Source: a virus (lineage: Duplodnaviria > Caudoviricetes). Taken from it: a DNA stretch of 39,701 nt. How positions within the stretch are numbered: the stretch's first letter is position 1; every line of letters begins with the position of its first letter. Both the position numbers and the translations under genes were made by a program. Under the pieces are notes generated by a model. The model made no database searches, was not told where the DNA came from, and saw nothing but the letters and a program-made list of their open reading frames with translations. This document shows positions 1 through 39,701 of the stretch, piece after piece. The DNA lies in the IMG/VR virus record IMGVR_UViG_3300030231_000303, positions 1 to 39,701 of that record. One strand, given 5' to 3'.

Positions 1-554
1 ACGTCAGAGACATTGAGGACATCTAAATCTGTCTGACCATCTACATCTAATGCACCATTAGCATCTATATTACCTGTAAATGTTGATATACCTGCTACTT
101 CTAAATTTCTAGAGACATCTGAATCTACAGTTGTTGCTCTTACAGTGGTATTAGTGGAACCTGTTACAGTAAGAACTGCACTATCAAATGTTAGATTAGC
201 ATCATCTTCTAGTTCTCCACCAGTACCTGCGATAATAATTCTATTATTTGTTAGGTCGCTAATTTTAGCAGATGCTGCCTCTATAGCATTACCATCTACT
301 TTGACTAGTCCAGAAAATGTAGTTAAACCTGCTACATCTAAATTTCTACTGACAATTAAGTCTTTTGCAGTTGATATTCCAGTAATCTTAGAGTTTACCG
401 CAGTCATCTCGTCAAATCCGAGATCTCCAGTAATATCTAACTTACCTAAAATAAAAACATCTGAAGCAAAGGTAGAGATGCCAGCGTGGGTACTAACCCC
501 AGAAATTGTTTGTTGCAGCCCACCAACCTTAGCTAACTCTCTAGCTCTTGACAT
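1..554 (-). CDS. Tail fibre-like virion protein, N-terminal part (runs off the window start)
   Basis: Not in the ORF track; read by hand from ATG at 554: MSRARELAKVGGLQQTISGVSTHAGISTFASDVFILGKLDITGDLGFDEMTAVNSKITGISTAKD... The frame is open to base 1. It has GIST/AGISTF repeats typical of cyanomyovirus fibres and a TATAAATA late promoter just upstream (586-593). Confidence 0.75.
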   Translation of the reverse strand, partial: MSRARELAKVGGLQQTISGVSTHAGISTFASDVFILGKLDITGDLGFDEMTAVNSKITGISTAKDLIVSRNLDVAGLTTFSGLVKVDGNAIEAASAKISDLTNNRIIIAGTGGELEDDANLTFDSAVLTVTGSTNTTVRATTVDSDVSRNLEVAGISTFTGNIDANGALDVDGQTDLDVLNVSD

Positions 555-585
555 AACGTTCCACTATTAGAAATCCTATCCTTTG

Positions 586-593
586 TATTTATA
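586..593 (-). promoter_or_regulatory. T4-type late promoter TATAAATA
   Basis: Exact TATAAATA on the - strand, overlapping the stop of 589..2421 and ~30 nt upstream of the ATG at 554. Confidence 0.7.
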
Positions 594-2421
594 CCTCGGT
601 CAGGTTTATCTTAAATTTCTTACCTGTCCGATTGTTTTTCATGAATATATTTTCATCACCCTCTTGAAGTGTCCAATCACCCCAAGTACCATCTATATCA
701 TTTTGACTACCCTTATTAGAGAAGTGCATATCCATAGTATAGATGTTATTCCATCTTACAGCATTTGATCCAAGGTTATATGTAGAGTGAGCTGATGGAA
801 TTATGTTACCTGCAGCAGTGATGTCAGCAACAGATATTGAGGGTGTACCAGTTAGACCAGTAGCATCTCCAGCAAATGTTGCAGCAGTAAGTGTATTAGT
901 GCTAGGATTATACTGAAGACTAGTATCTGTTCTGATAGCCTCGTTACCAGATAATGAATCTGCGAACGTAATATAATGAGTTGCGTTTGTAGTACTGGTT
1001 TCGGTTAGTGTAACCGTAGTTGCATTCAACGTACCAGTAATAGAACTACCAGGTATATTGGTTAGGGATAAACCTGAACCTGCAAATTCTGTAGCATGTA
1101 ATGTACTATTCTGTGCATCATACCTCAGTGCAGTATTGACCTTAGCTGCATAATCTCCGTTTACATCATTTACAAATACAACGTAGTTTGTAGTATCAGA
1201 TGATTCAGTTGCAACTGTTATGCTGCTTGCTGCTCCAGCAAATACTCCATCAAAAGTAGTAGCAGTTATAATACCAGTAGACTTTACACCATCAACTTGT
1301 AATTGATCGGTTACAACTATTCTTACTGCGTCAAAAATTGATGCAGTTGAGAATCCTACAGAGTATAGATCACCCGTTACCTTACCAGTTACATCACCAG
1401 TTATATTACCAACAAATCCACCTGCAGCAGTTATAATACCAGTAGCATCAACATTATCACTCTTTAGAATGATGGCAGTTGATATCCCAGCTGAATGCAA
1501 CGGACCTTTGAATGACATTGCTGTTACAATGCCAGATGCATTTATAGTACCTGCCTGTAACTGACTTATAGTAGATACACCAGTGGAGTTTATATCTCCA
1601 GTTATATTACCAACTACCCCACCAGTGTGAGTTCCATTACTATTTCCAGTAAGATCACCTGTGACATTACCAGTAACATTACCTGTAAGATTACCAGTAA
1701 CATTACCTGATAATGCTCCTGTAAATACACCTTCGGCAGCACCTAATGTACTAATACCACTAACGTTTAGGTTAGTAAAATTACCTGTTGGTGATATAGA
1801 TGCAATACCTATAGCAGGTTGAGTTATTGTAAGACCAGCACCAATACGTAATGTACTAATCTCTGGGAACGCTGCATTACCTGTGCTATCCTGTGTCTGT
1901 ATCTTACCAGAAGTTTCTGCAAATACGGATACAATACCTGAGTTAGGTTGTCCAACAGGAGACTCTCTAAATGAAAGACCGTAACCTATTTGGAATGTAG
2001 TAACACCTGTTGCTCTAGTAAATCCAGCAATATCTTGACAATCAAATGGTGATCTGTTTAGTGTTATGGTAGCAACACCAATCTCATTACCACTGTAAGT
2101 TTGTTTTGTTTGTACTACGTTGACCTGATTACCAGTAAAGTTAAACTTAGTAACCGAACCAGCGAATCCAGTTGGAGTAACACCCTCAATCTGAACATCT
2201 AAACCATTTATAGTACCTATACCAGTGAAATATTTTTCTTCCCATCTACGAGTTCCGTTGATGTCACCCATCAACATATAATCATTATTACCTGGTAACC
2301 CTAAATTAGGTTCAGTTTCTTCCAGACCAAGAAATGATGGAAAACCATCAGTCTGTTTTCTAAACGTTGATAAACCTGAGTAGCTGGTTACACCAACTCT
2401 GCCTGAAAGAAGTCTTCCCAT
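589..2421 (-). CDS. Tail fibre-like virion structural protein
   Basis: 610 aa, Gly/Thr/Ser-rich, with SGIST/GIITA repeats and a GNVTGNLTGNVTG run. The C-terminus DGTWGDWTLQEGDENIFMKNNRTGKKFKINLTEV resembles cyanophage fibre C-termini. Confidence 0.7.
   Translation of the reverse strand: MGRLLSGRVGVTSYSGLSTFRKQTDGFPSFLGLEETEPNLGLPGNNDYMLMGDINGTRRWEEKYFTGIGTINGLDVQIEGVTPTGFAGSVTKFNFTGNQVNVVQTKQTYSGNEIGVATITLNRSPFDCQDIAGFTRATGVTTFQIGYGLSFRESPVGQPNSGIVSVFAETSGKIQTQDSTGNAAFPEISTLRIGAGLTITQPAIGIASISPTGNFTNLNVSGISTLGAAEGVFTGALSGNVTGNLTGNVTGNVTGDLTGNSNGTHTGGVVGNITGDINSTGVSTISQLQAGTINASGIVTAMSFKGPLHSAGISTAIILKSDNVDATGIITAAGGFVGNITGDVTGKVTGDLYSVGFSTASIFDAVRIVVTDQLQVDGVKSTGIITATTFDGVFAGAASSITVATESSDTTNYVVFVNDVNGDYAAKVNTALRYDAQNSTLHATEFAGSGLSLTNIPGSSITGTLNATTVTLTETSTTNATHYITFADSLSGNEAIRTDTSLQYNPSTNTLTAATFAGDATGLTGTPSISVADITAAGNIIPSAHSTYNLGSNAVRWNNIYTMDMHFSNKGSQNDIDGTWGDWTLQEGDENIFMKNNRTGKKFKINLTEV
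1590..1730 (-). repeat. Coding 12-nt (tetrapeptide G-N/D-V/L-T) tandem repeat
   Basis: Protein GALSGNVTGNLTGNVTGNVTGDLTG; the DNA shows degenerate repeats of acattaccagta/acattacctgta. Confidence 0.7.
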
Positions 2422-2759
2422 TACTTAGCGTTCTCCAGTATACTAACTATGCATTTCTGAGTATTAGCAACATCTCCTGAAATTTTTAGGATATCGCCTG
2501 GTTCTAGTGCTAATCTACCCTCAATGAATGTCATTGAGTCTTGATGTGGGATCCTACCAAGTTGTACGATAGGAGTGTCAACTGAATCTCTACTTAGAGA
2601 AGCAGTGAATGCAGTCACCGAAGATGATGCACCGACGTTAGCTACATTACCATAGATGACCAATGCAGAAACCCCTGCAGGACATGTATAGATTCCAACC
2701 GCACTAGTGGTTAGAGTGTGTGTAACAGTCTTGAATTGATTTGTTGGAGCGGCTGCCAT
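2421..2759 (-). CDS. Small virion structural protein (beta-rich)
   Basis: 112 aa ORF translationally coupled (TAATG) to the fibre gene; YTCPAGVSALV...L.LEPGD.L pattern of small cyanophage fibre-associated proteins. Confidence 0.6.
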   Translation of the reverse strand: MAAAPTNQFKTVTHTLTTSAVGIYTCPAGVSALVIYGNVANVGASSSVTAFTASLSRDSVDTPIVQLGRIPHQDSMTFIEGRLALEPGDILKISGDVANTQKCIVSILENAK

Positions 2760-2760
2760 T

Positions 2761-4785
2761 TTATAAATTGCCTCCTAATGCTATTAATAGTGGTGTGAGA
2801 GTTGACTGTACGTTTTTATCAAAAGTGTCACCTGTAATCTTACCTGTTTGTTGGTTGACTACAAAGTTATCACCTAACTTTAGATTACCTTTCTCATCAA
2901 CTGATGAGTAGATAATTTTACCTCCTTGTTCTGATACAGTTTGGTTCTCAGGAACTGAGACACCTCCTTTTATAGGACGGGCGGTATCAATTGCTATGCC
3001 AGATCCAACATGTTCAAAAACATATGATGAAGCGTTGATAAATGATTGTTTAGCAAATGGAACTGTTGATCCTATTCCTACAGTTGCAGGTACAGACTTA
3101 TCGAGAGTAATTGTCGATATGCCAGATACAACAGGGGTCGCACTATTTATAGTATGATAAGTAGGCGATAATGAAGCGGTTGCAGTAGCTGTGACCCCCG
3201 ACGAAGGAGCTGATATAGTCACAGCTGGTGCAGACCGATATTGTGATCCTTTACCCGTAATATTTACCGAGGTAATAGAACCAAATCCGCTTATAACAGC
3301 ACTACCTTCAGCAGTTATACCATTAGTCCCAGACGGATCACCAAAAGTTACAGTTGGTGGATTCGTCGCAGTATATCCTGATCCAGCAGCAGTTATAGAA
3401 ATACTTGTTACTTCATTGAACAACTCACCCAAATACAAGACCTGTCCAGAGTAAGGTCTAATGGTTAGGTTAGCAACATTGACTATGTTATTGTCAGTTG
3501 ATACAGTGGCAGTAAGAATACCTGATTGATGTACAGTACCTACCCCAGAAGAGATAAGACCAAAAGTACCAAAAGATGCTTCAGAACTGTGAACGTCTGC
3601 AGTTGCACCTGTGACACAAGTAACAGCAGCCTCGTTACAAATGCTGTAAATTGAATTGAGTTGTGCGTGACCATCATTTGAAACTGTAACACCTATACCA
3701 CCCTGATTGTACATTGTGTATGAATCAGCAGTGATAGATTTCTCACCCTCTGCATGATTACCATCTACCTTCAATCCAACACTGTTAGGAACATAGTTAG
3801 TACAATTTCTAACCAGTGGAGACTGAGTTACAATACCGACTCCAGATGGGGCAAAGCAAACCATTGAACCAGTGCTCGCAGCACCGATGAATGATAGGTT
3901 CTGTATCATAGAACCATTCTTTAGTTCAAATAAATCTGCCCCTGCATTTGATGGAACTACCTGAGTATTGTTCAGTTCATCTCCATCAATTGTGACGTTT
4001 GCTGGCACTGTTACAGGATTATTCTCAGTGTATATACCACTAGCAACCCGTATGACATTACCTGCAGCAGCAATTGCTGTAGCACCCTCAATAGTGCGTT
4101 TTGCTGCTCCTTCTGTCAATCCATCATTAGTATTGTTACCACTCTCATTCACATATATGATATTGTTTATCTGACTACCAGTATTTCTGACCCAAATAAG
4201 TTCTCCATTAGCATCAGCAGAAAGAATAGATGCTGCAACACCGACAGTTGCATTACTATCTAAGAATGTACCACCTATCTGAACATAACCATTAGAAGTA
4301 TCACTACCATTACGTGCTACTTGCAATAAGTACTCTGGAAGTGTACTACCAATACCTACTCGTTTGTTGGTAGGATCAAATACAAAATTGTTTGCACCAC
4401 CAAATTTACTGTCAGTTTTCTTATACTGTACAGAATTTGTTCCATCTTTTGCATTCTGGAAATCATCTGTCCATGATATACCAGTACCAACAGTTATCAG
4501 TACCTCATTATTACTTCCATTACTATTATTTGAATCGTAAACTGCACCAGTAAATCTTGCAGTACCAACAACATCAAGATTTCTCTGAGGTTGTGTACTG
4601 GCTATACCGACATTAGCCGCTGCCACTATGCCATCAAAATTTGATGTAGTTGCTGCTACATCAAGTCCATAGGTAGGATTAGTTTTACCTACGCCTGTTA
4701 GGTTATTATCAGCATCAACAACTAATGCGTCAGTGCCGACCTCTAAACCTTTTTCTACAGCAAACTTTCTATTTACTGAAGCCAT
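2761..4785 (-). CDS. Virion structural / tail fibre protein with probable beta-helix region
   Basis: 674 aa with RVGIGST-P fibre repeats, an IIYVNESGNNTNDG...KRTI (DUF1565/pectin-lyase-like start) motif and GSGYT..PTVT repeats. ATAAATA lies upstream at 4810-4816. Confidence 0.7.
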   Translation of the reverse strand: MASVNRKFAVEKGLEVGTDALVVDADNNLTGVGKTNPTYGLDVAATTSNFDGIVAAANVGIASTQPQRNLDVVGTARFTGAVYDSNNSNGSNNEVLITVGTGISWTDDFQNAKDGTNSVQYKKTDSKFGGANNFVFDPTNKRVGIGSTLPEYLLQVARNGSDTSNGYVQIGGTFLDSNATVGVAASILSADANGELIWVRNTGSQINNIIYVNESGNNTNDGLTEGAAKRTIEGATAIAAAGNVIRVASGIYTENNPVTVPANVTIDGDELNNTQVVPSNAGADLFELKNGSMIQNLSFIGAASTGSMVCFAPSGVGIVTQSPLVRNCTNYVPNSVGLKVDGNHAEGEKSITADSYTMYNQGGIGVTVSNDGHAQLNSIYSICNEAAVTCVTGATADVHSSEASFGTFGLISSGVGTVHQSGILTATVSTDNNIVNVANLTIRPYSGQVLYLGELFNEVTSISITAAGSGYTATNPPTVTFGDPSGTNGITAEGSAVISGFGSITSVNITGKGSQYRSAPAVTISAPSSGVTATATASLSPTYHTINSATPVVSGISTITLDKSVPATVGIGSTVPFAKQSFINASSYVFEHVGSGIAIDTARPIKGGVSVPENQTVSEQGGKIIYSSVDEKGNLKLGDNFVVNQQTGKITGDTFDKNVQSTLTPLLIALGGNL

Positions 4786-4809
4786 CTACTATCTACTCCT
4801 TCGTAAGTG

Positions 4810-4816
4810 TATTTAT
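4810..4816 (-). promoter_or_regulatory. Late promoter-like ATAAATA
   Basis: ATAAATA overlapping the TGA of 4816..10497, upstream of a GAAGGAG RBS and the ATG at 4785. Confidence 0.55.
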
Positions 4817-7800
4817 CAACTGATACGCATAATAAAGGCAAGGGCATAAAATGGTGGGAGATTCTTATTGGTTGCACTTGAACCTAGAGTGTCCGTAGAT
4901 GCTGTAACTCCTATGCCAGTTGTTTGAGATGCATTTGTTATACTTACACCTGCGTCAGCAGAAGCGTTAGTAATAGTAACATTTGCATTATTAGTATTAG
5001 CAAAGGAACTGACAACTGTTTCATCAGTAAAGGAAGAACTTATGCCAGAAGTAGTTCCTGATTGAACATCATTACCAACGTTTGATGCACCACCAGAAGT
5101 AGTAACACTTTCGTTACCATCGGATGCACTATAGGTATGACTATGATCAAATTCGTGCTCGTGAGCAGCGTTGGTAACACTGTGACTGTGATCACCATCA
5201 CCTAACGTGTTAGCGTGAGTATGTACACCACCTGATATGGTGCTAGAGTGAGTGTGACCAGTATCACTAACAAATGTAGAGACTGTGTGCTCATGTGATA
5301 CTAGAGTAGCATCTGTTTGACCACCTGTCTGACCTGAAGAGTAAGCGTTTCCACGAGTAACAATAAATCTGTCAATAAGATTTGGTGTACCTGCAGTACC
5401 ATCACACAAGTTCCAGTTAGCTGGTATAGCACCATCCAAACCAGACCACATTATAATACCACCAACAGGTATTATACCATTACCAACAAAGGCAGTTGCA
5501 GTACAAACACCCGAAGAGTTTAGTCCCCCACCAAAGGTAGAATTACCTCCAGTGTAGGCATCACCTGTGATTGAACTTGCTCCACTAACTGTTATATTGT
5601 TAGTGACTGCTGCTGTGTGTACAGTTAGAGTAGAACCAGACCATGTGAAACTTGAACTATCTTGTAGTTCACCATCTGTTCCAATTAGAGCTAAACGGTT
5701 AGGATTGAGATCATCAATCTTTAGACTAGTAATACTTGCGTTACCAGTGACACTAAGAACTTCACCTGAGTCAACAGCAGATTGACCTATTGCAAGTTTC
5801 TCAAATGCATATGCCTCTGCACCATTCTCAGTAGAAATAGGTCCAAATTGCTGCCATCTATTTGTTCCAACGCCTGAAGTTCTAACCCATCCAATATATC
5901 CACCAGGATCGTGAGTAGTCTTGAATAATATGTTATCTTGCTGATTAGCAACAGTTGGTTCTGATCCCTGAATACCCAAGAACAAGACACCTTTTGTTCC
6001 CTGTCTATTACCTCTTAGTTTTATATCAAGAACATCAGTATTCTTATTACTATAAAGGTTCTCGTTGACAGATAAATCGTCAGCAGTCAGAGAATTCAGC
6101 AGGAGAGATTTAGGAAGAGAAGATCCAGTTGGTGCTGTATCAAACTCATCTATAGTACTACTACTCTCACCAGTAACAGCATCAGTCTTTCTACGTCCAA
6201 CATAGAATTCACCTTTGTCGTTCATACCAGTGTAAACAACAAGTCCACCTCTAGTTTGAGTAGATTGTGATGCTAATTGTTGTTTGTCTGTAAGTATTCT
6301 ATCTTGTGCCGATGGCATTGCAGTAGAATAATTACCTGGTCCATGACCAACATATTCAAACGTATGTCCAGAAGCACGTAGGATAGAATATCTTCTATTC
6401 TCTACAGGTAATACTTTTATTCTAATAGCAGCAACATTCTTATCATGATTTGTTGCGTTAGTTCCTAGGACACCTCTGATTATAGAATTACGATCTTTAT
6501 TTGATATTCTTACTATCTCATCTTCAATCTGAAGATAATCTCCTCTACGTAATAGATTATTCTCTAAAAGTGATATTGATGATGTAGTTGTAGTAAGACC
6601 TGTAGTTAGAGGTGTTGTAACTCCATCATATATTGGGATGGTCTGATTGTTACCTCTTGCAGAAATACCCGTGCCATGAGCATATGCAGTAGCACCGCTA
6701 AATGTAGGAGTACTACCAAGAGCACCCATGCTTACATTTACGGAAGAACCATAACCGATTCTATCTGTAATAAAGTGAGTGCCATTGAATTCTGTATTAG
6801 CATCATTGATTACAATCTGATCACCACGCCTCAAACCAATGTCAGAATGTAATGTAACTGTTGCTATACCACTAACAGCATCGTATGTTATATTGTTTAT
6901 ACCAGTTGTTACACCAACATGGTACATGAAACCACCACTGCTCGTATCGCTTGCAGTTCCTGAATAAGTTATTCTTTGTGGTTCACTGATAGAAGTAATT
7001 CTATGCAATCCATTATATTGATCACTTCCTACACCAACTACTTGAACTATATCACCGACATTATTATTGATAGCGTCTATTCTAACAGTTGCATCACTTC
7101 CTGAAGCAGAGAAAGGAACTCCTCGAACAGTAACAACATCATTTACTGTGTAACCAGATCCATGATTGTTTACAACAAGACTGGATATAACACCACTAGA
7201 GTTGACTGTAACATCAGCAGTAGCACCTTTACCTGTTCCGCCAGTTAGATCAACGTTGAACCATGAAGTAGATATTACATAATTACTACCACCGTTCAAA
7301 TCAGTAACTGTAAGTATGGAATTCAATCCATGCTCAACACCACCATCTAAACTCAAATTAGATCCTGAAACTAATGCACCTGTTACACCAACACCAATAT
7401 TACTCTTCTCTATGAAAGAATCAATTCCTTCTCTTGATATACTATTAGAAGAATCGTTAGTGCATACTATACCAATATCATTTCTCTTAGCATAAGAGAT
7501 CGCAGCTTGAGGATCTACAACAGGATTGTCTATATCAATCTTTGGTCGTAAATCATTTACATCTTGTGGGAAGAAGTTAGATGCAGTAGAGAATGGTGAT
7601 ATTGAAGGTTGTGCAACATATGATAAGACTGTTAGATCATAAACACCATCTTGAATATTTCTCTTATACTCCTGTATCTCTTCATTAGTATAAATTTGAT
7701 ATGCAGTTCCAAAGTCACGTTTGTTGAAGAATGGTGCAAAAGTTCTACCAGAACCTACAATAGACTGATCATGTAACGTATAAGGTACATTAGTAGTGAT

Positions 7801-10497
7801 TGTAGAAATACCACCTGGATTTGTGTTTATACCAATTCTAAATGTCCTAGCATCATCAATTGCCAACACATCAAATAATCCATTATATCCAGAATTTGCA
7901 GTACCATCAGCATTATTGACACTTCTAAGTCTTCTTATCTCTATACCTTGTCCTACAGATAGTCTATGTGGGAACTGTGCTGTTATAATACCAGCATTGG
8001 AACCAGAATTCCAAGTTGCATCTACAATAAAACTATCAATTTTTAGATTCGATGTAGATGATATAACTGTAGAATCATTCTTATAGTTTGTATCATCAGG
8101 GAATGATCCAGACTCAGCAATAGAGAATCCGTTAGTTGGTGGTGATGCAACTGTTGCATCATCAGGAACTACATAGCGAACTCTATAAATTTTTTCTAAA
8201 TCTTTTCTATTATCACTCTGTCTTTGTACAAATGTATTGACTGTTCTTGGAGTTATCTTAGTTTGATTAGATACTATAGCAGATCTTAGTGTATTTGCTG
8301 CTCCAACATTTATATACCAACCAGTTCCTGACTCATACTGAACTGGGTGTCCTACATCACCTGGTGCTTTAGATTCTACTGTAGATACAAATCGTAATTT
8401 ACCACCTAAGTTGTTTATACCAGTAAGATTACTTCCAGCAATAGCATTATTGAAAGTAGTAGCAATCTTGATTTGATCTGCATTCAAACCAGCAGTTACA
8501 GTATAATAATCTCTACCATACTCAATACCATCAGGTAAAGATCCAGTCTCAGAGAATACCCTTACATTTTCACCTGGTAAAAACTTATGTGTATCTTCTA
8601 ACGTGAACGTATTACTGGTAATTGAGTTTATACCAGAGTTGCTACCAACAAATATTTCCTTTTTACCAGATGCCCATGTGTCAGTATTACTGCTTGGACC
8701 TGGCATCAATACATCTGCACCGTAAGTTACATTCTCTATGGTACAGAATAATTTTTCATTTATTTTATTACCTACAACAAATCCACTAGCAGTTTTATTT
8801 GGTAAATTATCTTTCTGAGCGTGTCCAAATAAGAATAACTTAGTGTCTGTAGATACACCAACAGTTTGTTCTACATCAATAGACTGCCAGTTTATATCAT
8901 CTACATTTGATATGATTCTTTTTGGTGGTACAATACTAGTGATAAAACCTTTATCATCTTTAGTAAATGCTTCTTTTCTAAATCCATCAGATTCAAGTGC
9001 TTTAGCACCAAAATTGGAGTTAGAGTTGGTGATAGACATATCACCACCAGCAGTGGACTTGAAGTGCTGACCATATCCAATGGCAAACACAGAAACCAAC
9101 TGCATTACAGCATTATTAGATGCCTTTATATGATAATGCTCAAATTCAGGTTTATATCTTGCTAAACTATCAGTATGTAATGTTGTAGTTGTTCCTAATG
9201 TTGCCTGATCTTCATAAGCACCAGAAGTTGTATTATACTTTACGAAAGCGTTATCGTCTTTCTGAAGAGATATCCCAGTAAACTGGGCAACAAGCATCGA
9301 CTTGAATCCAGTTGCTTTATCACCGTCACAATGCAAACCACATAAACCAAATACTGATCTAAGAGAACAGTTGAAGACATATGGTGAAGAAGACGTTACA
9401 GTATCACTCTCTATTGTGACTATAGGAGTCAATCCACTAAGACTTGGAGTTGCTGTACTCGTAGGAGTGCTCGCAACAGTATAGCTAAACTGAGTATCAC
9501 TTACTACTTGTGATACAATATGACTACCATCATACTCAGCATTGTTCACACCAAATATCAATATGGGTGTGCCTACTGCAAGACGGTGATTAGTTTTTGT
9601 CTTGACAGTAACAATAGATGTTGCAGTAGTTGCTGATGGATCGATACCAGAATAGATATCTTCAAGTTCAACATCACCAATTTGTGATATAGCACCAACT
9701 ATTCTATTTTCATCTACTAGTTTCTCAAAGTCATCATTAGTAGGATAAGAGGGTAGTGCTCTACCACTATTAGTTCCGTATGCAAGCGTTAGCTTTGCAT
9801 AGTACATATCAAGATCAGTATTTCCCTTACCAGCAACTGTATTATTACCATCTGCATATTCAAATACAGTTAGTTTATGGTGTGAGAAATTAGGTGCATA
9901 AACATTCTCAGTAAAATCTTTGAACGTTCTATCAGAACCTTCTCCATCAAAGATACTAAATCCATAGAAGAAACAAGCACCTGTTACCCTAAAGATAGCA
10001 GAACTTGGTATTGCATCATTCTGAGGATCGGGAATATATTTTGGTCTTATCTTTGTTTTTCTTATATCTTGTCCAACGAGTGATGTGCCTCTTGGCATTA
10101 TCACACCACCATGAATTGAATTATAATGGTATAATACGTTATCTACGTTATGAACATCAAAATTGGTTCCTATTCCATATTCAGTTATACTTTTAGATGT
10201 TCCATTTATATCAGTTATATTTCCATCGCTGTCTATTTGATAACCAGGTCTATTATCAACATAATGTACACCAGGTGATACTACAATAGTTGTTTTATCA
10301 AATTTATCGTTATCCTTTCCTAATTGATATGAAAATCGAGCAGACTCAATAAGTGCTCTTTGTATCGTTTTGAACGGACGAGTTCTTGAATTACCAGTGT
10401 TACTGATATCATCCGTTGCATCAAGTTCTTCAGGGTTTACGTATATTACGTTACCCTGAACATTCTTTAGAAAATTTTCAAGTCTGCTTAGTGGCAT
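4816..10497 (-). CDS. Large virion structural protein / tail fibre with C-terminal tail-collar domain and HxH-rich tip
   Basis: 1893 aa. The MPLSRLENFLKN N-terminus is typical of large cyanomyovirus structural proteins. The C-terminus has a collar-like IPVGGIIMWSG...W.LCDG..GTPNL.DRFI motif, six HxH motifs and an NLPPFYALAFIMRI ending. Confidence 0.75.
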   Translation of the reverse strand: MPLSRLENFLKNVQGNVIYVNPEELDATDDISNTGNSRTRPFKTIQRALIESARFSYQLGKDNDKFDKTTIVVSPGVHYVDNRPGYQIDSDGNITDINGTSKSITEYGIGTNFDVHNVDNVLYHYNSIHGGVIMPRGTSLVGQDIRKTKIRPKYIPDPQNDAIPSSAIFRVTGACFFYGFSIFDGEGSDRTFKDFTENVYAPNFSHHKLTVFEYADGNNTVAGKGNTDLDMYYAKLTLAYGTNSGRALPSYPTNDDFEKLVDENRIVGAISQIGDVELEDIYSGIDPSATTATSIVTVKTKTNHRLAVGTPILIFGVNNAEYDGSHIVSQVVSDTQFSYTVASTPTSTATPSLSGLTPIVTIESDTVTSSSPYVFNCSLRSVFGLCGLHCDGDKATGFKSMLVAQFTGISLQKDDNAFVKYNTTSGAYEDQATLGTTTTLHTDSLARYKPEFEHYHIKASNNAVMQLVSVFAIGYGQHFKSTAGGDMSITNSNSNFGAKALESDGFRKEAFTKDDKGFITSIVPPKRIISNVDDINWQSIDVEQTVGVSTDTKLFLFGHAQKDNLPNKTASGFVVGNKINEKLFCTIENVTYGADVLMPGPSSNTDTWASGKKEIFVGSNSGINSITSNTFTLEDTHKFLPGENVRVFSETGSLPDGIEYGRDYYTVTAGLNADQIKIATTFNNAIAGSNLTGINNLGGKLRFVSTVESKAPGDVGHPVQYESGTGWYINVGAANTLRSAIVSNQTKITPRTVNTFVQRQSDNRKDLEKIYRVRYVVPDDATVASPPTNGFSIAESGSFPDDTNYKNDSTVISSTSNLKIDSFIVDATWNSGSNAGIITAQFPHRLSVGQGIEIRRLRSVNNADGTANSGYNGLFDVLAIDDARTFRIGINTNPGGISTITTNVPYTLHDQSIVGSGRTFAPFFNKRDFGTAYQIYTNEEIQEYKRNIQDGVYDLTVLSYVAQPSISPFSTASNFFPQDVNDLRPKIDIDNPVVDPQAAISYAKRNDIGIVCTNDSSNSISREGIDSFIEKSNIGVGVTGALVSGSNLSLDGGVEHGLNSILTVTDLNGGSNYVISTSWFNVDLTGGTGKGATADVTVNSSGVISSLVVNNHGSGYTVNDVVTVRGVPFSASGSDATVRIDAINNNVGDIVQVVGVGSDQYNGLHRITSISEPQRITYSGTASDTSSGGFMYHVGVTTGINNITYDAVSGIATVTLHSDIGLRRGDQIVINDANTEFNGTHFITDRIGYGSSVNVSMGALGSTPTFSGATAYAHGTGISARGNNQTIPIYDGVTTPLTTGLTTTTSSISLLENNLLRRGDYLQIEDEIVRISNKDRNSIIRGVLGTNATNHDKNVAAIRIKVLPVENRRYSILRASGHTFEYVGHGPGNYSTAMPSAQDRILTDKQQLASQSTQTRGGLVVYTGMNDKGEFYVGRRKTDAVTGESSSTIDEFDTAPTGSSLPKSLLLNSLTADDLSVNENLYSNKNTDVLDIKLRGNRQGTKGVLFLGIQGSEPTVANQQDNILFKTTHDPGGYIGWVRTSGVGTNRWQQFGPISTENGAEAYAFEKLAIGQSAVDSGEVLSVTGNASITSLKIDDLNPNRLALIGTDGELQDSSSFTWSGSTLTVHTAAVTNNITVSGASSITGDAYTGGNSTFGGGLNSSGVCTATAFVGNGIIPVGGIIMWSGLDGAIPANWNLCDGTAGTPNLIDRFIVTRGNAYSSGQTGGQTDATLVSHEHTVSTFVSDTGHTHSSTISGGVHTHANTLGDGDHSHSVTNAAHEHEFDHSHTYSASDGNESVTTSGGASNVGNDVQSGTTSGISSSFTDETVVSSFANTNNANVTITNASADAGVSITNASQTTGIGVTASTDTLGSSATNKNLPPFYALAFIMRIS

Positions 10498-10529
10498 TAC
10501 TTATTAATCCCGACACCATTCCTTCAACT

Positions 10530-10537
10530 TATTTATA
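10530..10537 (-). promoter_or_regulatory. T4-type late promoter TATAAATA
   Basis: Exact TATAAATA ~30 nt upstream of the ATG at 10497. Confidence 0.7.
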
Positions 10538-10557
10538 CCCTATCAAATTCGGGGTAT

Positions 10558-10881
10558 CTATAATTGATCCTTTAAATATTTTATCAGATCATTCTGTCTG
10601 ATATCAGCCTCCACAATAGCTTTCGTCTTTTCGGCAATGTCGTCCAAGATATTAACGTCAAGACCTGCGAATGGTGGAATGATACCAAGTATGCGAAGTA
10701 ATCCATCTACAAATAATGCAAGACAAGTGAACCCAAGGATCATGCTAATGATGGTAGCATCCCTGTTGTGTTTACGCATCGACTCTTCATCTATTGCTCT
10801 TGCTTCAGCAACAGCAGCAGCTATCATCAGATCAACTTCTTCTTTAGTATAACAAAGACTTTTGATCTTTTCTTCTGTCAT
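10558..10881 (-). CDS. Hypothetical membrane protein
   Basis: 107 aa with a hydrophobic segment IISMILGFTCLALFVDGLLRILGII; resembles small conserved cyanophage/picocyanobacterial membrane proteins. Confidence 0.65.
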   Translation of the reverse strand: MTEEKIKSLCYTKEEVDLMIAAAVAEARAIDEESMRKHNRDATIISMILGFTCLALFVDGLLRILGIIPPFAGLDVNILDDIAEKTKAIVEADIRQNDLIKYLKDQL

Positions 10882-10885
10882 GGTA

Positions 10886-11086
10886 TCATACGTATACTAT
10901 ATCTAGTTCCTCGTCTATGCCTTCTGCACTCCTTACAACTTGTAATACTGACATAAACTCATCTGCACTATCACATGTAACACATTGATAATTACCATGA
11001 GATCCATAAATCTCAAATTTTCTAGCAGCAAGAGTTACTCGAATCTCTTCTACAAATTCTTCAAGGTCGAGTTTTTGGTTAGCCAT
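10886..11086 (-). CDS. Hypothetical protein
   Basis: 66 aa acidic ORF, tightly packed with its neighbours and preceded by an extended -10 TGCTATAAT. Confidence 0.6.
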   Translation of the reverse strand: MANQKLDLEEFVEEIRVTLAARKFEIYGSHGNYQCVTCDSADEFMSVLQVVRSAEGIDEELDIVYV

Positions 11087-11107
11087 GGTGTTTTACAAGA
11101 TGTTCCC

Positions 11108-11116
11108 ATTATAGCA
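11108..11116 (-). promoter_or_regulatory. Extended -10 sigma70-type promoter (TGCTATAAT)
   Basis: TGcTATAAT 21 nt upstream of the ATG at 11086. Confidence 0.5.
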
Positions 11117-11123
11117 TATGTAG

Positions 11124-11381
11124 TCAGATATCGCAAGGGATATCATCCACAACAGGAAGTGGTTTACTGTCAGCAGTCACTTCATAGTATGCTTTGATAG
11201 GTCCACCAGCACCATTACGAATAATAATTTTTGCACCATACTCAACACTATTTACAAATAACTCTTGAAATACTCCAATGGGAGTAAGTTGAACGTGAAT
11301 AGTTTCTGGTTCAATATGTCCTCTCCAAGTCTCTGGCAATTCAATAATACCATCAACACTGACTGTGCCACGTACTTCCAT
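11124..11381 (-). CDS. Hypothetical protein, paralogue of the C-terminal domain of 11416..12228
   Basis: IELPETWRGHIEPETIHVQLTPIG aligns with IALPSYWKDLVHEDSITVQLTPIG of the upstream gene. Confidence 0.65.
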   Translation of the reverse strand: MEVRGTVSVDGIIELPETWRGHIEPETIHVQLTPIGVFQELFVNSVEYGAKIIIRNGAGGPIKAYYEVTADSKPLPVVDDIPCDI

Positions 11382-11400
11382 AACTTTACATGTTTTCTAT

Positions 11401-11409
11401 ATTATAGCA
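11401..11409 (-). promoter_or_regulatory. Extended -10 sigma70-type promoter (TGCTATAAT)
   Basis: TGcTATAAT in the intergenic gap 19 nt upstream of the ATG at 11381. Confidence 0.5.
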
Positions 11410-11415
11410 TACTTG

Positions 11416-12228
11416 TCAACTAGTGACAGTTCTTCTTGTTCCTCTATATCTTTCATCCAACAAATTCCTTTCAGGATCTTGTGGATCAAAGTTTCTATGA
11501 TTAGGATCAGGATAATCTTCCCAAGTTTTACCTTCATACTCCACATGTAATGGATTTATATCTTTTCTCTCTCCACATATCATATAAAAACAATCAATAG
11601 AAGTGTCAGATTCTAATACGATCTTTTCATTATCAAACTCTTTTACAATAATATTCTGTTGAGTTCCAATAGGAGTAAGTTGAACTGTTATACTATCTTC
11701 ATGCACTAAATCTTTCCAATAGGAAGGTAATGCAATTTCTGTACCTGTTTTGATTCTACCTCTACAATATACTGCCACCTCTGGTCCTTCAATACATGCG
11801 TAGGCAAGTCTATGCCCTTCACCTTTACTAGGGTGAACCATATCAAAAACTTTACCTAAAGAATCAGCAGTTCCAAATCTAGAAGCAAGTCTACCCTTAT
11901 TCAAGCAATCAACAGCACCTGTGACAAAAACATCACCCTCAATATAAACTGCATTCTCTGCCTCTTCACCAATTATTTCAACATCACCCTCCACTTGGAC
12001 TGCTCTACCACTAACACCAGGATTCCATTCTCCAAGTGCAGTTCCCACATTCAAAGTTCCTTTTGCAAACCCACCTTTATGAGCACCCAAAAATGAAGGT
12101 CCAGTAGCTACAAGAGTACCATCATAAGGTTTATCACCATTCAAGGTTTCTACTGCCTGATCTAATTTTGCTGGTTCTTCTACACCAATGTAGATTTTAC
12201 CAGATTCAATGTCCCTAATACCTGCCAT
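11416..12228 (-). CDS. gp5-cluster protein (spike/hub-associated) with C-terminal fibre-chaperone-like domain
   Basis: 270 aa, third gene of a coupled gp5 cluster. It has V.G.V beta-repeats, then KVFDMVHPSK..HRL.YACIEGPEVAVYCRG, a module seen at the C-termini of phage fibres/spikes. Confidence 0.55.
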   Translation of the reverse strand: MAGIRDIESGKIYIGVEEPAKLDQAVETLNGDKPYDGTLVATGPSFLGAHKGGFAKGTLNVGTALGEWNPGVSGRAVQVEGDVEIIGEEAENAVYIEGDVFVTGAVDCLNKGRLASRFGTADSLGKVFDMVHPSKGEGHRLAYACIEGPEVAVYCRGRIKTGTEIALPSYWKDLVHEDSITVQLTPIGTQQNIIVKEFDNEKIVLESDTSIDCFYMICGERKDINPLHVEYEGKTWEDYPDPNHRNFDPQDPERNLLDERYRGTRRTVTS

Positions 12229-12782
12229 TAGTTTTTCAGTGTTTTAGTTTGAGATTCTAGATAATCACCCAATACAGGTGGTATCAATTGAGATGTTGGT
12301 TCGTGAATACGAATAACATTTCCTTGTATAATGTTCCATCCCTCAGAAAAAGAGATAACCTTGTCTTTTGCATCCAATATAACATTTTCTGATTGAGCAA
12401 TAATGCGATTGTCTGCATCTAAGTTTATATCATGCTTTGCCTTGAGTGTGATATCACCCTCCTTAGCATTCTTTGCAGACATTCTAATATCATTTGCTAC
12501 AACAGAAAATCTACCATCACATTCTATAAGTATATCACCAGCAGATTTAAGAATCAGTGGTGCTCCATCACATTTTTGAACTATCTGAGATCCTTGTGCA
12601 GCAGTAGCATCATCACTTGACCTTAGTTCAAATCCTCCATCATGAAATATACGCATCCCTGCACTAGATGATCCATGCAGTCCAATATCTTTTATTCTTC
12701 TAACGTCATCTCTTCTTTCTCTTCCAATGGCAAGAACACCATCTTCAGGATGTTGAATAATAATTGGTGGTACATTTGCCAT
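12228..12782 (-). CDS. gp5 C-terminal-like beta-helix spike protein
   Basis: 184 aa with repeated I.I.A..DI.L.A patterns characteristic of gp5/VgrG beta-helix; coupled (TAATG) to gp5. Confidence 0.55.
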   Translation of the reverse strand: MANVPPIIIQHPEDGVLAIGRERRDDVRRIKDIGLHGSSSAGMRIFHDGGFELRSSDDATAAQGSQIVQKCDGAPLILKSAGDILIECDGRFSVVANDIRMSAKNAKEGDITLKAKHDINLDADNRIIAQSENVILDAKDKVISFSEGWNIIQGNVIRIHEPTSQLIPPVLGDYLESQTKTLKN

Positions 12783-15091
12783 TAGAAACCTCTAGGACAA
12801 TCAATAACTCTAATAAGTTTAGACTCTGGAACGATAGGATCTTCATAATCCTGAACCTTAGTAAACTTAGTAATAGGTCTTATTATAGCACCAAAACCTG
12901 TGCTTGTGTTTATAGTAAGTTTAGGTATGTCAATGAGACCAACATCAACTTGTGTATTAGGATCTGATCCCAATATTCTACCCTTTTCATCTAATATAGG
13001 AATTATTACACCTCCACTAGGTGTGGTAATTGTATCACCTGGTTTATATCCAATACCAGGAGTTAGTACCTGAATTCCACCAACTTCACCAATAACATCA
13101 ATACCATCATCATCTGAAGTTCCTGTCCCTGTAGTAGTAATAGGAATTACAGTTCCATCTGGTAAAGTTGTTGTACCAGTAGTTACAGTTGTTTCTTCAC
13201 CCGTATCATCATCAAGTATAGTATCAATAACACCTGGTCCTACGTATCCACCACCAGTATTTGTTATGATAATATCCTTTATTTGTCCAAAAGTAGGAGA
13301 ATTTTCATCTAAATCAATATCAGCAGTTGCAGTAGCACCTTTACCATTATCACAATTATCAGTTATAGTAACAAAAGGTGGTGCTGTAAAACCAGAACCA
13401 AGACTACTCATATTGACTCCAACAACTTTACCTATAGAGTTTATAACAGCTTTTCCTACTGCACCAGAACCCCCACCACCAAAGATTGAAAGTTTAGGTG
13501 ATCCGCAATTTTTAGTAAATGGATCACAACCACCAACCAAATTAGACATACCACCAGGTATGCCACCTGATAAACCACTCTTCAATGTAGATACAGTACC
13601 TGCGATTCCTTTTACTTGACTAATTGCTCCAGTAACCTTACCAATACCAGGGAACATACCACCAAGAGCACCCATAGGATTTTTTATAGCATCACCTAAT
13701 CCACCAAGAGAACTCAATCCAGTAGCAAGACCCATCATTCTACCAAAATTCAATTTCTTTTTAGGATCTGCACCCAAATTAGTTTTCCAATCTAAAGGTT
13801 CTGCCTCACACTCATTACCTTCACACTCAAGCAAAGCAAGACCTGCTTGAGCAATGTTGAGTGCTTTACCCATCATACCTGAAAATGGAGGTAAAGAAAT
13901 ACCACCTGCTAAACTTGATATTGAACTTAGTGCAGGTCCAATCATACCTTGAATCTTGTCACTAATACCTGAAATAAGACCTCCAAGAAACTGTTCTGCT
14001 GCACAAAGTGGGAACTGAAGTAGATTGCCTACCAATCCTTTCAAAAAATCACCGACAAAATTTTTCAAACCATTTATAACATTCTCTATCAAACAATAAA
14101 CTTGATCAGTTTGCTTTCTTACTTCTAGATTTTTTATAAGGTGTGATGGATCTAAAAAACTAACTGCCTTACTAACTTGATCATCAACTTCTTTCAACAT
14201 CTCCTTCCTAGCTTGTCTAATAGTTGCTGAAAATCCACCAGCAATTTTATTAGATGCCTTTGATATCAATTTATCCATGTCAACTATTCTGTTGAGCACT
14301 GGATCTATATGTTTATCTTCAAATGGTTCAAGTCCACTTACCTCATCAACAAAAGCTTGGAGAACTTTTGACACTTCTCCCATTGCACCACCAGGTGTAA
14401 CACATTTTTGTGCTACTTCAACAGTGTCTGGTTTATCATTTATAACTTGGTTTATTACCTGTATCTTTTCATGAATCTTTGCATTACCTTTGGTTCTATC
14501 ATGAAACTGTTCTGTTGTTTCCTCTGGTTTTTTGACACCCTCATCACCTGCAACCTTACTCTCTACTATCTTATCATCACTGTCTATTATACCACCACTT
14601 TCAATTGGTATTTTACCATGAGAACCTGTTATATGTTTTCCTACCTCTAAACTCTTATCAGCAGTAAAAGGACCGAACCCAGAACTTTTTCCTGATAATA
14701 CTTTCTCCCAAGTTTTTAGTGGTTCTATGGTAGAGTTTGCATGAAATAAACCAACAACTATGGGTTGTTGTCCTTCTTCACCATCTAAGAAGAAACCAAA
14801 AACAGTTTCACCACCCTGCAATCCAAAACTTGTACCACCTCTATTATGTCCAGAACCGAACTGAGGTGATACAAGAAAATGAGCCCATGGTAAATCTTCG
14901 TCATCAATACCACCCTCTGCTGCTGATTCTGGTGGATGATGACCAAGTATTCTTACCTTTGCCCTATACCCTAATTCTACGTTTTGATTATTTTTATCAC
15001 GCCATGCGTAATCTGCGGTTACCTGTCCAATGAACCAGTAGAAACCGTCTTTACCTGCAAAATTTATACCAACTTTACTAGATTCGAGCAT
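12782..15091 (-). CDS. gp5: Baseplate hub/central spike protein, gp5-like (N-terminal OB-fold)
   Basis: FYWFIGQV...RAKVRILGHH...DLPWA...GETVFGFFLDGEEGQQPIVVG matches the T4 gp5 N-terminal OB domain. Confidence 0.8.
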   Translation of the reverse strand: MLESSKVGINFAGKDGFYWFIGQVTADYAWRDKNNQNVELGYRAKVRILGHHPPESAAEGGIDDEDLPWAHFLVSPQFGSGHNRGGTSFGLQGGETVFGFFLDGEEGQQPIVVGLFHANSTIEPLKTWEKVLSGKSSGFGPFTADKSLEVGKHITGSHGKIPIESGGIIDSDDKIVESKVAGDEGVKKPEETTEQFHDRTKGNAKIHEKIQVINQVINDKPDTVEVAQKCVTPGGAMGEVSKVLQAFVDEVSGLEPFEDKHIDPVLNRIVDMDKLISKASNKIAGGFSATIRQARKEMLKEVDDQVSKAVSFLDPSHLIKNLEVRKQTDQVYCLIENVINGLKNFVGDFLKGLVGNLLQFPLCAAEQFLGGLISGISDKIQGMIGPALSSISSLAGGISLPPFSGMMGKALNIAQAGLALLECEGNECEAEPLDWKTNLGADPKKKLNFGRMMGLATGLSSLGGLGDAIKNPMGALGGMFPGIGKVTGAISQVKGIAGTVSTLKSGLSGGIPGGMSNLVGGCDPFTKNCGSPKLSIFGGGGSGAVGKAVINSIGKVVGVNMSSLGSGFTAPPFVTITDNCDNGKGATATADIDLDENSPTFGQIKDIIITNTGGGYVGPGVIDTILDDDTGEETTVTTGTTTLPDGTVIPITTTGTGTSDDDGIDVIGEVGGIQVLTPGIGYKPGDTITTPSGGVIIPILDEKGRILGSDPNTQVDVGLIDIPKLTINTSTGFGAIIRPITKFTKVQDYEDPIVPESKLIRVIDCPRGF

Positions 15092-15360
15092 TAGTCGTCA
15101 TACACTCTACATTCTAATGAATCTGGATGATTGTCACAATATACCTCTAAATGCTTATCTTCATGGCGTGTGTGCCAGTCATTGATCTTACCTTCATTAG
15201 GCTCCACTTCCGATTCATCATGAGCATGAAATGCATCATTATGCATCTCTAAATCCTTCTCACTATATTCAATCATACCATGATTGACATGTTCTTTATG
15301 ATCCTTAGGATCGATGTAAACCTCGTGATCGAGGTCGTGTTGTGGGACTTTTGTGGTCAT
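15091..15360 (-). CDS. His-rich CP12-like protein (C-terminal CP12 motif)
   Basis: C-terminus LEVYCDNHPDSLECRVYDD matches the CP12 motif (LE.YC..NP...EC.vYD). No N-terminal Cys pair is present. Confidence 0.65.
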   Translation of the reverse strand: MTTKVPQHDLDHEVYIDPKDHKEHVNHGMIEYSEKDLEMHNDAFHAHDESEVEPNEGKINDWHTRHEDKHLEVYCDNHPDSLECRVYDD

Positions 15361-15361
15361 G

Positions 15362-16645
15362 TTATTCGTTAGGTTGGAAAGAATCTCTTACGAGTGTAAG
15401 TCCAGTGTATGATTTGTCACCAAACTCATGTGCCAATCTTGCTATCATATAAAGACCAGAGGCAGGGTTTACACCCTTTCTCGTTGGTTTTTCAATATTT
15501 AGCTTAGGAAACTCACAGAAAATAACTTGACCTGCCCTCAGACTCAAGTTCATAGGAACACTAATATTCAACATTTGAGAAAATAATGCTGAATACCTAG
15601 CACTAGATTGTGCTTGGAAATTAGCTTGGTCTTGAGGAGTTTCTGCATCCTGACCTTCCACAGTGGGTGTCATGGTTGCATTGTCAAGTATTCCAAAAGT
15701 CATTCTTGAATAGTATTCAGAATATTCTGCTGGAATGTTTTCTTCATCGTTTGATAGTTTTAGGTATTTCCTAAGACTTTCTGTCAAACTATATTCAGAA
15801 AAAATTGGTTGTCTCGTCTGTATATTATAGTAATAATTTGCTGCCTTGTATGCCCCTGTTCTCAATTTTTTGAGGAGATCATGACTTTCTACCCATCTAG
15901 GTGGCGAAGCAAAATAAAAGTTATTGTTTGGATCTAACGTGCTTTTTTCTGCTGGTGCTATGTATTTTACATTTTCTGCTCCTGTAGCATCATCAAATAT
16001 TTTATCAATACTATGAAAATTATATCCATCTTGTGTTTCAAAAAATAAGTATCCAGAACTTCCTTTTGATGGTTTATCTCCATCTGAAGTTGTTGGGATT
16101 GATTTTGGACACAACTTACTAATCATAAAAAGAGGTCTTCTATAATTACCAGTAAACTCAGTCTCGTTTTTTGTATCATGCACACTCATTCTTTCTGTTA
16201 TTTCTAACTTATCTTTCAAAATTTTTGATACAATATCTGATATTTTACCTGTATATTTTTCCCAAACTCTTTGTGTATGATTTGTTACTGCATGTTTTGT
16301 TGTAAGAGTAAGTGCAAATATTTCTCTTTTAGTATCTGATGTGTTAGCTGATATATTTGAAATAACCAATGGTTCTGTACTATCATCCCATCTAAATTGT
16401 TCTTCTTGACTAGGATGCTCTACAGCTAGATGCACAGTCATCCCACTTCTAATTGGTAATTCATTTAGAAACCCAAAGGTATCATAACAAAACATTTCAA
16501 CATGAATACTTGAATCAATAACATCCTCAAAATATTTTATTCCAGCAACTTGTCCCATCAGATTGGTAGCTTTACCACCACCTGCAGGTATTATATCAAA
16601 TGTTTTTAAGGTATGACCAGTTGACCATAGGGACTTCTTTGCCAT
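15362..16645 (-). CDS. Baseplate hub protein, gp27-like
   Basis: 427 aa with YFED...SIH, GYLFFETQDGYNFHSID, VPMNLSLRAGQVI...SGLYMI..L.HEF...T.LTLVRDS; located upstream of gp5. Confidence 0.6.
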   Translation of the reverse strand: MAKKSLWSTGHTLKTFDIIPAGGGKATNLMGQVAGIKYFEDVIDSSIHVEMFCYDTFGFLNELPIRSGMTVHLAVEHPSQEEQFRWDDSTEPLVISNISANTSDTKREIFALTLTTKHAVTNHTQRVWEKYTGKISDIVSKILKDKLEITERMSVHDTKNETEFTGNYRRPLFMISKLCPKSIPTTSDGDKPSKGSSGYLFFETQDGYNFHSIDKIFDDATGAENVKYIAPAEKSTLDPNNNFYFASPPRWVESHDLLKKLRTGAYKAANYYYNIQTRQPIFSEYSLTESLRKYLKLSNDEENIPAEYSEYYSRMTFGILDNATMTPTVEGQDAETPQDQANFQAQSSARYSALFSQMLNISVPMNLSLRAGQVIFCEFPKLNIEKPTRKGVNPASGLYMIARLAHEFGDKSYTGLTLVRDSFQPNE

Positions 16646-18378
16646 TATACCGTAAACAATCCCGTCATCTGTGCATATTTAGCGACAACATCGTATGGAC
16701 TCGCTGGTACAATGACAGTACCACCACCAGAACTATCTCCACCACCTGAAGATTTTATAATAGTATCAGGATCACTGGTCATGGCAATCATTGCTGGACC
16801 TAGTTGATCGTTAGGTATAATGTCACCACTCACATCAGGTACAAATAATTCTTTTCCTAACTCACCAACCATGTATGGTGTACCTGCCTCTACTCTACCA
16901 CCTTCTTGCCTAGGTTTAATGTTCTTTAGATCTAGATCTAATTGTTTGAAGTTTTCAAGTAATTTAGATGGTTTTACTGTACCGCTACCAGGACTAAATT
17001 TTTTACCTATATTTAATCTTGTGCCTGGATTTATTATTGAACCTCCAATTGGATCTATTTTACCTTCTTTTCTCAATCCACCTACAATTTGTTCTAATAT
17101 TTTTGGATCTTGTCCAGATGGTGTTCTCCCTACATTTTTTTTGATTTGATCCATAGTAATTTTACTAAGACCATCTGTGTCATCCATAATATCTTTCAAC
17201 CGAGGATCAAGTCTAAAACGATTTCTTCTTATTATATTGCTTCTTGCTGGACCTCTTGTAAGCTGTCTAAGAACACCTTGATTATTAAATCCAGTTGCTC
17301 TCTCAGGAAATAATACAGTCTTTTTTAAACGACCTGTTGTTGCAACTCTAGCAACTGTTTTTGAAATTGGTAATTTAGACAAAAACGATCTTAGTCTTAA
17401 TAAGACTCTACCAAACCTTGCAAGTAATGGTATTTTTGCTAAAAGTCTACCTGCAGCAATAAATCTTGTACCTGGAACAGGTGCAACTGCTAAAGCAGCA
17501 GTAATTGCTAGTTCTTGTAAAATAATTGTTCCAATTGTTCCTAGTACACCTCCAATTACCGAACCTATAGCAAGTCCAGGTGCTTGCCTTCTAATAAAAC
17601 CTTGAAGTCCACCACCCGTTTTACCTTTATTTTCTTTATAATCTTTTATCAGTGGAGTCGTACTACCTTCAAAATTATCAATAACATTATCAAATTTATC
17701 TAAAGATTTTGAAAACTTAGATTTTTCATTGCTTTCCTCAATCTGTTGTATTTCTTGTCTTCTTTTATTATCTGATGCACCAGTAAGTAAATCAGCAATA
17801 CCTCCACCAGCAAATCCACCTAGAATACTACCACCAACACCACCAATAAGAGTTCCAAGAGGTCCACCAATTGCCGTTCCTATTGCAGCACCTTTCGCAC
17901 CACCAGCTAAAGCACCTGCTAATCCTCCACCAGCACCAATAGTTGCTTGTGCTATATTCTGTCCACTACCTACCCTACCTGCAAAATCTAATCCCGTACC
18001 TAATACTGCTAACGGCCCTATTCTACCAAATCTACCAAGTCTACCAACACCACCACCTATCGTACCACCTCCTCTAGGTCGTATAGGTGATTTTGGTCTA
18101 ATACCACCAGGTCCGATAGAACCTGGACCTTTAGGACCACGACCTCTAAGTCTTCTTAGAAGTAATGAACCTCCAAGAAGATTACCTAATAATCCACCAC
18201 CTTGCTTATCTCTCTTAGATAAAGCACTATATGTTTTACCTCTTTCCTCTATTGACTTCTTCAACAATTCTAAGGTCTTCTTCTCATACGTTCTATTGAG
18301 AGAAGATCTTCTACTAATATCTCTTAGTAAAACATTAGAAGTTCTTTTAGATTTAGTGACTATCGGTGTTAGATTCAT
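16645..18378 (-). CDS. Tape-measure-like / gp29-like baseplate hub protein
   Basis: 577 aa with Gly/Ala-rich hydrophobic glycine-zipper segments and a GGRVEAGTPYMVGELGKELFVP...G.IIPN motif typical of tape-measure C-termini; lies in the gp26-gp51-x-x-gp27-gp5 context. Confidence 0.55.
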   Translation of the reverse strand: MNLTPIVTKSKRTSNVLLRDISRRSSLNRTYEKKTLELLKKSIEERGKTYSALSKRDKQGGGLLGNLLGGSLLLRRLRGRGPKGPGSIGPGGIRPKSPIRPRGGGTIGGGVGRLGRFGRIGPLAVLGTGLDFAGRVGSGQNIAQATIGAGGGLAGALAGGAKGAAIGTAIGGPLGTLIGGVGGSILGGFAGGGIADLLTGASDNKRRQEIQQIEESNEKSKFSKSLDKFDNVIDNFEGSTTPLIKDYKENKGKTGGGLQGFIRRQAPGLAIGSVIGGVLGTIGTIILQELAITAALAVAPVPGTRFIAAGRLLAKIPLLARFGRVLLRLRSFLSKLPISKTVARVATTGRLKKTVLFPERATGFNNQGVLRQLTRGPARSNIIRRNRFRLDPRLKDIMDDTDGLSKITMDQIKKNVGRTPSGQDPKILEQIVGGLRKEGKIDPIGGSIINPGTRLNIGKKFSPGSGTVKPSKLLENFKQLDLDLKNIKPRQEGGRVEAGTPYMVGELGKELFVPDVSGDIIPNDQLGPAMIAMTSDPDTIIKSSGGGDSSGGGTVIVPASPYDVVAKYAQMTGLFTV

Positions 18379-20292
18379 TTATCCGAAAGCAACGTAAGTT
18401 TGTAATGCGTATGCAGATTCAAGTTTGTCTATAGATCCATCAAATATTGTTGACACATTTACATCACCTGTAATATTGGGAGGTACTGGTGGAAGAGAAG
18501 GTATTTCAATATTCTTTCCGCCTTGATTTATCACAAGGGGTGCTATACCACCACCACCCTTACTTTCTACTGGTTCTATGTTTTTATTACTACTAACTGT
18601 ACCACCACCAACTAAACCACCACCTTGGAATGCTGGCAGCGTTCTATATGACGTATCTATATTTTCTTTTTCATCAAGTTTCCTCGCTAATTCTCGTTTC
18701 TTTTCTGTTGCTCTCGCAGCATCACTCCTGTTGAGAAGTCGTGTAAATTGTTGGGCATCCATATCAATTGTTCCACCTATAACATCATCTATTGTTTTAT
18801 CTTCAAATCCTTCGATTGCGTTTATTCTTTTCATCAGATCTTCCTGATGTTCTATTATATCAGGCATTCCTACACTAGCAATATCCTCTGTAAGAATTCT
18901 TTCACCTTCTAGAGTGCTGTCTTTATCAGTGGTTCTGAATTTCTCAGTTGTCTGCATACTTAATCCTGGCAAACCTCTACCAAGATTTTTTTCTTTAAAT
19001 GAATCAAAGTCACGATTAAAGAATTTATCTAGCATTCCTCGTTTTTTTGTACTATCAGTTGTTTTATCAGTAAATCTTGTAGATCCTGAAACTAACATGT
19101 TTGGGTTCGTTTGTCCAAACCGATATCCTAGAGTATCATAACTTGGTCTATTAGTTCCACCTCCTGCAGCATTCATTGCTAAAAGTTTATCAGCACCAAT
19201 CTTATCAACTGCTGATTTACTCATAACAACTTCACCAGGAGTCAGCATCGCAGGAACTGTATCAGTATTTCCAGAACCAGGAACTTGTCCACCTTTATTC
19301 ATGCCCAATCTTCCCATCTCTTGCTTTGCATCTTCATCTGTCACACTACCGCCCATGAGATCCTTCATAGGAATGGTATCTTCTTTAGGATCAGAAGTTG
19401 GGATTACTGTTGACTTTGATTTAGCATCGACTTTACTAGTATTAGAATTTTCCTTTTTTGATTTTACATCGGACAGCATAGAACCAAGTGGTCCACTGTC
19501 AATGTCGTCAGGATTTTGTATAGTAGATTCTTGTTTTTTTTCTTTAGTTTGATCAATATCCACTAATGTAGTATTAAATCTAGTAAGTTGACTACTAAAC
19601 CTATCTACATCACTTTCTTTTAGTAATGAATCTTTCTTTGTTGCTTGTATAGTTTGTTTTCTTTTATTATCAGCACTTCCAGCTAAAGCTTTACCAGTTA
19701 GCAATAATCCCCCAAGAGTTGCTAGTGCTAAGATACCCTTTGCTTTACCACCTCCCAACATTCCAAGTCCACCTGCAACCATTCCACCTGTACGTAGTCC
19801 TCCACCAAGACCACCAAGACCACCTAAAATTCCTTTTGCAGCTAATATTCCAATAACACCCTGTGCAATTTCTGGTAAGAACGCTGCTGTTCCTAATCCA
19901 ATACCCTGTGCTGCACCTCCAATATCTCCTTGAGCAAGTTCGTTTGCTGCAATACCAAATGATGCTAGTCCTATTACCTTACGTAGATCAAAAAGAGCAG
20001 CAGTCTGAAATCCTTGCTGTTGTTGTATATCTTTTTTGAGTAATTTCTGCTCTGCTTCAAAATATTTACGTCTTGCTCTTATATCTCTTTGTATCTCAGA
20101 TTGGATACTCTTCATGTTATTGTTGAGTTGTTCCATCTCAAGAATAACACGACCCAAACCTCTAATCTGAGGTCTTTCTACTGGAGTGCCGTCTTGCACT
20201 TTGAGCAACATTCTCTCATAGGCAGATTCCATCCTACGTTCCAAAGGAACCATAGGAGTTTGGGGTTCTACTGCTCTACCAGGAGTTTGCAT
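18379..20292 (-). CDS. Tape-measure-like / gp29-like baseplate hub protein
   Basis: 637 aa: coiled-coil N-terminus, hydrophobic Gly-rich segments and a GGQVPGSGNTDTVPAMLTPGEVVM motif typical of tape-measure proteins. Confidence 0.55.
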   Translation of the reverse strand: MQTPGRAVEPQTPMVPLERRMESAYERMLLKVQDGTPVERPQIRGLGRVILEMEQLNNNMKSIQSEIQRDIRARRKYFEAEQKLLKKDIQQQQGFQTAALFDLRKVIGLASFGIAANELAQGDIGGAAQGIGLGTAAFLPEIAQGVIGILAAKGILGGLGGLGGGLRTGGMVAGGLGMLGGGKAKGILALATLGGLLLTGKALAGSADNKRKQTIQATKKDSLLKESDVDRFSSQLTRFNTTLVDIDQTKEKKQESTIQNPDDIDSGPLGSMLSDVKSKKENSNTSKVDAKSKSTVIPTSDPKEDTIPMKDLMGGSVTDEDAKQEMGRLGMNKGGQVPGSGNTDTVPAMLTPGEVVMSKSAVDKIGADKLLAMNAAGGGTNRPSYDTLGYRFGQTNPNMLVSGSTRFTDKTTDSTKKRGMLDKFFNRDFDSFKEKNLGRGLPGLSMQTTEKFRTTDKDSTLEGERILTEDIASVGMPDIIEHQEDLMKRINAIEGFEDKTIDDVIGGTIDMDAQQFTRLLNRSDAARATEKKRELARKLDEKENIDTSYRTLPAFQGGGLVGGGTVSSNKNIEPVESKGGGGIAPLVINQGGKNIEIPSLPPVPPNITGDVNVSTIFDGSIDKLESAYALQTYVAFG

Positions 20293-20467
20293 GTTGTGCT
20301 TGTTGTGCTTCTAACTTTTGTTTCTCTAGGAACTTGACGAGATATCCAACATAAACTTCTCTTTCCCAAGGTATCATAGACTCAATATCACTAAGACTCC
20401 AGTTGTGATGCTGCATCAAAGCAAAATTTGCTTCCATCATAGCATCAATGCTGGTATGATATAACAT
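20276..20467 (-). CDS. gp51: Baseplate hub assembly catalyst
   Basis: NFALMQHHNWSLSDIESMIPWEREVYV is the gp51 signature; directly follows gp26. Confidence 0.85.
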   Translation of the reverse strand: MLYHTSIDAMMEANFALMQHHNWSLSDIESMIPWEREVYVGYLVKFLEKQKLEAQQAQHANSW

Positions 20468-21192
20468 TATGCGAAAAAATTTGCCAATCCCTCAATTACG
20501 ACTTCAGATTCTACATCTGTTTTTGGATTAGTAATCTTTCCTTTATACTGTAACTTAGGCATGGTTGCAAAAAATTCTTCAACCTTTTGAAACTGTGCCG
20601 AACTCAATTGTTCAATGAATGCTACTAACTCTTTGTTAGTACAATCACTTGCAGACCATGATTCTTCTGCAGTGTATATTTGATCAATAGAGTCAGCGAC
20701 TGCTTTGAATGCTTCACTAATTCTATCTTTATCACTTCCAGCAACACTAAAATTAGTATCTAGAAATTGCTTCATTGATGGATATTTCATTTTTACAGAA
20801 ATTCCACCATCCAAATCTATAGTATCGGAGTGTTCATCAGGAACATCCAATTTTATATCAGATAATGCTATGGTCAATGGAACCTTAGTTTCTCCGTCAT
20901 CTTGACAAGTTGCTAAAAGTTCAACCTTTTCACCAACAGACTTACCTCTAATATTCAAAAACAAATACTCTAACTCAAAACTAGGTAACTCTTCAACTTT
21001 TATTCCACGAGATAAAATACATGATTTTAGAACTTCTTTGATTGTAGCAGTAATGTCTTTATCATTACCACTCTCCATTGCAATCAAAAGAGCCTTTTCC
21101 TCTTTTACAAGAAATGGTCTATATTTTACTGTTTTCGATGTAGAAATTAGTTTTAATTCAAATGTAGGTGCTACGACCTTAGGCAATGGCAT
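20467..21192 (-). CDS. gp26: Baseplate hub subunit
   Basis: MPLPK..P.FEL...YRPFLVKEEKALL...FELEYLFLNIRGKSVGE...EGLANFF is the gp26 signature. Confidence 0.9.
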   Translation of the reverse strand: MPLPKVVAPTFELKLISTSKTVKYRPFLVKEEKALLIAMESGNDKDITATIKEVLKSCILSRGIKVEELPSFELEYLFLNIRGKSVGEKVELLATCQDDGETKVPLTIALSDIKLDVPDEHSDTIDLDGGISVKMKYPSMKQFLDTNFSVAGSDKDRISEAFKAVADSIDQIYTAEESWSASDCTNKELVAFIEQLSSAQFQKVEEFFATMPKLQYKGKITNPKTDVESEVVIEGLANFFA

Positions 21193-21213
21193 AGTAATTC
21201 ACTTCAGTGGCTT

Positions 21214-21221
21214 TATTTATA
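21214..21221 (-). promoter_or_regulatory. T4-type late promoter TATAAATA
   Basis: Exact TATAAATA 21 nt upstream of the gp26 ATG. Confidence 0.7.
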
Positions 21222-21227
21222 GGGTTA

Positions 21228-21947
21228 TTATAGACTAGATTTGGCAAGAACCTCACCAGTTCTAGAAGTACGTTGAATAGAATAATTTTCGTACTTAAAA
21301 GTAACTGATGTTTTTATTAGTTCTGCCTTACCATATGATAATGGTGCTGACACTATAGAAGTAGGAAATGCTTGCTCAATAAAGTAAGTTATACTACTAG
21401 GTGTTCTTACACCAGGATGATCTGTCAATCTATCAGGCGGTCCTTTTACATCCTTACTAAATGCAGTTATTTCCATGGGAATTTTATACGTATTAGGATA
21501 TCTCATTTTTCTAAAAGAACTCAATCTTGTCAATGGAACTTGAACTTCATTTGGAGAAATAAATTCCATCCAAGAATTGAATATATCATTTGTCATATAG
21601 TTTTGCTGAGTATACCAAGTAAGGGTAATATCAGGAAACCTTCTAAAGGTAGCATAATGTTGAGACATACCTTGCCTTAGTCCATCAACTGTTGATGTTT
21701 GAAGGTCGGAACCAGGCAAAAGTGCCTCAGAACAATACAAAGCAAGACTAGATCCTACTGATTTATTAGTATAATGCTTATTTTGCTCTTCAACAAAACT
21801 GCTTAGTTGAGAACTTGCAGCAAAATTTATAAACACATCGTAAATATTATTAAAAGCAGGTACATTACTACCAAACTTCGATCCAGTTTCGTATAATTCG
21901 CTAGTTGGTAGATAATATCTCCTAGAGTTTATGGTATCTGATGCCAT
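21228..21947 (-). CDS. Baseplate tail-tube initiator, gp54-like (tube fold)
   Basis: LYCSEALLPG...ITLTWY...FNSWMEFI...AFPTSIVSAPLSYG....KTSVTFKY is a gp19/gp54 tube-family pattern; divergent from gp4. Confidence 0.65.
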   Translation of the reverse strand: MASDTINSRRYYLPTSELYETGSKFGSNVPAFNNIYDVFINFAASSQLSSFVEEQNKHYTNKSVGSSLALYCSEALLPGSDLQTSTVDGLRQGMSQHYATFRRFPDITLTWYTQQNYMTNDIFNSWMEFISPNEVQVPLTRLSSFRKMRYPNTYKIPMEITAFSKDVKGPPDRLTDHPGVRTPSSITYFIEQAFPTSIVSAPLSYGKAELIKTSVTFKYENYSIQRTSRTGEVLAKSSL

Positions 21948-21984
21948 ACCTTCTAAATATAAGATGCTTAGTTATATACTATGT

Positions 21985-22419
21985 ATGTCATATAAAGGAA
22001 AGTTTAGACCAAAAAACCGCAAAAAGTACAAAGGTAATTCAAGTAATATTACTTACAGATCTCTTTGGGAACTAAAATTCATGAATTATTGTGATTCAAA
22101 TAAAGATATTATAACTTGGTCATCAGAAGAGATAATAATACCATATAGATCACCAGTTGACAATAGATCCCATAGATATTTTCCAGATTTTTATATCAAA
22201 TACAAAGATGTAAGAGGAAAAATACTTGAAAAGATAATTGAAGTCAAACCTGCTAAAGAAGTAAAAGAACCAAGAATACAAAAAACAAAAACTAAGAAGT
22301 ATGTTACTGAAGTGATGAAATATGCAGTAAACCATGCAAAATGGGAAGCAGCAGAAGACTTCTGTAAAGATAGAAGATGGGAATTTCAAATACTAACGGA
22401 GAAAGAACTTGGAGTTTAG
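21985..22419 (+). CDS. gp4: Head completion nuclease
   Basis: MSYKGKFRPKNRKKYKG...YRSLWE..FM.YCD...W.SEE..IPY...HRYFPDF...IEVKP...N.AKWEAA..FC is the T4 gp4 signature. Start moved from 21931 to the MSYKG ATG at 21985. Confidence 0.9.
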   Translation: MSYKGKFRPKNRKKYKGNSSNITYRSLWELKFMNYCDSNKDIITWSSEEIIIPYRSPVDNRSHRYFPDFYIKYKDVRGKILEKIIEVKPAKEVKEPRIQKTKTKKYVTEVMKYAVNHAKWEAAEDFCKDRRWEFQILTEKELGV

Positions 22420-22810
22420 AAACACCTTTCCTAAATCAAAGACAACAGGCACACCTGTACCTGGTCATCTAATGCTGTTTCAATATGGTGCAAAAACTGC
22501 AGAAAAATTGAGATATTATGACAGAAACCCTTTATGTTATATTATAGCAAGTCAATCTAATGTTTTCTGGGGTGTCAACTTACACTATTATGCACCAGAT
22601 GAACGAGAAATGATAATGGAATGGATAGATGAAGCAAATCCAGCAGAACTTCCTAAGGGATACCATAAATACCTAAAATCCTATGTCGATACGTTATTCT
22701 TGGATATAGCAATGGAAGAATGGGAAACTGCATTTAATTTACCTATAGAAGAGTTCATCAGAGATCTCGGAAGTGTTGAGATGCCTGTTAGTAAAACGAG
22801 GGTGTGGTAA
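22409..22810 (+). CDS. gp2: DNA end protector protein, gp2-like
   Basis: G.LMLFQY.AKT..KL.YYDRNPL...FWGVNLHY...HKYL.S.V...EWETAFNLPIEEF resembles gp2; GTG start. Confidence 0.7.
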   Translation: MEFRNTFPKSKTTGTPVPGHLMLFQYGAKTAEKLRYYDRNPLCYIIASQSNVFWGVNLHYYAPDEREMIMEWIDEANPAELPKGYHKYLKSYVDTLFLDIAMEEWETAFNLPIEEFIRDLGSVEMPVSKTRVW

Positions 22811-24429
22811 TGTCTGATAAACTATCAATACTAGAAGACGGTAGAATGTCTCAGAATTTTGAATACACGGTCACATCTGAGGGAAAAAGCATAAAAGTAA
22901 GAGAAAGTTTAGATTTAGATATTCAAAATGGTAATTATGGTAAAACAAATAAAGTAGTATACAAAAGTAAAAAGAGACCCTTTAATTGGGTAACAGTAAA
23001 TCCAAATAGTTTAATAGGTGAAGCAATTACCAAAGATGCAGATGGAGGAAGAGGCAATGCGTTTAGAAGTGCTGTTGATGACGTATCAGTCTTAGCAAGC
23101 AAACAAACAACTAGAAATGAAAGAACTCATGAAAATGCTTTACGTGAGTCTGGAATGTATGATGTTGCAAGAGGATTTACTTCACATTCAGGAACAGAAT
23201 TTCCAGACAAAACAAAAAATAAAGATGTTTCTGTAAAAGAAGAAGGAAAAAAAGAAGATACCAGTCCAGCACCAATCACTAAAACACCCGATAAAGACCC
23301 TGAAGTCCTAAGATATCCAGCAGACCTACCAACAGATCAAGATTATATCTTGATTGAGGCGTTTGAATACACCGCACCTCAAGCAGATAGTCTAGCAAAA
23401 CATGGAAATGTTAAAGTGCGAAATAATGCTAAGGGTCAAGGTAATCAGCTTGTAGGTCCAAATCAAAATAGAAGAGGTGCTTCTACTTTTAAGGAAAAGT
23501 ATATGGATCTTCGTGATAAAAAAACACAGGAACAATATGGTTTTGCTAATACCACTAATGCAGGTTTGTCTAGAGGTAGTAACATAGGTAATGCAAAAAC
23601 ATCCAAAGGTATGGTAAAACTACCAATACCAAACGCTATCAAATCAAGCAATGGAGTTGATTGGGGTGAAGGTAGAGTAAATGCTCTAGAAGCAGGTGCT
23701 TTTATGGGAGTTCAAAATCAAATATCAAGTCTTCTCGGTGGAAAAACAAATATAGCAGGTGCTACAAAATCTGGACTAGATGGAATCAAAGAAACTTTTA
23801 ATAAACTGCCAGAACTAGGGGGAGGACAATCTGGACAACTCATATCATCAGTTCTCTCAAAAACAGCATTAGCACAAGTAGGGATAAATGTTGATCCAAG
23901 TCAAATGATCGCAAGATCTACTGGTATGGCAATCAACCCCAATTTAGAATTATTGTTCTCATCACCTAAACTTAGAACATTTACCTTTGTATTCCAATTT
24001 GCACCTGATGATGAGGTAGATGCAACAGCAACAAGAAAAATACAAAGATTTTTCAAACAAGGTATGTTACCCTCAAAATCAAATAACACGGGTGAAAAAT
24101 TATATCTAGGTTCACCACATGTATTCAGATTATGTTATAAAAATAAAGGAAAAAGAATAAAAGGTTTGAATATTTTTAAAATATGTGCATTGACTGCATG
24201 TGAAATCAACTTTACACCAGAGAATGTATATCAAGCATATGAGGATGAAAAAGCAGTGTCAATGCCAGTTAGAAGTTTTATGACTCTAACATTTACAGAA
24301 CTTACACCTATATTCTCTAATGATTATGATCATAACTTTGTAAGTAAGAATGTTGACCCAAGTTTAGCAGACTTAGGTCTAAACATAGTAGGTGAAAACA
24401 ACATCACAGACGACGACATAGGATTCTAA
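22810..24429 (+). CDS. gp48: Baseplate tail-tube cap
   Basis: LRYP...LPIPN.I...N.V.W...NPNLELLF..P.LRTFTF.F.F.P...I..FFK...CAL....NFTP...MPV...TLTFTELTPI is the gp48 pattern. Start taken at the TAATG-coupled ATG at 22810. Confidence 0.85.
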   Translation: MSDKLSILEDGRMSQNFEYTVTSEGKSIKVRESLDLDIQNGNYGKTNKVVYKSKKRPFNWVTVNPNSLIGEAITKDADGGRGNAFRSAVDDVSVLASKQTTRNERTHENALRESGMYDVARGFTSHSGTEFPDKTKNKDVSVKEEGKKEDTSPAPITKTPDKDPEVLRYPADLPTDQDYILIEAFEYTAPQADSLAKHGNVKVRNNAKGQGNQLVGPNQNRRGASTFKEKYMDLRDKKTQEQYGFANTTNAGLSRGSNIGNAKTSKGMVKLPIPNAIKSSNGVDWGEGRVNALEAGAFMGVQNQISSLLGGKTNIAGATKSGLDGIKETFNKLPELGGGQSGQLISSVLSKTALAQVGINVDPSQMIARSTGMAINPNLELLFSSPKLRTFTFVFQFAPDDEVDATATRKIQRFFKQGMLPSKSNNTGEKLYLGSPHVFRLCYKNKGKRIKGLNIFKICALTACEINFTPENVYQAYEDEKAVSMPVRSFMTLTFTELTPIFSNDYDHNFVSKNVDPSLADLGLNIVGENNITDDDIGF

Positions 24430-24430
24430 A

Positions 24431-25084
24431 ATGGCTTATTTCGACCAACACCCAGACTTAATTCTACCATCATTTTCTCCAAATAGAAATTCTAGTGGTG
24501 ATTCTTACATAACAAAAAATCTCTTCAAAAGAGGAAAAATTAGAGAAGATTTTTTCCAAAATGCAGTTGCTTTTGAGAAATATCTTGTCGTAGGTGACGA
24601 TAGACCAGATAATGTTGCAGAAAAAATATACGGAGATTCTGAGTTAGATTGGATTGTCCTCATATCAAATAATATCTTGAATGTTAGAGATGAATGGCCT
24701 ATGAGTCAATATGACTTGCAAAGGTATTTAAACAATAAGTACAACCCTGAACAATTGACTCAAATACATCATTATGAAACAAAAGACATTAGGGATGAAG
24801 AAGAAGTATTAATCTTAGAAGGGGGATTGACTGTTGATGCTAATTTTACATTCAAGTATAATTACAATGGAACTAACTATTCTCTATCAGGTTCGGATGT
24901 TCTAGATTCGTTCACAAATTATGATTTTGAAATTAATAAAAATGATTCAAAAAGGGATATTTTTACTATAAGGTCAAATTACCTTGATATGATAATAGAG
25001 GACTTGAGAGATATTATGACATATAAGGATAGTTCTCAATATATCAATAAAAAGACAAAATCGGGCGATAATATAAGAGTCTAA
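24431..25084 (+). CDS. gp53: Baseplate wedge component
   Basis: KNLFKR...DRPDNVAEKIYGDSELDWIVLISNNI.NVRDEWP...IHHYET is the gp53 signature. Confidence 0.9.
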   Translation: MAYFDQHPDLILPSFSPNRNSSGDSYITKNLFKRGKIREDFFQNAVAFEKYLVVGDDRPDNVAEKIYGDSELDWIVLISNNILNVRDEWPMSQYDLQRYLNNKYNPEQLTQIHHYETKDIRDEEEVLILEGGLTVDANFTFKYNYNGTNYSLSGSDVLDSFTNYDFEINKNDSKRDIFTIRSNYLDMIIEDLRDIMTYKDSSQYINKKTKSGDNIRV

Positions 25085-25158
25085 AAAAACCTATAGGCAA
25101 AAAAATACCCCGAAGTTTTTTTCGGGGTTTTTTGGAACTAAAAGTCGATTTTGCCTGT
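25085..25158. repeat. Copy 1 of ~70-nt intergenic element; contains a probable bidirectional terminator between convergent gp53 and gp32
   Basis: AAAAAATACCCCGAAGTTTTTTTCGGGGTTTTTT: an ACCCCGAA/TTCGGGGT stem flanked by A- and T-tracts. Near-identical to 39492-39560. Confidence 0.75.
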
Positions 25159-25161
25159 ATA

Positions 25162-26049
25162 TTATTCTTCTGCTAGACGCTGAAAGTATGACAGTGCATC
25201 GTCATCATCTTTTGGAGAATTTACAATAGGTGACGCAGTTACTAATTCAGGTTGAGCAGTTTTGATCTCTACCTCTTCATCAGCAACCTCAGGTGCAACC
25301 TTTGGTCTAGATGCATTTAGTACTTGGTCTAAACGCTTCTGCAAATCATCATATGATTTGAACTGATCAGCAGCAGTGAACTCAGAGAGTGAGTACTGCT
25401 TCTTCCATAATGCCTCTAGTGCATCATCATCTTCCAGAAGAGCACCAGTAGCAGCAAATTCACTGCTATCGTAATTGCGATATCCCGCCACATTTTTTGC
25501 TTTTAGTTTAAAGTTTGCACCTGCCCAGAAATCGAATGGATCGATTGCTTCCTCATCCTCAAACTCAGGTTGCATTGCTGCAGTAATCTTATCAAAGATT
25601 TTTTTACCAAACTTATATAAGAATACCTTACCCTCATTCTGTGGGTTGGTTGGATCTTTTACAACATAAATGTTGCTGATGTAACTAAGCTTACGCTTCT
25701 GTTTACGTGCTAAATCCTTATCAGCATCGTTCCCACTGTTCCAAAGTAGTCTGTTGTACTCAGAGACAGGATCTTTACCACCAAGAGTAGTAAGACTGTT
25801 CTCAATGTACCAACCACCTGGTCCTTGGAATGCATGTGACCATACTTTCGCCCAAGGTAACTCTTCACCGTTAGGTGCAGGTAGGAAACGAATAACGGCA
25901 TAACCGTTACCTGCCTTGTCTACTTCCAATTTCCATAATCTCTCGTCAGCACCACCAGTGCCTCCCTTATTCATTTTTTCTATCTCAGTGGTCAGTTTGG
26001 AAGTTAGACTGCCCAAGCGAGATTGCTTTTTCAGATTTGCAAATGACAT
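25162..26049 (-). CDS. gp32: Single-stranded DNA-binding protein
   Basis: DERLWK..VDKAGNGYAVIRFLP...HAFQGPGGWYIENSLTT...YKFGKKIFDKI...YRNYDSSEF with an acidic tail. Confidence 0.95.
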   Translation of the reverse strand: MSFANLKKQSRLGSLTSKLTTEIEKMNKGGTGGADERLWKLEVDKAGNGYAVIRFLPAPNGEELPWAKVWSHAFQGPGGWYIENSLTTLGGKDPVSEYNRLLWNSGNDADKDLARKQKRKLSYISNIYVVKDPTNPQNEGKVFLYKFGKKIFDKITAAMQPEFEDEEAIDPFDFWAGANFKLKAKNVAGYRNYDSSEFAATGALLEDDDALEALWKKQYSLSEFTAADQFKSYDDLQKRLDQVLNASRPKVAPEVADEEVEIKTAQPELVTASPIVNSPKDDDDALSYFQRLAEE

Positions 26050-26077
26050 ATTTGTCGTATTAGTTGGATTTATGTAT

Positions 26078-26106
26078 ATTATACACTACTATTTAGGTAT
26101 TGTCAA
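26078..26106 (-). promoter_or_regulatory. Consensus sigma70 promoter for gp32 (TTGACA-N17-TATAAT), with a CTAAATA late-like motif in the spacer
   Basis: - strand TTGACA atacctaaatagtagtg TATAAT, 28 nt upstream of the gp32 ATG. Confidence 0.8.
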
Positions 26107-26602
26107 CCCTTGATATAACAAGGTTTGCGAGGAATTTATGACCTTCCTCATTAGGATGTCCACGAGGTGCTCTAGGATATGGATCATTGGTAACATAATC
26201 AACAGGAACCTTCGTATCATGTTGTATTGATAGTATAAAATGAGGTCTATCTTTTAGTATAGATTTCATAGCATGATACATTATCATCTCATCTATCTTA
26301 CCATACTCATCAGTGTACATGTCTTTCAAAAAAGGATGAGGGACTGATGTCTGAATTCTTTGCCACCCATCATTATAAAACTCTGTTCTCATTCTTTTTG
26401 TCATTTGTATAATAAACATCTCATACTGTGACAGATCATGACTCAGTAAATTCCTTAGTATTCTTCTGTTACTACCACCACCCACAGCAATATTATAATC
26501 TTCTACTCCAAAATGATTAGCAACTAACCTACTATATCTTTTAGTTTCTTTATCATCAAGTTCTGCTCCCATAGTAACAGAGCAACCATCAAAATAAATC
26601 AT
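26093..26602 (-). CDS. SGNH/GDSL-hydrolase-like protein
   Basis: N-terminal DGCSVTMG (GDS-like block I), NIAVGGGSN (block II) and C-terminal GHPNEEGHKFLA (block V). Confidence 0.6.
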   Translation of the reverse strand: MIYFDGCSVTMGAELDDKETKRYSRLVANHFGVEDYNIAVGGGSNRRILRNLLSHDLSQYEMFIIQMTKRMRTEFYNDGWQRIQTSVPHPFLKDMYTDEYGKIDEMIMYHAMKSILKDRPHFILSIQHDTKVPVDYVTNDPYPRAPRGHPNEEGHKFLANLVISRVDNT

Positions 26603-26823
26603 TTAGTATACCAAAGAATAATAAGACCTGGTATTATAATAAAAAATTGTGGTAAGAAGTTCATTACTATAGCTTTCTCACCCATCTTGTTGCCAACGTA
26701 GACCCATCCTGCTGCTCCTATCATCTGCAAAATACTATTCCAAGGAGTCCATCCCATTACATGAAAAACCATAGCAATGGGTATTATGGTAGCACTAGTC
26801 CATTTTACTACATCAAGTCTCAT
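26599..26823 (-). CDS. Small multi-pass membrane protein
   Basis: 74 aa with about three hydrophobic segments; overlaps both neighbours. Confidence 0.6.
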   Translation of the reverse strand: MRLDVVKWTSATIIPIAMVFHVMGWTPWNSILQMIGAAGWVYVGNKMGEKAIVMNFLPQFFIIIPGLIILWYTK

Positions 26824-27016
26824 CTTCCTGTTGTCTAAAAACTAATAACTCTTCACCGTCTTGAACATCCTTCATCTCTGGATGTATGTTTCTTTTTCTC
26901 ACTGGTTTATTCATGTCTTCCAAAGATGCACTAGTCATCTTCCACATGAATGCAAACGTTGCACCTGCTGTTGCAGCAAACATGAGAAAGTATAAGAAGA
27001 CAGTAAAGTTATTCAT
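26813..27016 (-). CDS. DUF2973-like small membrane protein
   Basis: N-terminal TM helix followed by HPEM.....EELLVF, similar to the cyanobacterial DUF2973 motif. Confidence 0.55.
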   Translation of the reverse strand: MNNFTVFLYFLMFAATAGATFAFMWKMTSASLEDMNKPVRKRNIHPEMKDVQDGEELLVFRQQEDET

Positions 27017-27654
27017 GTTTCATCTTTAGATTTGTATGCCCACTCTGTAGTATGTCCCACACTCCACTTCTCTGTGTTCTCTACCATATAATTCTGTGAG
27101 CACACCTCGAAGTCTGGTGTCTTTCTCTCCTCTGGTATCAAACTCATGTCTCTCCACTGTACTCTATTGTTTGGTTGTGCTGCAAACTGTCCGTTGTCTA
27201 GTGCTATAACATTGAATGACTTATGTTCTGGGTCATCCTGACTGTAGTTTGTGTTCAATGTTGATGACTGTGCATGACAGTTGTCGATAGTAAAACAATA
27301 CTGTCCATCATGCATCTGTTTATCCTTACCAAAGAAGGAGCAACGATTGAGTAATGGTTTCTCTATGACAGTCAAATCATAATCAAAACAATCCCATAGT
27401 TGGAGTGTGTCTAGTGGTAGTAGTTCGTCAGGATTGTAGTCTGTCTTCCACACAAATGCACTAAGTGGTAACTTATCAAACAATGCACCGTAATCTGTCA
27501 ACAATGTCTCAAAGTACAATGCTTTGTGCTGCACACTCTTGACTGATATCCATGTGCCAGGTGTTATCTCACCATGACCTTTCTGATGGTCGTATAAAAA
27601 TTCTTTTCTCACATGCACCGAGTACGGTGGTAAATTATGAATCAAAAATGACAT
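27013..27654 (-). CDS. Conserved phage hypothetical protein
   Basis: 213 aa: VRKEFLYDHQKGHGE...LQLWDCFDY...EHKSFN.IALDNGQFAAQPNNRV, a pattern recognisable from marine T4-like phages. Confidence 0.7.
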   Translation of the reverse strand: MSFLIHNLPPYSVHVRKEFLYDHQKGHGEITPGTWISVKSVQHKALYFETLLTDYGALFDKLPLSAFVWKTDYNPDELLPLDTLQLWDCFDYDLTVIEKPLLNRCSFFGKDKQMHDGQYCFTIDNCHAQSSTLNTNYSQDDPEHKSFNVIALDNGQFAAQPNNRVQWRDMSLIPEERKTPDFEVCSQNYMVENTEKWSVGHTTEWAYKSKDET

Positions 27655-27983
27655 TAGTGTTTTAGTGTAGATTGTAAAGCGTTGAGTGTGACTTTCATGT
27701 TCTTGAATATACTACCAAGATCTGCGTCACCAAATCCCATTTCTTTTGACCCCTTCTCTAAGTTCTGTTTCATTATTTTTGCAGAAGGATCATCTGATAA
27801 TGATAGTCTTGTCCACATTATTTCTTGCTTCTCTAGTAACTCTTTTACAGTTTCAATGTGATGCCACTTAGCTTCATCACTCATCTTAGGAAAATCTTTT
27901 ATAACCTCATACAATTCTTTCTGTAAATCCATGATGTCTTCCATCTCACCACGGACAGTTTCTGATTGAAAAAACTCACTCAT
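27654..27983 (-). CDS. DUF1825-like protein
   Basis: MSEFFQSETVRGEM...LLEKQEIMWTRLSLSDDPSA matches the cyanobacterial/cyanophage DUF1825 pattern. Start moved to the ATG at 27983, which follows a GAGG RBS. Confidence 0.65.
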   Translation of the reverse strand: MSEFFQSETVRGEMEDIMDLQKELYEVIKDFPKMSDEAKWHHIETVKELLEKQEIMWTRLSLSDDPSAKIMKQNLEKGSKEMGFGDADLGSIFKNMKVTLNALQSTLKH

Positions 27984-28578
27984 GATACCTCTCTTTGACT
28001 TTTTGTAATAGGTGATCTTTGTATTTCTTCTTGTCAATATTTAGAAACGGTATGTACTTCCTTATCTTTAGTCCTACGGTATTCCACACTGGATCATCTA
28101 ATTGTTTATCATAGTCTTTACAGTAAGAAAATATCTTTTCATAGATGCACATCTCTTCCACACTTATCCTTCCAGCAAGATGTTCTTTGAGTATAGGTGG
28201 GTGACCTTTAGATGCATCAAAGAACTCATCATAATCATACTCATCCATCATCTCATCTGATTGTTGCTTGAAGTTATAGAATAAACTCTGCTGTCTCTTC
28301 ATCCACTCCTTGTATACTACCTCACCTGTTTTTATTATGTTCCCTATCCATAATCCTTGAGGATTGTCAGTATCTACAAAGTTAGCAAGAAAGAAATCAC
28401 ATATCTCATCATCTTTATACTTTCTAGATGTCTTCTCAAAGAAGTACCTATCCTTTCTCTTATAAAATGAATCTATCTTTGCTCTTGATCTGCCACCATA
28501 CCTATGATAGTCATATTTTTCCTTAGTAAAATGATTTTTAAAAGCAAGATACTTTGTGTAAGTGTCAAACGGTGTCAT
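27976..28578 (-). CDS. gp59: Loader of DNA helicase
   Basis: YLAFKNHFT...YDY..YGG.......FYKRKDRYFFEK...KIRKYIPFL is the gp59 signature. Confidence 0.85.
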   Translation of the reverse strand: MTPFDTYTKYLAFKNHFTKEKYDYHRYGGRSRAKIDSFYKRKDRYFFEKTSRKYKDDEICDFFLANFVDTDNPQGLWIGNIIKTGEVVYKEWMKRQQSLFYNFKQQSDEMMDEYDYDEFFDASKGHPPILKEHLAGRISVEEMCIYEKIFSYCKDYDKQLDDPVWNTVGLKIRKYIPFLNIDKKKYKDHLLQKVKERYHE

Positions 28579-29638
28579 AATGTGGAGGGTTGATCATCTC
28601 AACGTGTTTCTTTTTCTTAGAATCTAATTGCTGTGCTGCAGTAAACCATTTAGGGTTAGCAGAACACATGTCACAAATGTCACGAGGTTCTAAGACCTCT
28701 TGGAATGATGCTCTCAACTCATCTTCAGATGCACCAATGCTAGTTGGTTTGTATGCCAGATACTTTTGCCACTTAGGATCATCTAACTGACCTGTGACTG
28801 CTAATGATTCTCTGAGGTAAGATATCATGGGACACTTCCATAGATGTCCATTGTATAGTTGTGAATTAGGACAACTACAATGCTTGAAACTTTCTGTAAT
28901 GTTATGGTCTTCATAAGGATAGTATTTGATACCATCACTGTAATCATACTTGACTAGATCAAACCATACTCTTGGTTGACCATTGTCCATACGGAATGCT
29001 TCACTCAATTCAAATGTATTGCCATTGACATCAAGACCTCTAGACTCAGCATACTTTACAAACTCATAAGCATTCTGCCAATTTTTGACTCCCTTCATTG
29101 TATACCATGGGAAATGAAATGTCAATCGGAAAACAACTCCCTTCAACATCTCATCAACTATCCACTCCTTCTCTTGTAACAACCTAGAACCATTACTAAA
29201 CAACTTTACTACACAAGGTTGCCCAGTACGCTTTGACAACTCTCTGACCCTCTGTGTGACCTCTCTGGTGCGAGGTTCTAACAATGGTTCACCACCTATT
29301 ATACTAATATGACTCCAAACAAATATTTTAGGTAGTATATTTTCTATATCAACCAATAACTGATCAATATCTATCTTACTACTAGCACTCAACAAACTAC
29401 TATTATGATTACAAGCACGACATGCTAAGTTACACCCATTGATAGTGTGTATACTTAGTAGTCTAGTAGTAGGTCTCCTCTTTTCTAATCGTTTTATCTC
29501 TTCATCGGACACATGTTGAAAGTTATCTGTCCAAAATCCTTTGAGTGATCTTATATATTCTACCTTCTTTGACAATGAATCTACATTACAATCACGTAAA
29601 CATGCCTTTGCTAATTTACGTTCTTTCCACAGATTCAT
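28565..29638 (-). CDS. Radical SAM protein A
   Basis: CNLACRAC (CxxxCxxC), IIGGEPLL, FSNG; C-terminal CSCPN...LWKCP...CDMC auxiliary cysteines. Confidence 0.85.
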   Translation of the reverse strand: MNLWKERKLAKACLRDCNVDSLSKKVEYIRSLKGFWTDNFQHVSDEEIKRLEKRRPTTRLLSIHTINGCNLACRACNHNSSLLSASSKIDIDQLLVDIENILPKIFVWSHISIIGGEPLLEPRTREVTQRVRELSKRTGQPCVVKLFSNGSRLLQEKEWIVDEMLKGVVFRLTFHFPWYTMKGVKNWQNAYEFVKYAESRGLDVNGNTFELSEAFRMDNGQPRVWFDLVKYDYSDGIKYYPYEDHNITESFKHCSCPNSQLYNGHLWKCPMISYLRESLAVTGQLDDPKWQKYLAYKPTSIGASEDELRASFQEVLEPRDICDMCSANPKWFTAAQQLDSKKKKHVEMINPPHYDTV

Positions 29639-29639
29639 A

Positions 29640-29906
29640 TCATAATGCTACAAATTTAGCTCTAGATGTTTTCTTTAAATAATTTAGTTCACTTGCATTA
29701 CCTTTCAACTTCTCTTTCATTGGTTTGCTGATAAGTTTACTTACAGATTCAATTTCTATACTATTCTGTTCACAGTAGTGACAGATTGCTTCAATATAAT
29801 TCATACCAGAATTATCTTTGACTAGGTTCTCAATATCATTGGAGAACTTGTCCTGACATAGGAACTTGTTCTTCAATACTGATCTCATCTCTGCTTTAGT
29901 TGCCAT
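29640..29906 (-). CDS. gp33: Late promoter transcription accessory protein
   Basis: F...IE.LV......YIEAI.HYCE.N.IE.E...KLISKP.KEKL...A.ELNYLK is the gp33 signature. Confidence 0.85.
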   Translation of the reverse strand: MATKAEMRSVLKNKFLCQDKFSNDIENLVKDNSGMNYIEAICHYCEQNSIEIESVSKLISKPMKEKLKGNASELNYLKKTSRAKFVAL

Positions 29907-30555
29907 TTAGTTTGTCCTCTACAAATTTGTTGATGTACTCTACAAGTAATTTCATATACTTCATTTTATCATACTCTTGATAAACTGTCACTTCTCCGTT
30001 CTCACATGTCATAAGTATGACAAGTTTCTTGACAGGGATACCAGTCCTCTCGTAGAACATACATGCATACGCTGCTGCCTGTACAAAGTAGTTCTCAATC
30101 CAGTCTCTTGGTTTAGGTTTAGCTGCTGTTTTGAAATCTATTATAGACAACTCACCATCATATTCTGCAATACAATCTACCGTACCTGCAACACCTAACT
30201 CGGTAGAATAAAGACTCTTTTCAAGAGCGTATATATTATTTATCTTTTCTAAAGATTCTTTAGCCTGCAGAAATAACATCTTAGAACCAGGTGTATCAGG
30301 ATCCACATCCTTATTCAATAGATGATTCTCTATTAGAGTATGTACTTTAGTGCCACGAGTAGTAGATCTTTTAGTAACTCTATCTGCTTCTTCATCACCA
30401 ACTCTCTTCCTCCACTTGACAAAGATCTCTTTGTTGAAGTGAGAAGTAACCGATGTGATAGACACCATTGGTCTATTTTCTACAGTATAGTATCGCACTC
30501 CCTCAATAGTCTTCCTACTCAGAGCAGGAAGATCACATTCTACATGAGTAAACAT
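29896..30555 (-). CDS. PD-(D/E)XK exonuclease
   Basis: RGTKVH..IE...AGTVDCIAEY.GELSIIDFKT...YFVQAAAY; occupies the usual position after phoH in cyanomyoviruses. Confidence 0.8.
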   Translation of the reverse strand: MFTHVECDLPALSRKTIEGVRYYTVENRPMVSITSVTSHFNKEIFVKWRKRVGDEEADRVTKRSTTRGTKVHTLIENHLLNKDVDPDTPGSKMLFLQAKESLEKINNIYALEKSLYSTELGVAGTVDCIAEYDGELSIIDFKTAAKPKPRDWIENYFVQAAAYACMFYERTGIPVKKLVILMTCENGEVTVYQEYDKMKYMKLLVEYINKFVEDKLNGN

Positions 30556-31310
30556 TACATACCTAATTCAATTTTACTTACAAGGTAACTCTTGACAAGA
30601 CCTGATCTTACGATGTCATTGATGTCGAACTCAACTAAATCAAACTCAGGCATACGTTGAACGATCTTCTGAAAATCTAGAATACCATTCTTCTCGTTTG
30701 TCCTAATAAGATCTGTTTGTGCTGCGTCACCACAGAAATGGATCTTACAATTCTCACCACACCTTGTTATTATACTATCTAACTCATGAAAATTCAAGTT
30801 TTGTGACTCATCTACAATCACAATTGAATCATCTAGTGTAGTACCACGGATAAAAGATGTAGACCAGAAGGTTACACTCTCCTGTTCCTTGAGATTGCCC
30901 CATAACATTTCAAATTCTTGATCAGTAGGCAACTCAAACATATATTTGACCATATTTTTATATGGTATCTGGTATAAGAATGATTTGTCCTCATGATCAC
31001 CAGGTAAGAAACCAATCTCCCTTGTAGACACTAAAGATCTTACTATCACTACCTTATTGTAAGGAGTTATAGGATCTAAAACGTCTTTTAGTGCATTGTA
31101 CAGGGTTATAAATGTTTTACCCGTACCAGCAGCACCATATAGGAATAGATTTTTACCTTCTTTATATGATTCAAAGGCAATTTTTTGATTAGCAGTGATA
31201 GGTTCCACTGCTACCATCTGATCAACGTTGTATGGTTTCTTTCTCTTCATTTGCTTAGTAGACCTACCAAGTCCAACGTTGTTGGCCATTTTCTTTTTTC
31301 TTGCTGGCAT
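30555..31310 (-). CDS. phoH: PhoH-like ATPase
   Basis: GAAGTGKT Walker A, IGFLPG, FIRGTTL, IVDESQN, GDAAQTDL, DIVRSGLV. Confidence 0.92.
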   Translation of the reverse strand: MPARKKKMANNVGLGRSTKQMKRKKPYNVDQMVAVEPITANQKIAFESYKEGKNLFLYGAAGTGKTFITLYNALKDVLDPITPYNKVVIVRSLVSTREIGFLPGDHEDKSFLYQIPYKNMVKYMFELPTDQEFEMLWGNLKEQESVTFWSTSFIRGTTLDDSIVIVDESQNLNFHELDSIITRCGENCKIHFCGDAAQTDLIRTNEKNGILDFQKIVQRMPEFDLVEFDINDIVRSGLVKSYLVSKIELGM

Positions 31311-31561
31311 TAGAAGTGAGTTCTTTTTTGAGGTTTTACTTTGGATCCTGGCACTTGTGCTACTTTAGATAACACTTCTTGCCAACCTCCATCAGTTCTA
31401 GAGTACACATCTCCTGTACCACTGACTACTCCTCCTGATCCTTTCGACCAATCTTTATCCCAATCAGGGTTATCTTTTCTCCACTCATCATACTCTTTCA
31501 TTGTCATAGACAGTTCTTTGGTCTCACCTGTCTTCAAATTTTTTAGTGGATATGTTGGCAT
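31310..31561 (-). CDS. Conserved T4-like hypothetical protein (FmdB-like, without cysteines)
   Basis: MPTYP.KN.KTGE...W.EVLSKV...PGS is typical of the gene preceding phoH. An ATAAATA motif lies upstream at 31580-31586. Confidence 0.65.
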   Translation of the reverse strand: MPTYPLKNLKTGETKELSMTMKEYDEWRKDNPDWDKDWSKGSGGVVSGTGDVYSRTDGGWQEVLSKVAQVPGSKVKPQKRTHF

Positions 31562-32348
31562 GGGTGTTTGCGAGTGATTTATTTATTGAGTCCTGAATAG
31601 CAGCACTAAAGTGTAATGGTTTAGCAGTACACATATTGCATACGTTCTCTGCTATTCTACTATTAGTACAGAACTTTGTCAATTCATCATCACTACAATC
31701 AACAGACACTCCATCTACAATATAATCTTGCCATTCATCATCATCACTTTGTCCTGTGACAGACAGCAACTCTCTCAAAAATGCAGTGTTAGGACACTTC
31801 CATAGTCTACCATTGTATAACTGAGCGTTAGGACAGGAGCAAACCTTATAACTTTTACTGATATTATTATGGTTGTAAGGATGTACTTTACCGTCTCGTT
31901 TTTTTATTGAATCAAACCATCTATCCTTACCAGTATGGTGTTCGGTGACCAGTACCTTAGGATGATTGAACTTCTTTATTATATCCACCACTTCGGGTAA
32001 ATGTACGCTGACTCGTAGATATATTTTAGGGTCTTCTAATGCTCTTCTAATCCAAGTTTCATTCTGTAAGAGAAGTAAACCGTTAGTGTATAGATAGACA
32101 ACATTTCTAGTGTGTGATCTGCATTCATGTAGTATCTCCTCACATCTGGGGTTTAGTAAAGGTTCACCGCCAATGATGGACACTCTATCTATATCCAGTC
32201 TTGGTAAGATAACTCTTATATCTCTCAACAAAGCATCAGTATCTAACTTACTACCAGAGGAAAAGTAATTGCTGAAATGGTTGCACCCTTTGCAGGATAA
32301 ATTACAACCTATCGTAGTACTTACGTCAAGTATGCTCAGTTTTGGCAA
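31524..32348 (-). CDS. Radical SAM protein B (paralogue of A)
   Basis: CNLSCKGC, IIGGEPLL, YTNG; CSCPNAQLYNGRLWKCP...CNMC. Confidence 0.85.
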   Translation of the reverse strand: MPKLSILDVSTTIGCNLSCKGCNHFSNYFSSGSKLDTDALLRDIRVILPRLDIDRVSIIGGEPLLNPRCEEILHECRSHTRNVVYLYTNGLLLLQNETWIRRALEDPKIYLRVSVHLPEVVDIIKKFNHPKVLVTEHHTGKDRWFDSIKKRDGKVHPYNHNNISKSYKVCSCPNAQLYNGRLWKCPNTAFLRELLSVTGQSDDDEWQDYIVDGVSVDCSDDELTKFCTNSRIAENVCNMCTAKPLHFSAAIQDSINKSLANTHANISTKKFEDR

Positions 32349-33090
32349 GATAAGCAGCTCCTATACTAGTGCCTCCATCAGTGGAGATTGGTTCAGCATA
32401 AATTTGTCTACCCAATTCCTTCTTTAGCATGTAGTTAACAGTACAATTCAAGAAGCAACCACCAACAAGTATTAGATTTTTATCTGTTAGGTCTGCTAAC
32501 TCAAGTGCTCTCTTCTCCCACCTTTTCTGTACATTATAACAATCACTAGGTCCATAAGATGCTTTACCCATGACCTTACCAGCATCCATGTAATGCCATC
32601 CATGTCTAATACAACACTGCTCAAAATCCTTACCAGTTCCTATGTTAGATTGATCAAAATATCTTTTATGTATCACATTCCATGATGGAAGATCATACAT
32701 GCTTTCTATTTCTATCTTCTCACCTGTCTTAGAACCATTAGCATCCACCACAATGACAACTGCATCATCAAACCCAGACCTATACCATGCACATGCAGCA
32801 TGAGTCATGTGATGACGGTCACGATAGTCATAGACCTTTGCATTAGGAAACATCTTAGTTACCATTCTTAGATCCATCACTGATAATAGTTGTTCAGTTG
32901 GATTATCCCAGTAACAATGTGATACTGCTATCACATCAATATTACAATCAATATATGGCAGTAAACATTTGATTGAATTACTATACTTTTTTCTATTAAT
33001 TCTTTCTGCTTCCAAATAAAAATCCACTACACCATCTTTCATGATGCAGATAGATGCGTTATTAGATAAGTTTACTCCTAATATATTCAT
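32326..33090 (-). CDS. Carbamoyltransferase N-terminal (Kae1-like) domain protein 2
   Basis: ILGVN...EAERINRKK...HHMTHAACA...VVDANG...GKVMG...GGCFLNC..N...DGGTSIGAA are NodU/CmcH N-domain motifs. Confidence 0.85.
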   Translation of the reverse strand: MNILGVNLSNNASICIMKDGVVDFYLEAERINRKKYSNSIKCLLPYIDCNIDVIAVSHCYWDNPTEQLLSVMDLRMVTKMFPNAKVYDYRDRHHMTHAACAWYRSGFDDAVVIVVDANGSKTGEKIEIESMYDLPSWNVIHKRYFDQSNIGTGKDFEQCCIRHGWHYMDAGKVMGKASYGPSDCYNVQKRWEKRALELADLTDKNLILVGGCFLNCTVNYMLKKELGRQIYAEPISTDGGTSIGAAYLAKTEHT

Positions 33091-33160
33091 AAAAACCTAG
33101 GGGGCAAAAAATTTACGGAGTTTTTTTCCCCGAATATTTGAAAATAAAAAGTCATTTTCC
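33091..33160. repeat. Degenerate copy 3 of the intergenic element
   Basis: AAAAACCTAGGGGGCAAAAAATTTACGGAGTTTTTTTCCCCG...AAAAAGTCATTTT has the same AAAAACCTA / CAAAAAA / GTTTTTTTC / AAAAGT..ATTTT blocks as copies 1 and 2, but the inner hairpin is weakened. Confidence 0.55.
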
Positions 33161-33793
33161 CCTAAGTATACCGATCTCTGGAAAGTAAATGTAATCTAAC
33201 TCACTGTTCTCTAGTGTTCTGATAGCATCCTCTGGTGTCTCAACCATTGGTTCACCTGCTAGATTGAATGATGTGTTGAGTAGTATAGGTAGTGATGTAA
33301 TTTTCTCAAACTCAGTTATCAAATCATAGAAGTGTTGGTTCTGTTCTCTCGTAACAGTTTGAACTCTACATGTATTATCAACATGATTGATTGCAGGTAA
33401 ATTATCCACCCAATCTTCTCTCATATCAACAGCAAAGGTCATGAACGGTGACTCATCTAGACCTGCCATGTCAAAGTACTTGTTAGCATGTTCTTTTAGA
33501 ACAGTACCTGCAAAGGGTCTAAATGCTTCTCTATGCTTGATTTTATTTACTTTATCCTTTCCCATAGGATCTCTAGGATCATAAAGTATAGAGCGATTAC
33601 CTAGTGCTCTTGGACCTGCTTCAGATCTACCCTGAAATATTGCTATGACCTTACGTCCATCTCCAGAATAAAACTTATCCTTCTCCAAATATTTTTCACC
33701 ATAAGCTAAGAGTGATGCTACTTGTTTAGGAGTAACACTCTCACCACTAATATTAGATAGATCATACTTAGGTCCGAGGTAAATGTTTTTCAT
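33152..33793 (-). CDS. Carbamoyltransferase C-terminal (YrdC-like) domain protein
   Basis: IYLGP.Y...FQGRSEAGPRALGNRSIL.DP...VNKIKHREAFRPFA...SPFM...HVDNTCRVQTV...LNTSFN.AGEP.V.TP.DA. Start taken at the ATG at 33793, which overlaps the upstream stop (ATGA). Confidence 0.9.
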   Translation of the reverse strand: MKNIYLGPKYDLSNISGESVTPKQVASLLAYGEKYLEKDKFYSGDGRKVIAIFQGRSEAGPRALGNRSILYDPRDPMGKDKVNKIKHREAFRPFAGTVLKEHANKYFDMAGLDESPFMTFAVDMREDWVDNLPAINHVDNTCRVQTVTREQNQHFYDLITEFEKITSLPILLNTSFNLAGEPMVETPEDAIRTLENSELDYIYFPEIGILRGK

Positions 33794-34302
33794 AACCAAT
33801 TTGGTTTTCTGGATGGGTCACGTAGATAATTAGATGCAGCCCAAGGTTTGCTGCCAATGTAATTTTGGTAAGCAGTAAAAGTGTCAATGCTTGTGTCATG
33901 TTTATACTCATCAGGCATAGCACGAGTAAAAGACTTGGGTGTGGTTGGTTTACGAAGAGGAATAATACTTGCTGCTTCTTCTATAGTTTGCTGACAACTA
34001 TGCACCTTACCATATCTATGCGTATACTCTGCACACAATGCTAGACCATGAGTAAGTAACCACCATGTATTAGTCAGTGATTCATTTGCCCAGATAGTAC
34101 AAGGATGATTACGGAATGCACCTTTCTCTGTCTTGTATGGTTCGCCATTGGTACGATGCAATTGACCGTAACCATGACCCCACTTGTCAGAACAAACAAT
34201 AGAAAGCATTTGACATGTTTCTAATGGCATCTTGACAACATGCTTATCAGGTAAGCATTGAGCAGACGTATAGGGTGATGGATCAGTTACGAAGATGTTC
34301 AT
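33790..34302 (-). CDS. Pyrimidine-dimer DNA glycosylase / endonuclease V-like protein
   Basis: MNIF.....P..SA..LPDKHVVKMPLE.CQML...HPCTIW...L.LC.EYT.RYGKVH...AMPDEYK family pattern. Confidence 0.6.
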   Translation of the reverse strand: MNIFVTDPSPYTSAQCLPDKHVVKMPLETCQMLSIVCSDKWGHGYGQLHRTNGEPYKTEKGAFRNHPCTIWANESLTNTWWLLTHGLALCAEYTHRYGKVHSCQQTIEEAASIIPLRKPTTPKSFTRAMPDEYKHDTSIDTFTAYQNYIGSKPWAASNYLRDPSRKPNWL

Positions 34303-35320
34303 AATGTTCTAATAATGCAGACCCAATAGCAATACCACCATCGTATGCAATAGGATCTACGTACAAATTTATATCTAACTCTTTTATTATACTCTGATTT
34401 GCTGCACAATTCAAGAAGAATCCTCCACTCACAACAACATTCTTTTTCCCACTCATCTCAACTGCTTTCTTTATCATAAAGATTGCATGTTTTTCAGCAG
34501 ACTTTTGTAATCTATATGCTAAATCTTCTGGTCGGTATGCAGTACCGTGATATTCAGTTGTATTTCCTGAAGCATAAAGTTCTTTACTACAAAGACTATG
34601 ATTGTACTCCTCTACGAATAGGTCTGTTGGTGTACCAGAATGTCCGTAAGCAGAGAGACCCATAGTTTTACCTGCCTCTATCTCATCAAAGTTACAGTAC
34701 CTTGAGACTCTTCTGAATGCTTGACCTACACTAGTCCTATCACTATAAAGATTCCCCTTGTACCAGTAAGGTTCATCTAATAATTCACACTCATCCTCAT
34801 TCCAAAAGGTAGAGTAATGTTTGAACAGAGGAATGAACTCACCAGAATAATCATAGATGCTTTCTATCTCAGCATACCTCAATTGAACACCTGCAGATTC
34901 ATAACCTTCTGTTTGTGCCACACTATCATCAGTATGATAAGAACCTTTACCATCCATCACTACACACACTGCATCATCAAACCCTGAGTTATAAAATGCA
35001 CTAGCAGCATGACACTCATGATGCCTGTTTCTATAGTCTACAATAGATAAACAACCTCTTGATCTAGCAATCTTACAGAGTTCATTTTTGGCTTTGGTTC
35101 TATCGAGGAAGGTTTGTCTAGTATATCTTGTAAAACAATCACATATGGTAAGAACATCAATACTAGAATCAATATACTTATCGGCAAGAGCCTTCGCACT
35201 GATGTCTCTTTTAGTTCTTGTGACACGTTCTTCCTCTAGGTAAAATTCTATCTCACCATCATGTAATATAACAAGTGAACCATTTTTTGCAAGATTTATT
35301 CCTGCGATTCTTTTTCCCAT
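34283..35320 (-). CDS. Carbamoyltransferase N-terminal (Kae1-like) domain protein 1
   Basis: EEERVTRTK...HHECHAASAFYNSGF...VMDGKG...GKTMGLSAYG...LAYRLQ...SGGFFLNC.AN...DGGIAIGSA. Confidence 0.88.
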   Translation of the reverse strand: MGKRIAGINLAKNGSLVILHDGEIEFYLEEERVTRTKRDISAKALADKYIDSSIDVLTICDCFTRYTRQTFLDRTKAKNELCKIARSRGCLSIVDYRNRHHECHAASAFYNSGFDDAVCVVMDGKGSYHTDDSVAQTEGYESAGVQLRYAEIESIYDYSGEFIPLFKHYSTFWNEDECELLDEPYWYKGNLYSDRTSVGQAFRRVSRYCNFDEIEAGKTMGLSAYGHSGTPTDLFVEEYNHSLCSKELYASGNTTEYHGTAYRPEDLAYRLQKSAEKHAIFMIKKAVEMSGKKNVVVSGGFFLNCAANQSIIKELDINLYVDPIAYDGGIAIGSALLEHYEHLRN

Positions 35321-35943
35321 TCCAAAGCCTCACTAACAGCAGGGAACTGTTCAACAAATACATCTTTGACTGCCTTTGCAATCACCATGTGCTCTTTCTG
35401 AGTACCATGAGCAGACCTTAGATTTATATAGTGGATCCACGAACGACATGATCCTGTCATATAAATTCTGGTCGGTGTACACAGTGGTAGCACCATCCTA
35501 GCACACTCTTTTGCCACACCACACTCAAGCATTTGATTATATAATGCAGAAGAAGAACTGAATAAAGTTTTCATCTGCTTATTCAATTTGTCTACAACTT
35601 CAGGATCTAAATCATCAATAGAATTCTGACGGTTCTTTGAGTCTTGTCTTCTCAACTCTGGTAACACAATTGCTTCTAACAATTTAGTGTCAGCATATCT
35701 CTGACTAAACTCTTGAAAAGTAAATGATCTATGACGTAAGACCTGTGCTGCGATAGCACGAGTGGTCTCAATCTCTACTGTCATAGAAGACTGCTCGAAC
35801 ACAGACCAATGATTGTGCTTGATACAATACTTCAGCAGTCCAGCATACTTTTCATTCTCTTGATTGGCAGGGTTAGATACTCTGGCAATGTATGCCATCA
35901 TCTGTTCTGCATCAGGAGTAATACTTACTAACTTTACTGTCAT
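35296..35943 (-). CDS. thyX: Flavin-dependent thymidylate synthase
   Basis: HWSVFE...QVLRHRSFTFQEFSQRY (RHRx7S motif), KECARMVLP, HGTQKEH. Confidence 0.95.
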   Translation of the reverse strand: MTVKLVSITPDAEQMMAYIARVSNPANQENEKYAGLLKYCIKHNHWSVFEQSSMTVEIETTRAIAAQVLRHRSFTFQEFSQRYADTKLLEAIVLPELRRQDSKNRQNSIDDLDPEVVDKLNKQMKTLFSSSSALYNQMLECGVAKECARMVLPLCTPTRIYMTGSCRSWIHYINLRSAHGTQKEHMVIAKAVKDVFVEQFPAVSEALEWEKESQE

Positions 35944-36350
35944 GTTTTTTGAACTAAGAATTGTTCAATGTCGGTATATTCTAGCACATAAAATCTTGAT
36001 TTGAATCTATGTTGTGCTAACATCTTTTCCATACGATGTTTACCGTCAAGTAATCTATATTTTTTATTGAATGGATTAGGTGTATGTATACACAGAATAG
36101 GAGGGTAGTTTATATCACATCTAAAATACCTCACCCCATTACAACAAATACATTTATCTCTTCTTTGTTCTTCGGGTAAATGCATACCCTTCCATGCAAT
36201 ATCATCAAACAATACATCTTGCAACCTATCATCTGTCAATAGATGTTCTATATGTTTTAGATATAATTTACTCTCCTGTTCAGATAACCTCCAGTCACCA
36301 TAAGCACTAACGGTACAAGCATGTGACCCAGTTAGTTTATGATTCTTCAT
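35940..36350 (-). CDS. Hypothetical protein with a ParB/sulfiredoxin-like motif
   Basis: D..YPPIL......YRLLDGKHR resembles the ParB/Srx DGxHR motif; also has a CICC cluster. Start moved to the ATG at 36350, because the track's longer start overlaps the 36337..36489 gene. Confidence 0.5.
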   Translation of the reverse strand: MKNHKLTGSHACTVSAYGDWRLSEQESKLYLKHIEHLLTDDRLQDVLFDDIAWKGMHLPEEQRRDKCICCNGVRYFRCDINYPPILCIHTPNPFNKKYRLLDGKHRMEKMLAQHRFKSRFYVLEYTDIEQFLVQKT

Positions 36351-36489
36351 AAGATTCATCGTAATCCATCTCAACAGGTTCAATATCATCATACTTATAT
36401 GATTCTGTGTCAGAGTATACCTCTGCTTTCAATGCTGATAGAAGCATCTCAAGATCAGTAACAATAATTTTTAGTTTGTCTTTATCCAT
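36337..36489 (-). CDS. Small acidic conserved cyanophage protein
   Basis: Read by hand: MDKDKLKIIVTDLEMLLSALKAEVYSDTESYKYDDIEPVEMDYDESYEES (50 aa). An extended -10 TGCTATACT lies at 36496-36504. Confidence 0.7.
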   Translation of the reverse strand: MDKDKLKIIVTDLEMLLSALKAEVYSDTESYKYDDIEPVEMDYDESYEES

Positions 36490-36505
36490 TCATATAGTAT
36501 AGCAT

Positions 36506-36533
36506 AAAAAAAGGAGGGGATCAACCCCTCCTT
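36506..36533 (-). terminator. Intrinsic terminator after the DUF4278-like gene
   Basis: - strand AAGGAGGGG ttgat CCCCTCCTT followed by a T-run. Confidence 0.8.
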
Positions 36534-36537
36534 GATG

Positions 36538-36681
36538 TCAACTGCAGGCTCTTGCCTTGCTCTTGACTTTGATTCCACGATACATTAGATCGTGTCTGTT
36601 ACGCTTTTGTGATTCTTCAATCACTGCTGCGTTGTACTCTTCAGTGTCATATGCGACACCACGATAAGTGACTTGTGCCAT
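36538..36681 (-). CDS. DUF4278-like small protein
   Basis: Read by hand: MAQVTYRGVAYDTEEYNAAVIEESQKRNRHDLMYRGIKVKSKARACS (47 aa), with two YRG motifs and a TAGGAG RBS. Confidence 0.8.
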   Translation of the reverse strand: MAQVTYRGVAYDTEEYNAAVIEESQKRNRHDLMYRGIKVKSKARACS

Positions 36682-36715
36682 TGGGTTTCTCCTAAAGTAA
36701 TGGGCGGTTTAATGC

Positions 36716-36808
36716 CGTTCCTTCAGTCAACTTGTGCGTCCTCAAAGAGGATGAACGATTCCGTTCCGAGTCGGCTTACTTGCGACCCCTGTCGAAGGGG
36801 GTTGAACG
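36716..36808 (-). ncRNA. Tandem glutamine riboswitch aptamers (glnA/Downstream-peptide type)
   Basis: Two units closed by CGTTC...GAACG: CGTTCAACCCCCTTCGACAGGGGTCGCAAGTAAGCCGACTCGGAACG and CGTTCATCCTCTTTGAGGACGCACAAGTTGACTGAAGGAACG. They lie between a sigma70 promoter and a DUF4278-like ORF, the known context for this RNA class. Confidence 0.75.
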
Positions 36809-36816
36809 TTGTGTTA

Positions 36817-36845
36817 ATTCTAACACATGTATATTATATAGTCAA
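36817..36845 (-). promoter_or_regulatory. sigma70 promoter TTGACT-N17-TAGAAT (with TGn extension)
   Basis: The predicted TSS (~36810) falls just before the first aptamer. Confidence 0.7.
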
Positions 36846-36846
36846 G

Positions 36847-37296
36847 CTACCTATCTCTCCAATTTATTTCTTCACCAAATACCTGTTCAACTACACTACG
36901 TGTAATCTTATACTTACTCTGAAGGTCACCATCCTTTGCTAGACATACTATTTCTGCCTCATCAGCATGAAGTCCTTCAAGGAGTTGCATAAACAATGTC
37001 TCTCTTCTCATGTTTGAGAGTTTGTCATTACCACCTCTAACAAAATTGTATAGAGTTCTCCATTCATGTACAAGTCTTGTGTGACCTACTCCAGCAGGTG
37101 ACTCATTTATTTTATAAGGCACTGGTCCTTCAGGCATTGCACTGTCAATTCCTTTGTCAAAGTTCCAGATGAGAATCGCCTTCACATCGTCACGTTTGTA
37201 CTCTGCTAACAAGTCAACCTTTTGCTTGACTGTTTTCTTCCCATGTACTGCTCTAAAAATTTCAGATACTAAGGGATCTTTTGGTAATTTAGCCAT
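36847..37296 (-). CDS. Conserved T4-like hypothetical protein
   Basis: 149 aa: ILIWNFD....PEG.VPY...LYNFVRGGND.L...RRETLF.QLLEGLH..EAE, common in marine T4-like phages. Confidence 0.75.
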   Translation of the reverse strand: MAKLPKDPLVSEIFRAVHGKKTVKQKVDLLAEYKRDDVKAILIWNFDKGIDSAMPEGPVPYKINESPAGVGHTRLVHEWRTLYNFVRGGNDKLSNMRRETLFMQLLEGLHADEAEIVCLAKDGDLQSKYKITRSVVEQVFGEEINWRDR

Positions 37297-37298
37297 GA

Positions 37299-37511
37299 TT
37301 AATCATCATCAGTTTCGTTTAGTCCACCTTCAAATCTTATAGCAAGAAGTTCATCGGGTAGTGGGTTCCCATTCTCATCAAACATTTCAGGATGGGAGTA
37401 TTGTATTGTTGTGTCTTGTATATAGCCTCGAACAAGGTATCCAACTACAAGACCTAGACCTAGGGTAAGAAGTCCTACCATTATTGCCAGCACAATGATT
37501 GCTTGTTCCAT
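37299..37511 (-). CDS. DUF2973-like membrane protein
   Basis: TM helix plus HPEMFDENGNPLPDELLAIRF. The start is uncertain: ATG 37511 has a GGAG upstream, but the frame stays open to 37640. Confidence 0.6.
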   Translation of the reverse strand: MEQAIIVLAIMVGLLTLGLGLVVGYLVRGYIQDTTIQYSHPEMFDENGNPLPDELLAIRFEGGLNETDDD

Positions 37512-37594
37512 CTTACGTCTCCATTGTTTTTGTTGAAGTTGTTCCTTAGCCTTTGGATCCCTCAATAAAAGTTCAGCACCTTTATTTAGATCAC

Positions 37595-37831
37595 CTAAAT
37601 CAACTTTTTTTTCTGGAGGTATTGTAATGTTTCCTTGCATCCACCTATAGGCATGTTATCAATTTGTACTTGTGGGAACGTAGCACCTTCACCGAACTCT
37701 TTATAGAATGATTTCTTATCGAAGTGTTCACCGAATTTATATTCTGTAATTGTTATGTTAGTAGCAGTAAAGAGTTGCTTGACTCTATCACACCACTGAC
37801 AATTTTCTTTAGAATAAACTACTGCTTTCAT
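37595..37831 (-). CDS. nrdC: Glutaredoxin
   Basis: VYSKENCQWC (CxxC), TFPQV, IGGC. Confidence 0.85.
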   Translation of the reverse strand: MKAVVYSKENCQWCDRVKQLFTATNITITEYKFGEHFDKKSFYKEFGEGATFPQVQIDNMPIGGCKETLQYLQKKKLI

Positions 37832-37832
37832 T

Positions 37833-38015
37833 TTAGTACGGATAAGTTGTTGGAGGTTTTACAACTTCTACAAGTATAGTATCTAGGACTCTATGCATTG
37901 CTTTAGACATCAAACGATATCCTGTACCAACATAAAGTTGTCCTGCAACCACTGCTACAGTACAAACTCCCCAGAAGTAATAATAGAACCTACTCTTTTT
38001 TTGACGAGGTTTCAT
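37833..38015 (-). CDS. Small membrane hypothetical protein
   Basis: 60 aa: basic N-terminus, then FWGVCTVAVVAGQLYVG hydrophobic segment. Confidence 0.55.
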   Translation of the reverse strand: MKPRQKKSRFYYYFWGVCTVAVVAGQLYVGTGYRLMSKAMHRVLDTILVEVVKPPTTYPY

Positions 38016-38133
38016 CTTCTTTTATTTGTTTCCTTACCATCTTAGCATACTTTATCTCATCTGTCGTGTACCATTCTGGATGTTTCTTAGCTCTCTTCAA
38101 TAATTTCTTTGCTGCTTTCTTATCCTTCAACAT
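37990..38133 (-). CDS. Small basic hypothetical protein
   Basis: Read by hand: MLKDKKAAKKLLKRAKKHPEWYTTDEIKYAKMVRKQIKEDETSSKKE (47 aa). ATAAATA lies upstream at 38154-38160. Confidence 0.65.
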   Translation of the reverse strand: MLKDKKAAKKLLKRAKKHPEWYTTDEIKYAKMVRKQIKEDETSSKKE

Positions 38134-38166
38134 TTAGTCTACGTAGTACCTAGTATTTATTCCACT

Positions 38167-38193
38167 AAAAAAGACCCCTCATGGAGTCTTTTT
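38167..38193 (-). terminator. Probable intrinsic terminator
   Basis: AAAAGAC-cc...gg-GTCTTTT hairpin with flanking A/T runs, just downstream of 38215..38376. Confidence 0.55.
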
Positions 38194-38214
38194 ACGTTAG
38201 ATTTTTAATAGATT

Positions 38215-38376
38215 TTATCCTGTTAGAATTGATCTACACGCTCGCTCACCATGTGCTTGGTTTTCTAAATCGCAAAGGCATTCAATGTACTCTGACATCT
38301 GATTTGGTTCACTGAGTTCTCTGTCATTGATTTCCCAATAAGCCAATTGATTTTGCGAGATAAGATTGTGAGTCAT
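38215..38376 (-). CDS. Small Cys-containing hypothetical protein
   Basis: Read by hand: MTHNLISQNQLAYWEINDRELSEPNQMSEYIECLCDLENQAHGERACRSILTG (53 aa), with a strong GGAGG RBS. Confidence 0.7.
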   Translation of the reverse strand: MTHNLISQNQLAYWEINDRELSEPNQMSEYIECLCDLENQAHGERACRSILTG

Positions 38377-38408
38377 TCACATCCTCCGTGTTAGAACTGT
38401 TTGCTTGA

Positions 38409-38435
38409 TCACATAATATAGAAGTCTGGGTTCAT
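38409..38435 (-). other. Candidate leader uORF (MNPDFYIM*)
   Basis: AGGAGG 5 nt before the ATG, at the very 5' end of the predicted transcript. Confidence 0.4.
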
Positions 38436-38456
38436 CCTGACCTCCTAAGTTCTGTT

Positions 38457-38485
38457 ATTATATAGCACTAAAATGTGGTTGTCAA
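38457..38485 (-). promoter_or_regulatory. Perfect sigma70 promoter TTGACA-N17-TATAAT
   Basis: - strand TTGACA accacattttagtgcta TATAAT. Confidence 0.85.
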
Positions 38486-38511
38486 GACATTTACTTCACA
38501 ATAATTTATGC

Positions 38512-39462
38512 CTAGAGAGGTGTCAAATTTGCCAAGGTATTTTTCAATTCTAGATCAGCACTATGATCTTTTAGAACATTATAATTATACTCTAAAATAT
38601 CTAAAGGAACATGCACATCATCAAGAATAATATCCTCAATTGTTTTGACCAGAGCATCTCTCCTATCAGGCCACCAATCTATAGTGTCGTAAGATTCATC
38701 CCAATAATCAGAGAAAGTTTTGAATCCTAGGTCTCTCAATTTTTTCAAGACTCCCATCCTTCCAGCAATAACAAATCCCATCTTCAGTAGTATTGGTTTG
38801 AAAGTTTTTTCTGTGAGAAATACATGTCCATGATGATCATCACCTGCTACTGTTTCAGTGACCAACCAATACTCATAATCATATGACAAATCTTTAAAAA
38901 TATTCCATGCCTTATGTGTGTTTCCCTTTTGTTCAACATCATTGTGCCTGAAAATATATTTCATTTCACTTAATAATAATTCAGGAATTGAATGTTGTGG
39001 TGAGAGAACAAGTTCTCTATCTTTTATATACTGATACAATTCTCTTCTCCAAGGTCTATTCCTTCCGTTATAACAAATAAATTTCTTTGAAAATCTTTTC
39101 CATTGACTATGTAAATCAACCTCCCCTCTGTCTGGTGTCATCTCCTTTACAGCAGTAAGAAACATCTCCCAGTAAATATGATTCTTAACATATTTTTTAT
39201 CTTCAGTGTTGCTTGTAACCCAATACACATTATCATCATTACTATACTTGTTTCTAATATGTTTTAGTTCAGAATGTTCTTTTGTACAATCAAGAAAGAT
39301 ATAATTATCCTGTGTGTTATACCATCTAAGAATAGACTCAATATTCTCAGAGTTAATTGAATCTTCCAGGTTGAACCATAAAACATTCACATCATCTTTT
39401 ACATTAAGATGTTTTTGTTTTGCATAGATTGCTCTAGTTGATGGACTTACTATCTTTAGCAC
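38512..39462 (-). CDS. Hypothetical protein, glycosyltransferase (GT10/fucosyltransferase-like) C-terminal motif
   Basis: KKFICYNG..R.WR...LVTET......FLTEKTFKPILL...FVI.G....LKKLR.LGFKTF...WDESYD resembles the GT10-like Y.TEK motif; GTG start. Confidence 0.5.
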   Translation of the reverse strand: MLKIVSPSTRAIYAKQKHLNVKDDVNVLWFNLEDSINSENIESILRWYNTQDNYIFLDCTKEHSELKHIRNKYSNDDNVYWVTSNTEDKKYVKNHIYWEMFLTAVKEMTPDRGEVDLHSQWKRFSKKFICYNGRNRPWRRELYQYIKDRELVLSPQHSIPELLLSEMKYIFRHNDVEQKGNTHKAWNIFKDLSYDYEYWLVTETVAGDDHHGHVFLTEKTFKPILLKMGFVIAGRMGVLKKLRDLGFKTFSDYWDESYDTIDWWPDRRDALVKTIEDIILDDVHVPLDILEYNYNVLKDHSADLELKNTLANLTPL

Positions 39463-39491
39463 ACATCACACATCCAGACAGTCTATCTATG

Positions 39492-39560
39492 AAAAACCTA
39501 TAGACAAAAAAATACCCCGAAGTTTTTTTCGGGGTATCTATAAATCAAAAAGTGATTTTG
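39492..39560. repeat. Copy 2 of the ~70-nt intergenic element; probable psbA terminator
   Basis: AAAAACCTATAGACAAAAAAATACCCCGAAGTTTTTTTCGGGGT differs from 25086-25128 at about one position; it is followed by AAAAGTGATTTTG. Confidence 0.75.
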
Positions 39561-39563
39561 GTT

Positions 39564-39701
39564 TTAACCAACAGCAGGTGCAACAAGAGCAACTTCAGAT
39601 GAACCAGCAGATGCTAGGTCAAGTGGGAAGTTGTGAGCATTACGCTCGTGCATTACTTCCATACCAAGGTTTGCTCTGTTCAATACATCACCCCAAGTAG
39701 G
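39564..39701 (-). CDS. psbA: Photosystem II D1 protein, 3' end (auxiliary metabolic gene)
   Basis: Read by hand: [45 protein letters not shown], the D1 C-terminus. Confidence 0.97.

What the first reader, a model, noticed from the sequence alone, without database searches (positions are those of the whole stretch)
28565..36350. Candidate uncharacterised modification pathway: split carbamoyltransferase, two radical SAM enzymes and a ParB-like protein woven into the thyX-phoH-gp33-gp59 core
Seen: in one co-oriented, tightly overlapping run the order is ParB-like, thyX, CarbT-N1, DenV-like glycosylase, CarbT-C, CarbT-N2, rSAM-B, FmdB-like, phoH, exonuclease, gp33, rSAM-A, gp59. Known: NodU/CmcH/TobZ-family enzymes transfer carbamoyl groups to hydroxyls, and a phage member of this family carbamoylates 5-hydroxymethylcytosine. 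ParB-like and radical SAM domains recur in predicted phage base-hypermodification loci. Inference: these genes form one pathway that modifies phage DNA/nucleotides (anti-restriction), or alternatively a glycan on the virion or host surface. No hydroxymethylase is visible here (thyX looks canonical), so the acceptor would be new or encoded elsewhere.
Basis: partly seen in the sequence, partly recalled or inferred. Interest (0 to 1): 0.85.

Follow-up and report, generated by a model that had tools for sequence, protein, structure and literature searches.

The report
Histidine-less split cyanophage carbamoyltransferase module
An uncultured ocean cyanophage encodes a carbamoyl-adding enzyme as three separate genes plus two iron-sulfur radical enzymes; both transfer halves lack the histidine that known relatives need, and the set likely decorates sugars of a phage-made glycan, possibly on amine groups, rather than the phage's DNA.

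Summary
The gene order is real. C, N2, N1 and both radical SAM genes form a conserved module of one uncultured cyanophage lineage, under purifying selection. The ParB-like gene and denV are passengers. DNA-base modification is not supported: no hydroxymethylase or C5-methylase in complete relatives, while the positive control rang; hydroxymethylase-linked phage enzymes are a distant branch; these genomes avoid restriction-type sites. Both radical SAM proteins are SpeY-like (rSAM-B model Z 21.8), and their relatives sit in polysaccharide loci. A complete relative carries a large NDP-sugar/glycosyltransferase cluster. Here both transfer subunits lack the TobZ His14 base: N2 has Asn, the substitution that kills GdmN; N1 has Lys, as in HypF (60, 80, 126). 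The 120 nearest fused enzymes all keep His (132). Best reading, inferred: glycan-sugar tailoring, possibly oxidise, transaminate, N-carbamoylate. Nothing is tested at the bench. The scan found this module before on other DNA (at least five notes). Not in those notes as shown: His loss in N1, the HypF/TsaD parallel, site avoidance.

The parts
33152..33793 (-). CarbT-C: stand-alone YrdC/TsaC-like carbamoyl-AMP-forming subunit (213 aa)
   Evidence: PF16861 E 8e-63; best PDB match VtdB E 1e-42; dN/dS 0.10-0.19
34283..35320 (-). CarbT-N1: Kae1-like transfer subunit (345 aa); metal motif intact, Lys12 in place of the catalytic His
   Evidence: PF02543; TobZ match; alignments; fused to C as a 530-aa protein in relatives
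32326..33090 (-). CarbT-N2: compact Kae1-like transfer subunit (254 aa); metal ligands H93/H97/D116/D238 invariant, Asn10 in place of the catalytic His
   Evidence: best PDB sequence match is TobZ H14N, 3VEX; invariant columns in 42 sequences; model pLDDT 90.5
31524..32348 (-). rSAM-B: SpeY-like twitch radical SAM enzyme (274 aa), overlaps the end of N2
   Evidence: profile E 1e-26 to 7WZV; Foldseek E 3e-11; VIA Z 21.8, rmsd 2.6, 232 aligned
28565..29638 (-). rSAM-A: paralogue of rSAM-B (357 aa, 39% identical) in the gp33-gp59 slot
   Evidence: tends to co-occur with N1
33106..33132 (-). A-tract/T-tract element at the C to N2 junction, non-coding here, inside the N2 5' end in many relatives
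33790..34302 (-). denV pyrimidine-dimer glycosylase: passenger
   Evidence: PF03013; 7 of 26 C-bearing loci
35940..36392 (-). small protein with a ParB/Srx-type motif: passenger
   Evidence: 1 of 26 C-bearing loci
35296..35943 (-). thyX (core gene, canonical)
   Evidence: PF02511 E 9e-49
29640..31561 (-). core genes: small regulator, phoH, exonuclease, gp33 (scaffold, not part of the module)
   Evidence: same order in module-negative phages
27976..28578 (-). gp59 helicase loader (core)

Best explanation
The window encodes a three-gene NodU/TobZ-type carbamoyltransferase with two His-less transfer subunits and two SpeY-like radical SAM enzymes, which likely tailor sugar residues of a phage-specified glycan rather than DNA bases. 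Shown: genes, folds, motifs, co-occurrence, purifying selection. Inferred steps: (1) C makes carbamoyl-AMP from ATP and host carbamoyl phosphate and serves both N1 and N2; (2) rSAM-B (with N2) and rSAM-A (with N1) oxidise or epimerise a sugar or cyclitol carbinol; (3) a DegT-type aminotransferase from the lineage's NDP-sugar cluster would turn the ketone into an amine; (4) N1 and N2, having no His base to activate an alcohol, would carbamoylate that amine to give a ureido sugar; (5) glycosyltransferases would place the sugar on host LPS (superinfection exclusion) or on virion proteins. I put sugar tailoring at about 0.6. Within it, an amine acceptor is about even against O-carbamoylation with a substitute base.
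For: Radical SAM identity: SpeY is the clear top match, BtrN second. Cellular relatives: 54 of 79 bacterial loci have a glycan gene within 8 kb (Pfam on 73 proteins). Same lineage, same gp33-gp59 slot: L142 holds fused CarbT, a radical SAM, a glycosyltransferase, an rSAM-A-like gene, an NAD epimerase and DegT; L092/L225/L228 hold fused CarbT, a radical SAM, UDP-glucose-dehydrogenase-like and GT8-like genes. S-SCSM2R has the radical SAM homologue between an aminotransferase-family gene, glycosyltransferases and an inosamine amidinotransferase. Complete relative G004 has four NDP-sugar epimerases, DegT and GT2/10/11/17/25, conserved in G005, G007, G008. P-SSM2 gp308 sits beside heptose genes; wapO is the putative LPS-heptose carbamoyltransferase (PMC8005017 passages). 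Shared C: N2 is with C in 60 of 60 loci, C+N2 lack N1 in 21, N1-C fusions exist. His column: His in 120 of 120 nearest fused enzymes, Lys in 3 of 3 HypF, Cys in 4 of 4 TsaD; GdmN H27N is inactive (PMC9633730 passages); N2 dN/dS 0.15-0.18.
Against: All functional evidence is association; no substrate is shown. The window itself has no nucleotide-sugar genes, only a GT10-like lead at Atlas score 0.80 and an SGNH-like gene. None of the 79 bacterial radical SAM loci holds a carbamoyltransferase C homologue. The 54 of 79 count has no background control, its queries came from those loci, and many rows are related Planctomycetes. The N1/rSAM-A pairing is not significant after phylogenetic correction (about 3 of 4 independent pairs agree, none oppose, p 0.25), with exceptions L022 and L062. 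Six loci have C+N2 without rSAM-B. N1 keeps His in a sister clade, so the amine reading cannot be general for N1. Six N2 proteins read Glu-His at the site. LPS sugars are made by cytoplasmic and membrane steps, and no flippase or ligase was seen in G004.
Confidence: 0.6

Rival explanations
1. The module carbamoylates phage DNA or nucleotides for anti-restriction: either the known 5hmC route or, given the split His-less TsaC/TsaD-like layout, an exocyclic amine at a subset of sites.
For: Located among nucleotide and replication genes. A phage family member carbamoylates 5hmC (PMC8670742 passages). TsaD transfers to adenine N6 (PMC10484737 passages) and lacks the His.
Against: PF00303 absent in 0 of 5 and 0 of 5 records, including complete S-RIM44, Sf-FP1 and G004, while both hydroxymethylase-linked control phages rang twice. 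PF00145 in 0 of 5. The controls are about 30% identical and on a separate long branch, with Thr where the window keeps the TobZ-type Arg. Yang et al. report that enzymes on unmodified contigs are flanked by glycosyltransferases. The window and relatives avoid CCGG, GCGC, RGCY and TTAA, as expected of DNA still open to restriction; however, control BF494P1 also avoids GATC and CTAG, and the TET search had no positive control.
Confidence: 0.1
2. The module makes or tailors a diffusible small molecule (aminocyclitol- or aminoglycoside-like), as proposed for the S-SSM6a carbamoyltransferase cluster.
For: SpeY, BtrN and TobZ act in aminocyclitol antibiotic pathways (PDB titles; pathway roles recalled). 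Iyer et al. offer capsular decoration or a secondary metabolite (PMC7824862 section 3.4.10).
Against: Bacterial radical SAM relatives are mostly in surface-polysaccharide loci; G004 has polymer-type glycosyltransferases and no halogenase hit among 136 proteins scanned.
Confidence: 0.12
3. The His-less subunits carbamoylate a protein amine or thiol (Lys or Cys of a virion or host protein), like StdF or HypF.
For: N1 has the HypF-type Lys-Asn. A NodU-like enzyme carbamoylates peptide lysine (PMC13174530 passages). Some fused cyanophage enzymes lie among head or tail genes and 2OG oxygenases.
Against: The radical SAM partners resemble sugar-alcohol enzymes far more than peptide maturases (Z 21.8 against 11.7). 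StdF's residue at the His site was not checked.
Confidence: 0.1
4. The genes are unrelated morons gathered in insertion hot spots of one lineage; N2 is a non-catalytic paralogue.
For: All N2-bearing loci in the tree fall in one clade, so co-occurrence is largely shared descent. The same slots take many other genes. His to Asn kills GdmN.
Against: rSAM-B is never without C+N2 (54 of 54) and N2 never without C (60 of 60). C+N2 persist where N1 is lost. N2 keeps all metal ligands and evolves as slowly as C.
Confidence: 0.08

Closest known systems
TobZ / GdmN / NovN / VtdB / NodU O-carbamoyltransferases (PF02543 + PF16861; PDB 3VEN, 7VYJ, 9S2T, 7XB6)
   Same: Both domains, Kae1-like fold, HxxxH-D-D metal site, GPRALGNRS adenylation motif.
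   Different: Three genes instead of one; two transfer subunits for one activating subunit; general-base His replaced by Lys and Asn; N2 about 90 aa shorter than N1.
Split C+N carbamoyltransferase of isolated cyanophages S-RIM44 and Sf-FP1
   Same: Same slot between thyX and the small regulator, separate C and N genes, already annotated.
   Different: One N subunit, which keeps His; no radical SAM neighbours.
Phage 5hmC carbamoyltransferase (Yang et al. 2021, PMC8670742)
   Same: Same Pfam families, phage-encoded.
   Different: Single 63-kDa chain linked to a PF00303 hydroxymethylase; phages with that signature are about 30% identical and a separate branch; no hydroxymethylase in this lineage.
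SpeY twitch radical SAM dehydrogenase (PDB 7WZV) and BtrN
   Same: Whole-length fold match, CxxxCxxC plus four further conserved Cys.
   Different: 19% identity; substrate-binding residues not compared; phage context; dehydrogenase versus epimerase undecided.
HypF (S-carbamoylation) and TsaC/TsaD (N6-threonylcarbamoylation)
   Same: YrdC-like plus Kae1-like chemistry without the His; HypF has Lys at the column as N1 does; TsaC/TsaD are separate proteins.
   Different: By sequence and fold N1, N2 and C are NodU/TobZ-type; scores are far below the HypF and TsaD cut-offs.
Cyanophage LPS-like sugar clusters (P-SSM2, S-SSM7, S-SCSM2R) and Pseudomonas wapO
   Same: Carbamoyltransferases or the same radical SAM family next to sugar genes.
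   Different: Those carbamoyltransferases are fused and keep His; function of the phage clusters is itself only proposed.

Membership tests
NodU/TobZ O-carbamoyltransferases | Kae1-like (PF02543) and YrdC-like (PF16861) domains | tested here: met
NodU/TobZ O-carbamoyltransferases | HxxxH...D...D metal site | tested here: met
   N1 and N2 alignments
NodU/TobZ O-carbamoyltransferases | general-base His (TobZ H14, GdmN H27) | tested here: not met
   Lys in N1, Asn in N2; His in 120 of 120 fused relatives
NodU/TobZ O-carbamoyltransferases | both domains in one chain | tested here: not met
   three ORFs, conserved as such; N1-C fusions exist in relatives; no fused Asn-type protein among the best 120 of 1917 longer hits
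NodU/TobZ O-carbamoyltransferases | ATP-dependent transfer to a hydroxyl | not testable with these tools
   needs assay
Phage 5hmC carbamoyltransferase system | co-encoded PF00303 hydroxymethylase | tested here: not met
   positive control
Phage 5hmC carbamoyltransferase system | membership of the modified-contig clade | tested here: inconclusive
   the paper's sequences were not held; two proxy phages with the same gene signature are a distant long branch
C5-MT + TET hypermodification loci | C5 methyltransferase | tested here: not met
   PF00145 in 0 of 5 records
C5-MT + TET hypermodification loci | TET/JBP dioxygenase | tested here: inconclusive
   none over the cut-off, no positive control
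SpeY-like twitch radical SAM enzymes | CxxxCxxC, GGEP and C-terminal auxiliary-cluster cysteines; SpeY fold | tested here: met
   (structure modelled for rSAM-B only)
SpeY-like twitch radical SAM enzymes | oxidation or epimerisation of a sugar carbinol | not testable with these tools
   needs assay
ParB/Srx superfamily | profile or structure match | tested here: inconclusive
   no Pfam hit; minor ParB clusters in Atlas; not folded
HypF / TsaD | score over the NCBIfam cut-off | tested here: not met
   N1 28 bits against 466 (HypF), 21 against 208 (TsaD)

The most novel reading that the evidence does not exclude
The split, His-less enzyme is a phage re-invention of TsaC/TsaD or HypF chemistry inside the NodU family: an N-carbamoyltransferase that, at its boldest, writes a ureido group on nucleobase amines at a subset of DNA or RNA sites, a base modification without a hydroxymethyl handle. 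The milder form, a ureido sugar made by radical oxidation, transamination and N-carbamoylation, is more likely (about 0.3) and would deserve about 0.7.
Probability: 0.06. Interest if true: 0.9.

Novelty: new variant of a known kind. Interest (0 to 1): 0.47.

Why it matters
Cyanophage carbamoyltransferases have been annotated since 2010 without a substrate. This lineage gives small soluble subunits, natural His/Lys/Asn variants and a candidate partner enzyme, so the question becomes testable in vitro. If the His-less subunits work on amines, the NodU/TobZ family has a branch that changed acceptor class, and a one-activator, two-transferase design useful for adding carbamoyl or ureido groups to sugars. 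It would also say what widespread ocean phages do with their sugar clusters. It is probably not a new DNA modification.

Tried and rejected
Complex prediction of N2 with rSAM-B: no answer, score 0.00; not used either way. TET/JBP search: one sub-cut-off match in Sf-FP1 (E 7e-4) and nothing elsewhere with no positive control. N2 as a TsaB-like inert partner of N1: rejected, since it keeps all metal ligands and occurs without N1 in 21 loci. QueE/7-deazaguanine role for the radical SAM proteins: weak PHROG hit but B. subtilis QueE only Z 6.2 and no other pathway gene among 136 G004 proteins. TTAA loss as UV-dimer avoidance: rejected because AATT is not depleted. No TTAA-specific nuclease candidate was identified. 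Promoter scan: 47 sites against 37.5 +/- 6.7 in shuffles, uninformative; four TATAAATA boxes, none in the module. RNA-library contigs cover parts of the module but do not show transcription. No held paper on SpeY/HygY, so their pathway roles are recalled. The residues of Yang's modified clade at W408/G421/R423 are in a figure supplement that is not held; the listed supplements were not opened. PMC11360552 and PMC10436341 (passages) added nothing; the latter labels a cyanophage carbamoyltransferase as pyrBI. A findings search with eight words returned nothing.
Full report
Observation. The window is a 39.7-kb fragment of a T4-like marine cyanophage; G000 is the window alone. The carbamoyltransferase is truly in three ORFs: N1 (345 aa) and N2 (254 aa) are 30% identical paralogues of the Kae1-like domain, and C is the YrdC-like domain. 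The two radical SAM proteins are 39% identical.

What travels together. A split C+N pair at this slot is already annotated in isolates S-RIM44 and Sf-FP1, and C+N2+rSAM-B is in single-cell virus AG-345-D19. I mapped loci gathered with rSAM-A, C, a radical SAM alignment and phoH (so the sample is biased towards the module). Of 176 loci with phoH, 122 span the upstream slot: N2 occurs in 60, always with C; rSAM-B in 54, always with C+N2; C+N2 lack N1 in 21 (not dereplicated). Of 86 loci spanning both slots, 60 remain after dereplication and 26 carry C. Among these, rSAM-A is in 16 of 18 with N1 and 1 of 8 without (Fisher p 4e-4), although core genes separate them. On a core-gene tree this shrinks to four independent pairs, about three agreeing and none opposing (p 0.25), so the pairing is suggestive only. 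All 30 N2-bearing rows of that tree form one clade. The ParB-like gene is in 1 of 26 and denV in 7 of 26: passengers. N1 is fused to C in a 530-aa protein in several relatives, and an SGNH-like gene replaces rSAM-B in L038 and L040-L043. dN/dS against relatives with dS above 0.1 is 0.05-0.19 for all five module genes.

DNA modification tested. The known phage enzyme acts on 5hmC and co-occurs with PF00303 only on modified contigs (PMC8670742, passages). Acinetobacter phage MD-2021a and Bacteroides phage BF494P1 show that signature (their modification is inferred). Their C domains are 30-31% identical to the window's, against 41-64% for the other named phages, sit on a separate long branch, and have Thr where the window keeps Arg in the PRALGNR motif (long-branch caveat). 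PF00303 was found in 0 of 5 records and 0 of 5 more, including complete S-RIM44, Sf-FP1 and the 192-kb relative G004 (100% complete), while both control phages rang twice. PF00145 was in 0 of 5. TET/JBP is inconclusive. The window has CCGG 0 of 12.8 expected, GCGC 0 of 7.9, AGCT 41 of 104 and TTAA 48 of 224; G004 has TTAA 0 of 713, and different relatives lack different 4- and 6-mers. That fits DNA open to host restriction enzymes. It is moderate evidence: control BF494P1 also avoids GATC and CTAG.

The radical SAM partners. A profile of 47 sequences matches PDB 7WZV over the whole length (E 1e-26; next 1e-12). The rSAM-B model (pLDDT 89) gives SpeY by Foldseek and VIA-align (Z 21.8; BtrN 12.6). 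That SpeY and BtrN oxidise sugar or cyclitol alcohols is partly recalled; searches found no held paper. Of the best 80 of 480 genome loci, one (L142) is a phage contig of this lineage; 54 of the other 79 have a glycan gene within 8 kb (no background control), and none has a C homologue. In L142 the gp33-gp59 slot holds a fused carbamoyltransferase, another radical SAM, a glycosyltransferase, an rSAM-A-like gene, an NAD epimerase and DegT. In S-SCSM2R the homologue lies between an aminotransferase-family gene, glycosyltransferases and an inosamine amidinotransferase. In G004 I scanned 136 of 159 ORFs of 130 aa or more (left out: four over 900 aa, 14 matching window genes, five presumed structural or replication genes): four NDP-sugar epimerases, DegT, GT2/10/11/17/25, Dam, and a second, fused carbamoyltransferase beside a radical SAM gene. 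The sugar cluster is conserved in G005, G007 and G008; G001, G002, G006 and the window appear not to reach it.

The missing histidine. N2's best PDB sequence match is 3VEX, TobZ H14N, and Asn10 aligns with His14. GdmN H27N loses all activity and the His is called universal in that subclade (PMC9633730, passages). Across loci N2 has Asn in 79 and Glu in 6 (these read Glu-His), N1 has Lys in 24 and His in 18, and fused N1-C has Lys in 10 (not dereplicated). The window has Lys in N1 and Asn in N2, so neither subunit has the base. The best 120 of 1917 longer homologues all keep His. Metal ligands are invariant and the N2 model has the TobZ fold. In one alignment the column holds Lys in 3 of 3 HypF and Cys in 4 of 4 TsaD, enzymes that transfer to a thiol and to an amine (PMC10484737, passages and a reference title). 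A NodU-like enzyme acting on a lysine amine is also reported (PMC13174530, passages). I infer that the acceptor needs no deprotonation by His, which suits an amine.

Mechanism, inferred. C adenylates carbamoyl phosphate and feeds either N subunit. Each radical SAM enzyme oxidises or epimerises a sugar position; DegT would make the amine; N1 or N2 would cap it as a ureido sugar; glycosyltransferases would install it on host LPS or on virion proteins. The S-SCSM2R cassette offers a parallel, with an amidinotransferase in place of the carbamoyltransferase. Published views of cyanophage sugar clusters favour surface modification, untested (PMC7029224 and PMC12801897 passages; PMC7824862 section 3.4.10). 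wapO gives a precedent for carbamoylated LPS (PMC8005017 passages). I put sugar tailoring at 0.6, a small molecule at 0.12, nucleic acid at 0.10, protein at 0.10 and unrelated morons at 0.08.

Novelty. Cyanophage carbamoyltransferases were tabulated in 2010 (PMC3037559, passages). Searches listed no paper on a three-part or His-less form with SpeY-like partners; subscription papers are mostly not held. The scan noted this module on other genomes before; those notes gave me the SpeY, N2-histidine and subunit-pairing leads, which I tested. Not in those notes as shown: His loss in N1 as well, the HypF/TsaD parallel, and restriction-site avoidance. Verdict: a real, conserved new variant of a known enzyme family, probably not a DNA-modification system; interest 0.47.

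Noticed in passing
window 1-39701; G004, G001, G008; L045-L050, L055, L088-L101: TTAA is wholly absent from one clade (0 of 713 expected in 192 kb of G004; 0 of 329 and 0 of 217 in G001, G008) and depleted in the window (48 of 224), but near normal (0.7-1.1) in module-negative phages. G004 also lacks AGTACT, GACGTC, GTCGAC, TTCGAA. A host MseI-like enzyme (name recalled) or a phage nuclease that shreds AT-rich host DNA could explain it; no candidate gene found.
   Followed up: partly
window 33106-33132: A-tract/T-tract element conserved at the C to N2 junction (loose pattern in 66 of 95 loci), one or two strict copies in five of seven long contigs, kept whether or not it is translated; in the window a 22-codon ORF runs through it and overlaps both the C stop and the N2 start.
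   Followed up: partly
window 38512-39462: 316-aa ORF without family hit; Atlas lead to GT10 fucosyltransferases at score 0.80.
   Followed up: partly
window 26093-26602; L018, L020, L028, L038-L043: SGNH/GDSL-like gene (31% to a G004 protein with a weak Lipase_GDSL hit), expanded to four tandem copies in some relatives and replacing rSAM-B after N2 in others.
   Followed up: partly
L088:3195-4307; L129:3035-4219: Two further radical SAM families (about 370 aa upstream of thyX in 16 loci; about 394 aa in the gp33-gp59 slot in 9 loci) in the same lineage.
   Followed up: no
L142 (PAQA01000006.1): A contig in a 'Rhodospirillaceae' MAG is a cyanophage contig of this lineage (thyX-C-N2-phoH-gp33-gp59), apparently mis-binned.
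   Followed up: yes
L051-L054, L127, L132: Tandem duplicated rSAM-A paralogues (about 59% and 43% to the window's) in the gp33-gp59 slot.
   Followed up: no
L022, L025, L030, L032, L087: Close relatives with no thyX at its usual position.
   Followed up: no
L069, L070: Acinetobacter phage MD-2021a and Bacteroides phage BF494P1 carry a carbamoyltransferase beside thymidylate-synthase homologues: cultured candidates for carbamoyl-5hmC DNA.
   Followed up: partly
L032:566-1618; L017:4927-5910; L109:3967-4464: Class I fructose-bisphosphate aldolase, a purM-like gene between N1 and C, and a SAM lyase family gene in relatives.
   Followed up: no
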